A DNA stretch of 64,000 nt from an uncultured Syntrophaceae bacterium (GTDB lineage: Bacteria; Desulfobacterota; Syntrophia; Syntrophales; UBA2210), in the NCBI GenBank assembly GCA_964610735.1, contig CAZSYH010000005.1:5912-69911 (forward strand), read 5' to 3'. The notes under the pieces are model-generated. The model was given only the letters and a program-made list of their open reading frames with translations. It was not told the origin of the DNA and did not search any database. How positions within the stretch are numbered: the first letter of the stretch is position 1; each line of letters starts with the position of its first letter. A program made the translations under genes and the position numbers. Positions 1 through 64,000 of this stretch are shown here, piece by piece.

Positions 1-602
1 GAGTTAGTTTTACCTTGGAGATGGGAGGGACAGGCAAAGGTGTCGATATGACCGTTGTCGGCAGACATAATATATACAATGCCCTGGCCTGCGCGGCTGC
101 CTGCCGGGCCATGGATATTGGATACGATATGATTTGTAACGGATTGTCGGCATTTAGACAGATACAGGGCCGCATGGACGTTCACAGGCTGAAGAGTGGG
201 AGTTTCATTATCGATGATACCTACAACTCCAATCCTGCATCGGCAATGGAGGCCCTCAAGGCATTGAGCGATTTAAAGGGAAACAATGAGAGCATTGTTA
301 TTTTCGGAGATATGCTTGAACTGGGAGTGGAGGCTGAAAAACTGCACGAAGAGATTGGAATAGCTATGTCTGATACCGGCGTGGGCAGCATATTTCTCAG
401 AGGAGATTTCGCGGGATCTGTGGCGAGGGGCGCCATAGAAGAAGGGTTCAGGGAAGACCGCATATATTTTATCGAGACACCGGAAATGGTGATAGAAGCG
501 CTCCATTCATTGCTGCGCGAAGGAGACTGGATACTGGTAAAAGGATCGAGAAGCATGAAAATGGAGGAATTTCTCCAGGTAATAATAGAGGAGTTCGGTT
601 AA
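1..602 (+). CDS. murF: UDP-N-acetylmuramoyl-tripeptide--D-alanyl-D-alanine ligase, C-terminal part (5' end outside window)
   Basis: Frame is open to the window edge. Mur-ligase residues are present (GRHNIYNALA, DDTYNSNP). It lies directly upstream of mraY, as in dcw clusters. Confidence 0.85.
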   Translation, partial: VSFTLEMGGTGKGVDMTVVGRHNIYNALACAAACRAMDIGYDMICNGLSAFRQIQGRMDVHRLKSGSFIIDDTYNSNPASAMEALKALSDLKGNNESIVIFGDMLELGVEAEKLHEEIGIAMSDTGVGSIFLRGDFAGSVARGAIEEGFREDRIYFIETPEMVIEALHSLLREGDWILVKGSRSMKMEEFLQVIIEEFG

Positions 603-668
603 GTAATCATATCTGAATAGGAAGCTATACATTACGGCATCTTGGGGTTTGACCGGGAGAATTTATAA

Positions 669-1748
669 ATGATCTACCACTTCTTATATCCATTCAGCGA
701 TACATATTCCTGGCTTAATGTGTTTCGCTATATAACCTTCAGGACGATATACGCCACGATAACCGGTTTGACCATTTGTTTTGTCCTTGGGCCATGGGTG
801 ATTAATAAACTCCGGTCTATCGGCATAGAACAGCCTATCCGCGGTGACGGTCCCGGCTCTCATCTTTCAAAAGAGGGTACACCCACGATGGGCGGCATCC
901 TTGTCATCTTTTCTGTTGTTGTGTCAACCCTCCTCTGGGCAAAACTCAATGTGGGCTATGTATGGATTATTCTCATGGTAACGGTGGGATTCGGTCTTAT
1001 CGGTTTCTGGGATGATTACCAGAAATTGTCAAACAGAAGCAGCAGGGGGGTTCCGGGAAAACTCAGGCTTGCCGCGGAGATTATGATAGCGCTTTTTGTG
1101 AGTATTGTTCTTTACATGAACCCGGATTTCAGCTCGAATCTCACAGTGCCATTTTTTAAGACCATTCTTCCTGATCTTGGCTGGGGTTATGTAATCTTTT
1201 CTACGTTTGTTATTGTAGGGGCGGCAAACGCGGTAAATCTTACGGATGGTCTGGACGGTCTTGCCATAGGTCCGGCAACGATATGCTTCGGGACCTATCT
1301 TCTTTTTGCCTATTTTGCCGGGAATATAAAGTTGTCCGGATATCTCCAGCTATCCTATGTGGCGGGAGTGGGGGAGCTTGCGGTCTTTTGCGGCGCAATG
1401 GTTGGGGCCGGAGCCGGTTTCCTCTGGTACAATACCTATCCAGCTCAAATATTCATGGGAGATGTGGGGTCACTCTCTCTGGGCGGCGCTCTGGGTACTA
1501 TAGCCGTTCTCACAAAACAGGAGATACTCCTTGCGATAGTAGGAGGCATATTTGTAGTTGAGACCATTTCGGTCATCTTCCAGGTAGGTTGGTTCAAGGT
1601 GTCTAACGGGGACCGCATGTTCAGGATGGCGCCTATACATCACCACTTTGAGTTGAAGGGATGGGCGGAGCCTAAGGTTATTGTGCGTTTCTGGATCATT
1701 TCCATTATCCTCGCGCTTATCGCCATAAGTACTTTGAAGTTGAGGTAA
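669..1748 (+). CDS. mraY: phospho-N-acetylmuramoyl-pentapeptide transferase
   Basis: 359-aa polytopic membrane protein with MraY motifs ([22 protein letters not shown]). dcw gene order supports the call. Confidence 0.95.
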
Positions 1749-1768
1749 TGGGGGACAGTTTTGGGTAA

Positions 1769-3166
1769 ATGTTTATGAATCTTAGTGGAAAGAGAATTCT
1801 GGTAATCGGTCTGGGCCGAACCGGTGTGGCGACGGCCGGATTCCTGCTTGATAAGGGTGCCAGGGTTATGATTGCCGATGAAAAACCTGTCTCTGAGCTT
1901 GGAGATGCCGTTGATGTCTTTACGGGGCTGGCAGACGTGGAACTGGGCATCAGGCAGGATGATACAGATGTTCTTTCACGAACAGACATGATTGTGCCTT
2001 CACCGGGTGTTCCACCATTCAACACCCTGCTTGTGGAGGGCTTAAGAATGGGAATCCCGATTCTAAGCGAACTGGAACTTGCCTCCGGATATTTGAAAAA
2101 ACCGGCTATCGCGATTACCGGCACAAATGGGAAAACAACCACGACCAGTCTGCTGGGCAGGATACTGGAACATTGTGGCAAAAAGGTCTTTGTCGGCGGC
2201 AATATAGGCAATCCGCTTATATCGTATGTGAACGGCAGGCAGGAGGACGATTACGCGGTGATAGAAGTAAGCAGTTTCCAGTTACAGTGGGTCAGGAATT
2301 TTCACCCATTTATCGCTATGATTCTGAACGTAACCTGTGACCACGTCGATTATCATGGATCTTTTGAAGAATACCGCTCTGTTAAGGAAAGGATATTCGC
2401 ACGCCAGGGAGAAGGGGATCTTGCCATTCTGAATGCCGATGACCCTGTGTCGACGGATCTTTCGAAGGGCCTGCCAGCTGAACATGTCTCATGCTTCAGC
2501 TCATCGCAAAGATTGAAAGATGGAATGTTTATTGATGGCGAGTTCTTGAGATACCGCTCTGCCGGACCGGATGAGAAATATCCCATCCGGTCGATAGGAT
2601 TGAAAGGCGCGCACAATCTGGAAAATGTGATGGCTGCAGTGCTTGCCGCTAGAATGTGCGGGTGTTCGCCTGTGGAGATTATTGATGTGCTGGAGGGTTT
2701 TACCGGCATCCCTCACAGGATAGAATTTGCCGGAAGGGTGGATGGTGTAGAATATTACAACGATTCCAAGGGTACAAACGTGGACGCGGTCCACAGGGCA
2801 CTCGAATCATTCCCCGGGCCGGTTGTGCTCCTTATGGGAGGCAGATACAAGGGCGGGGACTTTGGAATACTTGCGGAACTTGTAAGGGAAAAGGTCAAGA
2901 TGCTGATCGTCTTCGGTGAAGCCGGAAGAGAGATAGATTCCATCATTGGTGGAATTACGAGGACTGAAATTGCAGGCAACCTGAAAAAGGCCGTCAACAT
3001 GGCTCGCGACAATTCGTCATCCGGCGACATCGTGCTGCTGTCACCCGGCTGCTCAAGTTTTGATGAATTCAAAAACTATGAGGAGCGGGGGGATGTTTTC
3101 AAGGACATGGTTGGTCAAATGGGTCGTCAAAAGGGACAGGGAACATGGGCGAACAGTCTTCATTAA
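1769..3166 (+). CDS. murD: UDP-N-acetylmuramoylalanine--D-glutamate ligase
   Basis: N-terminal Rossmann motif (VIGLGRTGVA) and Mur-ligase P-loop (GTNGKTTTT). Position between mraY and ftsW. The start could be the ATG at 1775. Confidence 0.92.
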   Translation: MFMNLSGKRILVIGLGRTGVATAGFLLDKGARVMIADEKPVSELGDAVDVFTGLADVELGIRQDDTDVLSRTDMIVPSPGVPPFNTLLVEGLRMGIPILSELELASGYLKKPAIAITGTNGKTTTTSLLGRILEHCGKKVFVGGNIGNPLISYVNGRQEDDYAVIEVSSFQLQWVRNFHPFIAMILNVTCDHVDYHGSFEEYRSVKERIFARQGEGDLAILNADDPVSTDLSKGLPAEHVSCFSSSQRLKDGMFIDGEFLRYRSAGPDEKYPIRSIGLKGAHNLENVMAAVLAARMCGCSPVEIIDVLEGFTGIPHRIEFAGRVDGVEYYNDSKGTNVDAVHRALESFPGPVVLLMGGRYKGGDFGILAELVREKVKMLIVFGEAGREIDSIIGGITRTEIAGNLKKAVNMARDNSSSGDIVLLSPGCSSFDEFKNYEERGDVFKDMVGQMGRQKGQGTWANSLH

Positions 3167-4284
3167 CAAGAAACAGGCCGGATATCGCGCTGCTTATTGT
3201 TACAATAATCCTGGTTGTCATCGGGACGGTTATGATCTACAGCTCGAGTTCCATAATTGCCATGGAAAAATATGGCGACGGGTACCACTATATCAAGAAG
3301 CAGATATTATTTGTCCTGATCGGGTTTGGTGTTATGACAGGAGCATCTAGGCTTCCCTACAGGTATTGGAAAAAAGCGGCTTATCCCGGCGTGCTTATAT
3401 CCATAGCGCTTCTGTCTCTGGTTCTTATTCCGGGCTTCGGTTTAAAGGCCGGCGGTGCCACCAGGTGGCTTCGCACTGGATATATGTCTTTCCAGGTATC
3501 CGAACTTGTGAAGATCATGCTGGTTATATTCCTGTCCCATTATTTTGCGAAGAAGATAGGACACATAAAGGAATTTTCGCGTGTCTTTGTGATCCCGCTG
3601 GTCATAATGATGGCAATTGTCGGCCTTGTGCTGTGTCAGCCGGATTTCGGCGCGGCCGTTATCATGGTTGTCGTGTTTATGCTTATGCTCTATCTGGCGG
3701 GGAGCAGAATTGTGTATCTTGCCGGTCTCGTGGCGGCTGTAATCCCTGTTGGCGTTGTTCTGATTCTCCATGAAAGTTACCGCATGCAGAGGCTGATGTC
3801 GTTCCTTAATCCATGGGAAGATCCATCCAATACAGGTTTTCAGATAATACAATCGTTTATTTCCTTCGGTTCCGGCGGAGCCTTTGGCGTGGGGCTTGGA
3901 AACGGAATGCAAAAGCTCTTTTATCTTCCCGAACCGCACACCGACTTCATCCTTTCGGTAATTGCTGAAGAGGGCGGTTTTGTAGGAGTTGTAATCATTA
4001 TTGTGTTGTTCTGCATCCTTGTCTTTCGTGGTTTCGCGATTTCCTTTAACTGCGCGGACCTGTTCGGAATGCTTCTGGCCTCCGGATTGACCACGGTCAT
4101 CGCACTGGAGGCGTTTATCAATATGGCGGCAGTTATGGGATTGCTTCCCACAAAGGGGCTGGTACTCCCATTCCTCAGCTACGGTGGCACATCACTGATG
4201 ATGTGCATGACGGCTGTCGGCATATTGCTGAACATATCTTCCTGTCGGGAACAGAACAGAGGGGAGATGGAAGGCCGGTCTTAG
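3145..4284 (+). CDS. ftsW: SEDS-family peptidoglycan glycosyltransferase FtsW
   Basis: 379-aa multi-TM protein with SEDS-like conserved stretches (PEPHTDFI, LPFLSYGGTS). dcw context supports the call. Confidence 0.9.
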   Translation: MGEQSSLTRNRPDIALLIVTIILVVIGTVMIYSSSSIIAMEKYGDGYHYIKKQILFVLIGFGVMTGASRLPYRYWKKAAYPGVLISIALLSLVLIPGFGLKAGGATRWLRTGYMSFQVSELVKIMLVIFLSHYFAKKIGHIKEFSRVFVIPLVIMMAIVGLVLCQPDFGAAVIMVVVFMLMLYLAGSRIVYLAGLVAAVIPVGVVLILHESYRMQRLMSFLNPWEDPSNTGFQIIQSFISFGSGGAFGVGLGNGMQKLFYLPEPHTDFILSVIAEEGGFVGVVIIIVLFCILVFRGFAISFNCADLFGMLLASGLTTVIALEAFINMAAVMGLLPTKGLVLPFLSYGGTSLMMCMTAVGILLNISSCREQNRGEMEGRS

Positions 4285-4287
4285 TCG

Positions 4288-5412
4288 ATGCTTATGGAGA
4301 AGGGCGTCAGGGTTATTATAGCGGGCGGAGGCACCGGGGGGCATGTATTCCCCGCCGTGGCGATCGCCGTGGAGTTTCTGGAGAGACCGGATGCGCGAGA
4401 TGTCCTTTTTATAGGAACTGAAAAGGGTCTGGAAGCCAGGGTTCTTCGTGATATGGGATTGACTCTTCGTACGATAAATGTGGAAGGAGTGAAGGGCAGG
4501 GGGGCTGCAAAGATGACGGTCAGTCTCCTGAAGATTCCGTGGAGCATAGCACAGTCGGTGTTTATTATACGTGACTTCCGCCCCGATATTGTTCTGGGTG
4601 TAGGGGGCTACGCTTCAGGGCCGGCGGTGATAGCAGCTCATTTTATGGGTATAAAAACAGCAATCGCGGAACAGAACGCCCTGCCCGGCCTTACAAACAG
4701 GATGCTTGGCAGGTTTGTGGACAAAATATTTCTCTCATTCCCCGATACGGGAAACTGGTTCGCGGACAGTAAAGTTGTTGCTACGGGAAACCCCGTGAGA
4801 AGGGAATTTGCGAGGGGCATTAAAAGATCTCGCAATGAAGGGAATAGATTTTCCATCCTTATATTTGGAGGCAGTCAGGGGGCCCGGGCCATCAACCGGG
4901 CGGTTGTGGAATCTATGAACTATTTGGAGGACATGCGATGCAGGTTGGTGATTACCCATCAAACGGGTAAGGAAGACTTCGATGAGGTGTCCGCCGCCTA
5001 TCGAGATCGGGGGGTAAATGCCGAGGTACATCCCTTTATTGTTGATATGTCTTCAGCTTATGGGGCAGCGGATCTCTTGATATGCAGGGCCGGCGCGACA
5101 TCCATTGCCGAGATAACGGCGACCGGAAAGGCATCTGTGCTTATTCCCTATCCATTCGCGGTCGGGAATCACCAGGAGTTGAATGCCCGCGTGCTGACTG
5201 ATGCGGGCGCGGCCGAAATGATCCTCGAGGACGGGCTTGATGGGAAAAGCCTTGCCGGGGTCATCAGGAGGCTTGCCGGCAGTCCGGAGACGATAGGAAG
5301 GATGGAAGAGAAATCTGGAAAACTGGGCAACGTGAAGGCGGCGGCACACATCGTGGATGAATGCATGATCATGCTGGACAGGGGACCGTTGACAGGGGTT
5401 GGAGGAGTCTGA
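4288..5412 (+). CDS. murG: UDP-N-acetylglucosamine--LipidI N-acetylglucosamine transferase
   Basis: GGTGGHVFPA N-terminal motif and glycosyltransferase-28 architecture. dcw context supports the call. Confidence 0.92.
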   Translation: MLMEKGVRVIIAGGGTGGHVFPAVAIAVEFLERPDARDVLFIGTEKGLEARVLRDMGLTLRTINVEGVKGRGAAKMTVSLLKIPWSIAQSVFIIRDFRPDIVLGVGGYASGPAVIAAHFMGIKTAIAEQNALPGLTNRMLGRFVDKIFLSFPDTGNWFADSKVVATGNPVRREFARGIKRSRNEGNRFSILIFGGSQGARAINRAVVESMNYLEDMRCRLVITHQTGKEDFDEVSAAYRDRGVNAEVHPFIVDMSSAYGAADLLICRAGATSIAEITATGKASVLIPYPFAVGNHQELNARVLTDAGAAEMILEDGLDGKSLAGVIRRLAGSPETIGRMEEKSGKLGNVKAAAHIVDECMIMLDRGPLTGVGGV

Positions 5413-6791
5413 TGTACAGAAGGGTGAAGAACATACATTTTGTCGGGATAGGCGGTATCGGTATGAGCGGCATTGCCGAGGTCCTCCTGAATCTCGGGTA
5501 CAAGATCAGCGGGTCCGATCTGGAACATACCGATATCACATCGAGGCTGGAATCACTCGGAGCCCGGATATTCCACGGCCACAGACCGTCAAACCTCACG
5601 GATGCCGATGTGGTTGTGAAATCGACAGCCATCGGCGAAGACAATCCCGAGGTAATGGAGGCCCACAGCCGGAATATTCCGGTTATCCCAAGGGCCGAGA
5701 TGCTGGCCGAACTGTTGAAGATGAAATATTCCATAGCAGTGTCTGGCTGTCATGGCAAGACTACAACAACTTCCATTATTTCAACGGTGCTTGCGCATGG
5801 TGATCTTGATCCTACGATGGTGATAGGGGGTAGACTGGACAGCATAGGAAGCAACGCACGATTGGGGGAGGGCGAATTTATTGTTGCCGAGGCCGATGAG
5901 AGCGACGGTTCTTTTCTCCATCTGAATCCGTATATCGCAGTGATTACGAATATAGATCGCGAACATCTGGATTATTATCCGGGAATAGGGGAGATCAAGT
6001 ATGCCTTTCTCCAATTTGCCAACTCGGTTCCCTTTTACGGGTCGGTCATATTATGCGGTGATTGTGACAATGTGAGGGATATCCTGCCGAGGATAAAGAG
6101 AAAAGTCGTTACCTATGGGGTGGATAACGAAGCCGATTTCAGAGCGATCGATATATCCTTCAGCGGGCTGACATCACAGTTTACTCTCTACCACAGGGAA
6201 ACCCTTCTCGGAAAAGTGGAGATGCAGGTTCCGGGCCTGTTCAATGTATACAATTCTATGGCCGCTGTGGCGGTGGCTCTGGAACTCGGTATGAAATTTT
6301 CCACGATACAGGAGGGGTTGAGTGCTTATAAGGGCGTGCACCGTCGACTGGAGACCAGGGGACAGACCGGTGGTGTCACGGTGGTTGATGATTATGGGCA
6401 TCATCCGACGGAGATAAAGGCGGTGCTGGCAGCCGCGAAGAATGCATGGGAAGGCAGGCGGCTGGTCGTCGTGTTTCAGCCTCACCGCTATACACGCACC
6501 AAGGCCCTGTTTGATGAGTTCCTGAATTCCTTTGACGACGCCGGGGTGTTGATTTTGACGGACATATATGCCGCGAGTGAGAAGGAGATAAAGGGCGTTC
6601 ATTCCATGAACCTTTGCAAAGGCATAAAGGACAATGGCCATGGTAATGTCACGTACCTGTCGGGTTTTAAGGAGATTGTCGATCACCTGTGTGCCATAGT
6701 GAAACCGGGTGATGTGGTCATGACGCTGGGGGCGGGAGATGTGTGGAAGATAGGAGAGGAGCTGCTGGGAAGACTTGGATGCCAGGAGTAG
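5412..6791 (+). CDS. murC: UDP-N-acetylmuramate--L-alanine ligase
   Basis: Start chosen at ATG 5412 (GGAGGAG RBS, TGATG overlap with the murG stop), giving MYRRVKNIHFVGIGGIGMSG. HGKTTTT P-loop is present. The longer track ORF from 5361 is judged an artefactual extension. Confidence 0.92.
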   Translation: MYRRVKNIHFVGIGGIGMSGIAEVLLNLGYKISGSDLEHTDITSRLESLGARIFHGHRPSNLTDADVVVKSTAIGEDNPEVMEAHSRNIPVIPRAEMLAELLKMKYSIAVSGCHGKTTTTSIISTVLAHGDLDPTMVIGGRLDSIGSNARLGEGEFIVAEADESDGSFLHLNPYIAVITNIDREHLDYYPGIGEIKYAFLQFANSVPFYGSVILCGDCDNVRDILPRIKRKVVTYGVDNEADFRAIDISFSGLTSQFTLYHRETLLGKVEMQVPGLFNVYNSMAAVAVALELGMKFSTIQEGLSAYKGVHRRLETRGQTGGVTVVDDYGHHPTEIKAVLAAAKNAWEGRRLVVVFQPHRYTRTKALFDEFLNSFDDAGVLILTDIYAASEKEIKGVHSMNLCKGIKDNGHGNVTYLSGFKEIVDHLCAIVKPGDVVMTLGAGDVWKIGEELLGRLGCQE

Positions 6792-6797
6792 AGACCG

Positions 6798-6832
6798 GGG
6801 ATCAGGGATTAGGGATTAGGGATCAGGGATCA
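6798..6832 (+). repeat. five tandem copies of the heptamer GGGATYA (G3-N4 tracts) in the murC-murB spacer
   Basis: Read directly: gggatca gggatta gggatta gggatca gggatca. It lies between the murC stop (6791) and the murB ATG (6839). Confidence 0.9.
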
Positions 6833-6838
6833 GGACGG

Positions 6839-7798
6839 ATGATTATAGACAGACAATTCAGGGACAAGATAGGCGGCATGGTCACCGGAAAGGTGCTCTT
6901 CGATGAGCCGATGTCTGAGCACACCTCCATGGGTGTCGGAGGCAGGGCTGACGCGCTGATCTTTCCCGATACTGTCGGTGAATTAAAAACGCTGGTTTCT
7001 TTTTTCCTTAGAGAAAAGGTTTCTTTCCTCCCTGTCGGAAACTGTACGAATCTTATCGTGAGAGATGGTGGTTACAGAGGGGTGCTGATTTCCCTGGAGG
7101 CGCTTCGAAGGCTGGAGATAAGGGACCAGAATCTCCCCCGTAGATCTACTCTGAAAGAAGAATATGCCGGCAGTGTCTGCTTTTATGCCCAGGCCGGGGT
7201 TTCACTCTCCGGCATTGTTGAGTTTTCGATCAGGGAAGCTCTATCAGGGATGGAATTTTGTGCCGGGATACCGGGCAGTGTCGGAGGTGGTCTGAAAATG
7301 AATGCCGGCGCGTGGGGAAAGGAGTTAAAGGATGTAGTGAAATCGGTTTCCATTATCGATGCCGGCGCGAAGACAAGGGAGATAGAGAGAAAAGACCTGC
7401 CGTTTGAGTACAGAAATCTCGATCTTCCCAAAGGGACAATTATTACAGGTGCCGACTTCCACCTTGCAAGAGGAGACAGAAATGAAATTCAGGGAAAGAT
7501 TTCAGACATTATGGCGATGCGCAGAGAAAAACACCCTTTGTTATATCGAAGCGCGGGTTCCGTGTTCAAAAACCGTCCCAACTGTCCGGCAGGAAAAATG
7601 ATTGAAGAGGCGGGGCTTAAGGGTCTTAAGGCAGGGGACGCGGAAATATCCGAAAAGCACGGGAATTTCATTGTGAATAGAGGCAACGCGAAAGCAGGCG
7701 ATGTTATCGCCCTAATTGATACAATCCAAAATAAAATTTTGGGTGAGAAAGGAATTCTTCTTGAAAAAGAGTTAAAGATCATAGGGGAGGATCTATGA
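6839..7798 (+). CDS. murB: UDP-N-acetylenolpyruvoylglucosamine reductase
   Basis: FAD-binding PCMH-type N-terminus (SEHTSMGVGGRADALIFP) and MurB C-terminal motifs (AGSVFKNP-like SAGSVFKNRP). The start is set at ATG 6839, after the heptamer repeat. Confidence 0.88.
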   Translation: MIIDRQFRDKIGGMVTGKVLFDEPMSEHTSMGVGGRADALIFPDTVGELKTLVSFFLREKVSFLPVGNCTNLIVRDGGYRGVLISLEALRRLEIRDQNLPRRSTLKEEYAGSVCFYAQAGVSLSGIVEFSIREALSGMEFCAGIPGSVGGGLKMNAGAWGKELKDVVKSVSIIDAGAKTREIERKDLPFEYRNLDLPKGTIITGADFHLARGDRNEIQGKISDIMAMRREKHPLLYRSAGSVFKNRPNCPAGKMIEEAGLKGLKAGDAEISEKHGNFIVNRGNAKAGDVIALIDTIQNKILGEKGILLEKELKIIGEDL

Positions 7799-8637
7799 AA
7801 AAACCCCTTGAAAGAATCCCTTCGCCGAAGAAGAACAGGCTGAAACGGCGATCAGGAGTGATCTCGGGCGAAATTTTCAGGACACTTGCCATTGTCGGTG
7901 TTGCCGGCCTGCTGGCCTTTTTCATGGTGTACGCATATAATTTTGCCATGTGTGCCAATTATTTCCAGTTGAAAAACACCATCGTCAGGGGTTGCGACAA
8001 GGTCAGCAAGGAGAGGATTGTTGAACTTGCGGGGATATTACCCTCTATAAATGTCCTGACTGTGAATTCCGGGAAGATGGCGCGAGGCATAGAGGATGAT
8101 CCGTGGATCAAGAATGCCTCTGTCGGAAGGGAATTTCCAGACAGGCTGGTTATTGAGGTTGTTGAGAGAGATGCCTTCGCTCTCCTTAAAAAGGACAAAG
8201 ACCTGTATGCTGTGGATCGTGGTGGAGAGGTGTTTAAAAAGTTTGAAGCGGGCGACCGAGTAAACGCTCCAGTGCTCACAGGGTTCTACAGAAATGGAAT
8301 AGTAAGAAAAAGTCTGCTGGAGAAGGCCTTTGAATTTCTTGACTATCTTTCTGAAGGAGACAATTTCCCGAGAGCATGGAATGTATCGGAGATTTATGTA
8401 GATGACCTGTATGAGTTTTCTGTTGTTACGGATAATCACCTGTTTTTGAATCTCGGTTTTGGAGATTACGGGAAAAAGTTGAAGAGGCTGAAGAGGGTTA
8501 TGATGGATCTGGCGCGAAGAAATCCGGATGGGGCGTCTTTGAGCATTGATCTCGTAGATTGCAGCAGGATTGTAGTTCAGCGTGGAAATGTTTTCAGTCC
8601 GAAAAGTCCGATAGAAGATCACAAGACAGAGATATGA
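7795..8637 (+). CDS. ftsQ: cell division protein FtsQ (single TM plus POTRA)
   Basis: One N-terminal TM helix followed by a POTRA/FtsQ-type domain. Sits between murB and ftsA, with an ATGA overlap to murB. Confidence 0.8.
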   Translation: MKKPLERIPSPKKNRLKRRSGVISGEIFRTLAIVGVAGLLAFFMVYAYNFAMCANYFQLKNTIVRGCDKVSKERIVELAGILPSINVLTVNSGKMARGIEDDPWIKNASVGREFPDRLVIEVVERDAFALLKKDKDLYAVDRGGEVFKKFEAGDRVNAPVLTGFYRNGIVRKSLLEKAFEFLDYLSEGDNFPRAWNVSEIYVDDLYEFSVVTDNHLFLNLGFGDYGKKLKRLKRVMMDLARRNPDGASLSIDLVDCSRIVVQRGNVFSPKSPIEDHKTEI

Positions 8638-8656
8638 TGTCGGAGAGGATGGATGG

Positions 8657-9883
8657 ATGGCAAAAAGGGAAAATATCGTAGTAGGGCTGGACATAGGAAC
8701 AACCAAAATATGTGCCGTTGTCGGTGAGATCACAAATGCCGGAATAGATATAATCGGGCTTGGCACTCATCCGTCAAGCGGTCTTCGGAAAGGTGTAGTC
8801 GTTAATATTGACAACACCGTGGATTCAATAAAGAGGGCTGTGGAAGAGGCGGAATTGATGTCGGGATGTGAGATAAGGTCCGTTTTTGCGGGTATTGCCG
8901 GGAGTCATATAAAGGGACTGAACAGTTATGGCATTGTGGCGGTCAAGGGCGGTGAAGTTGATGAATATGACGTAAAGAGAGCGTTGGAGGCGGCCAAGGC
9001 GGTTGCTATTCCTCTGGACAGGAGGATAATTCACATACTGCCTCAGTATTATATAGTTGACGATCAGGATGGAGTAAAAGAACCCATAGGGATGTCGGGG
9101 GTCAGGCTTGAAGCCAAGGTTCATGTTGTTACCGGAGCGATTACGTCCATACAGAATATAATGAAGTCAATTAATCGAGTGGGTCTGGATGTGAACGACA
9201 TCATTCTGGAACCCCTGGCCTCCAGCGAAACGATTCTCAGTCAGGATGAAAAGGAACTGGGCGTTGCCCTGATCGATATCGGTGGCGGTACCACTGACAT
9301 AGCGGTGTTTGCCGGGGGAAGCATTCAGCATACCGCTGTCCTGCCTCTGGGGGGCAATTACGTTACCAGTGATATATCTGTGGGACTGCGGACTCCGGTG
9401 CTGGAAGCTGAAAAGATAAAGATAAGGTATGGCTGCGCATATACTCCGCTGATACCCCAGAATGAAATCATAGAGGTCCCAAGTGTGGGTGGAAGAAGTC
9501 CGAGAAATATTTCAAGGCAGGTGCTGGGGGAGATCATTGAGCCGCGCATGGAAGAGATTCTCAGTCTCGCGCAGAGAGAAATTGTCAAATCGGGTTATGA
9601 CGATTTATTGGCTGCAGGTGTTGTGCTTACAGGGGGGACAGCAACCCTTGGAGGGATAACGGAACTGGCGGAGCAGATATTTAACACCCCGGTAAGGAAG
9701 GGATATCCCATGGGTGTGGGAGGTATTACAGATATAATTAATAACCCGATGTATGCGACGGGAGTGGGTCTGGTTGTTCATGGAAGTAAAGACCACTCTG
9801 ATTATGCCGTAAAGAAAAGTGAAAAGAATATACTGGGGAACCTGACAAAAAAAATAAAAAGATGGTTCAACGATTTTTTCTGA
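8657..9883 (+). CDS. ftsA: cell division protein FtsA
   Basis: Actin-like ATPase motifs ([22 protein letters not shown]) and a C-terminal amphipathic tail. Confidence 0.93.
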
Positions 9884-9900
9884 GAAGGGAGGGTATTAAC

Positions 9901-11070
9901 ATGTTTGAATTAGTAAAAGGTAACGCTAAAAGCAACACAGCAAAGATCAAGGTTATAGGTATCGGAGGTGGCGGAGGAAATGCCGTTAATATGATGATGA
10001 CCTATAATCTCAAAGGTGTGGATTTCATCGTGGCAAACACGGATTCCCAGGCTATGGTGGCGTCAAAAGCTCCGATAAAAGTACAATTGGGCGCGGAGAT
10101 TACAAAGGGTCTTGGCGCAGGATCGGATCCTGAAGTGGGTAAGAAGGCGGCTATTGAATCCCAGGACAAGCTGAGGGAACTCCTGGATGGAGCTGATATG
10201 GTTTTCGTGACGGCAGGTCTTGGCGGAGGTACCGGAACCGGTGGCGCACCGATTGTGGCGGAAATCGCGAAAGAACTGGGGGCGCTCACTGTCGCGGTAG
10301 TCACAAGACCGTTTCAGTTTGAGGGAAAGAAACGGGAGAGACAGGCGGAGGAAGGCCTCACAGAATTGAAAAAGGTGGTTGATACGCTTATTGTAGTTCC
10401 TAATCAAAGGCTTCTGAGCATCAGTGGGAGAAATATGTCTTTTTCTGATGCGTTCAAAAAGGCTGACGATATTCTCTACAACGGAGTTAAAGGAATTTCC
10501 GACCTTATTATGGTTCCCGGTCTGATCAATCTTGATTTCGCTGATGTCAAGAATGTCATGTCCGAGATGGGACTGGCTCTTATGGGTACCGGTGTGGCCA
10601 GTGGTGATAACAGGGCTGTTGAAGCCGCGCAGAAGGCGATTTCCTCTCCCCTGCTGGAAGAAAACTCTATTCAGGGGGCTCGGGGTATACTTCTCAACAT
10701 AACAGGCGGACCCAATATAACACTTTTTGAGGTAAATGAGGCGTCATCTCTGATACAGGCCGAGGCTCACGAAGACGCAAACATTATATTCGGAATGGTT
10801 GTCGATGATAATATGGAAGACGAGGTACGTATTACCGTCATTGCAACAGGATTCGATTCAAACGGCTGGAATGGTGAAAGAGTTTCTGAAATTCCCAAAA
10901 TACCGAGTTTAAACGACAGAAGAAGAGACGATCTGTCAATCCCTACTTTTAAAAGAAACCGGGACGATAAGACAGGAGAGAAGCCTGTTGTTATCAGGAT
11001 GGGAATGATAAATGATGATGACAATCCGGATTTTGAAACCCCTGCCTTCCTCAGGAGACAGGCAGATTAG
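9901..11070 (+). CDS. ftsZ: cell division GTPase FtsZ
   Basis: Tubulin signature [17 protein letters not shown]-like NTDSQAM, and a conserved C-terminal peptide (DIPAFLRRQ-like [10 protein letters not shown]). The start is at ATG 9901. Confidence 0.97.
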
Positions 11071-11212
11071 GAGGCTGTATAAAAGTTCGTAGATGCTGAA
11101 TGTCAAGAGAAGTCAATGGTGAAGAGCTGCCGGGGTTTGGAAATCCGGCAGAAAACCATGGAGTTGACGGAGGGATGCTGCCAGATAACCGGGAAAGTTT
11201 CCGATTGTCTCC

Positions 11213-11521
11213 TCACTGCTGTTGTATCTTAAAAAGACGAACAAAATACCGCCATGCCTTCTTCAGCAGAAGGCGAGAATAACGGACCCCTTCCGGGCCC
11301 GCCAGCAATGCACCCAGTCCCAGCATTACCCAGCTCAGGGCGTATAGCGCTATTCCCAGGTAGAGGAAGAATTCGTCGTGTTTGTTTATGGCTATGGCAT
11401 TACATGCCACCACAGCCCCCCAGCCAAGCGGCTGATTTGTTGTCAGCAGTATTATTCCTATCCAGAACCTGAGGCTGAACTTTATGTTTCCTTCACCCTG
11501 CGGAGGCGCATGGTTCCTCAT
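11213..11521 (-). CDS. small hypothetical membrane protein (about 3 TM segments)
   Basis: 102-aa ORF with clear hydrophobic helices. No family recognised. Confidence 0.4.
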   Translation of the reverse strand: MRNHAPPQGEGNIKFSLRFWIGIILLTTNQPLGWGAVVACNAIAINKHDEFFLYLGIALYALSWVMLGLGALLAGPEGVRYSRLLLKKAWRYFVRLFKIQQQ

Positions 11522-11530
11522 CCTTTTCCC

Positions 11531-12421
11531 CTATACGTCAAAAGATTCTCCCTCTTTCGGTGCAACGCATATGGTGGAGGAGCCTTTCCTTTCTAATATA
11601 GCCTGTGCCGTCTTAAGTTTATTGTCTATATCATCGTCTGTTTGATCAGGGTCATGGTGAAACAGGTACAGGGTTTTTACCCTGGCCCTGTCGGCCAGCT
11701 CCACCACCTGAGTTATCGATGAATGTCCCCATCCGATTTTCTCTTCATATTCCTCATCTGTGTATGTACAGTCGGTTATCAATACATCGGTATTTGCGAC
11801 AAAGTCTGTCAGCTTGTTTACATAGTTTTCGCTGTAGAGTCTGTTGGAATCCGGGCACATTTCATTGTCCGTGACATAGCAGATAGACCTGCCCCCGTAG
11901 TTCAGGCGGTACCCAAGGCATTGACCCGGGTGATTCAGAAACATTGTTTGTATCTTTATTGCGTCTATGTCGAATCTTTCTTCTCCCAGATTATGGAAGG
12001 ATACCGCTGCGGCGAATTCCTTTATATTTATGGGAAAATATACGCCGTCCATTAGCCCTGCTATCAATTCACGCATGGACATGCCACCATTGAGCGGGCC
12101 ACAGATCTCAAGCTCGTTTCCCTTCGTATACAAAGGCGAGAAGAAGGGGAGGCCGTTTATATGATCCCAGTGAGGATGCGATATAAATATCATGGCCTTT
12201 GTGGGCTTACTTTTTTTGGATATGAGATAATTTGACAGTTCTTTTATCCCGGTTCCGGCGTCGAAAATGAAAAGATTATTCTTTGGGAATTTAATGCTTA
12301 CACAGGATGTATTCCCCCCGTACCTCACTGTCTTTCGCCCTGGCACCGGCAGAGTCCCGCGTACACCCCAGAAGCTCACTCTGATATCTTCTTTCATAAG
12401 TTGTTTGTGTTTTTTGTTCAT
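11531..12421 (-). CDS. MBL-fold metallo-hydrolase
   Basis: HxHxDH-type motif (SHPHWDHINGLP) and a later HHDP motif. Length is typical for the family. Confidence 0.8.
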   Translation of the reverse strand: MNKKHKQLMKEDIRVSFWGVRGTLPVPGRKTVRYGGNTSCVSIKFPKNNLFIFDAGTGIKELSNYLISKKSKPTKAMIFISHPHWDHINGLPFFSPLYTKGNELEICGPLNGGMSMRELIAGLMDGVYFPINIKEFAAAVSFHNLGEERFDIDAIKIQTMFLNHPGQCLGYRLNYGGRSICYVTDNEMCPDSNRLYSENYVNKLTDFVANTDVLITDCTYTDEEYEEKIGWGHSSITQVVELADRARVKTLYLFHHDPDQTDDDIDNKLKTAQAILERKGSSTICVAPKEGESFDV

Positions 12422-12563
12422 AATATTCCCACCAGAGTAAATTTCGCCATATAATTCATTATCGGATTGTGAACTAAATTAACGTTTGCTTCTCTCATGA
12501 TTTTTTGTTTGTGTCAAAACATTTTGCTGAAATTTTTAAAAATCACTGCGCTCACGGGTGGCT

Positions 12564-13340
12564 TCATTGATTCGTATATCGAAATGCTTTCAGATTCAGC
12601 CCCAGTTCCATACCGTCTTTCAGACGAACCAGGGATTGTGATAAGCGCGCCTCTCCGGCATGTTTGCACAACATTTCGCCCAGCTTGCCTTTGATGATAT
12701 AGGCAACCGACAGTATATTGTCCAGGTTTTCCAGCTCGTTCAGTAGTCGGGCGGCTGTTTTGGGTCCTACTGTAGGGACTCCGGTTATGTTGTTCGTTGT
12801 GTATCCCGTAAGTGCTAAGAAATCCACCACTTGATCCGGTTGTACGTGCAGTTTTTCCTTTACGTATGCCTGATCCATATCCAGTCTCTGGAAATGGTCA
12901 CGCACCACTATCAGATCTGAAACAAGCTGCAGAAACATCCTGTCTGTCGAGAGTATGACGGCATTTCCGCTTCGGGATGCCACCTTGCAGGCCAATGTAG
13001 CTATAATATCGTCTGCTTCCAGGTTAGAAAAATACACGGAGGGGACACCGATCTCCAAAAACGTGTCCCTGAACCGGTTCATCTGTGCGTTCAGGGCTTC
13101 GGGCATGGGTGAACGACCGGCCTTGTATTCGGGATAGAGACTATGTCGCCAGCTCGGTTCGTGTCCGTCAAAAACACAGATTGCGTGTGTGGGTCGGCAT
13201 TCTCGCAGAGCACGTTGAAGGGAATGGAGGCTTGTTTTCAGTGCGTCATCCACGCGGTCCGGTCCGTCATCTCCCGGTTGCGCGGCATACACGCGGCGAA
13301 TAAGGTTTAGGGCGTCTATCAGTAAAAGTCTTATTTTCAT
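12564..13340 (-). CDS. xni: flap endonuclease Xni (5'-3' exonuclease family)
   Basis: Close resemblance across the length to E. coli Xni/YgdG as recalled (LLIDALNLIRR, YKAGR, EADD, GVPGVGPKTA-like GVPTVGPKTAA). Confidence 0.8.
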   Translation of the reverse strand: MKIRLLLIDALNLIRRVYAAQPGDDGPDRVDDALKTSLHSLQRALRECRPTHAICVFDGHEPSWRHSLYPEYKAGRSPMPEALNAQMNRFRDTFLEIGVPSVYFSNLEADDIIATLACKVASRSGNAVILSTDRMFLQLVSDLIVVRDHFQRLDMDQAYVKEKLHVQPDQVVDFLALTGYTTNNITGVPTVGPKTAARLLNELENLDNILSVAYIIKGKLGEMLCKHAGEARLSQSLVRLKDGMELGLNLKAFRYTNQ

Positions 13341-13354
13341 GTTCTCTTGGACTC

Positions 13355-14593
13355 TTAATCTGTGGGTGGTCTGTTCAGACTATCGGCGAACACCCGATAC
13401 CTTCTCGCCTCCCTTTCGTTTCCCATGGCAGTGTAGATCTGCTCTACCTTTCTGAAATGGTTTCCCCTCCCTGCCGGGTCTTCATCAACCAGCGAAAGAT
13501 ATATCTCCAGTATCTGCGCTGAATGATCTCCGAGTTCCGTGGAGATATCAGCGTATTTTTGTTTGATGAAAGGGTCGACCCTCGCACCGCAGCCGCGGCA
13601 TTGCGACATTATCTCGCTGTACAGATCAAGGGCTTCTTTCTTTTTCCCCAGTGCTTCATATGTTGCCGCCAGAGACAGGGCTGTGTGCTCATCCCGGCCA
13701 TGAGACTCGAGGAGATCCAGGTAGAAAGACTCCGCGTCCTGATGTCTTCCGGACCGGTATAGTGATTCGCCTCTGAGATGCAGTAGGGGCGCTGAATCCA
13801 GCATTTCTACCGGACAGGAGAAGAGCAGGTTATCGGCTTCATCGAACTTTTTCATTGTCCACAAGGTCTCGCATAAGAGCTGATATCCATGTATGGAATC
13901 TGGATGGTTTTTGATAAATTGTTCAAGAAGCAGGAGGGCATCCTCGTATCTTTTCAAGTTCAGGTATGCAGTGGCCAATTCAAGGGAGATCAGACTATCC
14001 GGCTGGTTTTCTTCCAGCGCCTGCGACAACTTTATTACCGCCAGTTCATATTCACCCCGGTTCAGAGCCACATATCCTGTTATGAACGTGTTTCCATAAC
14101 CCCGGTAGGCATCTTGGACCTCGTCCGGCAGCGCGCCGCACAGAGCGGTAAAATATTCGCGCTCCTGTGTGTGCCATTCCCGGTTTTTTGCCTTATTCTC
14201 CTGGGTTTGAACCCAGGGGGCTTCCATATTCTCCCCTGCGATCTTGTCCTGAGTCTTGCCGAGCAATTGTTCGATTTCAGCAATAAGCTCAGGATCTTCC
14301 GTCAGTTCCAGCGCGAGATGGAGTAGTTCTGACGCGCCTTCATGGTCTCCGGATTCTCTCAGCAATTCCCCATTCTGTTTATGCCGCAGGGCCAGCGCTT
14401 CACTGCTTCTGATCACTTTTTCCCGGAGGCGATTTTCAAGCTCCGTATCTTCCGAACCTCTCTTGCTCATCTTGGCCAGAGCAGTTTCATACTCAAGCCT
14501 GGCTGCCCCGTATTCCATGATCTCGAAGAAACTGTCTCCCTTTTGTTCATATTCTTCGGGGGTTTTACCTGAAAATATCTTCAAAAATCCCAT
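13355..14593 (-). CDS. TPR-repeat protein
   Basis: 412 aa with repeated about 34-aa helical A/Y/L patterns typical of TPR. No catalytic motif. Confidence 0.7.
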   Translation of the reverse strand: MGFLKIFSGKTPEEYEQKGDSFFEIMEYGAARLEYETALAKMSKRGSEDTELENRLREKVIRSSEALALRHKQNGELLRESGDHEGASELLHLALELTEDPELIAEIEQLLGKTQDKIAGENMEAPWVQTQENKAKNREWHTQEREYFTALCGALPDEVQDAYRGYGNTFITGYVALNRGEYELAVIKLSQALEENQPDSLISLELATAYLNLKRYEDALLLLEQFIKNHPDSIHGYQLLCETLWTMKKFDEADNLLFSCPVEMLDSAPLLHLRGESLYRSGRHQDAESFYLDLLESHGRDEHTALSLAATYEALGKKKEALDLYSEIMSQCRGCGARVDPFIKQKYADISTELGDHSAQILEIYLSLVDEDPAGRGNHFRKVEQIYTAMGNEREARRYRVFADSLNRPPTD

Positions 14594-15268
14594 TCAGTTG
14601 CCTCCTTCAGTTCCCTGCTTCTCTCCCCTGATTACGACAAATGAGCCTTCGCCGTATCCCTTCTTTACTATTTCCGTATGGTCTATATCCTTCAGATCAC
14701 GGAAGATTGTCTGGGTAAAGGCAAAATTTCCGAACCCTGCGCCTGTCATGAGAAAAACAATCTCGTCCGCTGAATAAAAAGATGCCTCCCTGTAAAACTT
14801 GTTTTCAGCTTTATACCTTTCATATTTCTTTCCGACAGGGCTGATGCGATCGACAAAACCGATCAAAAGTGCGCCGCCCGGCTTCAGTATCCTGTATGCC
14901 TCACGCAGAGCGGTCTTTACATCGTTCAGGAAACAGATTGCCGTGACCATCAGTGCGAAATCAAACCGGTCATTATCAAATGGAAGATCTTCGGCAACAC
15001 CTTCATGAACCTCTATACCTCGTTTTATGGCAATCTCAGCCATTTTCAGGGACGGGTCAATTCCAAGCCTGATGCCGAGTGGAACAGCGAATCTTCCGGA
15101 GCCCACACCTATCTCGATGCTTTCTCCCCCTGCCGGCAGCAATTCTTTCACAGCCCGTAACTCGGCCTCATACACGAACCGGTTTTCCTCAAACCACTCC
15201 TCGTATTCATCCGTATGTGTTTCAAATGGTACCTTCGTCACCATGTGCTTTGCCTTGCCTTGTTCCAC
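14594..15268 (-). CDS. class I SAM-dependent methyltransferase
   Basis: Motif I (IEIGVGSGRF) and post-I acidic residue, Methyltransf_11-like. Abuts the TPR gene start. Confidence 0.8.
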   Translation of the reverse strand: MEQGKAKHMVTKVPFETHTDEYEEWFEENRFVYEAELRAVKELLPAGGESIEIGVGSGRFAVPLGIRLGIDPSLKMAEIAIKRGIEVHEGVAEDLPFDNDRFDFALMVTAICFLNDVKTALREAYRILKPGGALLIGFVDRISPVGKKYERYKAENKFYREASFYSADEIVFLMTGAGFGNFAFTQTIFRDLKDIDHTEIVKKGYGEGSFVVIRGEKQGTEGGN

Positions 15269-15299
15269 AAAATACTCCGATTCCTTGTCTCCGGTTTCT

Positions 15300-15968
15300 C
15301 TATATGTCGATTATCAGCCCCGCGCCTCCCTCAGTATATGTATCGGGATATAATGATTTTATTTTTGCCTTGAACTGGGTGCAATGGGTGGCACATACCA
15401 CTGGTATTCCCTTCAGCAGTTTAAATTCGTTAAAGCCGTGCAGACCGCCTATAAGAGCATGGATTTTTCCATATGTGGAAGCTGCTTCCAGTATATTTTT
15501 TACACCCGGGTGAGAACAACCGGATATTACAACCTGTCCCTTATCCGTGTTGACAACAAGTGATTGTTCAATCTCGCCACCGTAGGGTACTTGTTCAGAC
15601 CCCTGAAGCTCTCCTGTTGAGAAGATTCCTTCGCAGATTTCCATCGGTTCTTTCACCGTTATAATCTCCCTGGCCGAATCTGGTGGGATGCTGTACGACG
15701 AAGGGATGTACAGACTGACGTTGCTGTTTTCTTTGAGAAAATCCGCTAGTCCTCCTGTGTGATCCCAGTGGGCATGAGAGATTACAACTATCTCGATAGA
15801 TTCCGGATCAATATTAAGGGTCTTCATATTGCCGAGGAGTATGGCGCCCTTTGCCCCCGTATCAAAGAGTATCGTTTTGTCGTATGCTTCCACGAGACAG
15901 GCAAATCCCCAGTCGGGGATAAGATCCTTTTTTGATGTTTCATTATCGTAGATAATTGTGATTCTCAT
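15300..15968 (-). CDS. MBL-fold metallo-hydrolase (COG1237-like)
   Basis: SHAHWDHTGG motif. The start is set at ATG 15968, preceded by AGGAGGAG. The track ORF extends further to 16025. Confidence 0.8.
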   Translation of the reverse strand: MRITIIYDNETSKKDLIPDWGFACLVEAYDKTILFDTGAKGAILLGNMKTLNIDPESIEIVVISHAHWDHTGGLADFLKENSNVSLYIPSSYSIPPDSAREIITVKEPMEICEGIFSTGELQGSEQVPYGGEIEQSLVVNTDKGQVVISGCSHPGVKNILEAASTYGKIHALIGGLHGFNEFKLLKGIPVVCATHCTQFKAKIKSLYPDTYTEGGAGLIIDI

Positions 15969-16075
15969 ACATCTCCTCCTATATATGGCAAGTATGTCTG
16001 TGAATTCAAGGGATTCTGGTGGCACCTAATTTGCGGGATTCCCAATATTTTTCCTACGTATAATCTTTTTATCTT

Positions 16076-16724
16076 CAGTGGTCAATGTGGAAAAGTAGTT
16101 TGTGGACAGGATTAAAATGTGTGGATAGCGGTTGCCTTGAAGGAGACAAATATGCGGGTTCCTTCCTCGAGTCGGAGGTCAAGCAGAGCGCCCTTTGTAA
16201 CCAGGGACTTGAATGTGATGTTTTCCACCATAATGCCTGCTTCGTAATATAATCCACGATCGGATATTTCGGTTATATTTCCCGCGAAGGAGTTTCTCAT
16301 GCTTGAAGTTAATTCCTCTCGACTGAGGACAATGTCTTCCGGTCTGATCGCTATGTACCCTTTGCCGTTCAAAGGTTTTACGCTCAACTCTATCTCCAGG
16401 TTTCCCGTAAACGCCGTTGTTTCTCGAAACTGCGCGGCGAAGAGATTCTTCATGCCTACAAAGTCTGCAACAAAGGTGGAATCCGGGCGTTTGAATATGT
16501 CTTCCATCGTTCCTGCCTGTATGATTTTTCCATTGTTCATTATCGCCGCCCGGTCCGATAGTGAGAGCGCTTCCGCGAAATCGTGTGTAACCATGAGAAA
16601 CGTGACATTGGAATCCCTGTGCAGTTTCTTGAGCCCCGCCCTGATCTCCTCTCTGAATCCGGGGTCCAGTGCCGAAAGAGGTTCGTCAAGGAGTAGAATT
16701 TCCGGGTCCACCATCAGTGCCCTT
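16076..16724. repeat. left copy of a 649-bp direct duplication (identical to 21263-21911)
   Basis: Aligned by eye with a constant offset of 5187 bp. The encoded 200 aa are identical to the C-terminus of the ORF at 21299-22336. Confidence 0.9.
16112..16724 (-). pseudogene. 5'-truncated duplicate of the tungstate/molybdate ABC ATPase gene (Walker B to TOBE domain only)
   Basis: Translation is identical to residues ...ALMVDPEILLLDEP...TAIHTF of the full gene. Walker A and the Q-loop are missing, and the junction is at 16724/16725. Confidence 0.85.
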
Positions 16725-16855
16725 ATAACGCTATCCGCTCATCCCGGCATTTGCCGGATGAACCAGATATTCACTACATGGTCTAACCCTAAAGGCAGCT
16801 CTGATACTGAACGCGTGATGAGAACTATCAAAGAATTTCCTCTGAAAATTTTCCC

Positions 16856-16882
16856 TTGACAATAGAACGATCGTTCTATTAT
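16856..16882 (+). promoter_or_regulatory. candidate promoter (TTGACA ... TATTAT) overlapped by a perfect 18-bp palindrome ATAGAACGATCGTTCTAT
   Basis: TTGACA at 16856-16861, palindrome at 16862-16879, TATTAT at 16877-16882 (15-bp spacer, so suboptimal). It lies 47 bp upstream of the IS91-type transposase start. Confidence 0.4.
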
Positions 16883-16928
16883 GTCTTTATGCTTCTGGAC
16901 GTATTGATCCGCCCAAAGCGAGGAAGAC

Positions 16929-18286
16929 ATGCCATTGTCAGTCGCTGTTTATCAGCCCCGCCACCCGCAAGATTCTGATTATTACCATTGCATAGAGGAT
17001 TATTTTGAAACCTTTGTACAGTGCTATGACGAGCAATTCTCACGGCAGTATGGATTTTGGCGGCCTTATGTTGAGCAGGTGATCTACCGTTATCTGGATT
17101 GCGGCGATCTGCAACACGGTTTTGCCCGTGTGAAATGCAAAGACTGCGGCCACGAAAACCTCCTGGCATTCTCCTGCAAGCGCCGTCACTTCTGCCCTTC
17201 CTGCCACCAGAAACGGTTGTGGAATTCGGAGAATGGCTCTGTGTAGATGTCCTAAAAAAGATACCCCATCGTCATTTCATATTCAGCATCCCGAAGATCC
17301 TCCGCCGGTACTTTCTTTATGACCGAAAACTTCTCGCCGTCCTCAGCCGCTGAGCTTGGGAATCAATGAAGGTTTTTCTCCAGAATGCGGTTCCTGAAAA
17401 TAATCTCATACCCGGCGCTGTCATCGCCATGCAGACCTTCGGTGACCTCCTAGGGTTCAATCCTCACTGCCACATACTTCTGACGGAGGGATGTTTTTAC
17501 GGGGACAAGGGGATGTTCAGAGTCTTGCCGCCGTTAGAGCTTAAGAAGCTGGAGGCCATTTTCCGGCACAAGGTATTCAAGATGCTCCTGAAGAAGGGCA
17601 AAATCACGGAAGAGGTGGTCAAGATGCTCTCTGCTTGGAAACATTCCGGATTCAATGTCTTCTGCGGTAAAAGAATTTAGCCCAATGACGCAACAGCGAT
17701 GGAGAATCTAGCGCATTATATCATCCGGGCGTCGTTCTCGCAGGAACGGATGAAATATTTGGAACAGGGGGGGACGGTCGTCTATACGGCCAAGGACAAA
17801 AAGACAATCAAGAGCCTCCCGGCATTGGAATGGCTGGCGGCCATGTGTTCCCACATTCCCAACCGTGGTGAGCAGATGGTGAAGTACTATGGCTATTACA
17901 GCAACGTCGCTCGCGGAAAACGGAAATAAAAAGGAACAGATGATGTCATCCCCAGCATCATTGAACCAGAGGGAAATTCAAAGGCATTCCGTAAGAACTG
18001 GGCAAGGCTGATTCAGAAGATTTATGAAGTTGATCCCCTGGTCTGCCCGAAATGCAAGGGGACCATGCGAATAATCAGCTTTATCGAAGACGTACAGGTC
18101 ATCCGGGAAATCCTTATGCATTTGGGACTCTGGCTTGTCCGGTCAAGGCCGCCGCCCACGCCCAAAATCCATGACCCTCCAAACATCGAATACGCCACTG
18201 CTGATCTCCTAATCCAACCACATTCTGACACTATCGGAGCCTGTCCTCGACCTGATCGGGGAGCGACCCCGAATATACCGGGATGA
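16929..18286 (+). mobile_element. IS91-family (HUH Y2, rolling-circle) transposase gene, decayed
   Basis: N-terminal zinc-binding domain (CGDLQHGFARVKCKDCGHENLLAFSCKRRHFCPSCHQKR), Y2 core (PHCHILLTEG) and C-terminal CPKCKGTMRII motif. There is one frameshift near 17215 and in-frame stops at 17351-17353 (TGA), 17678-17680 (TAG) and 17927-17929 (TAA). Confidence 0.8.
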
Positions 18287-18612
18287 TTACATCCAATCAT
18301 GATTTTCTAATGCATCTAAAAATATGTGTAATGAAGAAGCTTGCTTGAATTCCGGTTAAATTAACCTTCTTGGCGTCTGATTAGACCAAAAGGTGAGGAG
18401 ATTTCTCAATAGAACGAATGTTGCCAAATACCTTCAACGGGGTCATCCATACAGCATCCCATATCTTGTGCCTGAAATTTTCTTGACACACAAGAGGTCG
18501 CTTAATATACTTCACCCCACAAAAAGGAAGTTCTCAGCAATTAGCAATCTTGAGGTGGGTTTCACCATCAGAATAAACTACTCCATACTGATTATCAAAA
18601 TCATCTGAAAGG

Positions 18613-20751
18613 ATGTGTTCGTATATCACGAAAGAAAGGAGAAAGCCCTTGAAAAATTCAGCGAAAAGAACCTTTCAAGCCCTCTTGTATATCTTTCTTA
18701 TTTTTCTGCCTCTCGCCTGCAATGATGGAAACAACCTCGGTTACGAGACCTTTACCGGGACAATCCGGAAAACATCCCAATTCATCACTCAAACCATGGC
18801 CGAACAGAACATGGTAGGTTTGAGCATTGCCCTGGTTTCGGATGACCGGATTGCATGGTCAGAGGGATTCGGGTGGGCGGACCGGGAGAACGGTTTGCCG
18901 GCGCAGGCGGATACCGCCTATATGCTGGGCTCGGGCTCCAAGACCCTTACCACCTTGGCCCTGCTGCAACTGGTGGACCGGGGCCTCCTTTCTCTCGAGA
19001 GCCCGGCCACGACTTACCTCCCTGATTTTCAACTCGCCGCCCGTTATCCGAACCAGATGGGGGATATCACGGTGCGAAGACTTCTGAACCACCATTCAGG
19101 AATTCCCGGAGACATATACAACGGCGGATTCGTGGAAATGGCATGGAACCAATGGGGTTGTGACCTTTACATAGACTGGCTTCTCAACTATCTTGTTGAC
19201 GATTATCCAAGCTACGCTCCGGGGGAAATCTCCGTTTACTGCAATACGGGTTTTGTCCTGGCCGGCGAAATCGCCCTGCGGCTCGGAGGACAGGGCGGAG
19301 AGACATTCAACGATTTCATGATCCGGCAGCTTTTCCAGCCCCTAGGGATGGACAACACATCCTTTCGGGTTACCCCAGGAAACATGGCCGTGGGGTATAT
19401 AGGCGGTGAGCCGATCCCGCCTGCCGAGGCAAACTGTGTATTCGCGGCCACAGGAGGTGCGGTAACTACTGTCCTGGACATGGGCCGTTTTCTCTCCATG
19501 ATTCTGAATCATGGCTGGGGACTTGGGGGTGCTCGAATTATCGCTCCAGACACTGTAGAACTTATGGGGCAGGGCGAAAGAACGCCGCTGGATTTGAACT
19601 CATATTCCACGCCGGGCCTGGGTCTGGATACCATGGATGATCCCGTGATGCGCTATGCTGGAAGGGCGTGGACAAAGAACGGCAGCACCGGACACTTCAA
19701 CTCGTTCATGGAGATGCTCCCGGACGAGAAGCTTGCCGTAATCGTCCTCACAAATTCCGATACGGCGCAATGGGCTGTTTATTCGGTTGCCCGTGAATGT
19801 CTGAAGAATGCGGTCGAGGAAAAAACAGGCATAAAACCCTCGCTTCCCCCTTATCCGGATCTCCCGTCTGAGACGGAACCGGGCGTGATCGTGGGCACCT
19901 ATGTGAAAAAAAACGGGTATGACAGGATTTTGAATAACCTTGATGGAACCCTTTCCTGGGCGAAAGACGCCCACCTTGCAGATCCGGATGTAAAAATCCT
20001 GGTATACGGGGAAAATGTATGGAACGTTCAAGGAGGATCGGAAAGCCTGACATTCCGTAACATCTCCTTCATGGGCACGGACCATTTTGTTATGACACAA
20101 CTGGGAAGCGACGGATCTGTAGTGGACGAGAGTGTATTCGAAGGCTACGTGGTACTTGCACTGGGTGAAAAACTGGATATCCCTGTTATTCCCCCTGCCT
20201 GGCTGGAACGCATGGGGCGTTTATGGATTATTGAGAACATTCCCTTCAATGATCTTAACTGGGACTTTCCTTTTCTTTCACTGGAGGATGCCAACGGTGT
20301 CCTCATGGTCCGACAGGGAGGAAATCTGCAGGCAATTTTTCCACAAGACGACAATCTGGCGTTCGTTGGAGGCCTTGCCAACCGGAATGGGAGTTGTGTG
20401 CGGGTGAGAAACGAAGCAGGGATGGAGAAGCTCGTTTTTGTGGGTTGCGAGGCCTATCCCATAGACCGGGTTCCGGTCGTCTCTTCAGGAGATGTGATTA
20501 ACGGCAATGTTGATTTCCACAAGACGGACTGGTATCGCTTTGATTCCGCAGCCCAGGGAACCGAAGTGGTTTTCGATATTCCCGACGGTGCGGGTGGCTA
20601 TCGTCTCAGGCTTTTCACTTCTGAGCTCGTATCGCCGGTTTGTCAGGGTGTAGACAGGATATCCTGGACAGCGCCGGAGGGGGCCCTTTATCTGGCAGTA
20701 TGCCGGGTTCCGGATGCTGCTGATGAATATACGCTTCTGGTTAACCCCTGA
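18613..20751 (+). CDS. beta-lactamase-family serine hydrolase lipoprotein with a long C-terminal extension
   Basis: Lipobox-like LPLAC, SxxK (SGSKT) and YxN (YCN) motifs in the first 400 aa or so. A roughly 300-aa C-terminal region ends in a pre-peptidase-C-terminal-like beta domain. Confidence 0.8.
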   Translation: MCSYITKERRKPLKNSAKRTFQALLYIFLIFLPLACNDGNNLGYETFTGTIRKTSQFITQTMAEQNMVGLSIALVSDDRIAWSEGFGWADRENGLPAQADTAYMLGSGSKTLTTLALLQLVDRGLLSLESPATTYLPDFQLAARYPNQMGDITVRRLLNHHSGIPGDIYNGGFVEMAWNQWGCDLYIDWLLNYLVDDYPSYAPGEISVYCNTGFVLAGEIALRLGGQGGETFNDFMIRQLFQPLGMDNTSFRVTPGNMAVGYIGGEPIPPAEANCVFAATGGAVTTVLDMGRFLSMILNHGWGLGGARIIAPDTVELMGQGERTPLDLNSYSTPGLGLDTMDDPVMRYAGRAWTKNGSTGHFNSFMEMLPDEKLAVIVLTNSDTAQWAVYSVARECLKNAVEEKTGIKPSLPPYPDLPSETEPGVIVGTYVKKNGYDRILNNLDGTLSWAKDAHLADPDVKILVYGENVWNVQGGSESLTFRNISFMGTDHFVMTQLGSDGSVVDESVFEGYVVLALGEKLDIPVIPPAWLERMGRLWIIENIPFNDLNWDFPFLSLEDANGVLMVRQGGNLQAIFPQDDNLAFVGGLANRNGSCVRVRNEAGMEKLVFVGCEAYPIDRVPVVSSGDVINGNVDFHKTDWYRFDSAAQGTEVVFDIPDGAGGYRLRLFTSELVSPVCQGVDRISWTAPEGALYLAVCRVPDAADEYTLLVNP

Positions 20752-20791
20752 TAATAAGTCTGATCACCGCTTTCCACTCAAATGGGAAATA

Positions 20792-21262
20792 TTAATAGTC
20801 CCACTTCCACTTAATCCCCACCCCACCCTCGGCGTTCACCCCCGCTTCGGTCTCCACGGTGATGTTGGGGGTCACCTCCCACTTCACCGAGGCCTTACCG
20901 GACTCAGTCCCCACTCCCCGCTCCACTTCCAGTTACACGTTCTGACCAAGATATTTACCGGCCCGTATGGACGTTTCTCCCTCGGTATCGCCACTTGGTT
21001 TGAGTTCGAGTTGGTCTACGCCCAAAAACTGACGCATTTTTCCCATGAAATCGATCTCTCCGCCGCCCGCAAGCATATTGGCGGTCTGGGCCAATTGCAG
21101 GACCTGAATGGGCGATATATCGGAAACACTCCTACCGAAAAGAAGACGTGCAAGGATCTCATCCGACGGCAAGACGGGCTCCGACGTGAGTTCCATCTCC
21201 GGGGACGCCATGGATCCCGAGAGTTGCAGGCGTGCCGTCAATCCCTTAGTGGAAGCCTCTGC
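20792..21262 (-). pseudogene. C-terminal fragment of a TamB/DUF490 translocation-assembly protein
   Basis: Contains ...LTSEPVLPSDEILARLLFGRS...GKYLGQNV then an in-frame TAA (20933-20935), then LEVERGVG...GIKWKWDY stop. The N-terminus is cut at the duplication boundary 21262. Confidence 0.7.
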
Positions 21263-21911
21263 CAGTGGTCAATGTGGAAAAGTAGTTTGTGGACAGGATT
21301 AAAATGTGTGGATAGCGGTTGCCTTGAAGGAGACAAATATGCGGGTTCCTTCCTCGAGTCGGAGGTCAAGCAGAGCGCCCTTTGTAACCAGGGACTTGAA
21401 TGTGATGTTTTCCACCATAATGCCTGCTTCGTAATATAATCCACGATCGGATATTTCGGTTATATTTCCCGCGAAGGAGTTTCTCATGCTTGAAGTTAAT
21501 TCCTCTCGACTGAGGACAATGTCTTCCGGTCTGATCGCTATGTACCCTTTGCCGTTCAAAGGTTTTACGCTCAACTCTATCTCCAGGTTTCCCGTAAACG
21601 CCGTTGTTTCTCGAAACTGCGCGGCGAAGAGATTCTTCATGCCTACAAAGTCTGCAACAAAGGTGGAATCCGGGCGTTTGAATATGTCTTCCATCGTTCC
21701 TGCCTGTATGATTTTTCCATTGTTCATTATCGCCGCCCGGTCCGATAGTGAGAGCGCTTCCGCGAAATCGTGTGTAACCATGAGAAACGTGACATTGGAA
21801 TCCCTGTGCAGTTTCTTGAGCCCCGCCCTGATCTCCTCTCTGAATCCGGGGTCCAGTGCCGAAAGAGGTTCGTCAAGGAGTAGAATTTCCGGGTCCACCA
21901 TCAGTGCCCTT
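21263..21911. repeat. right copy of the 649-bp direct duplication
   Basis: Identical by eye to 16076-16724. Confidence 0.9.
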
Positions 21912-22336
21912 GCCATGGCGACCCGTTGCAGTTCTCCGCCGCTCAGATTGAGCGGAAATCGATTCAGGATATAGGAGATATCCAGATTTTCCACCAGGCG
22001 GTCGAATGTTTCATCGGACCGGTTTTTCTCGATCCTGTGGAAATGCAATCCATAGCGCATATTTTCGCGGACAGTCAGGTGAGGGAAGAGCGAGTAGTCC
22101 TGATATACTATGCTTACCCCGCGTTTCTCGGGGGCGAGTCCGGTAACGTTTTTCTCGCCGATATGGATGCTCCCGCTCTTTGTCGGAATCAGCCCGGCTA
22201 TTGCTTCGAGGAGGACTGTTTTCCCGGCGCCTGTCGGTCCCATCAGGACGAAAAACTCATTTGTGCCTATGTCGAGATTAATGTCAAACAGATTGAAATC
22301 TTTAAGATGGAGGTTGAGATTTTTTATACGTATCAT
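21299..22336 (-). CDS. wtpC: tungstate/molybdate ABC transporter ATP-binding protein with C-terminal TOBE domain
   Basis: Walker A GPTGAGKT, signature LSGGELQR, Walker B LLLDEP and a C-terminal TOBE-like fold. The start is at ATG 22336, forming an ATGA overlap with the upstream permease stop. Confidence 0.85.
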   Translation of the reverse strand: MIRIKNLNLHLKDFNLFDINLDIGTNEFFVLMGPTGAGKTVLLEAIAGLIPTKSGSIHIGEKNVTGLAPEKRGVSIVYQDYSLFPHLTVRENMRYGLHFHRIEKNRSDETFDRLVENLDISYILNRFPLNLSGGELQRVAMARALMVDPEILLLDEPLSALDPGFREEIRAGLKKLHRDSNVTFLMVTHDFAEALSLSDRAAIMNNGKIIQAGTMEDIFKRPDSTFVADFVGMKNLFAAQFRETTAFTGNLEIELSVKPLNGKGYIAIRPEDIVLSREELTSSMRNSFAGNITEISDRGLYYEAGIMVENITFKSLVTKGALLDLRLEEGTRIFVSFKATAIHTF

Positions 22337-23121
22337 GCCGTCTTTTCCCTGTCGTGGAGAGTAAGTATCCTCAGAATCAGAAAGAGTGTCAGGCATATGA
22401 AAACCAGCCATACCGCCACAGGTTGAGAGTATTTAAGTCCAAAGGCCTCGAATCGCTCGTATATCATGACCGGGGCGATCATGGGGTGGTAGGCGACAAT
22501 TACCACTGCGCCGAACTCGCTTATCGCCCGGGCGGAACACATAACGATTCCTACGAGCATGCTGCGCCACGCGAGGGGGAATGTTATCCTGAAAAAGGTG
22601 CTGAACATGGACGCCCCAAGACTGCGTGATACCTTCTCAAGTCTTGGAGAAATACTCTCGAACCCGCCCTTGACGGCATTTATGTAAAAAGGCATCCCAA
22701 CGAATGTCAGTACCACAACTATGCCGGTTACGCTTCCCATGATACGTATGCCGACCTGGCTGAACAGTTCGCCTAACCAGTGGTTCTTTCCGGCAACGCT
22801 GAGTATCGCTATTCCCACAACGGGGTGAGGGATAACTATAGGCAGGTCGATTATACTCTCTATCAGTTTTTTACCTCTGAAATCACTACGGGCCAGCACA
22901 TAGGCGAGTGGTGTCCCGAAGACAAATGAAATCAGGGCTGCCAGTCCGGCTGTATAAATACTCAGCCAGATCGACCTGACAACATCCTTATCTTTTATGG
23001 TTTCCTTCAGCATCGCAAAAGATGGCGCTGTCATCATCTCGACAAGGGGAAGAAGGATGAACGCCATAATTACGATGCCGCAGGAGACGGTAATCCAGAA
23101 AAATGGTTCTCTTTTTGTCAC
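22333..23121 (-). CDS. wtpB: tungstate/molybdate ABC transporter permease
   Basis: 262-aa protein with 5-6 TM segments and an ABC permease EAA-like loop (SRSLGASMFSTFFRITFPLA). Operon context supports the call. Confidence 0.85.
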   Translation of the reverse strand: MTKREPFFWITVSCGIVIMAFILLPLVEMMTAPSFAMLKETIKDKDVVRSIWLSIYTAGLAALISFVFGTPLAYVLARSDFRGKKLIESIIDLPIVIPHPVVGIAILSVAGKNHWLGELFSQVGIRIMGSVTGIVVVLTFVGMPFYINAVKGGFESISPRLEKVSRSLGASMFSTFFRITFPLAWRSMLVGIVMCSARAISEFGAVVIVAYHPMIAPVMIYERFEAFGLKYSQPVAVWLVFICLTLFLILRILTLHDREKTA

Positions 23122-24111
23122 TTAGTCTTTGACCTCAACCAGTTTTTGCAGTTCTGCCGGGAGGGATTTCTTCATTTCCGCGGTGGGCACCCTGCAGGGT
23201 ATAAAGGGAGGCTGCCCCATGTCCTTCAATATCTGAAGGCCGCCTTTTGGATCAAGCATGTATTCCAGAAAAGCTATGGCCGCTTCTGGGTTAGGTGCGT
23301 CTTTGATCAGGGTTACACCATACGTACATGAGATCCCCTTGATGATCATTGTGGTTCCCGGTTTCGTACCGGTAACCTCTACAAAGGACTGTTCATATAC
23401 AGGATCGTACTTGTAATTTCCAAGATTAATTTCATCAGGAAGGACAATATATTTCAGGCCATGCTGAACGGCGACTGATAGATATTCCCAGGCGTAGTCC
23501 ATATTCCCGGTCTGGAGCAGTGATATCAACTCCACCGATTTGGGGCGTACATTTTCCTCGGGGCGGTTTGCAATCAATTGTTTGTAGAGGCCGGGTTTAT
23601 TCAGCGCCTTTTCCGCGAGCTGCATTACCATGAGAGAACGATATCCGCAGGGATCGAGATTCGGATCGGAATGCCCCCATACGACATCCTTCTTCTGGAG
23701 GATTTGATACCAGTTGTCCGCGTTTACCGTGTCGGCATAAGCGCTTTTGTCGGTGTAACAGAGGACGAGCTGATTGGTAGCGAAGCGGATATTACAGTTC
23801 GCATAACCGGGTATGAGTAGTTTGTCTATCACTTTGTAATCCGCCGATGCCATGATGTCGCAGGGTTTGCCTATATCCGTTATCTTTCGCGCGCAATTTT
23901 GGCTTCCGGCAGCCTCACGCTGAAGATCGACACCGGGATATTTGGCCTCGAATGCCTTCTCCATGGCCGCGAATGGGACAGAAAGGCTGCCTGCGTGAAA
24001 CATGATCAGCTTACCGGAAGGACCGGCAAACGCGAATGTCGAGAAAAGCACAACTGTTGCACATAATAAGAGCACAACGACAGGTCTTAATAAACTCCTC
24101 TTTTTCATCAT
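23122..24111 (-). CDS. wtpA: periplasmic tungstate/molybdate-binding protein (WtpA/ModA type)
   Basis: Signal peptide, then [10 protein letters not shown]...REAAGS...ASADY motifs characteristic of WtpA-type oxyanion binders. The start is at ATG 24111, after AAGGAG. Confidence 0.75.
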
Positions 24112-24210
24112 AAACTCCTTCTTTTGATTTATTTTTGTTTCTGGCAACGGTAAACGGGCAACCATATCTTACGTGGCACACCTACCATATTTGTTATTCC
24201 ACATCAATAT

Positions 24211-24243
24211 GAAATATTAATAGTCAGTTTGAAGTATTAATGG
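24211..24243. promoter_or_regulatory. two 13-bp direct repeats GAARTATTAATRG spaced 20 bp apart in the divergent wtpA / regulator intergenic region (candidate operator)
   Basis: gaaatattaatag at 24211-24223 and gaagtattaatgg at 24231-24243, read directly. The function is inferred. Confidence 0.3.
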
Positions 24244-24296
24244 TTATTATTTCATTTTTATTGATTTTCCTTGTCCTGCGTGGTATTTTTTAAACT

Positions 24297-25175
24297 ATGG
24301 ATAAATTGCTTACGACAAAGGAACTGGCCGGATTTCTGAGACTGAATGAGAAGAAGGTATATCAACTCGTAAAGGAAGGGAATATTCCCCATGTGCGGAT
24401 TGCCGGCAAGTGGCTCTTCCCGGAAAGGCATGTCACGAGATGGATAGATGAAAATGTGCAGAGGGAAAGAGATATCCTGATTGTGGGAAGCAATGATGTC
24501 CTTATGGAAAGACTTGTGCTTCTCTATTCCCAGGAAAATTTTCCGGGGTCCGTGGCTTTCTATTCGTCAATGGGCAGTTCCAGGGGTGTGCACGCTCTCT
24601 CTCTGAAAAAAGGGCAGGTATGCTGTACTCATCTTCTGGATACGGAGACAGGAGAATATAATCTTCCCTTTCTCGACAGAGTTCTCCCGGGACAGAGATA
24701 TGTAGTTGTTAACCTGTGGCGCAGGAAACAGGGGCTGATTGTGAAGAAAGGCAATCCCATGGGACTTCGAGGACTGGAAGACGTTATAGAGAAGAAGGCG
24801 AGATTCATAAACAGGAACGAAGGGTCCGGCACACATGTCCTTCTGGAATATTTTCTGAAAGAGAAGGGTTTGGACAAAAGAGATATCACCGGTTTTAATG
24901 AAGAAGTCGACAGCCATCTTGATGTGGCCCTCAAGGTTTTTTTCGGTGAGGCGGATGTGGGGTTAGGTATAGAGTATGTTACGTACCCCCTGGGTCTGGA
25001 TTTTCTGCCGCTCAAGGAGGAGATGTTTGACCTTGTTATTCCCGTAGAACTGTGGTCCACGAGCGTCATAAAAGGGTTCATGAATTACATAGACCCGGTC
25101 AGGATAAACAACCTGTCCAAAAATCTCCCCGGCTACAACCTGAAAGATACAGGAAAGATCAGATTTGAGAATTGA
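24297..25175 (+). CDS. TunR-family-like regulator: excisionase-type HTH fused to a periplasmic-binding-protein-like oxyanion domain
   Basis: N-terminal LLTTKELAGFLRLNEKKVYQLVKEGNIPHVRIAGKWLF (HTH_17-like) plus a roughly 230-aa PBP-like domain. It is divergent from the wtp operon. Confidence 0.7.
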   Translation: MDKLLTTKELAGFLRLNEKKVYQLVKEGNIPHVRIAGKWLFPERHVTRWIDENVQRERDILIVGSNDVLMERLVLLYSQENFPGSVAFYSSMGSSRGVHALSLKKGQVCCTHLLDTETGEYNLPFLDRVLPGQRYVVVNLWRRKQGLIVKKGNPMGLRGLEDVIEKKARFINRNEGSGTHVLLEYFLKEKGLDKRDITGFNEEVDSHLDVALKVFFGEADVGLGIEYVTYPLGLDFLPLKEEMFDLVIPVELWSTSVIKGFMNYIDPVRINNLSKNLPGYNLKDTGKIRFEN

Positions 25176-25275
25176 TGGTCTTGAACTGAATGGCGAGCGC
25201 ACTTCTGAGTTATTTGTCCAGCCGCATAAAACTTCAGGCTCCTGTCTGGAGATGTAGCGGAAGCCCGGAGGGGGT

Positions 25276-26115
25276 GTGAAAACTAAGAAAAAAACTTTTC
25301 ACTGGAGAGGGTGGACCACATTTGTGGTCACCATATCCTTTATCGTAGACACTCTGTCGGGGATTATTCTTTATATTGCTCCTCCAGGAAGAATTGCCAA
25401 CTGGACCAACTGGAAGATCTGGGGACTTACAAAAGAGCAATGGGGAGCAGTGCACACCATATTTGGGTATGTTCTTCTACTGATTGTAGTTGCCCATCTG
25501 TATTTCAATTGGAGGCTCTTTGTCAGTTTCCTGTGGAACAATGCAAAAAAGGTTTTGAACCTGAAGTGGGAGCTGACTCTGTCCGTCGTGGTCTGCCTCG
25601 TTATATTCCTTGGATCTATCTGGAATATTACCCCTTTCAGCACCATCATGGAAATTGGGGAACACTTCAAGCAAGGTTGGGAACAAAGCGAGGCAAGAGC
25701 GCCACTGGCACACGCAGAGTTGCTCACCCTTAATGATTTTGCCGAGAGCATCAAAGTGCCGGTGGAACAAATAACGGAGATACTGAAATCCCTGGGGTAT
25801 GCCTTCGTTGGCATTCATCAGACCGTCGGGGACATTGCCAAGGCCAATAATATTTCTCCCAACAAGCTCTATGAGGATATTAAGGCCGGTGGTGTCAACC
25901 CCGACCCTGTCTCTCCTGAAAACATTGAGGGCTCCGGGATGGGAAGGAAAACCCTGAGGGTAATTTGTGAAGAACAGGGTTTGTCCCTGGAAAAAGTTCT
26001 TTCAAGATTGAAAGAACAGGGTTTAGAGGCCAAACCCGATGATCAACTGAAAGACCTGGCCACACAACTCGGGAAGAAGCCTACGGAGATGCTTAATATC
26101 CTTAGTGAAGAATAA
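25276..26115 (+). CDS. DUF4405-like membrane domain fused to a soluble helical-repeat domain
   Basis: GTG start after GGAGGGGG. There are 4 TM helices with conserved His (AVHTIFGY, VVAHLYFNW). The C-terminal half has about four helix-hairpin modules of roughly 25 aa. Confidence 0.6.
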   Translation: MKTKKKTFHWRGWTTFVVTISFIVDTLSGIILYIAPPGRIANWTNWKIWGLTKEQWGAVHTIFGYVLLLIVVAHLYFNWRLFVSFLWNNAKKVLNLKWELTLSVVVCLVIFLGSIWNITPFSTIMEIGEHFKQGWEQSEARAPLAHAELLTLNDFAESIKVPVEQITEILKSLGYAFVGIHQTVGDIAKANNISPNKLYEDIKAGGVNPDPVSPENIEGSGMGRKTLRVICEEQGLSLEKVLSRLKEQGLEAKPDDQLKDLATQLGKKPTEMLNILSEE

Positions 26116-26400
26116 AAAGGATATCGACCGGGGGCGAGGACATCTTCCTTGCTGTTGGTTTTCCGAATCGGTCCATTCGTGCACCATTTCAGTTCGTAAT
26201 GATTACATCTATGGCGACCCCAATACATCCTTCCCGCAATCATCGGTACAGCATCCATATTTTGAGCCGGTTTTTTGACATACAAGAGACCGCCCTGCCT
26301 GAAACAGCTTTTGACAGTTGACAGAGAATGTCGTTGTTATTAAATTATAACAGTAGGGTAAATATAGTATAGACAATTAAAACTAAATGGGAGGTGTACC

Positions 26401-26610
26401 ATGAAGATCAGTGCTCGCAACATAATGAAGGGGAAAGTCAAAGCCGTGAAAACTGGTGCAGTAAATGATGAAGTAGTGGTTGAGCTGCCGGGTGGTTCTG
26501 AAATAGTTTCCATCATTACAAAATCTTCAGCGGAAAAACTGGATTTGGCTCCCGGAAAAGAAGTTTACGCCATAGTCAAAGCATCCAATGTCATGATCGG
26601 TGTGGATTAA
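26401..26610 (+). CDS. mop: molbindin (single TOBE domain, Mop)
   Basis: 69 aa, MKISARN...KGKV....G.V..EV.V.L.GG..I.SIIT..S...L.L..G..V.A.VKAS.V.I pattern typical of Mop. Confidence 0.85.
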   Translation: MKISARNIMKGKVKAVKTGAVNDEVVVELPGGSEIVSIITKSSAEKLDLAPGKEVYAIVKASNVMIGVD

Positions 26611-26640
26611 ATGATTAGATGAACTTTTTAAGTTGAGTAG

Positions 26641-26678
26641 ATGGTACTGGCGGCTTCATCGTAAGCTGCCAGTACCAT
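26641..26678 (+). terminator. hairpin downstream of mop (14-bp stem, one mismatch)
   Basis: atggtactggcggc / gctgccagtaccat around a 10-nt loop. There is no strong U-tract. Confidence 0.4.
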
Positions 26679-27017
26679 TCTATAAATGTACTTCATCCCC
26701 GGGCGGGTAGATGCAACATGACCTCTTTCCACCCGTAACTCTTGATTCTGACAACTGCCCACCCTTGAACCGTTGTAGATGGCTTCAATAACCGGTACAT
26801 TTTATTTTCTCTTTTATCACTACCGCGCATTACCAAAGAAAGCTGCTACATAAAAGCATTTTCCCAAAAACAAAACTTCAAATACAAATCTTCCAGAAAT
26901 CAGGGCGGGACTGTGATCAGCAGAAAATATTTCAGGTTGAAAGATTATCAATTGTTCAGCCTGAAATTCCGTCACCTTTACAATTGACTTTGGCCAATGT
27001 AAGTGCCAAAAGCCCCT

Positions 27018-28199
27018 ATGGCAAATACTCAATCAAGAACCTACTGGAAAATTATCATCGCTCTCAGCCTGGTGCACTTCAGTGGGGATTTCTACAGTTC
27101 TTTCATCAACCCGCTGTTTCCCGTGTTTATGGATAAGATGGGGCTTAGTCTGACCCAGGTGGGTCTTCTGGCGGGGATTTCCCGTTTTTTGATGTTCATT
27201 GTACAGCCCATGTCAGGCTATTGGTCTGACCGGTATCCCACCCGCGGTATTCTCTTGATAGGGTTGCTCATGCCCATCCTTTTTATTCCCCTGACGGGAA
27301 TGACAACCGGTTTTTACGGATTACTTTTGTGTATTGCCATCGGCTCCATGGGGTCTTCCCTATTTCATCCCCCGGTCACAGGTATGGTGCCTCTATATGC
27401 CGGTCCAAAACTTGGGCTGGCCATGTCCATTTTTAATACGGCCGGTACCCTGGCCTTCGGGGTGGGGCCCATCTTTATCACTTTGTATGTGGCCCGGTTC
27501 GGTCTCAGCGCCATGCCGGCTACCATGATCATAGGCCTTTTGATCTGGGTGTATTTCTATCGGGTCATCCCCAAGCCCCAGGGAAACGGAATGGCCCAGT
27601 ATGGTTTTTGGGAGACCCTCAGGCAGACCCTGGGCAGTGTCTGGCAGCCGATCCTGCTGATCTGGATCGTCATGGTTATGCGAGCGGTGGTTGGTCAGTC
27701 ATTGATTACCTTTATGCCAGTTATCTGGGTTCAGAAAGGGCATAGCATTGTTTCCGCCGGTGTTCTCTTTTCCATCTTTACCCTTTCAGGGGCGGTGGCC
27801 GGGATTACCTGCGGTTATCTTTCGGACCGTATGGGATACAAACGCCTGCTGTGGATCACGCATGGTCTCATGACCCCTTTTCTGCTTGTATTTTTGTTGG
27901 TTCCCGGAAACTGGATTTATCCGGCTACGATATTGGCAGGCGGATTTAATATGGCTTCCCTGCCCCTCGGCGTGGTGATGGCCCAGAAAATCGCCCCCAG
28001 GGGCCGCTCCATGGTAGCCAGTCTGATGATGGGACTGGCTTTTGGAATCGGCGGTGTTTTTTCCCCCATCGTCGGTAAGCTGGGCGACATCTTTTCCATT
28101 CAGAGCGTACTGCTGATTATCGTATGCATTCCCCTTTTCTCCCTGATTCCAATTTATTTTATTCCTGAAGTAGGGAATTACACGGATCAACAACCCTGA
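27018..28199 (+). CDS. MFS transporter
   Basis: About 12 TM segments and an MFS loop motif (GYWSDRYPTRG, GYLSDRMGYKR). Confidence 0.8.
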   Translation: MANTQSRTYWKIIIALSLVHFSGDFYSSFINPLFPVFMDKMGLSLTQVGLLAGISRFLMFIVQPMSGYWSDRYPTRGILLIGLLMPILFIPLTGMTTGFYGLLLCIAIGSMGSSLFHPPVTGMVPLYAGPKLGLAMSIFNTAGTLAFGVGPIFITLYVARFGLSAMPATMIIGLLIWVYFYRVIPKPQGNGMAQYGFWETLRQTLGSVWQPILLIWIVMVMRAVVGQSLITFMPVIWVQKGHSIVSAGVLFSIFTLSGAVAGITCGYLSDRMGYKRLLWITHGLMTPFLLVFLLVPGNWIYPATILAGGFNMASLPLGVVMAQKIAPRGRSMVASLMMGLAFGIGGVFSPIVGKLGDIFSIQSVLLIIVCIPLFSLIPIYFIPEVGNYTDQQP

Positions 28200-28574
28200 T
28201 ATGGCCGCGCTGAATTAGCGAACGGAGTGCCACCGATAAGCCGTGTCTTCAAATACAAGTCCTTAGGGCGGCTGGTCGGGCCAGATCATTGAATGCGGGA
28301 TGAAACATGCTACTACCTGACAAATTGTTTCCCTCTCATTCCGGCTAATGGTTTGCTTCCTGAAGTCGAGGAAATTAATCGGGATCGAATGATTGTATAT
28401 TTCTTTTCGTAATCAGTGATGATTAAATAAAAGGGCGCTGTTGTCCCTAATTACCCAAACAATTGTATTTTGCTTATTCAGCCATAGATAACTTATTATG
28501 ATAACTTATTATAGGGTATTATTTAAGGGGGATCAACTTAATTATTTTTTCTTATTTTTCTCAGCTTTACGTTT

Positions 28575-29414
28575 CTATAACTTTTTACCACTCACATATG
28601 CAAGCTGGGCCGACTCTAAACTGTGGTGGGGTATTTCTCGATAAGGGATCGCTTCCTCTTTAAACTCAAAAATTTCTGACAACCCTCCCAGATTTAAACC
28701 AGCATCCTTTAATGATTTATGTTTTACTTCTTTCATTCTAAACTTTTCTATTTCTTTGAGAAGTTCATTTATATGATTTACTTTGTATGTATCCAAAAAG
28801 AGTCCTCCAATTGGATCACAAACAAGCAGTATCCCACCCGGCGCTAAAACCCGAATGGCTTCTCTAAACAGTACCTTTCTATCCGGTACGCGAATCTCAT
28901 GAAAGGTTAAAGCGCTAACCACTACCTTAAATTTTCCATCTCTAAAAGGTAAATTCAGAGCGCTGCCATGCTGGAAAGTACAACGCTGGTGGACGTTTTC
29001 AACTATTGCGTTTTTTTGAGCTCCGGCTTTACTTATCCCCATAAACGACCATCCTTTTGACCAAGTATCCACCCCATACACTTGAGCATTAGGGAAGCGT
29101 TTTGCAATTTTAATTGCGATAGGGCCAAGTCCAGTGCCAATATCCAGAACTCTTCCATATCCATCCCAAATCGCAGCCACCTCATCTAAAAAAGTTTTGT
29201 AAAACTGTCTTAACTTGTAAGGATCTACACACCAACCTAATGCATAGTAAAAATAAATTCCAGAAAAGACAAACATAGCTCCAAAAACCAAGCCGAGCAT
29301 CAATAGCCAGCTTGAGGTATTAAATATTGAAAAAAGAATAGCTAAAATACCTGCTCCAATAGAACCCAAACTTATATATTTCAATGCATTGTATCCATAA
29401 TAAGTTACTTGCAT
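28575..29414 (-). CDS. membrane-anchored class I SAM-dependent methyltransferase
   Basis: Two N-terminal TM helices, then motif I (VLDIGTGLGPIA). The gene is visibly AT-rich compared with its neighbours. Confidence 0.7.
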   Translation of the reverse strand: MQVTYYGYNALKYISLGSIGAGILAILFSIFNTSSWLLMLGLVFGAMFVFSGIYFYYALGWCVDPYKLRQFYKTFLDEVAAIWDGYGRVLDIGTGLGPIAIKIAKRFPNAQVYGVDTWSKGWSFMGISKAGAQKNAIVENVHQRCTFQHGSALNLPFRDGKFKVVVSALTFHEIRVPDRKVLFREAIRVLAPGGILLVCDPIGGLFLDTYKVNHINELLKEIEKFRMKEVKHKSLKDAGLNLGGLSEIFEFKEEAIPYREIPHHSLESAQLAYVSGKKL

Positions 29415-29638
29415 AGTTTGTTCCTACTTTTTCTGAAAAATTATTTAGAATTAATTCATACCTTCCTCAATTTAAAACTATATTTACTTATTTAAAACGT
29501 ATTTCTCTGCTACTTTTTCAGCCTCGGCTACTTCAATATAAATTTCTTCTCTCTTGGGTAAATTTAACGCATAATGATGGATCATGGCTGGAGCGGCAAG
29601 GTTAGATGAGGCTTCGCTATCGTTGCATAGTGGATGAA

Positions 29639-30400
29639 CTATGGCGCAAGTGTCTTCGCTAGTCTCTTGGCCAAGGCAACAATTGTCAGAATCGGTGGCA
29701 AACCAGAAGACGTCGGGAAAACGCTGGCATCACAAACGAAAAGGTTGTCCATCTTGGTTTGCAGATCTTTATCCACGACTTTGCCAATAGCAGCGGTCCC
29801 CCCGGGATGACCGCCCTGCACCTTCGAGACTACAATAGAGTTGCTATCTGCGCCTGCTTTGACCAATATCTCCTTGGATATCGAGGAGCCCTCCCTTAGC
29901 GTTGCCCAGTCATTCTCAGTCACCGGCTTGGAGAATGTTCCATCTGCATAGACACGTCCGAACGGATCATCAGCAATTTTGTTCATGATGCCAAGCAAGC
30001 GATCTGTAGGCAGAAAAATGCCTTTCACCCCCAACTCGGTGTACCTTACAAGCCTTGGCTGATTCAAAGAGGGAGACAAGATGAAACTCTTGCCCTTGTG
30101 GGATCCATGATAGACAAGCGACATTGTCGGCTCATTGGTCTGGCTAAGATCTTTAGTTACCCCATAAGTACTCACAAGTAGATCCATAAAGAAACCAGAA
30201 CCTGCGTCCTCGACTCCCGATTTCAGCAGGATCACGGGTGTTTCCACCCCACCAGCAGCAAGGATGACCACATCTGCCAGAATCTCGACGGCGTGTATGT
30301 GCCCGTTTCAGAGATGACCCCTCCCAACTCGTACCTCAAGGTCCCCCGTCGCGATGTCAGGACCACCGACGGTCTGTCTCTCACCCTGATCAATCCGGCC
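29639..30400 (-). pseudogene. GMC-family oxidoreductase remnant (C-terminal half only)
   Basis: ADVVILAAGGVETPVILLKSG and the C-terminal GMC_oxred_C-like region (HPGGTAAIG, NLFVCDASVFPTSSGLPP). The upstream same-frame sequence is interrupted by TGA and lacks the N-terminal FAD GxGxxG part. Confidence 0.65.
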
Positions 30401-30405
30401 TCTAT

Positions 30406-31329
30406 ATGACCCGCCAGGTAAACGAACTGGCTATGGAAAGGCGTAACTTTCAAGGGCACATCACCAGTCTCAATCCCATCAGGCCCGAGAATGCCCCGGA
30501 TCCCTGGGAAAAAGAGGCGCTGGAATCGTTCGAGGAAGGGGTGAAGGAGACCGGTTCCATCGAAAAGATCTCCGGAAAAGAATATTTCCGGTTCATGCGC
30601 CCCTTCGTCACGGAAAAGGCCTGCCTGAAGTGTCATGCTTTCCAGGGTTACAAGGAAGGGGATATCCGGGGAGGGATCAGCATATCGATCCCCATGGAAC
30701 CCCTGAGGACCATTGAACGATCCCGCAGGATCGAACTGACCCTTGCCCACGGTTTTCTATGGATCATCGGCCTCACCGGAATCGGTCTGAGCACACAACG
30801 TCTGCGGAGCCAGACCCTTCGGCGTGAAAAAGCGGAGGAACAGATCCTTCTGCTCTCCATTACCGACCAGCTTACGGGTCTGCACAACAGGCGGGGGTTC
30901 CTGGCCCTTGCCGAGCAGCAGCTAAAAGTATCGGACCGGACAAAAAGGGGTTTTCTGCTCTTTTTTGCCGATCTGGACGGGATGAAGGGGATTAACGACA
31001 CCCTGGGGCACAAGGAGGGGGATAACGCCCTCATCGAAGTGGCGGCGGTCCTCAACGAGACCTTCAGAGCATCCGACATCATAGCGCGGATGGGAGGGGA
31101 TGAATTTGCCGTCCTCGCCATCGATATGGCGGAAGAGAATGCCGACATCCAGATGCCCCGGCTGCAGGAACAGATTGAAAGGTGCAATGCTCAGGAAAAC
31201 CGCAGATACAGCCTTTCCATCAGCATGGGCTGCTCCTGCTATGACCCGGAAAATCCCCGTTCAATCGACGAACTCATGGCTCAGGCTGATGAACGGATGT
31301 ACGAGCAGAAGAGAAGTAAAAAATCCTGA
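30406..31329 (+). CDS. diguanylate cyclase with a c-heme-type (DUF3365/Tll0287-like) sensor domain, apparently N-terminally truncated
   Basis: CLKCH heme-c motif in the sensor, one TM helix, and a GGDEF domain with an intact GGDEF (RMGGDEFAV). No signal peptide or first TM precedes the sensor. Confidence 0.75.
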   Translation: MTRQVNELAMERRNFQGHITSLNPIRPENAPDPWEKEALESFEEGVKETGSIEKISGKEYFRFMRPFVTEKACLKCHAFQGYKEGDIRGGISISIPMEPLRTIERSRRIELTLAHGFLWIIGLTGIGLSTQRLRSQTLRREKAEEQILLLSITDQLTGLHNRRGFLALAEQQLKVSDRTKRGFLLFFADLDGMKGINDTLGHKEGDNALIEVAAVLNETFRASDIIARMGGDEFAVLAIDMAEENADIQMPRLQEQIERCNAQENRRYSLSISMGCSCYDPENPRSIDELMAQADERMYEQKRSKKS

Positions 31330-31701
31330 AATGCCCTCTTTGCAAGCCTGCTCAAGATAACGGGTCGATCCTAGGAGGATGGGTGTTAATAACTGGCTTC
31401 TTTCACTCTTTCTTCGATAGCTCCTACGCAGTACGGGTTGAAATCTGCTACTCGAAGCTGTTCTTCCAAAAACAAGAGTACCAATAAATAATGGTTAATC
31501 TTACGCGATAAAGTCAATGGCGTTGATAAGTAGATACCGTTCTTGTGAACCGAAGGGGACCATTGGCGGAGCGGGTCTTGTGTCTTTCCACTCCATAAAA
31601 ATAGCGGATCATCTGGACTCCGGTTTTCACGCGGAGTGACGACTTTTTACGGGTGCATCATAATTGATGGACTTGAGGACTCTGTCTCTCCGCTTTTCGC
31701 C

Positions 31702-32433
31702 TTATATGGCGATAAAATTACCCGCTTCGATACACCTGTCCCAGAATTCATTTGCTCCCTTTAGAAGAGCCTCTTTTGGCAGATAATCCCTTGCAACGTC
31801 GTCAAGGACTTGCGGTGACAGTGTGCCTTTTTCCACGAGTTCCCTTCCGGCGCGGCGCGTGGCCTCTTTTATCTCTTTTATCTGTTCACCAATAAATTTC
31901 TCCAGTGTGAAGATATAACTTGACGGCCGCACTACCGCTCCCACAAAACGGGACTGCATGTTGCGGCACATACGCTCCATCTGATCAATGAGCCCGTCGA
32001 AATTATCCCGTTCATAGAAACCGCATACACTGACCAGGACGACATCAGCGGGACTTCTCCCGTCCCTCGGCGGATGGCGGTAGTGCCCATCAACAAGTTC
32101 GAAATGGGGATCGACGAGCGGTATAATACGATCCAGAAAAGTCTTTGTCTGGGCGGTCATTCCGTCCACGTAAAGGGGGGTTCCTATCACGATACAATCA
32201 GCCTGGCTCGCCTTTTCCATAAGTTCCGGCATGTCATCCTTTTGAACACACACGCCGGGGGTTTTTACCCAGCAGTCGAAGCAGCCCAGGCAGTAATTTA
32301 TTTTTTTCTTCTGCAGGAAAACCGTTTCTACTTCTGCACCTGCCTCTCTGGCCCCTTCCAGGAAATTTTCCAGCAGTATATGGGTCATTCCCTTTTTCAT
32401 ATTCGGACTTCCGTTTACCGCGAATATCTTCAT
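31702..32433 (-). CDS. iron-sulfur flavoprotein / NADPH-dependent FMN reductase-like protein
   Basis: MKIFAVNGSP start with an AAGGAGG RBS. Flavodoxin-like fold with a compact Cys motif CLGCFDCWVKTPGVC. The longer track ORF to 32685 is rejected. Confidence 0.7.
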   Translation of the reverse strand: MKIFAVNGSPNMKKGMTHILLENFLEGAREAGAEVETVFLQKKKINYCLGCFDCWVKTPGVCVQKDDMPELMEKASQADCIVIGTPLYVDGMTAQTKTFLDRIIPLVDPHFELVDGHYRHPPRDGRSPADVVLVSVCGFYERDNFDGLIDQMERMCRNMQSRFVGAVVRPSSYIFTLEKFIGEQIKEIKEATRRAGRELVEKGTLSPQVLDDVARDYLPKEALLKGANEFWDRCIEAGNFIAI

Positions 32434-32471
32434 CCATTGCCTCCTTATTGTGTGGCCGGGCAGTGAATATC

Positions 32472-32726
32472 TCACCCGTGTCTTAATTTCATTATTATGA
32501 TGTACAGGGTGAAGCCGACTCCTATGCCATTTCCTACTATTACCGGGATCGAGTGTATCAGCAGGCCGTAAACGAACCACAGAAAAAGACCGCTTGCCAG
32601 TATCCCAAATGCACCCAATGACAGGTCGGAAGTCTTTTTGGTGCGATATATTTTGACAACCTGGGGTGTCATGGATACCGAGCATATAAACGCCGCCAGA
32701 AATCCGATTATCTCAGCTATGCTCAT
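32472..32726 (-). CDS. SemiSWEET (PQ-loop) small sugar transporter
   Basis: 84 aa, 3 TM segments, PQ motif (TPQVVKIYRTKKT). Confidence 0.8.
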   Translation of the reverse strand: MSIAEIIGFLAAFICSVSMTPQVVKIYRTKKTSDLSLGAFGILASGLFLWFVYGLLIHSIPVIVGNGIGVGFTLYIIIMKLRHG

Positions 32727-33793
32727 AGATATTCTTTCATGCCTTTTTCTTCGAGGCGTTCCACAACCTTTCGGAGAGCCTGTGAAGCACCCCTTTTACA
32801 TATGAGGAGCGAATCTCCTGTCTCCACTACAATAAGGTCTTTCACGCCGATCAGCGCCACCATTTTTTCAGGGCTGTATATGAGAGAGTTCGAGGTATCA
32901 AAGTTTATAACCTCTCCCTTTGTCGCGTTGCCCATTTCGTCTTTATCCATGACATCCCACAGGGCATCCCAGCTTCCTATATCATTCCATCCGAAATCTC
33001 CCTCTATCATGAATACATCGCCTGTCTTTTCCATTACGCCATAGTCTATGGAGACAGGCTTTATATCTCGATAGGTTTCAGAAAGAATATCTTTTTCATA
33101 TTTTGTGCCGATGGATTTTTCTATCTTCAACAATCCATCGTATAGTTCAGGGATCAGCCTTTTTATCGTGTCTAATATAGCGGATGCCTTCCATATAAAC
33201 ATTCCGCTGTTCCAGAAAAATCTCCCATCTTTTAAAAACGCCTCCGCGGTTGCCGGGTCCGGTTTTTCGCGAAACGACTGTACTTCATATATCCCGGTTT
33301 CTCCTATGGTATCGGCAACCCCGCCCTTTTCCATGTAGCCATACCCTGTCTCAGGCCATTCGGGTTTTATGCCTATGGTGACGAGGCAAGCTCTCCTCTT
33401 CGCCATTTCGCGCGCGATGGCGAGTGAGGCTAGAAAGCTCTTCGTATCCGCGATGAGATGATCGGAGGGAAGCACAAACATAACGGCGTCGGGATTTCTC
33501 TTTCTTATGTGTATCGCGGCAAGGCCGATGCATGGCGCGGTGTTTCTTCCCACCGGTTCGATCAGAATGTTTTCAGCGGGAAGCTGGGGAAGCTGTTCTC
33601 TGATCTCATCGGAATGACTCGCGCCGGTGACAATCAGGATATTGTCTTTTCCCACGAGGGGAGTCACCCTGTCCACCGTGTATTGTATGATGGTCTTCTC
33701 ACCTGTAATGTTCAGCAGGTGCTTCGGCCTCTTTTCTCTGCTCAGGGGCCAGAACCTGGTGCCCTTTCCTCCTGCCATGATTACCGCATACAT
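32723..33793 (-). CDS. manC: mannose-1-phosphate guanylyltransferase
   Basis: [19 protein letters not shown] nucleotidyl-transferase motif. The start is at ATG 33793, after AGGAGGAG. Confidence 0.88.
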   Translation of the reverse strand: MYAVIMAGGKGTRFWPLSREKRPKHLLNITGEKTIIQYTVDRVTPLVGKDNILIVTGASHSDEIREQLPQLPAENILIEPVGRNTAPCIGLAAIHIRKRNPDAVMFVLPSDHLIADTKSFLASLAIAREMAKRRACLVTIGIKPEWPETGYGYMEKGGVADTIGETGIYEVQSFREKPDPATAEAFLKDGRFFWNSGMFIWKASAILDTIKRLIPELYDGLLKIEKSIGTKYEKDILSETYRDIKPVSIDYGVMEKTGDVFMIEGDFGWNDIGSWDALWDVMDKDEMGNATKGEVINFDTSNSLIYSPEKMVALIGVKDLIVVETGDSLLICKRGASQALRKVVERLEEKGMKEYL

Positions 33794-33794
33794 A
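33688..33794. repeat. left copy of an approximately 107-bp direct repeat (manC 5' end)
   Basis: Matches 47971-48076 with 3 substitutions in the well-aligned part. Confidence 0.85.
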
Positions 33795-34052
33795 GTGTAC
33801 TCCTCCTGAAAGATCATCTAAAGTTGAAATCAGCCGACGTATATCCGGAAATTCTGCATGAAGAACCACATACGCACAATGGTTTTAAAATCACTTTACC
33901 CGGCAAGCATATCTGTCATTTTTTGAGATGGCATAGTATTCGTCGCGTGATAAACCTTGGGACCCTTTTATTCTTTTCTATGGTGATATATTAATGATAT
34001 CAGTGTCAAGATTTATTTCAGAGGGTCATTTTATTAAGTGTTCATTTTATTA

Positions 34053-34081
34053 TTGACAAAATATTTTTTGATATGTATCGT
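34053..34081 (+). promoter_or_regulatory. candidate sigma70 promoter upstream of the riboswitch-like leader
   Basis: TTGACA at 34053-34058, 17-bp spacer, TATCGT at 34076-34081. Confidence 0.35.
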
Positions 34082-34094
34082 GCTAGTTAAAGCA

Positions 34095-34205
34095 GAGGTA
34101 ACAGGCCTCCGAGTGTAACCGCCTAAAGGTTTTTGCCAATGGCATTACACCGAAGGGTTTTCCCGGAAACGGGGAAGCCTCCCGTGTTTGGAAAGAAGGC
34201 TGAAC
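34095..34205 (+). promoter_or_regulatory. Moco/Tuco (moaA-motif) riboswitch candidate
   Basis: GGCCUCCGAG ... CACCGAAGGG ... GNRA hairpin CCCG-GAAA-CGGG ... GCCUCCCGUGUUUGGAAAGAAGG. The 3' block nearly matches the E. coli moaA leader (GCCUCCCGUAUCUGGAAAGG) as I recall it. Helices GUGUAA/UUACAC and UGCC/GGCA can form. Confidence 0.6.
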
Positions 34206-34715
34206 TTTCCATGACTGTTTGTATAATATCCGCAATAGGGGATAATACGATGGTTAATTCACGGGCGCTTCTAAACAACACCTATTCTCCTTATTTTACC
34301 CCGTATACATTTATATCTCTTATCTTGCCTTGTGGATTACTGTCTTTAAACAATACATTCTCCAAAGAAAGCATAACGGCGGAGTGTTGTCGTAGCAGTA
34401 TGCTGAGCCATTGTAAGATCAAGGTGATCAAGTGTCCATCTGAATCTTTTTGACGTTTTACCGACTTACTGTCCAGAAAGTAAGTGCGGAAAAACAGAAG
34501 GGAGGTGTCAAATTACAATCCGGAGCAGCGAAGCCTCAATCTCAAAGGTAAAAGGCTTCAAGCTCGCATTTTCGAATCAGGTGAATGGCGGGGTTAGGTG
34601 TTAATCTCCTGATATTTACAGCTATTAGCCTTTCACCATAAGCATCAACCTCTTCGTAATAAAACGAAGTTGTTGATAATAAAGACTAACAAACTATCAG
34701 GATGGAGGTTATCCC

Positions 34716-35432
34716 ATGGAAACAGAAGAGAAGAAATATCCTGAGGTTCTTCAGAGAGAGACATCCCGTCGTGGATTTCTCAAGGGAGCTGCTGTAGCGG
34801 CGGGAGGCGCCGTTGCGCTGGCAACAATTGGTGTCATAAAACCCGCTGCTGTCAAGGCCGCTAACCCGGCACCGCCTCCCAAGATGATCAAGCATCTGTT
34901 TGTCGAACGTCAGAACTGTACAGGATGCCGGGGATGTGAATTTGCATGTTCCCTGTTCCACGAAGGAGTTGTCAGGCCTGAAGCTGCGAGAGTACATGTC
35001 AACAAGTATAAAGGTATCATCGATATCCCGGTAATTTGCTGGCATTGCGAAGATGCACCCTGTATTGCAGCGTGTCCCGTTGAGCCTACGGCTATCTACA
35101 AGGATGAAAAAACGAACGGCATCCTCTTGAATAAGGATACGTGTCTCGGTGCCAAGTGCAGTAAATGTGTGGAGGCATGCCCGGCACAGTTCCTGAGGTT
35201 GCATCCCGATACAGGACACCCTCTGACATGTGACCTTTGCGGTGGCGACCCGGAATGCGTGAAAGCATGCCTGGCACAATCGGGAAATCCCCAAGGGCCC
35301 TGTATTATGGGAGACAAACTCGGTTTCGGTGTGAACCTGGCATATCGCGATGTAACACCGGAGGAAGCTGCTAAGGACATGACTGTCAACTTCTTCTATC
35401 CAAATGAAACCGGGGAAAGGAGGGCTATATAA
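34716..35432 (+). CDS. Tat-signal 4x[4Fe-4S] ferredoxin subunit (NrfC/DmsB-like)
   Basis: Twin-arginine motif TSRRGFLKG, an h-region and AVKA-A cleavage site, and four Cys cluster motifs (CTGCRGCEFAC, CWHCEDAPCIAACP, CLGAKCSKCVEACP, CDLCGGDPECVKAC). Confidence 0.85.
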   Translation: METEEKKYPEVLQRETSRRGFLKGAAVAAGGAVALATIGVIKPAAVKAANPAPPPKMIKHLFVERQNCTGCRGCEFACSLFHEGVVRPEAARVHVNKYKGIIDIPVICWHCEDAPCIAACPVEPTAIYKDEKTNGILLNKDTCLGAKCSKCVEACPAQFLRLHPDTGHPLTCDLCGGDPECVKACLAQSGNPQGPCIMGDKLGFGVNLAYRDVTPEEAAKDMTVNFFYPNETGERRAI

Positions 35433-37237
35433 TGGCAGCACCACGAGGAGGAAATTTTGGAAAGGTTCTGGAAATCGATTTATCAAAAAAAACCTTTAAA
35501 ACGCGTACCGTGCCGGAGGAGATATATCAGCAATTTCTTGGTGGGGCGGGCATGGGGGATTACTTTCTTCTGCACGAGTATAAAGCCCATCAGGACCCCC
35601 TTGCTGAAAACAGCTTCCTGTATCTCGGGGCGGGCCCACTGGATGGAACGTATTGTCCGTCCACTCGAATGAGCGTCGTCCACATGAGTCCGTACACAAA
35701 AAGGCTCAGTCATGCCGAAGTGGGGGCTCATATAGGCGCCGAGATTAAGTGGGCCGGCTGGGACGGCATCTATATCCTGGGAAAATCGAAAAAGCCGGTA
35801 TGGCTCTATATCCGGAACGACAAAGTGGAGTTCAGAGATGCCAGTAACTTATGGGGCAAGGATACCGCTACAACGGAAGATATGATTGTAGAGGAATTGA
35901 AGGATCCCCGGGTCAGGGTCGCCTGTATCGGTCCCGCTGGTGAGAATGAAGTCCCGTATTCCTGTCTTATAGTAGAGCGTTTCAGGGCTGCCGCCAGGAC
36001 GAGCACCGGCGCGCTCATGGGAAACAAGAAATTAAAGGCTATTGCTATCAAGGGAAGCGGGTATGTTCCCGCAGTTGACAGCGATAAATTCATCAAAGCG
36101 GCCAAGGCAGCGAAGCAGTATGCCGTTGACAATGAAGGCTGGCAAGGCATCAAACGATGGGGCACTGCCGGTCTGCTTGAGCTGAAGAACTGGGGCACGG
36201 GATCACTCGTTACGAAAAATTATCAGACCACCTGGTTCCCGGACATTGAATACATCGGTGCCGAGGAGGCAAACCGTCGTTTCTGGAAAAGGCATGTGGC
36301 CTGTACGCACTGCCCCGTTCACTGTCAGAAACTTGGTGTTATTCGAGGTGGCAAGTACAGTGGCCTCATAGCTGAGGGGCCCGAATATGAAACCGGCGGC
36401 CTTTTGGGCAGCAATCTCGACATTTCTGAGTTTGATGGCATGATGGCCGCGATTGAACTGTGTGATGCCCTTGGCCTCGATGCCATTTCAACCGGCGGAT
36501 GTATCGGTTTTGCCATGGAATGCGTCCAGAAAGGTGTTCTCTCGAAGGCTGATCTTGACGGCATTGATCTCGAATGGGGCAACGCGGATGGGGTTGTCGA
36601 GATGGTGAAAAAGATCGCTTACAAGAACGGGAAAGCGGGAAAGCTGCTCTCTAAAGGCGTTGTTGCCATGTCACAGGAAATAGGCCACGGTTCCGAGAAA
36701 TGGGCCGTTCATACAAAGGGCAAAGAGATGGCTGCTCATGACCCGCGGGGCGATAAACCGAGGGGTGTCAGTTATGCCATGGGCCAGTGCGGCGGTGACC
36801 ATCATGAATCCAACAGCCCCGCTGGCCAGGCCCAGCGATGTATCCACAATTCGCTTGTCTGCTGTTCATTTGTCGGCGGGTACTGGTCAATGGGTATGTT
36901 CACCGATATGCTGAACCCGCTGTGTGGGTGGAGTATATCGGAAGATGATATGATGAAAACAGGCAAACGAATCCGAACTCTGGAGCGTTGCTTTGATGTC
37001 CGTGAGGGTATCAGCCGGAAGGATGATATCCTGCCGTACCGTATGACAAACGAAGCACTGCCGGAGGGACCGAAGAAAGGAGCGATTTTTACCGAGGCCG
37101 ATACAAAGAAGATGCAGGAAGATTATTATGCGTTCTTCGGATGGGATAGCAACGGTGTCCCGACGGAGAAGGCCTTGAATGATCTTGGACTCGCATTTCT
37201 TATTGACGATATCAAAGCGGCTAAGAAAAATTTGTAA
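35432..37237 (+). CDS. aor: tungsten-type aldehyde:ferredoxin oxidoreductase family protein
   Basis: 601 aa with an AFOR_N-type N-terminus (GKVLEIDLS...FLGGAGMG), CxxCxxxC (CTHCPVHC), GPEYET, and pterin-binding motifs (CDALGLDAIS, SLVCCSF). There is no signal peptide. TAATG coupling links it to the upstream Tat ferredoxin. Confidence 0.92.
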   Translation: MAAPRGGNFGKVLEIDLSKKTFKTRTVPEEIYQQFLGGAGMGDYFLLHEYKAHQDPLAENSFLYLGAGPLDGTYCPSTRMSVVHMSPYTKRLSHAEVGAHIGAEIKWAGWDGIYILGKSKKPVWLYIRNDKVEFRDASNLWGKDTATTEDMIVEELKDPRVRVACIGPAGENEVPYSCLIVERFRAAARTSTGALMGNKKLKAIAIKGSGYVPAVDSDKFIKAAKAAKQYAVDNEGWQGIKRWGTAGLLELKNWGTGSLVTKNYQTTWFPDIEYIGAEEANRRFWKRHVACTHCPVHCQKLGVIRGGKYSGLIAEGPEYETGGLLGSNLDISEFDGMMAAIELCDALGLDAISTGGCIGFAMECVQKGVLSKADLDGIDLEWGNADGVVEMVKKIAYKNGKAGKLLSKGVVAMSQEIGHGSEKWAVHTKGKEMAAHDPRGDKPRGVSYAMGQCGGDHHESNSPAGQAQRCIHNSLVCCSFVGGYWSMGMFTDMLNPLCGWSISEDDMMKTGKRIRTLERCFDVREGISRKDDILPYRMTNEALPEGPKKGAIFTEADTKKMQEDYYAFFGWDSNGVPTEKALNDLGLAFLIDDIKAAKKNL

Positions 37238-37260
37238 GGAAAATTTTTAGGTAAATGATG

Positions 37261-37296
37261 AATAATCGGGGCAGGCATCAGCCTGCCCCGATTATT
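37261..37296 (+). terminator. perfect 16-bp stem hairpin after aor
   Basis: aataatcggggcaggc atca gcctgccccgattatt. No U-tract follows, so its terminator function is uncertain. Confidence 0.45.
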
Positions 37297-37523
37297 GCCT
37301 TGGCAGGAGATTGATAAAGTCACGACAATCTATAACCATGCATCTTGATTTTTTTGCTCTTTGTCGAGACCTCTCTTAATGAGCATGTACATACGTTGTC
37401 TGAATGTCTGTTCATAAAAATACAAAATAGGGAAAAATCCTTTTATTGTGACAACGCAATAATTCATTTAAGACTTATTACATTGCCGTATTTGGAAACT
37501 AAGCAGACAGGAGTATGTAATAC

Positions 37524-38210
37524 ATGAAACTGTCGCGGCGAGATGTACTTCATATAATCATCAGCGGTGCCATATCGGGAATCGTTTTTATCTTCTTCAA
37601 GGTTTCTGGAGCAAAGGCATTGCCCCGTCCGCCGGGGTCACTCATTGAAAACGAATTTCTGAAGTACTGCACCCGATGCTACAGATGCATAGACGTGTGC
37701 CCTGCCGACGCGCTTAAACCTGCCGGCATTCTTGACGGCATAACCAACCTGGGCACACCGGTTCTCGATTGGAAGAAGTGTATCATGTGTATGGAATGTG
37801 TCAGAATATGTCCCACCGAAGCTATTAAGAAAGTCCCCAAAAAAGAGATTGATATCGGAAACGCGGTGATCGAGCCCGACACATGCCTCTCCTGGCAGAA
37901 AACGAGCAGATGCAAAAATTGTTACAAGGCCTGCAAGTATGATGCTATCAAGCTGGAAAAGGGGCGATTTCCCGTTGTCATAGAGGAAAACTGTACGGGT
38001 TGCGGCGCCTGTGAGCAAAGGTGCCCGACCGACCCTAAGTCTATTGTTGTACATTACGACAAGGTTAAAAGATTTGATCCTTCCGGAAATCGATTTGTTT
38101 TACAACTTGAAGATCGAGTAGGGCCTTATGATTTTCCTCAGTCTGATTTCAAAACATGGTTTGCAGGCAGGATGGAGAAGCTGGCCAGACACTATGGGAT
38201 TATAAAATAA
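37524..38210 (+). CDS. NapG/MauM-like ferredoxin with twin-arginine N-terminus
   Basis: SRRDVL plus a hydrophobic segment, then LPRPPGSLIENEFLKYCTRCYRCIDVCP, which parallels E. coli NapG [28 protein letters not shown] as recalled. Four Fe-S motifs are present. Confidence 0.8.
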   Translation: MKLSRRDVLHIIISGAISGIVFIFFKVSGAKALPRPPGSLIENEFLKYCTRCYRCIDVCPADALKPAGILDGITNLGTPVLDWKKCIMCMECVRICPTEAIKKVPKKEIDIGNAVIEPDTCLSWQKTSRCKNCYKACKYDAIKLEKGRFPVVIEENCTGCGACEQRCPTDPKSIVVHYDKVKRFDPSGNRFVLQLEDRVGPYDFPQSDFKTWFAGRMEKLARHYGIIK

Positions 38211-38269
38211 GGGGCAAGGGAAAGAGTGGCCTTCAATTTTGCATTAAAAGAGATAAGGATCAACCTCTA

Positions 38270-39529
38270 ATGACTGGTTTTGAACATATTCAAAATACAG
38301 GAAGAGATGCTGTACTGGTTGTCGGTGGCGGTGTAGCGGGCATTACGGCTTCTCTGGATCTGGCGGATGCGGGTCAGTCCGTTCATCTGGTAGAAAACGA
38401 CAGTCATCTCGGTGGTCAGGTCTCAAAACTGGATAAACTCTATCCGACCGATCACTGTGCCTTCTGTCCCCTCTGGACAGATGTCAAAAAGTGTATGGAC
38501 CATCCTTTAATTACTGTTCATACGCTCTCTCACATAAAGGAATTGACGCAAGAAAACGGTAGCTATTCAGCCCTCATCCTGAAACATCCTCATTACATAG
38601 ATGACAAGAAATGTATTTTCTGCGGACGATGTGTGGATGAGTGTCCGGACAACGCTATACATTCCGGCTGGGAACATTTATATCCACCCACTTTCGTGAT
38701 TGATGAAGCTTTATGTACACAATGTGGCAACTGCACGAAGGTATGCCCTTCGGGTGCTATTAATATGGAGTTGAAAGAAGAAGAAATAAATCTTCTCGTG
38801 AGGGATGTCATATGGGCAACCGGTTTTAAAGAGGCCGATCTCAGTCACCTCAAGGAATATGGAAGCGGCACCCACCCTGATATTATGACGTCCATGGAAT
38901 TTGAAGAGTGGACCGCAGAAGCAGGAACCAACAGGGGAAATATCATCAAAAGATCGGATGGCGCGGTACCGGCAAACATCGCTTTTATACAGTGCGCCGG
39001 AGCGAGGGACCTCAGGATGATTCCATCCTGCTCTGCCGTATGCTGCATGCATGCCTTCAAACAGGCCGAGTGGGTGAAAAGAAGAAATCAAAGGATCGAT
39101 TGTTATATCTTTTATACCGATTTAAGAACGGTGGGGCGCGATTATTACAGATATTCCCTGAAGAATTTTGAAGGTGCTGATGTCAAACTTGTCAGGGGAC
39201 GACCGGGATTGATCCATCCCATGCCCGGCGGTAATGGGATCGCGGTACAATTTGAAAATACGATAACACAAAAAAGAGAGATCAGAAAATTTGACATTGT
39301 GATCCTGAACGGGAACATTCAGCCTTCCCTTATTCAGCTCTGTCCGGCACAATCTGAAAAGAAAGTGGCTCCTCAGATAGACAAAGAAGGGTTCGTTATT
39401 GAAGAGTCAGGCGAAACATCTGCTTTTGCATGCGGCTTCGGTCTTGAACCGGCAGATGTTGCCGAGTCCGTAATCCAGGCGTCCGCTGCCGCAATGAGAG
39501 TTATGAATAAAGAATCTGACCAACGGTAG
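38270..39529 (+). CDS. HdrA/QmoA-like FAD-dependent oxidoreductase with inserted 2x[4Fe-4S] ferredoxin domain
   Basis: VVGGGVAGITASLDLADAG dinucleotide fold, DHCAFCP motif, and CIFCGRCVDECP plus CTQCGNCTKVCP. The start is set at ATG 38270. Confidence 0.8.
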   Translation: MTGFEHIQNTGRDAVLVVGGGVAGITASLDLADAGQSVHLVENDSHLGGQVSKLDKLYPTDHCAFCPLWTDVKKCMDHPLITVHTLSHIKELTQENGSYSALILKHPHYIDDKKCIFCGRCVDECPDNAIHSGWEHLYPPTFVIDEALCTQCGNCTKVCPSGAINMELKEEEINLLVRDVIWATGFKEADLSHLKEYGSGTHPDIMTSMEFEEWTAEAGTNRGNIIKRSDGAVPANIAFIQCAGARDLRMIPSCSAVCCMHAFKQAEWVKRRNQRIDCYIFYTDLRTVGRDYYRYSLKNFEGADVKLVRGRPGLIHPMPGGNGIAVQFENTITQKREIRKFDIVILNGNIQPSLIQLCPAQSEKKVAPQIDKEGFVIEESGETSAFACGFGLEPADVAESVIQASAAAMRVMNKESDQR

Positions 39530-39537
39530 AGTGAAAC

Positions 39538-41232
39538 ATGGCAAACATATCTGTTTTTTTATGCAAATGTTTAGGAGAAATTGATCACATAATCGATTTT
39601 GGTCTTCTCCGTGAGGAATTATCAAAAAATTCTTCTGTTGCCCTCATATCGACCGTTGATTCCCTCTGTCTCGAAACGGATATAGAGAAAACTATTTCTC
39701 TGATAAAGGAAACTGACGCTGATAAGGTATTAATCGCCGCCTGTTCTATTTTGTCGAGAGGCAATCTTGTCGTTGACTGTCTTATCAGAGCGGGGGTCGA
39801 GAGGCATAAGATCGCTCTGGTGGATATCAGGGAAGGATGCGCCTGGATTCATGGCGACAATCCTGAAGACGCCTCAAAAAAAGCAAAAGACCTCATAAAT
39901 ATGGGGATCGCTGCTCTTCAGCATAAAGAAATGTCCGACGACATGTCCGTCACCGTTAATCCGAGTGCCATGATAATAGGTGCAGGCCCCGCAGGCCTTG
40001 CCGCCGCCATATCCGTAGCAAAAATGGGATATGAGGTTAGTATCCTCGAAAGATCAAAGGACCCCGGAGGGATGCTTCGATTCATCTCCCGATGTTATCC
40101 AGGCAACGACGATGCATCGAACAAACTGGAACCATATATTAAAGAGATTGAGAATAATCCCCTCATTACCTTCTATCCGCAATCAAAAATCGCTTCTATT
40201 GAGGGAAACACCGGTAATTTCACCGTTCACTTTTCATCTCAGGAAAAAGATAGTTCCATCCATTCAGGAGTTATCATCATCGCGACAGGCGCAAAGATAT
40301 TTTTCCCGACCGGTCTTTATGGCTATGGAGAAATCAAGAATGTGATCACACAGATGGAGTTTGAGATACAAATCCTGAATGGATCATTAGAAACAAAAAA
40401 AACCGTATTTATACAATGTGTTGGCGCAAGAGATAGAAAAAGACCGTATTGTTCAACTATTTGTTGTCCAATCAGTCTTAAGAATGCATCGAGGATCGCT
40501 GAAGATGTCCCGGGCGGGTCAGTATTTATTCTCCACCGGGGGATCATGACGCCGGGGAGCACCCCGGAGAAATATTACAGGGATACACTCTCAAGTGGTG
40601 TACAGTTTATTCGTTTTGAAGAGGAACAACCACCTCGGATCATAGGCAGTGACCATGTTGAATTCGTTGAGGTGTATGATGCGATAACCGGGATTACAAG
40701 GAAGATTGAGACTGATCTGGTGGTCTTAAGTACTCCCCTTATCCCAAATAATGACAATGCGCGACTGGCTCAGATGCTGGGTATTGAAGTTGACCGTTAT
40801 GGGTTTTTCTCGGAGGTCTATCCGATGCATCCCCTGGAGACAAAAACGGATGGCATCTTCATCTGCGGCTCGGCGAGATGGCCCGTTTCTTCAGATCATT
40901 CGATAATACAGGGGAAAGCGGCAGCCATGAAGGCGGTCTCGTATTTAAAACAGAGTAAAATTGCCGCATCAACACTCAGCCGGGTCCCCGGTCCGAAAGC
41001 AGGTCATGCCTGTGTTAATGTCGATGCATGCACGGGGTGTGGTAACTGTGTTGCTGTCTGTCCCTTCGACGCCTGTCAGCTTGAAAAGCTTGAGGGCAAG
41101 TACGTAAGTACGGTGAACCTCATGAAATGCAAGACCTGTGGTAACTGCGTTCCATTATGCCCCAACGGGAGCATACAGATTCCCGAACATAACTACCGCA
41201 TGGTGGGGGGAATGATACAGAGGGCATTTTAG
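39538..41232 (+). CDS. HdrA/QmoB-like FAD-dependent oxidoreductase with C-terminal 2x[4Fe-4S] domain
   Basis: IIGAGPAGLAAAISVAKMG fold, CVGARD...YCSTICC HdrA-type motif, and C-terminal CTGCGNCVAVCP and CKTCGNCVPLCP. Confidence 0.8.
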   Translation: MANISVFLCKCLGEIDHIIDFGLLREELSKNSSVALISTVDSLCLETDIEKTISLIKETDADKVLIAACSILSRGNLVVDCLIRAGVERHKIALVDIREGCAWIHGDNPEDASKKAKDLINMGIAALQHKEMSDDMSVTVNPSAMIIGAGPAGLAAAISVAKMGYEVSILERSKDPGGMLRFISRCYPGNDDASNKLEPYIKEIENNPLITFYPQSKIASIEGNTGNFTVHFSSQEKDSSIHSGVIIIATGAKIFFPTGLYGYGEIKNVITQMEFEIQILNGSLETKKTVFIQCVGARDRKRPYCSTICCPISLKNASRIAEDVPGGSVFILHRGIMTPGSTPEKYYRDTLSSGVQFIRFEEEQPPRIIGSDHVEFVEVYDAITGITRKIETDLVVLSTPLIPNNDNARLAQMLGIEVDRYGFFSEVYPMHPLETKTDGIFICGSARWPVSSDHSIIQGKAAAMKAVSYLKQSKIAASTLSRVPGPKAGHACVNVDACTGCGNCVAVCPFDACQLEKLEGKYVSTVNLMKCKTCGNCVPLCPNGSIQIPEHNYRMVGGMIQRAF

Positions 41233-41303
41233 AGAAATGCCAAACACTTTTTTGTCATTACTGGTTAGGTGGTTATCAGTACCGAAGCGGAAGGCAGATA
41301 ATC

Positions 41304-41744
41304 ATGCATACGGTTAAAATGAAAAATCCGAAGATCCTGATTTTTGCTTGCAAATGGTGCGGGCTTATCGGAGCGGATGCCGCCGGGAAGAAGAGGATAT
41401 CTCTCCCCTCTCAGTTTCGTGTCATTCCGGTGGAATGCGCATCTCTTGTTGAACCCGATGCCGTCCTGAGAGCGCTGGCCGGGGGGATTGATGGCATAGC
41501 TGTTCTGGGATGTCACATAGGAGGGTGTCGGTATAATAATGCGAATCACACTGCCATCAAGAGAATGGAACTTCTAAAAGATCTGCTGGATACAACCGGC
41601 ATCGGACGCAGCAGGCTTTTGCTCAGTTTTGGGACCGCACATGAAGATTATCAATTTGAAGAGATAATAAAGAGTTTTTTTGACGAGGTATCGTTACTGA
41701 CCCCCCTTGATCCCTGGTTGTCGTCGTTTGGAGTGATAAGCTGA
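41304..41744 (+). CDS. mvhD: MvhD/FlpD-like [2Fe-2S] hydrogenase delta-subunit-family protein
   Basis: ILIFACKWCG...IPVECASLV...GIAVLGCHIGGCRY pattern typical of MvhD. Confidence 0.82.
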   Translation: MHTVKMKNPKILIFACKWCGLIGADAAGKKRISLPSQFRVIPVECASLVEPDAVLRALAGGIDGIAVLGCHIGGCRYNNANHTAIKRMELLKDLLDTTGIGRSRLLLSFGTAHEDYQFEEIIKSFFDEVSLLTPLDPWLSSFGVIS

Positions 41745-41746
41745 TT

Positions 41747-42598
41747 ATGCTCGAGAAAACAAAAAACATAGCAAGACAGATTCTTGAAGAGAAAAAGGCT
41801 GGTGGTATCCTGGGCCTCATGAAAGGGCAATGGAATATCATCCAGCCCCATATTTTTGAAGCACCTGCGGAATTAGACGCCCTTGTTCTTGAACCGAAGT
41901 GGTTGCTGGCAAAGCTCGCTATGGGAATATTACGTTCCTCACCGGAAAATTACAAACTGGCTGTAATCTGCCGTGGATGTGATGAAAGGGCACTGATTGA
42001 ACTGATAAAGAGAAATCAGATAGAGAAGGAAAGCCTCCTTACGATTGGAATTGCCTGCAGTCAGGAACAGGCAGCCCTATGCCTTTGCGACAGGCCGTAC
42101 CCCACGAAACTCGACGCAGGGGAGAAGGTTAAAGGGGTAGATCCTTTCCAGGACGAAAGAGTCCGGGAGTTTTTGATCGGTAATGACAAACAAAGGATGG
42201 AGAGGTGGGCTGATATGCTGAAGAGGTGTATCAAGTGTTACGGCTGCCGCAATTCCTGCCCTATCTGCATCTGTGAACCCTGCAAACTGGAAGACGATGT
42301 CTGGGTGAAAAGGGGTGTTGTGCCGGCGGAAGCAATAACCTTTCATCTTATACGTGCCTTCCACCTGTCGGATACATGTGTGGCCTGTGGGGCCTGTCAG
42401 GAAGCCTGTCCCGTTAATATCCCGCTCCTCTATCTGCAGTTCTCGATGCGCAAAACAATCCAGGAATACTACGGGTACGAGGCGGGACTTGATCTTGAGA
42501 TAAAATCACCAGTTCTTTCCGGTGTTTTCGAAGGACCCGATACGGACAGGGAATATCCTGCATGGGTAAACTCGATGAGGGAACGAGATGGGATCTAA
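41747..42598 (+). CDS. 2x[4Fe-4S] protein (AsrA/HydB/FdhB-like electron-transfer subunit)
   Basis: CIKCYGCRNSCPICIC and CVACGACQEACP motifs. It overlaps the fdhA start by 11 nt. The precise family was not recognised. Confidence 0.6.
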   Translation: MLEKTKNIARQILEEKKAGGILGLMKGQWNIIQPHIFEAPAELDALVLEPKWLLAKLAMGILRSSPENYKLAVICRGCDERALIELIKRNQIEKESLLTIGIACSQEQAALCLCDRPYPTKLDAGEKVKGVDPFQDERVREFLIGNDKQRMERWADMLKRCIKCYGCRNSCPICICEPCKLEDDVWVKRGVVPAEAITFHLIRAFHLSDTCVACGACQEACPVNIPLLYLQFSMRKTIQEYYGYEAGLDLEIKSPVLSGVFEGPDTDREYPAWVNSMRERDGI

Positions 42599-44630
42599 AT
42601 TTGTCAAGACCATTTGTCCTTACTGTGGAACAGGCTGTGGCCTTATAATAAAGATCATAGATGGTGTGGCCGTTGCCACCTATCCCGACAGGGAACACCC
42701 TGTCTCTCGAGGTAGTTTGTGCATAAAGGGATGGTCTGCTCACGAGTTTATCAACCATCCCGACCGCTTGACATCGCCTCTTTTGAGAAAGGGTGACACG
42801 TTTCAGGAAATCCCATGGGATGAAGCCATACCGATGGCGGCCTTGAAATTGCGTGAGACTGCCGCACGATATGGCGGCGATGCCATTGGTGGTCTTTCTT
42901 CCGCCAAGTGTACCAATGAAGAAAATTACCTTTTCCAGAAACTGATACGCATGGCATTTAAAACGAACAACGTGGATCACTGTGCACGTCTGTGCCATGC
43001 CCCGACTACCGTTGCAATGGTACAGGCCCTTGGCAGCGGGGCAATGACGAATTCTATTTCGGATCTGGCCGGAGCTGAGTGTATCATTGCCATCGGTTCC
43101 AACACAGCGGAGAGTCACCCGATCATCATGGGGGGAATTTATAAGGCCACTGACAGGGGTGCGACACTCATCGTTGTCGATCCCCGTGAAACGGCAGTCA
43201 CCCGGAATGCAAAGATTCACCTCCGGATAAATCCGGGAACGGATATACCCCTTTTGTGCGGTATGATGAGACACATTATTGATGAAGGACTGCACAACGA
43301 GGAATTCATCAGGGACCGTATGGAAGGATTTAAAGATCTGAATACATTCCTCCAGTCGTGGCCTGTCAAACGGGCTGCCGACGAATGCGGTATCGATGAA
43401 GAGCTCATCAGAAATGTGGCTACGATTTATGCAAAAGCAAAAGAATCTGCCGTAATCTATTGCATGGGTATCACTCAACATGCCTGTGGAACAGCCAACG
43501 TCCTCGCCATTTGTGACCTTGCCATGTTGTGCGGTCATGTTGGAACAGAACATTCCGGCATATATCCCCTTCGGGGACAGAATAATGTTCAGGGCGCCTG
43601 CGATATGGGTGCCCTGCCCAATGTCTATCCCGGATACCAGAGTGTCAGCGATTCGGCAATTCAGGACAAATTTCAAAAGGCCTGGGGGACTGAACTCTCC
43701 GATAAGCCGGGCCTTACCGTTACGGAAATCATCGGCCTCGCGGGGAAGGATATCCGCGCAGCCTATATCATGGCGGAAAATCCCGCATTGAGTGATCCCG
43801 ATACCAACCATGTTTTGGAGTCACTGAAAGCCTTTGATTTTCTCATCGTTCAGGATATTTTTCTCACCGAGACGGCAAAATTCGCACATCTGATATTTCC
43901 CAGCTCCTGTTTTGCCGAGAAGTCCGGGACGTACACCAATACGGAGAGAAGATTTCAGCTCTTGCGAAAGGCAGTCGATCCGCCGGGAAATGCAAAAGAA
44001 GACTTTGCGATTTTATGCCTTTTGGGAAACGCTTTGGGACTTAATTTTTCTTACATCCATCCTGCAGAAGTAATGGAGGAAATCGCGTCTCTGGCCCCGG
44101 CCTACGGCGGTATCCGCTTTGACAGGTTGGAGCTGGAAGGTCTGCAGTGGCCCTGCCCTGATTCAGAGCATCCAGGCACACGGTATCTTCATAAAGACCG
44201 GTTTACGAGAGGCAAAGGACTTTTCGTCATCCCCGAGTATACTCCACCCAGGGAACTACCCGATGATAAGTATCCTTATTATCTAAGTACGGGAAGAATG
44301 TTTGCTCATTATCATACTGGTACAATGACGCGCCGATCACCCTTTCTCAACAGGGAGGTGGAAAAGGCCTATGCCGAGATCAACCCGGAAAATGCTGCTC
44401 ATCTGAACGTAAAAGACGGGGAGAAAATAAAGCTAACAACCCGCAGGGGGAGTATTATAACAACCGCCCGGATAACGAAACGTGTTGCAAAGGACTGTAT
44501 TTTCGCTCCTTTCCACTTTGCCGAGGCACGGGCCAATATGTTGACCAATCCGGTCCTGGATCCCCATTCCAAGATACCGGAATTCAAGGTATGTGCCGCA
44601 GATGTAAGGAAGGAAACAGAGGATGGCTAA
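42588..44630 (+). CDS. fdhA: formate dehydrogenase catalytic subunit (Mo/W-bisPGD, Cys-type, cytoplasmic)
   Basis: N-terminal [4Fe-4S] CPYCGTGC, active-site HCARLCHAPT (Cys-His at the Sec/Cys position), downstream RGQNNVQGA, and no Tat signal. Confidence 0.88.
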   Translation: MGSKFVKTICPYCGTGCGLIIKIIDGVAVATYPDREHPVSRGSLCIKGWSAHEFINHPDRLTSPLLRKGDTFQEIPWDEAIPMAALKLRETAARYGGDAIGGLSSAKCTNEENYLFQKLIRMAFKTNNVDHCARLCHAPTTVAMVQALGSGAMTNSISDLAGAECIIAIGSNTAESHPIIMGGIYKATDRGATLIVVDPRETAVTRNAKIHLRINPGTDIPLLCGMMRHIIDEGLHNEEFIRDRMEGFKDLNTFLQSWPVKRAADECGIDEELIRNVATIYAKAKESAVIYCMGITQHACGTANVLAICDLAMLCGHVGTEHSGIYPLRGQNNVQGACDMGALPNVYPGYQSVSDSAIQDKFQKAWGTELSDKPGLTVTEIIGLAGKDIRAAYIMAENPALSDPDTNHVLESLKAFDFLIVQDIFLTETAKFAHLIFPSSCFAEKSGTYTNTERRFQLLRKAVDPPGNAKEDFAILCLLGNALGLNFSYIHPAEVMEEIASLAPAYGGIRFDRLELEGLQWPCPDSEHPGTRYLHKDRFTRGKGLFVIPEYTPPRELPDDKYPYYLSTGRMFAHYHTGTMTRRSPFLNREVEKAYAEINPENAAHLNVKDGEKIKLTTRRGSIITTARITKRVAKDCIFAPFHFAEARANMLTNPVLDPHSKIPEFKVCAADVRKETEDG

Positions 44631-45084
44631 CGATAACGACAGGATTGCCGAAGCAAGGAGATTTTCCTGCGCATACAGTTGCGTGGAATGTGGCAGGTGC
44701 GTTGCAGTCTGTCCCATGGCAGAGATGTATACAAATTTTTCTATCGAAATGTCACCACGGGGAGTCATTAAGAAAACTCTGGTCGGGAATGACATCATCA
44801 CGGACGAAAATATATGGTATTGTACCGAATGTAATGCCGGTACCGATATTTGTCCACAGGGGGTTAGCTGTCGCGATCTGATTCGAGGTCTCAGGGAAAT
44901 AGCAATCGAAGAAAACATGGTTGAAAATTTAAAATACTGTACCCGTTGCGGCAAACGGTTTTTATCAATTCCCGCAAAAAACTTTGTTTTTGAAAGGTTG
45001 AGAGAGGAACCTCCTAACGTTTTGAACGTTCTCGAACTTTGCCCCTCATGCAGGAGGGAGATGTACATGTTACGTAACACATAG
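44623..45084 (+). CDS. HdrC-like 2x[4Fe-4S] protein with C-terminal zinc-ribbon-like Cys pairs
   Basis: CVECGRCVAVCP and CTECNAGTDICP, then CTRC...CPSC. It overlaps the fdhA stop. Confidence 0.7.
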   Translation: MANDNDRIAEARRFSCAYSCVECGRCVAVCPMAEMYTNFSIEMSPRGVIKKTLVGNDIITDENIWYCTECNAGTDICPQGVSCRDLIRGLREIAIEENMVENLKYCTRCGKRFLSIPAKNFVFERLREEPPNVLNVLELCPSCRREMYMLRNT

Positions 45085-45092
45085 GCAATGTG

Positions 45093-46400
45093 ATGCAGGA
45101 ACAAACAAACGAACAAAATAACATTATCACCCTTGAGGAACTCAGGCCACGCCCGGAAGAGAAGAAAACCTTCTCCGACCACTTTATGCCGCGACTTCAT
45201 CCCGGCATCCTCTTTGATCCTAAAAAATGTACCGGGTGCGGCACCTGCGAGATGGTTTGTTCCTTAAGAAATGTTTCTAAAATAGCCCCCACTTCTGCAA
45301 GCATAAAAGTGCTCAGAGATGAGAACAGTGTCAAGAATTTTGCGATCTTCTGCCAGCATTGCCGCAAGCCTCTGTGCATAGAAGCCTGCCCCACCAGGGC
45401 GATTGAAAAGGGGGAAGACGGGATTGTCCGTATCGACAAACTGTTCTGTGTAGCATGCGGTCTTTGTACGATGGCCTGCCCGGAAGCCGCACCGCTTCAA
45501 GATCCAATAACGGGAGAGATCAATAAATGCGATCTGTGTGAGGGAGATCCACAGTGTGTCAAATATTGCCCGTCAGGAGCCCTTACTTTTACAAAGGGGA
45601 AAAGGATTCGATGGATAAAAGCCTTGCGATGGTCCGTTCAGACTATTTCATTTCTCCTTCTGGTCGTTGCCCTGATTGGAACATTCTGTTCTCTAAAGGC
45701 GGGCGCGCTTAGTTTATCCTGTCCCGCGGGAGTCCTGCAGAATATTGCGTCATCAGGTACCGTCGTGCTCGTCTGGATTCTGTCGGCTTCCCTGATCCTC
45801 GGGTTGACCATACTTGCGGGAAGATTTTTCTGTGGGTGGATCTGCCCCTTCGGCTTTTTTCTCGATCTTGTCGATAAAATTACGCCAAAGAAGATCGGAT
45901 GGCCGTCATTTCTCAAAAGCAGGATGGCAAAGTACGGAATCCTTGCCGGAGCTGTGGGAGGAAGTTGTGCCCTCGGTTTCCAGGCCTTTTGTCCTGTATG
46001 TCCCATAGGTTCAATTTGCCGTTCCTATGGAGCGGCCGGGACCCTTAATGGTGCGAATATGGGAATAGTGGCTGTACTGGGAGGCCTCGAAGTAACAGAA
46101 CGGCGGGTCTGGTGCCGATACTTCTGCCCGGTAGGGGCACTGCTGGCGCTCTTTGCAAAGATCGGTCTGATAAAAATTGTCATCGGCGCAAATCAGTGCA
46201 AGAAGTTTTCCTGTGTTCAATGTGCGGAAGTATGTCCCATGGGAATTATTGACGCGGATAAGTTGCGAGAAGGCATATCACCGGAGATACCGATGACCGA
46301 ATGTATTACATGTATGAGATGCATTGACCGATGCCCTTACGGCGCGGCAAAGATACGGTTCAGGTGGCAAAAGGCGGTGCCGGAGAATGTTGAATTATGA
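45093..46400 (+). CDS. fusion of a DmsB-type poly-[4Fe-4S] ferredoxin domain to a NapH-like integral-membrane Fe-S protein
   Basis: N-terminus carries CTGCGTCEMVC, CQHCRKPLCIEACP, CVACGLCTMACP and CDLCEGDPQCVKYCP. The membrane part carries GRFFCGWICPFG and WCRYFCPVGAL (NapH hallmarks) plus two C-terminal Fe-S motifs. Confidence 0.8.
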   Translation: MQEQTNEQNNIITLEELRPRPEEKKTFSDHFMPRLHPGILFDPKKCTGCGTCEMVCSLRNVSKIAPTSASIKVLRDENSVKNFAIFCQHCRKPLCIEACPTRAIEKGEDGIVRIDKLFCVACGLCTMACPEAAPLQDPITGEINKCDLCEGDPQCVKYCPSGALTFTKGKRIRWIKALRWSVQTISFLLLVVALIGTFCSLKAGALSLSCPAGVLQNIASSGTVVLVWILSASLILGLTILAGRFFCGWICPFGFFLDLVDKITPKKIGWPSFLKSRMAKYGILAGAVGGSCALGFQAFCPVCPIGSICRSYGAAGTLNGANMGIVAVLGGLEVTERRVWCRYFCPVGALLALFAKIGLIKIVIGANQCKKFSCVQCAEVCPMGIIDADKLREGISPEIPMTECITCMRCIDRCPYGAAKIRFRWQKAVPENVEL

Positions 46401-47707
46401 AGCTATTCGATAATTTCTACAACATGAAGGTTGGGATAGTCGACCTCACTCAATTATCCTCAGAGGTAATTCCTCTGGACGAGCAGATTGTCGCGGAAAA
46501 GATCGGCGGAGCAGCAGTAAATGAAGATCTTTTCAGGCAATATAAAGATGATGCTCCTCTGCTCATTGGTGTTGGTCCACTGACGGGCAGCTTTGCCCCC
46601 GCTTCATGCCTTTCGGTTGCAACCTTTTTATCGCCACGATTCGGAAATCTCTGCCACGTTCCTCTTATGATGCGTACCGGCCCCGAGATGAAGTTCTCGG
46701 GCATTGATTTCCTGGTGATCAAGGGAACTGCTTCCTCACCCAAGATATTGCATATAGATAAGGGAGCCATACAGATCTTATCTGCGGAACAGTTCATTGG
46801 CGTTGATATCCCTGAGGGTTTACAGACACTGAAAAAGGAAAGGATTCATTCCCGGTCAATCCTCCTGACAGGCACCGCCGCTGACCACGGGGTCCCGAGT
46901 GCTTCTGTTTCAACAGGCTTTAACGGCAGTTTGGATAAAGCGGGTCTGGCCTTTCTGATGGCCTCAAAAAATCTCAAAGGGGTCATCTTCAATGGAACTG
47001 GTGGCCTTCCCTTCGCCGAAGATAACCTTGAGGATAATGAAACAATTGAAAGAAAGCTTTTCGCGGATGAAGGACATGAGAATAAAGGCTTTCTTTCTAT
47101 GTTGGATAAGATCGGAATCGAAGAGAATCTGAAGGGGGTCATAAAAAAAGCAAAATGGCGGGACATGGCATGCTATCACTGTCCTTCTCCATGTATGAAT
47201 TCTGTCCAGTTTACATGGCACGATCCCCGGAAGAATTCCAGAGTCGAAGATAATATATTACTTTCAGATCATCTGGGATTTCTCGCGCTGGCAAAGAAAG
47301 GGGGGAAAGATGTGTTTCCACTTTCAGAAAGTTGCCTCCGTTTTGGTCTTGACCCAGTTGCCGTTGCGGAGAAATTGCCGGAGAACGGATCATTACTTGA
47401 ATCTCTGAACGCTATAGAAGAGATCTCCGTTACACCGGAAGAACCGAAGATCAAAAGGGAACACCACCAGATCGGAGAGGTTTCAGCTGAAATGCATAAC
47501 CTTTACGGCGGCGGGTTACCACCAATTTTAGCTGAAGAATTGTGGAAGAAACGGGTCCGGCTTTCTATGATTCTGGGTGTATGCCCAATATTTTTACTTC
47601 GTTTCACACAGATTTCGGAACTTGATCTTCTAAAGTTCCTCACAAGCAATGAACATGATCTGAAGTTTTTAGAAAAAAAAGAAATCCAATCTCTCATTAA
47701 AAAATAA
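46397..47707 (+). CDS. shortened AOR-family paralog (436 aa)
   Basis: AFOR_N-like N-domain (IGGAAVN..., VGPLTG). It retains CxxCxxxC (CYHCPSPC) and both pterin-type motifs (CLRFGLDPVAV, ILGVCPIF) in a compressed C-terminal region. An ATGA overlap links it to the preceding gene. Confidence 0.72.
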   Translation: MKLFDNFYNMKVGIVDLTQLSSEVIPLDEQIVAEKIGGAAVNEDLFRQYKDDAPLLIGVGPLTGSFAPASCLSVATFLSPRFGNLCHVPLMMRTGPEMKFSGIDFLVIKGTASSPKILHIDKGAIQILSAEQFIGVDIPEGLQTLKKERIHSRSILLTGTAADHGVPSASVSTGFNGSLDKAGLAFLMASKNLKGVIFNGTGGLPFAEDNLEDNETIERKLFADEGHENKGFLSMLDKIGIEENLKGVIKKAKWRDMACYHCPSPCMNSVQFTWHDPRKNSRVEDNILLSDHLGFLALAKKGGKDVFPLSESCLRFGLDPVAVAEKLPENGSLLESLNAIEEISVTPEEPKIKREHHQIGEVSAEMHNLYGGGLPPILAEELWKKRVRLSMILGVCPIFLLRFTQISELDLLKFLTSNEHDLKFLEKKEIQSLIKK

Positions 47708-47854
47708 CGAATAAAGGTGAAAAGCTAGGCCACGGGGCTTATCAAGCTTGCACCCAAATTGAAAAAGGTGGCCGAAGTGTATGTTGGTGTCCTGAAGGAG
47801 ATGGGTAGAGAGGATATAATTTTGTAAAACAGATATCCGCAGGAGGTACGTTAC

Positions 47855-47970
47855 ATGAAAGGAAATACGGGAAAGATTATTAATGTCGATCTTACCGTCG
47901 GCACGGTTAAGGTAGAGGAGCTTCCGGAGGAGCATTACCGGAAGTATATCGGCGGGAGCGGTCTGGCTAC
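47855..47970 (+). pseudogene. 5' stub (about 39 codons) of a further AOR-family gene
   Basis: [38 protein letters not shown] is a typical AOR N-terminus with an AGGAGG RBS. The reading frame then runs into antisense manC-derived sequence. Confidence 0.7.
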
Positions 47971-48076
47971 GATGATCCTCTCACCTGTAATGTTCAGCAG
48001 GTGCTTCGGTCTCTTTTCTCTGCTCAGGGGCCAGAACCTGGTACCCTTTCCTCCCGCCATGATTACCGCATACATA
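47971..48076 (-). pseudogene. stub of a manC homologue (first 33 codons or so), right copy of the 107-bp direct repeat
   Basis: Encodes [32 protein letters not shown] and then diverges. It differs from 33688-33794 only by synonymous substitutions in the aligned codons. Confidence 0.8.
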
Positions 48077-48165
48077 TTAATACCCTTCCTAACTTGATAT
48101 TGCCTTCCCCTTTCTTTCAATCGACAAAAATGTTTATAAGCCTTTCGTTATATTAATAGGGGCTC

Positions 48166-48966
48166 TTAAAGTTCAAGAACGGAGCGTACCAGATTTTCCG
48201 TCGTATACTGACCGTTCGTGATCTGGGCAAAATTATGCTCACCCCCGAAGATGTCCTGAATTATCTCTTCTACTGTATATCCGCCATCCTTCAGATTCTT
48301 CACCTTCTGTGAAAGATTTTCCAGATAATCCATGCACCCTTCAAGGGCAGCCTTGCCGTCTTCAATTATCTTGCCCACGGATGTAAACAGCACCAGTCTT
48401 TCTGTTTTAAAATCCAGTAGTTTCTTCATTGATTGTATGGTTTCACCCATATCTTCCTCCGGCCTGATAAACTTCAGTGTCTCTCTTGAGAATATGTCAC
48501 CGGAAAAGCACCAGCCCTTCTCTCTTTCCAGAAGGGCCACATGCCCCACGCTGTGGCCGGGTGTCTCTACCACATCATACCTGAAATGCTCAGTTTCCAT
48601 TACATCGGGTATCGGTCTTACCTCCGTCGGTACCGGGTAGCCCCAAACCGTTTCCTGGTAGGGGTACAAAAAAGCCTTTTTCCCTATCAGGGGGATAGAT
48701 TCGGGATGTGCGTATATGTCCACATTGAATCTGTCTTTAATGAGGTGATTGCACCCGATATGGTCCTCATGAAAATGTGTGTTTACGACCATATCCAGCC
48801 TCTTGTCTCCGAGATATGAGGCCAGCTCTTCCGCCGTATAGTCGCAGCCGGTATCTATCAGGAGACCATCCACAAGGTAAGCGGAAACCCAGTATATCGG
48901 CACACCATCTATCACTCTGCTCATCCTGATCTGAGTGACCTCATCAAACTGCGCTATCTCAATCAT
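48166..48966 (-). CDS. MBL-fold metallo-hydrolase
   Basis: THFHEDHIG motif. 266 aa. Confidence 0.8.
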   Translation of the reverse strand: MIEIAQFDEVTQIRMSRVIDGVPIYWVSAYLVDGLLIDTGCDYTAEELASYLGDKRLDMVVNTHFHEDHIGCNHLIKDRFNVDIYAHPESIPLIGKKAFLYPYQETVWGYPVPTEVRPIPDVMETEHFRYDVVETPGHSVGHVALLEREKGWCFSGDIFSRETLKFIRPEEDMGETIQSMKKLLDFKTERLVLFTSVGKIIEDGKAALEGCMDYLENLSQKVKNLKDGGYTVEEIIQDIFGGEHNFAQITNGQYTTENLVRSVLEL

Positions 48967-49213
48967 TGGATTCCTTTCTCCTCTTTTTCGAAATGAAAAG
49001 ACTGTTATTCTGTTAGATCAGAATAAACACCTTCAATATCCAAGGGGGTTATAATAATTTTATGTCCCCAGTCAATACATTTGTTCTGTTCCGTTTTTTC
49101 ATTTCATTTAATAGAGACAAACTTGTGAAAAGTCACTTCGGGGCGAAGAAAACTAACTTTTTAAAAGGCCGTTAAGATTGAGAGCTTGACAATGTCATAA
49201 TGAATAATTAAAT

Positions 49214-49567
49214 ATGAGGACACTGGAGGAAGAAATGACTATAAAAGAATTGCTGGAGCATGCCGAAAAATTTGAGGTAGATACCTACAAGCTACCCCGG
49301 AATTTCAGAGAAAATCACATTTCATTCACCGGGGCCCCCGAAAAGCATCCATATGCGGATGACAAGATTATACTTATCTCTGATCCATTCAGTACGAATA
49401 TATCCTATTATGAATTTGCCTCCGCCGATATCGCAGGGGTGGAAGATCTGCCCAATCTGGTTACCGTGGAGGGGACGTCTGTAAAGATGTGTCGTGTGTG
49501 GGTGAGAAGGGGGAGCATAGGGGTGAGGTCCGTGCCCTTTGTTGTAGAGGATACCACTCGTCAGTAG
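49214..49567 (+). CDS. hypothetical protein
   Basis: 117-aa ORF with plausible composition. No family assigned confidently. Confidence 0.45.
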   Translation: MRTLEEEMTIKELLEHAEKFEVDTYKLPRNFRENHISFTGAPEKHPYADDKIILISDPFSTNISYYEFASADIAGVEDLPNLVTVEGTSVKMCRVWVRRGSIGVRSVPFVVEDTTRQ

Positions 49568-49595
49568 CTAGAGATTATTTTCTTACCTCTATTCC

Positions 49596-50666
49596 TTACA
49601 ATTTATACTGTTCCGATATCCAAGACTGGTATTCATTATTCTTAACGCGCTGAACCCATTTGCTGTTTTCCAGATACCAGGATATGGTCTTCCTCATCCC
49701 CGATTCGAATGATTCCTTCGGTGACCAGTTCAGTTCATTATGCAGTTTTGTGAAATCGATGGCATATCTCCTGTCATGACCGGGCCTGTCCTTGACGAAC
49801 GTGATGAGATTCCTTCTGGGGCCGTTTTTGCCCATGCCTGTTGTTTCGTCCAGTATGTCGCAGATCATCTCCACGATGACGATGTTTTCCATCTCCATAT
49901 TGCCGCCTATGTTGTACGTCTCACCACGCCTGCCCGACCTCATGATGTTCCATATTGCATCACAGTGATCTTTCACATACAACCAGTCTCTCACATTCCT
50001 GCCGTCGCCGTAGACAGGCAGCTTTTCGCCATCTTTCGCGTTCAGCGTTATCAGTGGGATCAATTTCTCAGGAAACTGGTATGGTCCATAGTTGTTTGAA
50101 CAGTTGGAGATGGTCACGGGAAGCCCATAGGTTTTTCCATACGCCCTTACAATGTGGTCTGAAGAGGCCTTTGCCGCGGAGTAGGGGCTGCTGGGCTGAT
50201 ATTGTGTAGTCTCCTTGAATCCCGATGAATCGGGATCAAGGCTCCCATATACTTCATCCGTGCTTATGTGATGAAAGAGGATAAAATCTCCGGCATGTGA
50301 ACGAGCTGCTTCCAACAGGTTGAAAGTGCCGACAATATTTGTGTATATAAAGGCTCCGGGATCCTTTATCGATCTGTCCACATGCGATTCGGCGGCGAAG
50401 TGGCAGACCGCGTCTATCCCGTACCGGGAAAAGATGTTTTCCATGAGTCCAGGATCACAGATGTCCGCCTTTTCAAATATGTACCTGTCAGGGTAGTCCT
50501 TCTCTATTCCATCCAGATTATCGGGGTTTCCCGCATAGGTAAGCTTGTCCACATTTATGATCCTGCCAGTAAAATCATTTTGCCTGAGGAGATAATGTAT
50601 AAAATTGCTGCCTATGAAACCGCACCCGCCTGTCACCATCAGATTTTGTATGTCCATTTGTCCCAT
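49596..50666 (-). CDS. rfbB: dTDP-glucose 4,6-dehydratase
   Basis: VTGGCGFIGSNF Rossmann motif, the YSAAKASSD catalytic YxxxK, and family-typical length. Confidence 0.92.
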   Translation of the reverse strand: MGQMDIQNLMVTGGCGFIGSNFIHYLLRQNDFTGRIINVDKLTYAGNPDNLDGIEKDYPDRYIFEKADICDPGLMENIFSRYGIDAVCHFAAESHVDRSIKDPGAFIYTNIVGTFNLLEAARSHAGDFILFHHISTDEVYGSLDPDSSGFKETTQYQPSSPYSAAKASSDHIVRAYGKTYGLPVTISNCSNNYGPYQFPEKLIPLITLNAKDGEKLPVYGDGRNVRDWLYVKDHCDAIWNIMRSGRRGETYNIGGNMEMENIVIVEMICDILDETTGMGKNGPRRNLITFVKDRPGHDRRYAIDFTKLHNELNWSPKESFESGMRKTISWYLENSKWVQRVKNNEYQSWISEQYKL

Positions 50667-50848
50667 CACCCGATTCCCAATTTTCCCGGTATGATTACAT
50701 CAATTACGAACCGACTGTCAACCAAAATGCCGAAATCACGACAGAGAGTATTAGATGTTTGAATAAATATCATTATTTGTCATTTCGATCTAAGAGAGAA
50801 ATCTTCTTTTCGGCAGCCCGTATTATTAAGATTTCCCCCTGACGGGAA

Positions 50849-50933
50849 CTATAGTTCGACGCCGACGCTCCTCGAAATGACAAAATTCAAAGCCCTCAGT
50901 ATATAAGGGGAGCGGAGTATCTTCCTCGGTGCT
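50849..50933 (+). repeat. copy 1 of an approximately 86-bp direct repeat
   Basis: ctatagttcgacgccgacgctcctcgaaatgacaaaattcaaagccc... matches 53448-53533 at roughly 90 percent by eye. Confidence 0.8.
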
Positions 50934-50945
50934 CCCAAAATCCTC

Positions 50946-50974
50946 TTGACATACAAATTTTCCCTTCATATACT
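50946..50974 (+). promoter_or_regulatory. near-consensus sigma70 promoter upstream of the secreted Gly-rich protein gene
   Basis: TTGACA (50946-50951), 17-bp spacer, TATACT (50969-50974). Confidence 0.5.
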
Positions 50975-51018
50975 CCCAAAGAGAGGGAAAGTTCTTATCA
51001 ATGTTGTAGGAGGAGATA

Positions 51019-51732
51019 ATGAAAAGTCCATTAATTTCAGGATTTCTTGTGGTGCTTGCATTTACCTTTTTAGTTCCAATTGCCGCTATGGCTTATGGCG
51101 GTGATGGTGGCGGTGGTGGTGGCGAGGGGGGAGGTCCAATGTCTAGCGACCCCGGGTTAACAGGTTTTGTGTTTATCGATCCCTCGTCCGCGGGAGAAAT
51201 GAACATTGCCGGTGGAACAATTGACATTAATAATATTCCGGAATACGTGCCCCGCACCCCCAGAGAGCAATTCGAAATCCAACAGATGATTAACCGGTCT
51301 GACTCGGATTTCTGGACAGCAATGGGATACCTGGCCGGGGCCGGAGAGGTTGGCTCGGAAATCGGCGCCTTCGGAGGCAAGGTGGCCGGCTGGGTTCTTG
51401 CTTTCACTCCTGCGGGGGTTCCGGTAAAAATCGCCATTGCCGCCACCAGGGGTGCCGCTGACGGTTACGCATCCTCGGTAGGAAAGGACGACGGCAAGGA
51501 GGCATCCCAGGCGACATTTTCAGGAGTTGTAGCGGCAACGGTTGAAGCATCCACCTCCTCCTTGAACCCGGTAGTCGGCATTGTCGCAGGAGAGGTGGCC
51601 GGGAACCTTGCAAACAGCGAAGCTCCCAATAGAGCTCCCAGCCCCAACATTGGCGACGCCGCGATGCAGGATGCCAAAGTCACCCATGATCCTTACACCG
51701 GAAGGAAATTTACGACGCCGGTCTATAAATAA
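51019..51732 (+). CDS. secreted glycine-rich protein with Gly/Ala-zipper-like hydrophobic segments
   Basis: Signal peptide (..VPIAAMA-YG), a GGDGGGGGGEGGG tract, and C-terminal G/A-rich amphipathic stretches. No family recognised. Confidence 0.6.
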   Translation: MKSPLISGFLVVLAFTFLVPIAAMAYGGDGGGGGGEGGGPMSSDPGLTGFVFIDPSSAGEMNIAGGTIDINNIPEYVPRTPREQFEIQQMINRSDSDFWTAMGYLAGAGEVGSEIGAFGGKVAGWVLAFTPAGVPVKIAIAATRGAADGYASSVGKDDGKEASQATFSGVVAATVEASTSSLNPVVGIVAGEVAGNLANSEAPNRAPSPNIGDAAMQDAKVTHDPYTGRKFTTPVYK

Positions 51733-51829
51733 GCGGGCCGAAAATCCGTTTCCAGAACAATCCTGGGGTGATTAGGCACATGAACAGGGCCGCGCCGGGG
51801 TGGTTAGAAAAGATCCGAGGAGGAGATCA

Positions 51830-53104
51830 ATGATAAGGAAAATAATAATTGCAAGTGTCATATTAATCATGGCATGGGCTATCACGGGATGCGCGGTTCA
51901 TCAGAAAATTCAGCAGCAGCTACAGCAGAGCCGGGCAGCTCTTGATACACCCCCTTTCGAAATCAACCCTCCGCAAGTAGCGCCTATAGTGGATGCCGAT
52001 GTGCCCGCTGATATCCGCATGGTGACGGCTGCCATGGTTCAGAAATTGAGAAAAGATCAAAAGGGTATACCTCGGGTGAGCTTTGATTCGGGCGGTAACC
52101 ATTACACACCGGAAACCAGTTTTGATTACCGGGGATTCTCGGTTTCCGATATAAGTATCAATGAGCAATGGGCTAGGGATACAGGACGAAAGAGCTTTGA
52201 CTGCAGGGTCGCCGGAGTAATGCTTTTTTCGGACCAACTGGGTAGAAGGGCCATGGTGAGCTACACTGCAGATTATGAGCTTTTCCGGAACAGAATAATA
52301 ATAAGGGACTCGGCTGTGAGGCCGGTGCCTCCTGTTTTTCCCACTACCAGGGCGTTTATTATTGAAGGGAGTGAATTTAAGGGAATTGTCGATGAAAGGC
52401 CTGATTTTTACGGGTTTTACACAGGGGTTGTTTCCAAGGCCCACAGCATGACCCCCACTCCGGAAGAACGCCGGGGGCGGGAGGAATTGCAGAAAATGAG
52501 CTTGTTCGATCGGATTAAAAGGGGCACCAAGATTGAAAGACAGGAAAATTTCATGGTTATTTTTGTCATGGACCGCTTAACGCCGGACGCTGAGCTTGAA
52601 GTTGTGGTCACCAGAAATCCCAACGATATGGCTACTCTGGCCAAACCGGTTTACAGTGACTTTGACGGCTGGCGGGTGGCCATATTCGGTGGCAAATTCG
52701 CCATTGACCATGACGTGTTCTGCGCTAAAGCCTATTACAAGCCGTCCCCCGGGGTTCTTCCTGACAACAGCGAACAGGTTATGGTGGGTCTTTTTTCATC
52801 CGAAAAGAACTATGATACCCCGGGAAGCCCAACCCGTGCGGATATTCGGCCCACCAGCCACGCTTCTCCCGAGGGGCCACTGGCACTGGGCAGAAATGCT
52901 CTCGACCCTTTAAAACGGTATGACGCTGCCCTCATACAGTCCAGACTGGCCGAATTGGGATTTTACAAGACGGTTGTCGACGGCTTGTGGGGGCCAGGAT
53001 CGCGGCGCTCCCTGCAAGCCTTTCAGAGGGCAATTGGCCTTGACCCCAGCGGAAACTGGAACATGCAAACCCAGTTGAAGATGTTTTCGGGCACGGGGAA
53101 GTAG
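51830..53104 (+). CDS. lipoprotein with C-terminal peptidoglycan-binding (PG_binding_1-like) domain
   Basis: The start is at ATG 51830, after GGAGGAG. Lipobox AITGC. The C-terminus LGFYKTVVDGLWGPGSRRSLQAFQRAIGLDPSGNW matches the PG-binding repeat pattern. Confidence 0.7.
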   Translation: MIRKIIIASVILIMAWAITGCAVHQKIQQQLQQSRAALDTPPFEINPPQVAPIVDADVPADIRMVTAAMVQKLRKDQKGIPRVSFDSGGNHYTPETSFDYRGFSVSDISINEQWARDTGRKSFDCRVAGVMLFSDQLGRRAMVSYTADYELFRNRIIIRDSAVRPVPPVFPTTRAFIIEGSEFKGIVDERPDFYGFYTGVVSKAHSMTPTPEERRGREELQKMSLFDRIKRGTKIERQENFMVIFVMDRLTPDAELEVVVTRNPNDMATLAKPVYSDFDGWRVAIFGGKFAIDHDVFCAKAYYKPSPGVLPDNSEQVMVGLFSSEKNYDTPGSPTRADIRPTSHASPEGPLALGRNALDPLKRYDAALIQSRLAELGFYKTVVDGLWGPGSRRSLQAFQRAIGLDPSGNWNMQTQLKMFSGTGK

Positions 53105-53353
53105 CATCGTCAATGGTAAATCATGATAAGCCATGGGTCAGGATGACGATTAATAGTCAATAACCATGGTGGAGGAATGGCCGGGCCTGAAAGCGCTACT
53201 TCTCGGATGTTCGGAAACAGTGACGGCACCCACCCCGCTGGGGCCTATGTTGGCATGGTCATGATTCATCGTGCGTGGGGACGTTTCTGTCCACGAAGAA
53301 CATCCTTTTTGTCATTTACGCGGATAAATTCTGATTACGGGTCATAGTGTGTT

Positions 53354-53447
53354 TGGATGAAGTACCTGGGTCAGGAAGGCAAGGTCATCTGTACGGCCAG
53401 GGACAAAAAGACAAGCAAAAACTTCCCCGCCCTCGAATGGCTGGCGG
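53354..53447 (+). mobile_element. short fragment of an IS91-family transposase gene
   Basis: Encodes MKYLGQEGKVICTARDKKTSKNFPALEWLAA, paralleling MKYLEQGGTVVYTAKDKKTIKSLPALEWLAA at 17753-17845. It is cut off exactly where the 86-bp repeat begins. Confidence 0.6.
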
Positions 53448-53533
53448 CTATAGCTCGACGCCGACGCTCCTCGAAATGATAAAATTCAAAGCTCTCAGTC
53501 TATAAAGGGAAGAGGAGCATCTTCCTCGGTGCT
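53448..53533 (+). repeat. copy 2 of the approximately 86-bp direct repeat
   Basis: See 50849-50933. Confidence 0.8.
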
Positions 53534-53859
53534 TGACATGTCATATTTATTTTCTTATGCTTGGACTTGCTCCGAAAAGACTTTCAAGTAACTTACATGT
53601 AAAAAGCCAAAGAAGCAGTTTTCACGTCTGTCATTTCGAGGAGTGAAGCTAAGAGAAATCTTAATGATAGTGACATGTTGAAAACAAGACTTCTCTCTTC
53701 GATCGAAACAGGGATTTTCCACATTCGTTCGAAATGACAAATTAATGCAAGTTGCTTTCCATTATAATGCCATGTCGACGCGTCGGCATGCGGAGCTTTT
53801 TGCGAGGGAATCATCATTGTCTGTTTGCGATTCTTACGGCAAGCATCTGATTCCGAGGG

Positions 53860-54711
53860 GTGGAGATGTCTTTTGACAAACTTATTAAGAGTTATTCCAG
53901 ACCGGTTGATGTAATGCCCGTTTCTGTCTCCAGAGAGGGGACGCTGAAAAGCGCTATCAAGGCGATCCTTTTTGATGTGTATGGCACACTCTTTATAAGC
54001 GAAGCGGGCGATATAAGCGTGGCAAAAGGATGGGCCGATCGTAACATTACCGACATAACCGGTTTACTTGACAAATATAACATTAATATCCCCTCGCATG
54101 TTCTGCTCAAAGAATTCTTCTCTGAAATTGAAAGAGACAAGGAAAGATTGATAGATCAGGGAATACCGTATCCTGAGATCAGGATTGAAGAGATATGGAA
54201 AAAAGTGCTTGGTATTGAAGATATGGACAAGATCAAGGACTTTGCTGTCGAGTATGAACTTGTTGTTAATCCTGTATTCCCTATGCCCCATCTGGAAGAG
54301 ATGTTAAATGGGTGCAGGGGGAAAAATATCCCTATGGGGGTGATCTCAAATGCCCAGTTTTACACGCCCTGTCTGTTTACTTCCTTGCTGGGCAATGATC
54401 TTACATGGCTTGGGTTTCTGGATGACCTTGTCTTGTTTTCATATGTTCTGGGTTATGGGAAGCCCTCTCTTGACATATTTGAGAAGGCCGCGGGAAGACT
54501 TGAAAAAATGGGAATAATGAGGAAAGATGTTCTATATGTTGGGAATGATATGCTGAAGGATATACTTCCCGCCATGACGGTCGGTTTTCAAACAGCCCTC
54601 TTCGCGGGTGATGGCAGGTCTCTGAATCTGAGGTCGGATGATAGAAGATGTAAAGATGTGTCGCCTGACATTGTCGTGACCGATCTTTTGCAGATACTGG
54701 AATATATCTGA
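53860..54711 (+). CDS. HAD-superfamily hydrolase
   Basis: The DVYGTLF motif I region fits the HAD pattern (ILFDVYGTL), and VGNDMLKDI is a motif IV-like element. Confidence 0.75.
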   Translation: MEMSFDKLIKSYSRPVDVMPVSVSREGTLKSAIKAILFDVYGTLFISEAGDISVAKGWADRNITDITGLLDKYNINIPSHVLLKEFFSEIERDKERLIDQGIPYPEIRIEEIWKKVLGIEDMDKIKDFAVEYELVVNPVFPMPHLEEMLNGCRGKNIPMGVISNAQFYTPCLFTSLLGNDLTWLGFLDDLVLFSYVLGYGKPSLDIFEKAAGRLEKMGIMRKDVLYVGNDMLKDILPAMTVGFQTALFAGDGRSLNLRSDDRRCKDVSPDIVVTDLLQILEYI

Positions 54712-54845
54712 TACTGGGATTATTTCTGTAATCAGTAATATTTGTGGATGGATTTACTTATCTAATCTGGTATAAAACACGAACTGTGTCGGAGATGGAT
54801 TTTCCAGAAACTGGTACCAGGTAATGACTATTCTGAGGTGTGGTA

Positions 54846-55712
54846 ATGAAAAAAAACAGGTGGTTTGTTGTTGTATTTGCCGCAGTGTTCCTGATACTTG
54901 CACTTGTAATTTTTTTAAACAGAGACAATTTCTTTTCCGATGAGAAGATAGCGACAAGAGAAGAATCCAAAGCGGTTCCATATGTTTCAGAAGGGGATAC
55001 AGGGTACGATGGAAAAAGTGTCAGAAAAAAAATAGTGCCTCTCAGTCCGGAAGAAAAAGCGCAGGGATCGTCCGTTGTCGAAGAAGGCAACGAGGATCAA
55101 CTGCGGGAAAGGGTGGAACAGTTTTTTGATTACCTCGACAGACAAGACTATATAAGGGCCTACAAACTGGAGGAGGGGACATATCGGCACTTTCTGGGGC
55201 TTGTCTCGAAGCTCTCCGCACGTCCCCCCGTCGTGTCAGGTGAGATGAAGGATCTTTATATACTGAGAAATAATATAGCGCACTTTTACAGGGTTATTGG
55301 GAGAAAGAATATATTGCTGACAAAGGATATTCTTTATAACGAGGAAAAAGATCTCGAACCTGTCATTGCAATGCTTTATGAATGGGGTTTAAGGGAAATA
55401 GAAAATAAAAGTGGAAAGATTGAAGCCAGTGTGAGCGATCTTTATGAATATGCCGCTTTCTTTCTGAACACTGTGTCAGGCAAAGCCTATCTGTTGAGGA
55501 GAACGTCCGGTGTCAGGATGCTGCTGACATACTACTCTATCCTCACGATTGACAGGGCAGACAAAGAGAACCTGAACCACTACGGCGTGGACATTATCCC
55601 CCATGTGAACCTTCTTATTGACGATATCAGCAGATACAGCGGTCTGGATCACAAGGATAAATACCTTGAGAGATTAGACTCTATCAAGAAAAGCGCCGAA
55701 AATCGAATTTAA
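54846..55712 (+). CDS. hypothetical membrane-anchored protein
   Basis: An N-terminal TM helix (WFVVVFAAVFLILALVIFL) followed by a helical soluble domain. No family recognised. Confidence 0.5.
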   Translation: MKKNRWFVVVFAAVFLILALVIFLNRDNFFSDEKIATREESKAVPYVSEGDTGYDGKSVRKKIVPLSPEEKAQGSSVVEEGNEDQLRERVEQFFDYLDRQDYIRAYKLEEGTYRHFLGLVSKLSARPPVVSGEMKDLYILRNNIAHFYRVIGRKNILLTKDILYNEEKDLEPVIAMLYEWGLREIENKSGKIEASVSDLYEYAAFFLNTVSGKAYLLRRTSGVRMLLTYYSILTIDRADKENLNHYGVDIIPHVNLLIDDISRYSGLDHKDKYLERLDSIKKSAENRI

Positions 55713-55750
55713 GGTCTGTCTTGAGCCAGGCCGGCAGAATTTGTTATTCT

Positions 55751-56935
55751 CTAAGACAGGATGCCCTTGTGCCTTCTGTACCAGATGTTGGGAAACATTT
55801 TGTAGAGCAGTTTTGAAATGGGGCCTATGTACTCCTCGTTCCTTTTGTCAAACTGGCATGCCTGTATGACATGTTCCCTTATCTCATCCCTGCTTGTCTC
55901 TTCGTGGAATATCTTGTAGGCGCAGTGGAACAGAGGACTGTACATGTTTTTCTTTTCCAGGTATCTGTGCACGTTCTTTATCGTGTTTGGTCCTTCCGGG
56001 GTTCCATCTATTTTCCCCAGTGTTCTGATATCTGTTTCTATGGGATTGCCGTCAAATAATTGATAGAAATATTTGCCATATCGATAGTTTTTGCTGGCCT
56101 CCGATGAGATCGTGACATACATGTCACCCACACCGGCCTGGCTGTGAAATGCCTGGAAACTTCCCCCCAGCAACTTTGACAGGGACCTTATCTCAACGCC
56201 GGATCTTGCGAAAATGGTTCCGGGCAGGGAACTTCCCAGATTCAGGCAGTCAGTAACCCCCTTCAGGTTTGCCACGATATTTTTCAAAGCGCCACATGCC
56301 TCGATGCCAACAGTATCAAAATTGTAATAAGAACTTAACTCCCTGCGATTCAGCCTGAGAAAGTTAAGATTAAAAGTCTTTGCCGTGTCCTTATTCCCCG
56401 CCACAGTTACGCATACTGGCCTACCCGTCGCTATATCTATATCGAAGAATGGGCCCCCAATACAGATAACATCAAATTTGTGCTTGAGGTCGAAAAGATG
56501 GTTTTTAATCGCCTGAGAAGGTGTTATGAGCTCGCTGGTCTTTTCATCCGAAGACAGGCCCTTTATCGGAGATACAAGGCATGTCCGGCCCGTTTTTCTC
56601 GCTATCAGGGGTTTTATATGGTTCAGGAGTTCCCGGAGCCTGTTCATGGTTATCGAAAGTATGATAAAGTCATTTTCCTCAACAACCTTTTCCAGGTCAT
56701 TTGTTGCAGTGACGTTCGGCAACCTGGGGACATTTTCCATGCCCCCGAGCATTCCTGCAAGATCATCCGTCAGGTGTCTGGGGTTTAAATGGGTTTGATT
56801 GATTTCTCTGCATATCTCAGCGTCGTGATAATATATGGTTATATCTTTTCCGTCGCGTCCGAACTTGTAGGCAAAGGAAGTCCCGAGCCTTCCGGGCCCG
56901 ATGATTGCTATCCTGGATGGATCCAGATTTTTCAT
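55751..56935 (-). CDS. NAD(P)-dependent glycerol-3-phosphate dehydrogenase-family protein (long form)
   Basis: N-terminal IAIIGPGRLGTSFA Rossmann motif and a GpsA-like central region (ACGALKNI). There is an approximately 60-aa C-terminal extension. Confidence 0.65.
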   Translation of the reverse strand: MKNLDPSRIAIIGPGRLGTSFAYKFGRDGKDITIYYHDAEICREINQTHLNPRHLTDDLAGMLGGMENVPRLPNVTATNDLEKVVEENDFIILSITMNRLRELLNHIKPLIARKTGRTCLVSPIKGLSSDEKTSELITPSQAIKNHLFDLKHKFDVICIGGPFFDIDIATGRPVCVTVAGNKDTAKTFNLNFLRLNRRELSSYYNFDTVGIEACGALKNIVANLKGVTDCLNLGSSLPGTIFARSGVEIRSLSKLLGGSFQAFHSQAGVGDMYVTISSEASKNYRYGKYFYQLFDGNPIETDIRTLGKIDGTPEGPNTIKNVHRYLEKKNMYSPLFHCAYKIFHEETSRDEIREHVIQACQFDKRNEEYIGPISKLLYKMFPNIWYRRHKGILS

Positions 56936-57113
56936 TTTCTCGAAAACCTTTGGTCCCCTGTTTTTATTTCAGGCCTTCGTGGCAGTCCCGACGGTCCCGA
57001 CAAGTCGGGATTGCAAACCCGTTTTTCAGGATAGTAGGATAACAGAATTTTGTCAACAGTCGAAATGAATTGTGTAAGGAGCACGTAATATGTCTGGAGT
57101 TGTAGCACTTAAT

Positions 57114-57411
57114 CTGTCCGGTTTATAATGGTCACCAGGAGGTGGCCAATGAGATGAACAGAGTTGTTAAAGGAGATCCGGATTATGCGATTTGAAGAGG
57201 CTTATGGTGTATGGAGAGGGAAGCGATTGAGTCAGGAAGAAGCAGCGCGGATACTGGGGGGTATGCACCCGGACATTCCGGCGTTACATTGATCATAACA
57301 ATGGATGACGCGACAAACGAACACTACAGTATGTTCTTTGTCCAGGAGGAAGGCACAGTCAGCGGCTTTCAGGGAGTGCGGGACGAGATTCTTCAAAGAG
57401 GTCTGTTCAGT
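57114..57411 (+). mobile_element. left-end fragment of an ISNCY-family IS (terminal repeat CTGTCCGGTTT plus HTH and start of the rve domain, with internal deletion)
   Basis: RFEEAYGVW.GKRLSQEEAARILG HTH region and ITMDDATNEHYSMFFVQEEGT..RGLFS. Homology ends at tctgttcagtt. Confidence 0.7.
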
Positions 57412-57529
57412 TTTCTTACCCCGATAAACGGGATAAGTGCGTTAACGAAATTATCTTCTGGCAGAAAATAATTTCTAACTTACTAAACAGTCGGAGATTC
57501 CCCGCAACTTGTTCTGAGAAATCTTAATG

Positions 57530-59788
57530 TTATATCTTCTCTGTTTCTTTTCCCCTTTTCTTTATCATTACCAAAGCTCTTCCCGCGGCAATTTCAACCC
57601 TTTCATGATAAGATTTTATACTAAACAGGCTTTTCTGTTTAGCAATCGACTCCAGCGTCTTAATAGCTTCCGGAGCCCCTATACGGCCCAGAGCAACACA
57701 GATTTTTTCTTCCAGCTCGGTTCTTGACTTCGAGGAAATAAATGACTTAGATTTAAGTAATCCCAGAAGGGGGGATACGGCGTCACGATATTTTAAGGAA
57801 CCTAACATGTTCACGATACCGATCTTCAAGCGATCATCAGACACGGGCAAGGCGGATAATAAAATTCCCCCTTTATGTTCTCCCCCTATACTATTAATAC
57901 TTTTAAGGGCTTCTTGCTGTACCCGATAATCCTCGTGGGTCAAGAGTGGTCGCAAAACTTCCACATCTGCTTCACTGCCAATCCTACCCAACAGGAGTGC
58001 CAGATTGCGTATGTAGTACCAGTCTCCGCCTTCTTCGATCCCATCTATCAGGGCGGGAAGTGACGGGTGTCCGATTTCGGAAACAATCTGTAAAATTAGG
58101 ACGCGTTCAGAACTACTTTTGCTTTCCCGGAGTATATCAAGCAAGCGGTTTACCGGGGTTGCTCCGATGTTGGCCAGGTTAAAGCCTGCCTCCTTTTGTT
58201 TATTCTGTTCGTTTGACAGAAATTCCTTAAAAAGTATGTTCAATAATTCTTCCGTGGCAATCTCCCTTAACACGCTACCCGATATAGCTTGAATCGCCTC
58301 ATCCTTTTTCAACTTTCCTGAACCTATAAGATTGAACACTTCCAGTATGGGACCTGATTCAGCAAACTGGTGACCTCGAATCAAAGTATGAACCAGATTC
58401 TGCAATTGAACACAAATTTGTTCGTAGGCAGGAGTAACGAAAGTTTCCAATCTTATCCAACTGAACAATTTGCCTGAAAGCCTGCTAACCATATCTGTTC
58501 GCTTTTCATCAGGCTGACTTTCAATAATATTGGATAAGGCTTCCGATACCTGACCCCGCACACCCGGATTATCGCTGAGAAGTTCATCACCCAATCTGTC
58601 AATTATCGCTTCGACTGTCTCGTTTTGATCTTTGCTAAAAAGCTGTTCGATAACACCGGCCAAAGACTGCATTACTTTCTCATCTAAAAAGATCTTCTCA
58701 TCACCTTCTATGATACGATTGGCTTTATCTTTGAGATGCTCAAATTCTCTTTCCATTTCCTCTTTTTCACGAGCTATCTTTTCTTCGATTTCGCTCCCAA
58801 GCCGTTTTCCCTTGTCGGAATTCATCAAGTTTTTATCTGCCTTGTTAATTAACTCAATTTCAGAAGTATCATGAGCCGTATCTTTAGCTATAGCCATGTC
58901 TTTCATATGCTTGATTTTGGTGGCCAGATCCTCAAACTTCTCATCCTCTATTTGATTAACAATATGATCAAAGATCTCATCACTAAGCAGACCTTCCATA
59001 TTTTGAGTCAAAACCATACTAATGACCTCAATATCCATATCCGCAATAGATACTGCTACTTGCCGAAAGATCCCTTCTTTCTCCACATTGTCAGCAATGT
59101 TGTTCAAGGTACGAATCATGTGGACGACGCTCTCAGATAGTTCAATATTCGAAGTAGTTCCCCCTTGCTCGGTGATATTCTTCATACCGGATTGAAATAT
59201 ACGGGAGATCCATTCGGGATTCTTGGCCATTTCCTTGACTTTCTGTGAATCTATATCTGAGATTGCACCGGCTCCCGTTATATATTTGATAATTTCCTCA
59301 TCTTTAATGTCCAGGCTCGCCAGGATTGCATAATCCTTATCCCTTGCAACGTAGACCTTTTGATCTAGGAGGATGTGCGGTAGTCCCTTATCTTCCATAA
59401 CCTTTTGCAGGCCTCCTTCTTTTTCCACATCTTCCGGCTTTCTACTCAACATTTCAAGAAAGGTCATAAGTTCCGCTTTACCCAGCCCTCTTTCGAATGT
59501 AACACTCTTAATCCCAAAATCGAGCAGTATTTCAATAAATGCCATCACCTGGGGCTTTTCCTGGTCTTTCTGGCTCAGTAAATCCCCGCAGATGAGAAGG
59601 CTTTTTTCCGACTCGGCAAATATCAATGACTCCTCTTTGTCAAGAACTTCCTGGAGAGCCTGATATACTCTATCAATGGTATTAACGATCATGGCGCTGG
59701 AAGGAGGATAGAGGCGAAGATTAGTAATAGCAGCATTCATAATGACCATAGTATCGATCGCTTTTTTTTGTATTCCCATATCTGTCAT
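57530..59788 (-). CDS. HEAT-repeat protein (752 aa)
   Basis: The C-terminal third has PBS-lyase/HEAT-like repeats (..RNLALLLGRIGSEADVEVLRPLL.., ..ICVALGRIGAPEAIKTLE..). The N-terminal 450 aa are helical with no assigned family. Confidence 0.7.
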   Translation of the reverse strand: MTDMGIQKKAIDTMVIMNAAITNLRLYPPSSAMIVNTIDRVYQALQEVLDKEESLIFAESEKSLLICGDLLSQKDQEKPQVMAFIEILLDFGIKSVTFERGLGKAELMTFLEMLSRKPEDVEKEGGLQKVMEDKGLPHILLDQKVYVARDKDYAILASLDIKDEEIIKYITGAGAISDIDSQKVKEMAKNPEWISRIFQSGMKNITEQGGTTSNIELSESVVHMIRTLNNIADNVEKEGIFRQVAVSIADMDIEVISMVLTQNMEGLLSDEIFDHIVNQIEDEKFEDLATKIKHMKDMAIAKDTAHDTSEIELINKADKNLMNSDKGKRLGSEIEEKIAREKEEMEREFEHLKDKANRIIEGDEKIFLDEKVMQSLAGVIEQLFSKDQNETVEAIIDRLGDELLSDNPGVRGQVSEALSNIIESQPDEKRTDMVSRLSGKLFSWIRLETFVTPAYEQICVQLQNLVHTLIRGHQFAESGPILEVFNLIGSGKLKKDEAIQAISGSVLREIATEELLNILFKEFLSNEQNKQKEAGFNLANIGATPVNRLLDILRESKSSSERVLILQIVSEIGHPSLPALIDGIEEGGDWYYIRNLALLLGRIGSEADVEVLRPLLTHEDYRVQQEALKSINSIGGEHKGGILLSALPVSDDRLKIGIVNMLGSLKYRDAVSPLLGLLKSKSFISSKSRTELEEKICVALGRIGAPEAIKTLESIAKQKSLFSIKSYHERVEIAAGRALVMIKKRGKETEKI

Positions 59789-60391
59789 TGCTCCACCTCA
59801 TAATGCTTACTTATAATGGGATCAAATCTTTCCGGCCTGTTTCCTCTTGAAAATTGAAGTAGCCGATTACTTAATTTATCAAATCTATCCTTCATCTTTG
59901 GATCTTGCTCCAACTTTACCTGCAACCTCTTTCTTGCCTGACTGACAGCACTGTAATCTATCCCTCCTACCAGCAACCCAATTTCAGGTTGGGTAATCTG
60001 ACAAAAACGGTAAAGTAACTCCATCAGCATTGATCTCTCGATGGATTTCTTGCCCCGCCCGGTGATGTCTTCGACTAAAAGCAGAAGTGTAAGAAATATT
60101 GAAATGACGCATAAACTCAGAAAGATTACCCTCAGGGGTGGTAACCAATAAATGAAAATGATTGATCATGCAGACATATGACAGAAGGGTGACATTATAG
60201 ATATCTAAAGAGAGAGAAAGCTTTTCCAGAAAGACACTCTGATCCCGCACATCTAAAAATATTTCTTTCCCGTCGTTTCCTCGACAGGTGATATGGCAAC
60301 ACGCCCCTCGACAGGTGATATGGTAACACGCTCCGGGATATCGAATTTTCAGGAGTCTAGCCGTCGGCTGACGGTAACACAATGGAACCAT
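59785..60391 (-). pseudogene. IS200/RAYT-like Y1 (HUH) transposase with DnaA-C-like HTH tail, frameshifted and internally shortened
   Basis: N-part has YHITCRGN, the HUH motif NHFHLLV and FSRRHHRAG. The C-part is in another frame (ITQPEIGLLVGGIDYSAVSQARKRL). It carries a 27-bp tandem duplication at 60281-60334. Confidence 0.7.
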
Positions 60392-60433
60392 TTGTCAAGA
60401 AGGAAGATTTGATAATGTCAGAAGCAAGTAATA

Positions 60434-61296
60434 TGTCCGGTTTATAATGGTCACCAGGAGGTGGCCAATGAGATGGGCAGAGTTGTTACGGGAGATCCGG
60501 TCTGCCCGTGCGTTACACGCAGACAGGATTATGCGATTTGAAGAGGCTTATGGTGTATGGACAGGGAAGCGATTGAGTCAGGAAGAAGCAGCGCGGATAC
60601 TGGGAGTCTGTTCAGTTCATTCTACAGCGATCGCGGGAGTCATTACTGATACACGCCTGAGGGCGGTGGAAAGGTAAATAAAGGTCAGCCTACACAGTTT
60701 GAGCGTACCAAGAGACAGTTAGGGATCGAGATGACTGCTGCCTATTCTCCGCAGGCACGGGGAAGGAGCGAGCGGGTCTTCAGTACGCATCAGGGTCGGC
60801 TTCCCAAAGAACTGGTACTGTATGGAATCACTACGATGGAAGCGGCTAATCGTTATCTGGCCGAGATATATAGACCGGCATTCAACATCGAGCTTATGCA
60901 GCCTCCTGCCGAGGAAGGTTCAGCCTTTGTGCCATGGGTTGAATCAAACCTTGACGACATCCTGTGCGAGCAGTACGACCGAACAGTTACCGCCGATAAT
61001 TGCGTAAGATTTGAAGGGAAAACGCTGCAAATCCCTGCAAACCGTCATAGATGTCATTACGTCAAGGTCAAGGTACGTGCCCATCTGTACGCGATTCACT
61101 GGCTGTTTTTCACGGCCCGAGAAAGGTGGCTGATTATGACGCACAGGGAAAACTGAAAGAAAACAAAAAGGGAAAGGAAAATGCAGCGTAGGTCCGCCGC
61201 TCGCCACTTCCTCAGGAAAGCTGCGGAAGTCATAGACTGAAGCAGCTTTCCTGAGCGGTACAAAGCGGACAATGCATGTCCTACAAAACCGGACAG
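60434..61296 (+). mobile_element. internally deleted ISNCY-family IS bounded by inverted CTGTCCGGTTT termini
   Basis: The left end and HTH are identical in style to 57114-57253. It then jumps to ..LFSSFYSDRGSHY(stop)..GKVNKGQPTQFERTKRQLGIEMTAAYSPQARGRSERVF.. (rve C-terminal part, ORF 60731-61156). The right terminal repeat is at 61286-61296. Confidence 0.72.
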
Positions 61297-61444
61297 TTCT
61301 ATTTGTTGACAACACAGTCGAAATGAATTGTTCTCTATATCGGCCATTACCATAAATAAAAATATGGTTTCCTCAACTTCGTTATTGACAACATGAGGTT
61401 CGGGAAGTATAAGCCACGAAATATGCGTTAGGAGCATTCATCTT

Positions 61445-62173
61445 ATGATCACCTTTAAAAACGTGAATAAGTGGTTCGGAAAGCTTCACGTCCTTAATAA
61501 TATCAATTTTCATGTAGACACGGGAGAAGTGGTTGTCGTATGCGGTCCGAGCGGATCGGGAAAGAGCACCCTTATCAGATGTATAAACAAGCTGGAACCA
61601 GTACAGAATGGTGAGATTGTTGTTGACAGCATACCCATACATGACCGCCGAATAAACCTCACCCATTTAAGAGCTGAGATAGGATTTGTCTTCCAGCAGT
61701 TTAACCTCTATCCCCATATGACTGCCCTCCAGAATATCACACTTGCTCCCATCAATGTCAGGAAGACCAGTCCGGAAGAAGCGGAAAAGCTTGGTCTTCA
61801 ACAGTTGAAAAGAGTGGGCATCCGTGAAAAGGCCTATTCATATCCTGCTCAGTTGTCCGGGGGTCAGCAGCAGCGTGTGGCCATTGCGCGCGGTCTTGCC
61901 ATGCAGCCCAAAATAATGCTCTTTGATGAGCCCACGTCGGCCCTGGATCCGGAGATGATAAACGAGGTGTTGGATGTCATGCGCAACCTGGCGCGCGAGG
62001 GTATGACAATGATAGTGGTTACACATGAGATGGGATTTGCCCGCGAGGTTGCCGACAGGGTCGTCTTTATGGATGAGGGGCAGATAATTGAGGAGGCAAC
62101 ACCAGACGATTTCTTTTATCGTCCGCAGAATGAACGCACAAAGCTTTTTTTGAGTAAGATTCTAAAGCATTAA
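61445..62173 (+). CDS. polar amino-acid ABC transporter ATP-binding protein
   Basis: GPSGSGKST Walker [18 protein letters not shown] signature, and [13 protein letters not shown]. GlnQ/HisP-like. Confidence 0.92.
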
Positions 62174-62260
62174 CGGGCGGGTGTGTTCCTCGCAATGGTA
62201 AATATCAGTATCGTGGCGGGGGGTGTTTTTTTAAACTATTTTAACAAAGGAGGTTATTCG

Positions 62261-63103
62261 ATGAAGAGAGTATGGAAGTCTGTATTAGTGCTGGCTGTGG
62301 TATTTATGCTTGTACCGTGTATCTGCTTCGCAGGCCCTACCTATGACAAGGTCAAGGACGCGGGCGTTGTCCAGGCAGGTCTGATGTATAACAGCATTCC
62401 CGCGGCGTATTTTAACGACAAGAATGAGTGGGTTGGGTTCGATGTAGATATAGCTTCGGAGGTTGTAAAGCGTATCGGGCAGTCGATGGGCAAAGAGCTC
62501 AAGATGGAGAAGATCAAGCTGAACAACAAGACGCGTATCTCATTCCTGACATCGGGGCGGATCGATATGAGTACCGCCAACATGACCCACAAACGTGAGA
62601 GGGATAAGACGATCGATTTTTCCATCACCTATTTCTTTGATGGCGAGAAGATCCTGGCCAAAAAGGGCATGTACAAGGATCACAAGGATTTTGTGGGCAA
62701 GAAGCTTGCTTCCATGCAGGGCACAACCAGCGAGAAAAATGCCATCAATCTCCTGAAATCGCTGGGTGACACGGACCCGAAGGTCATCAGCTTCCAGGAT
62801 GAGCCCTCATGCTTCCTGGCGCTGCAGCAGGGCAAGGTTGCCGGCTGGGCGACCGATAGCACGATCCTCATCGGTTACGCCGCGAAGGAGCCGGGCAAGT
62901 ATGAACTGGTCGGCGACTTCTTCAGCGATGAGCCCTATGGCATCGGCCTTCCCCAGAACGACAGCGACTGGCGTGATGCCGTCAACTTCGCGATCCAAGA
63001 TATGTGGAAGGACGGTACCTACATGGAAATATATAATAAGTGGTATGGTGCTGACACACCCTATTACTTCCCGATGACTGAAAAGATTGAGATGTGGCCC
63101 TAA
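62261..63103 (+). CDS. amino-acid ABC transporter substrate-binding protein (family 3)
   Basis: The start is at ATG 62261, after AAGGAGG. Signal peptide and an SBP_bac_3-like sequence (GFDVDIASEV, DPYGIGL-like EPYGIGLP). Confidence 0.88.
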   Translation: MKRVWKSVLVLAVVFMLVPCICFAGPTYDKVKDAGVVQAGLMYNSIPAAYFNDKNEWVGFDVDIASEVVKRIGQSMGKELKMEKIKLNNKTRISFLTSGRIDMSTANMTHKRERDKTIDFSITYFFDGEKILAKKGMYKDHKDFVGKKLASMQGTTSEKNAINLLKSLGDTDPKVISFQDEPSCFLALQQGKVAGWATDSTILIGYAAKEPGKYELVGDFFSDEPYGIGLPQNDSDWRDAVNFAIQDMWKDGTYMEIYNKWYGADTPYYFPMTEKIEMWP

Positions 63104-63132
63104 AAATTAATGTTTGTTTTGAGTGACGAGAG

Positions 63133-63167
63133 CTGCGGCCCGGGAACTGCTCGGGCCGCAGTTTTTG
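63133..63167 (+). terminator. rho-independent terminator/attenuator between binding-protein and permease genes
   Basis: ctgcggcccg ggaactgct cgggccgcag followed by ttttt. Confidence 0.7.
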
Positions 63168-63201
63168 TGTGTTATCTTCCCTTTAGAAAACGGATGTGAG
63201 A

Positions 63202-64000
63202 ATGATGGAGCCCTGGAAACGCCAGGTTCAGCAATTTATGATAGTGGCTGGGATAGCCCTTGCCATATATCTTTTTTTCGCACATATTGACTTTGGATAT
63301 GAGTTTCACTGGTCCGTGCTCTGGGAGATGAATCCCACCTATCAGGAGGTCTTTGGTGTCTGGCTGCTGCGCGGTCTCCTGATTACCGTAGAAATTTCGC
63401 TGATCAGTACCGTTATTTCTCTTCTGTTAGGTACATTTTTCGGTATAGCCCGTCTGTCAAATTTTAAACCCCTCTACTGGTTTGCCACGGTATATGTGGA
63501 GTTCTTCCGCAATACGCCTCTGCTGGTACAGCTCTTTTTCTGGTATTTTGCTTTTCCCCTGGGGCTGCCAGACGCGGCTCGCGAGTTTTTATATAACCAC
63601 AATTACGAGCTGATAGCCGCTACAGGTGGTCTGAGTATCTATACAACTGCCTTTATTGCTGAGATAGTGCGCGCTGGCATACAGGCTATCCCACGGGGAC
63701 ACTTGGAGGCCGCAGCTTCATCTGGATTGAGCAGGATTCAGTCGTTGCGTTTTGTCATTCTGCCACAGGCTTTTCGTGTGATTATGCCCCCGCTTGGAAG
63801 TGAACTCCTGAATAACATGAAAAACTCTTCGCTCGCTATGACCATAGGGGTGGCTGACCTCTGCTGGCAGGCACAGCAGATTGAGTCCTTCACATTCCGG
63901 GGATTTGAGGCTACCACCGCGGCTACGGTCATCTATCTCAGCCTCTCCCTGATTATCAGTATGCTGATGAACAGTGTGAATCACCATTTGGAGGTAGGGG
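63202..64000 (+). CDS. amino-acid ABC transporter permease (3' end outside window)
   Basis: My own translation from ATG 63202 is open to the window edge. It reads FFRNTPLLVQLFFWYF, and the EAA loop reads LEAAASSGLSRIQSLRFVILPQA. It is absent from the ORF track because no stop lies within the window. Confidence 0.85.
   Translation, partial: MMEPWKRQVQQFMIVAGIALAIYLFFAHIDFGYEFHWSVLWEMNPTYQEVFGVWLLRGLLITVEISLISTVISLLLGTFFGIARLSNFKPLYWFATVYVEFFRNTPLLVQLFFWYFAFPLGLPDAAREFLYNHNYELIAATGGLSIYTTAFIAEIVRAGIQAIPRGHLEAAASSGLSRIQSLRFVILPQAFRVIMPPLGSELLNNMKNSSLAMTIGVADLCWQAQQIESFTFRGFEATTAATVIYLSLSLIISMLMNSVNHHLEVG

Follow-up and report, generated by a model that had tools for sequence, protein, structure and literature searches.

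A short protein of the aldehyde:ferredoxin oxidoreductase fold, encoded beside a membrane-anchored ferredoxin in a Syntrophaceae operon, is probably a pterin-free iron-sulfur subunit

Is an aldehyde:ferredoxin oxidoreductase (AOR) that is about 165 aa shorter than its full-length neighbor still an enzyme, or has the fold been turned to another use? The question is raised by a gene pair in a 64,000-nucleotide stretch of DNA from an uncultured Syntrophaceae bacterium (the whole stretch is hereafter the window). A preliminary description of the locus left two options for the short protein, here called mini-AOR: a minimal catalytic unit, or a redox or cofactor-handling module. The genes concerned are the following:

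45090..46400, + strand: ferredoxin::NapH fusion gene, 436 aa, with a GTG start and an alternative ATG at 45093
46397..47707, + strand: mini-AOR gene, 436 aa, predicted to have the AOR fold without tungstopterin-binding residues
46397..46400, + strand: ATGA start/stop overlap, the ATG at 46397-46399 lying over the TGA at 46398-46400

Read directly from the sequence, the start of the mini-AOR gene overlaps the stop of the NapH-like gene, as first described, and this arrangement points to translational coupling of the two. The same 4-nt overlap occurs in the gene calls of loci L001-L003, L091, L092, L094, and L095, and it is retained even at loci with altered gene order. The shortfall in length is likewise confirmed (601 − 436 = 165 aa relative to the neighboring AOR), with approximately 52 aa missing from domain 2 and approximately 113 aa from the remainder of the protein. 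The shortening is not an error, because more than 300 homologs of 408-465 aa are found, dN/dS is ~0.2-0.26, and the operon is conserved down to 30% identity. A frameshift or a concealed longer open reading frame was rejected, as the homologs stop at this length too and are followed by different genes in different genomes. The AOR-like fragment at 47855 is no more than what is left (38 aa) of the N-terminus of a different gene.

The AlphaFold2 (AF2) model of mini-AOR (pLDDT 88, pTM 0.91) indicates that the overall three-domain AOR fold is present. In a Foldseek search against the PDB, all nine significant matches were AOR-family chains (E 1e-22 to 2e-18), including 1aor, 8c0z, 9mqx, 9g7j, 4z3w, and 1b25 with TMq values of 0.59-0.79, and the next best match had an E value of 0.07. 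Pairwise BLASTP against the neighboring full-length AOR gave an E value of 1e-18, and a tblastn search of the window with mini-AOR recovered mini-AOR alone, a negative to which we give no weight. The AFOR_N domain, which had been reported as kept, is complete, and it matches in all 57 aligned relatives:

46427..46999, + strand: AFOR_N domain, aa 11-201 (PF02730, E 9.8e-33), carrying L72, H87-x-P89, G177, and D180

AFOR_C, which covers domains 2 and 3, gave no match in the mini-AOR of the window at E<0.01, and sub-threshold matches were obtained in 34 of the 57 relatives (best 5.7e-4).

Besides the loops of the N-domain, three short segments bear on cofactor binding:

47171..47194, + strand: C259-x2-C262-x3-C266, three [4Fe-4S] ligands, aligning to C288/C291/C295 of 1AOR
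47333..47353, + strand: C313-L-R-F-G-L-D319, remnant of the first DxxGLD pterin motif, its Asp replaced by Leu314
47576..47587, + strand: G394-V-C396-P397, presumed fourth cluster ligand, with G, C, and P invariant

The CxxCxxxC cluster motif is thus retained, as initially proposed, and C259, C262, C266, and C396 are invariant among 116 homologs. Judging from motif spacing and the conserved G-x-C-P, C396 may tentatively be equated with Cys494 of 1AOR, the fourth ligand of the FS0 cluster; a profile alignment (hhalign) of the last 90 aa of mini-AOR with AOR domain 3 was not significant (probability 0.15%).

The pterin site presents a different picture. In AorB, the pterins are hydrogen-bonded by Arg75, Gly94, Arg181, Asp361, and Asp504, with Asn92 and Ala182 linking the Mg ion, and the contact residues are the same as in Pf AOR (PMC10413684). 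We compared the corresponding positions, Arg75/76, Asn92/93, Gly94/95, Arg181/182, Asp361/338, and Asp504/489. Across the mini-AOR family, Arg75 is replaced by a nearly invariant L72, Gly94 by M91, Arg181 by G177, and Asp361 by L314, and at the Mg-linking positions Asn92 has become an invariant P89 and Ala182 has become S178. The Asp of the second motif (Asp504) is apparently M391, an assignment made tentatively from motif spacing, the alignment there being without statistical support. Long AORs from the same search mostly have Arg/Lys at position 72 and Arg/Lys at 181, with Gly at 180 in most. Nothing conserved in mini-AOR answers to the EGPEYE segment of the neighboring AOR, which by alignment falls in the region of the catalytic Glu and Tyr in AORs of known structure, and no alignment was obtained for the C-terminal half of mini-AOR, where AORs carry the catalytic His. 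Two statements of the preliminary description therefore need correction: of the pterin-binding signatures said to persist in compressed form, just the G-L-D and G-x-C-P tails are left, the phosphate-contacting residues of the N-domain having been replaced, and of the cofactor ligands said to be preserved, the Fe-S ligands are retained and the pterin and Mg contacts are substituted throughout the family. That description itself had set loss of the pterin and tungsten ligands as the observation against a minimal catalytic unit, and this loss is what the family displays. By sequence comparison, mini-AOR has lost the residues that hold tungstopterin in the N-domain and the first motif and keeps those assigned to a [4Fe-4S] cluster.

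The arrangement of the gene pair recalls that of WorL-WorS and AorB-AorA (8C0Z, 9MQX, 6X6U; BamBC, 4Z3W), in which a ferredoxin gene likewise lies directly upstream of the large-subunit gene and an AOR-fold large subunit with CxxCxxxC and a distal Cys is paired with a four-cluster small subunit. Unlike in these systems, the large subunit here is 165 aa shorter and has lost the residues for pterin binding and catalysis, the small subunit forms a single polypeptide with a membrane protein, and aldehyde chemistry is not expected. The fusion protein comprises a WorS/AorA-type four-[4Fe-4S] ferredoxin, a NapH-like membrane domain, and a C-terminal two-cluster ferredoxin:

45189..45614, + strand: WorS-like domain, aa 34-175, with 16 Cys in four motifs and no signal peptide
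45615..46139, + strand: NapH-like membrane domain, aa 176-350, with four helices predicted from hydropathy and Cys conservation
46176..46349, + strand: C-terminal 2x[4Fe-4S] domain, aa 363-420, with Fer4_7 at aa 374-419 and eight invariant Cys

Pfam matches to the fusion are Fer4_11, two copies of Fer4_5, and Fer4_7, accompanied by NCBIfam matches to NapH and DmsB, and 33 of its 34 Cys are invariant among 21 orthologs, including all 16 of the WorS-like domain. The PDB chains closest to that domain are AOR small subunits, AorA (8c0z_C, 5.7e-27) and WorS (9mqx_E, 9e-24), followed by WOR5-S (5e-19) and BamC (2e-10). As previously suggested, the N-terminus is a paralog of the Tat ferredoxin encoded at 34716 that is devoid of a signal peptide (36% identity over residues 34-160, E 1e-18), and the four-motif Cys pattern is common to both. 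In the NapH-like domain, two CX3CP motifs (C248/C252 and C342/C346) are invariant, as are C200, C211, C301, C304, and C310, and a low-confidence AF2 model of the fusion (pLDDT 61) places helices at 174-197, 223-242, 278-294, and 314-334. Over its C-terminal 240 aa, the fusion resembles NapH (NF007013, E 4e-30; TIGR02163, E 5e-29) at scores under the family cut-offs (104.8 vs 234 bits and 101.7 vs 213 bits, respectively).

Mini-AOR is encoded by the last gene of an 11-gene operon, which is kept down to 30% identity and is also found in the cultured Desulforapulum autotrophicum HRM2. Upstream of the pair, the window contains:

34716..35432, + strand: Tat-signal WorS-type ferredoxin, first gene of the operon (TIGR01409, 23.7 bits vs cut-off 16.7)
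35432..37237, + strand: full-length AOR, 601 aa (9mqx_D, 351 bits; 1aor, 347 bits)
37524..38210, + strand: NapG-like ferredoxin with a conserved SRRD N-terminus (NF007012, E 1e-25)
38156..39529, + strand: HdrA-like flavoprotein 1, true start probably later
39538..41232, + strand: HdrA-like flavoprotein 2
41304..41744, + strand: MvhD/FlpD
41747..42598, + strand: FdhB-like Fe-S protein (7bkb_E, 2.6e-33)
42588..44630, + strand: FdhA-like formate dehydrogenase (9t1s_L, 730 bits; 7bkb_D, 647 bits)
44623..45084, + strand: HdrC-like protein (HdrC family matches)

The Tat ferredoxin is conserved upstream of the AOR in L085, L086, and L094, and the twin-arginine motif of the NapG-like protein is conserved in 14 orthologs. 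Two ferredoxin-AOR units are therefore encoded, in agreement with the first reading of the locus: one with a Tat-signal ferredoxin, and one that the NapH-like membrane protein is predicted to anchor on its cytoplasmic side. The latter resembles the NapGH quinol dehydrogenase in its four-helix NapH-like protein with two CX3CP motifs, its C-terminal two-cluster domain, and the Tat-type NapG-like ferredoxin of the operon, but it differs in that scores lie under the curated NapH/NapG cut-offs and in the extra N-terminal four-cluster domain and mini-AOR partner; no nap reductase genes (napA, napB, or napC) were present in any examined locus. The first pair of the operon is comparable to class V WORs such as E. 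coli YdhV/YdhX, which also combine a Tat-signal small subunit with membrane partners, whereas the full AOR of the window is closer to Pf AOR than to YdhV. The remaining genes match FdhA, the Fe-S part of FdhB, MvhD, HdrA, and HdrC of the archaeal FdhAB-MvhD-HdrABC assembly (7BKB), and the HdrC-like protein also matches QmoC of QmoABC weakly. Unlike either system, there is no cytochrome b, the membrane link would be formed by WorS::NapH and mini-AOR, and no CCG/HdrB protein is encoded in the operon loci examined. IfoAB/Hdr-Ifo was considered as an AOR-like system and dismissed, Ifo being a Flox-Hdr cassette (DVU2399-2404) and a different system.

Among 36 fusion loci with room downstream, 33 have a short AOR after the fusion. 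It is missing from L117, L118, and L127, where the fusion retains all conserved Cys. Additionally, mini-AOR had diverged more than any other subunit in each of the 13 comparisons made; its omega is ~3x that of the fusion, and the selection acting on it is relaxed yet purifying.

Taken together, the loss of pterin-holding residues and the retention of the Fe-S cluster alone make an accessory electron-transfer subunit the most likely role of mini-AOR, rather than that of a minimal aldehyde-oxidizing enzyme. We consider it probable, though well short of certain, that mini-AOR carries an Fe-S cluster but no pterin and sits, as an accessory subunit, on the ferredoxin domain within a large membrane redox complex, and the redox module of the preliminary description fits the data. 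The protein would be a degenerate AOR/WOR large subunit that has kept the AOR fold and the FS0 [4Fe-4S] cluster and lost tungsten-bis-pyranopterin binding, and without such binding it would not oxidize aldehydes. The ATGA overlap may cause it to be made at a fixed ratio to its fusion partner, and a physical complex of the two would agree with their neighboring genes, the 4-nt overlap, and their joint presence at 33 of 36 loci. Mini-AOR would dock on the cytoplasmic WorS-type domain in the way that large and small subunits pair in canonical AORs, so that its presumably occupied cluster would adjoin the end of the four-cluster WorS wire, forming an accessory Fe-S cap or side branch on the cytoplasmic face. 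The Tat ferredoxin, the genuine AOR, and the NapG-like protein would lie on the periplasmic side, the NapH-like anchor in the membrane, and the split HdrA, MvhD, FdhB-like, FdhA, and HdrC-like proteins on the cytoplasmic side; we infer both the direction and the purpose of electron flow in this complex. A parallel exists in complex I, where NuoG/Nqo3 carries a molybdopterin-fold domain without a metal-pterin cofactor that survives as an Fe-S-bearing structural part. The cofactor-less pterin fold is shared with mini-AOR, although it is of the DMSO reductase type and not of the AOR type.

A stronger role has been weighed, in which mini-AOR takes the place of HdrB in an obligate relay that would carry electrons from the HdrC-like protein to menaquinone by way of the mini-AOR cluster, the WorS wire, and the NapH-like anchor, making the operon a quinone-coupled, Hdr-type bifurcating/confurcating formate/aldehyde system. 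The likeness of FdhA, the FdhB-like protein, MvhD, the split HdrA, and the HdrC-like protein to the archaeal Fdh-Hdr assembly, the missing CCG/HdrB protein, and the position of the HdrC-like gene immediately before the pair in every locus all speak for it, as does the occurrence of short AORs elsewhere among CCG, ETF, or Rieske/cytochrome b genes. Nevertheless, the HdrC-like protein and an intact fusion persist in the three lineages that have lost the short AOR, which argues against an indispensable relay role, and mini-AOR is the fastest-evolving subunit, which would be unusual for the sole link in a chain; we regard this version as unlikely.

Less likely still is a new chemistry, in which the short AOR would be an enzyme or sensor that works, in a remodeled pocket, either with its [4Fe-4S] cluster and the conserved Asp and His residues or with some cofactor that is not tungsten-bis-pterin. 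S70, P89, D180, and D291 are invariant in the short family and H87 and H292 nearly so, and four of these (S70, H87, P89, and D180) belong to loops of the N-domain which, in true AORs, are turned toward the cofactor, such that the loops could form a new ligand site instead of a filled-in pocket; the family is, moreover, old and widespread in bacteria and archaea. Against this, the cluster cysteines have been lost in some distant relatives, which persist without them, the short AOR is highly divergent and occasionally lost, and no candidate substrate genes are consistently linked to it, its contexts varying widely.

A role in maturation or export, with the short AOR serving as placeholder or chaperone when the genuine AOR receives its cofactor or is exported by Tat, is improbable. 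Mini-AOR shares its operon with two pterin enzymes, and ThiF/MoeB-like, MoeA, and MobB genes lie near the L085, L091, L092, and L095 loci, but the short AOR is coupled to the membrane ferredoxin rather than to the AOR gene, the pterin-phosphate contacts have gone from it, and pairs of a short AOR with a small ferredoxin occur at loci with no pterin enzyme nearby: L093 (among FAD oxidase, CCG, and ETF genes), L087 (Rieske/cytochrome b), and L089 (alone). Furthermore, L127 has a NapG-like gene, called from a 53-aa C-terminal fragment after upstream extension by exact DNA search gained 88 bp, but no short AOR. Finally, a minimal catalytic AOR that still binds tungstopterin, or a frameshift artefact, is scarcely credible, for despite AFOR_N, CxxCxxxC, and the GLD/GxCP remnants the Arg/Arg/Asp contacts and catalytic residues are replaced or deleted family-wide, more than 300 homologs have kept the length although the genes that follow them are unrelated, and dN/dS is well below 1.

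The pterin-free accessory subunit that we favor belongs to a wider family. Approximately 100 clusters of short AOR-like proteins from bacteria and archaea share the signature L/A72, HxP, D180, and GxCP, and every short AOR examined adjoins a ferredoxin gene; a locus search with a single distant short-AOR protein returned two archaeal loci only. As to the suggestion that a shortened AOR had not been described, our literature searches on short or truncated AORs, PF02730, DXXGL, and the operon found nothing relevant and no paper discussing the short form, but the gene itself has been in the HRM2 genome since 2009 (CP001087.1, approximately 1,647,757-1,649,124), where NCBI names its product 'AOR N-terminal domain-containing protein'. 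Because the class V WOR classification required both AOR InterPro domains, short forms were excluded from it (PMC13328260), and the family stands outside current tungsten-enzyme classifications, which demand both.

For the biology of these organisms, the most immediate consequence concerns annotation. Short AORs labeled 'aldehyde:ferredoxin oxidoreductase' by pipelines almost certainly lack aldehyde- or acid-reducing capacity, yet they would be counted toward it when the metabolism of syntrophs and sulfate reducers is reconstructed. The family also illustrates clearly, as we read it, how the fold of a metal-pterin enzyme can be reused for an Fe-S subunit. The operon, with its Tat-exported AOR, NapGH-like module, and HdrB-less Hdr/Fdh proteins, is a candidate for an unknown energy-coupling complex of Syntrophales and Desulfobacteraceae, and its presence in the cultured strain D. 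autotrophicum HRM2 makes it testable. A more specific proposal, doubtful at present, is that the 11 genes encode an undescribed membrane complex in which an HdrB-less bifurcating module (FdhA, FdhB', MvhD, split HdrA, and HdrC-like protein) is wired via the pterin-less AOR-fold subunit and WorS::NapH to the quinone pool, and via NapG to a periplasmic tungsten AOR. If true, such a complex would connect the redox reactions of formate/CO2, aldehyde/acid, and menaquinone across the membrane, and short AOR-ferredoxin dyads would represent a general adaptor that different complexes of the Hdr, ETF, and bc types have recruited in both bacteria and archaea.

Two forward-strand genes, joined by an ATGA overlap as read in the preliminary description, encode the fusion of a ferredoxin to a NapH-like membrane protein (Fd::NapH) and a short protein of the AOR family (mini-AOR).

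45090–46400, + strand: Fd::NapH fusion, 436 codons
46397–47707, + strand: mini-AOR, 436 codons
46397–46400, + strand: ATGA overlap, mini-AOR ATG over the fusion TGA

The hydrophilic N-terminus of the fusion lacks a signal peptide; after 16 cysteines grouped into four ferredoxin motifs come a hydrophobic stretch with two Fer4_5 (CX3CP) matches and a C-terminal two-cluster domain. Its residues 34–160 are 36% identical (E 1e-18) to the Tat-signal ferredoxin at 34716, which bears out the view of a signal-less paralog, and NapH models match its C-terminal 240 aa (E ~1e-30, under the curated cut-offs). Against all PDB sequences, the best matches of the N-terminal domain are small subunits of tungsten aldehyde oxidoreductases (AorA 8c0z_C, 5.7e-27; WorS 9mqx_E, 9e-24; WOR5-S, 5e-19; BamC, 2e-10); the fusion to a NapH-like protein stands, and the ferredoxin, first termed DmsB-type, is therefore by sequence similarity more precisely labelled WorS-type. 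Five more invariant cysteines (C200, C211, C301, C304, and C310; aa 200–310, window 45687–46019) lie at helix ends or in loops with a predicted periplasmic orientation and may provide an additional metal site through which electrons would cross the membrane.

A domain search of the mini-AOR found a complete AFOR_N domain (E 1e-32) and no match to AFOR_C. From 57 sequences, AlphaFold2 produced a high-confidence model (pLDDT 88, pTM 0.91) whose only significant structural counterparts in the PDB, nine chains, all belong to the AOR family (E 1e-22 to 2e-18, TMq up to 0.79); the next match lies at E 0.07. In a profile alignment with the operon's own AOR family, mini-AOR residues 8–347 fall on AOR residues 8–399; about 52 aa of domain 2 and about 113 aa of the remainder are absent, confirming that the protein is shorter than canonical AORs. 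C259, C262, and C266 align with the 1AOR cluster ligands C288, C291, and C295 and, together with C396, are invariant among 116 homologs. In Aromatoleum AOR, the pterin is contacted by Arg75, Gly94, Arg181, Asp361, Asp504, and the backbone of Asn92/Ala182, contacts common to Pyrococcus AOR (PMC10413684), whereas the mini-AOR has L72, P89, M91, G177, S178, L314, and, tentatively, M391 at these positions. Because the last 90 residues gave no significant sequence match to AOR domain 3, the equivalences of C396 and M391, assigned by motif spacing only, are tentative. The segment opposite the catalytic Glu/Tyr region shows no conservation in the profile alignment, and no alignment was obtained for the C-terminal half, the site of the catalytic His in AORs. 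Thus, of the earlier proposal of a possible minimal catalytic unit, the AFOR_N domain and the CxxCxxxC motif hold, but the two pterin signatures said to be kept in compressed form do not: judging from the aligned positions, the pterin contacts are lost.

The short length is genuine. Among 5.8 billion proteins searched, more than 300 homologs were found, the full-length ones spanning 408–465 aa at 40–100% identity; the first nine N-terminal residues and the C-terminus are conserved, the genes 3′ of the mini-AOR vary from genome to genome, and dN/dS against three orthologs is 0.21–0.26. Taken together, these observations exclude a pseudogene or a frameshift hiding a longer ORF, the latter having been raised in the preliminary description.

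The mini-AOR closes an operon whose 11-gene order recurs in all species-level loci with sufficient flanks (~16 distinct loci):

Gene 1: Tat ferredoxin
Gene 2: AOR, ~600 aa
Gene 3: NapG-like ferredoxin
Genes 4 and 5: HdrA-like proteins
Gene 6: MvhD/FlpD
Gene 7: 283-aa Fe-S protein
Gene 8: FdhA-like protein
Gene 9: HdrC-like protein
Gene 10: Fd::NapH fusion
Gene 11: short AOR

Carriers are Syntrophales/Syntrophaceae and Desulfobacteraceae, almost throughout as MAGs. The cultured Desulforapulum (Desulfobacterium) autotrophicum HRM2 has the full operon, with a short AOR of 455 aa (34% identical to that of the window). A figure in its genome paper, whose text is silent on both fusion and short AOR, shows hdrA/mvhD/fdhB/fdhA loci, one with 'ferredoxin, Fe/S cluster protein, Aor5', a candidate for the same operon.

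The 283-aa protein (41747–42598) resembles the Fe-S part of F420-dependent FdhB (7bkb_E, 2.6e-33); it covers only the C-terminal residues 250–382, and the flavin/F420-binding part seems to be missing. The FdhA-like protein (42588–44630), closely related to archaeal FdhA (730 bits), has Cys at the active-site position (..HCARLCHAP..), and in some orthologous genes (loci L003, 5977–8064; L117; L118) an in-frame TGA interrupts the reading frame, as selenocysteine would predict. The NapG-like protein (37524–38210) begins with a twin-arginine motif, SRRD, that is strictly conserved; the first HdrA-like mechanical ORF (38156–39529) overlaps the end of its gene by 55 nt, and ortholog gene calls suggest a later true start. 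The full-length AOR with its Tat-signal small subunit (34716–37237) is nearest to Pyrococcus AOR and AmWOR1-L, not YdhV, whereas a 2026 classification confines Tat-type ('Class V') WORs to YdhV clade 41. A 109-nt direct repeat (94% identical; 33686–33794 and 47968–48076) flanks the whole operon and has the look of a scar left by recombination or insertion; both copies correspond to the 5′ end of a gene for mannose-1-phosphate guanylyltransferase (intact at 32723–33817, minus strand), and attached to the downstream one is a fragment from another AOR gene (47855–47967), coding for 38 N-terminal aa. Genes for pterin-cofactor biosynthesis (ThiF/MoeB-like, MoeA, MobB, DUF364) adjoin the operon not in this window but in several other genomes:

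L085, 1053–5350
L091, 8197–9177
L092, 12415–13314
L095, 6617–12454

The fusion and the short AOR form a conserved unit. A short AOR-like ORF directly follows the fusion in 33 of 36 loci with a full-length Fd::NapH and room downstream; the two stay paired in L091 and L092, where FdhA sits behind them, and in Desulfovibrio-type loci, which have a short AOR of only 356 aa that retains CxxCxxxC and GVCP. The data fit a scenario in which a WorL–WorS pair would have been converted into electron wiring: the small subunit would have become an arm that a NapH-like anchor extends into the cytoplasm, and the large subunit would have given up the tungsten cofactor, along with large parts of domains 2 and 3, while keeping its cluster. 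Accordingly, we regard the mini-AOR as an accessory Fe-S subunit, non-catalytic and docking onto the ferredoxin domain, where both the docking and the electron flow are inferred. Less probably, it has acquired a new catalytic or ligand-binding role, in view of the high conservation in several loops that formerly faced the cofactor. A stronger version of the accessory reading, with the mini-AOR in place of HdrB and linking the HdrC-like protein to the membrane, is attractive, since the operon, which encodes no CCG/HdrB protein, otherwise looks like a bifurcating module of the Fdh-MvhD-HdrA-HdrC kind. It is weakened by three lineages that do without the mini-AOR (L117, L118, and L127, whose fusions keep all conserved cysteines, L127 also retaining the NapG-like gene) and by the fast evolution of this protein: it is the most divergent subunit in 13 of 13 ortholog comparisons (e.g., 55% versus 81–89%, 37% versus 49–72%), with an omega about threefold that of the fusion (0.08). 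A maturation factor is unlikely, as short AOR and ferredoxin pairs also occur far from any pterin enzyme.

When 1.84 billion representatives were searched exhaustively with a profile, 102 clusters were recovered at E ≤ 1e-30. Nearly all full-length proteins of ~380–500 aa have Leu/Ala at 72, and most have H-x-P at 87–89, Asp180, and a C-terminal G-x-C-P, whereas most proteins of at least 580 aa among these results have Arg/Lys at 72 and 181 and Gly at 180, like solved AORs. In the distant members examined, a small ferredoxin gene precedes the short AOR each time, in otherwise unrelated settings: beside heme-motif (CxxCH) membrane protein, Rieske, and cytochrome b genes (L087), amid FAD oxidase, CCG, and ETF genes (L093), or alone in an archaeal MAG (L089). 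The cluster cysteines are also gone in a few short members; a 419-aa relative (L093, 8001–9260) has lost three of the four and still follows a small ferredoxin gene. One MAG has an apparently frameshifted short AOR (L099, 3461–4724). Pfam and NCBIfam hold no model specific to the short form, which falls outside the 2026 tungsten oxidoreductase classification because the tree of that study draws on proteins in which the two InterPro domains of AORs are both present (PMC13328260). A limited literature search found no description of the family; its genes are already in databases under generic names, one in a genome published in 2009. The short AOR varies a known family and does not amount to a system of a new kind; follow-up of the operon around it holds more promise.
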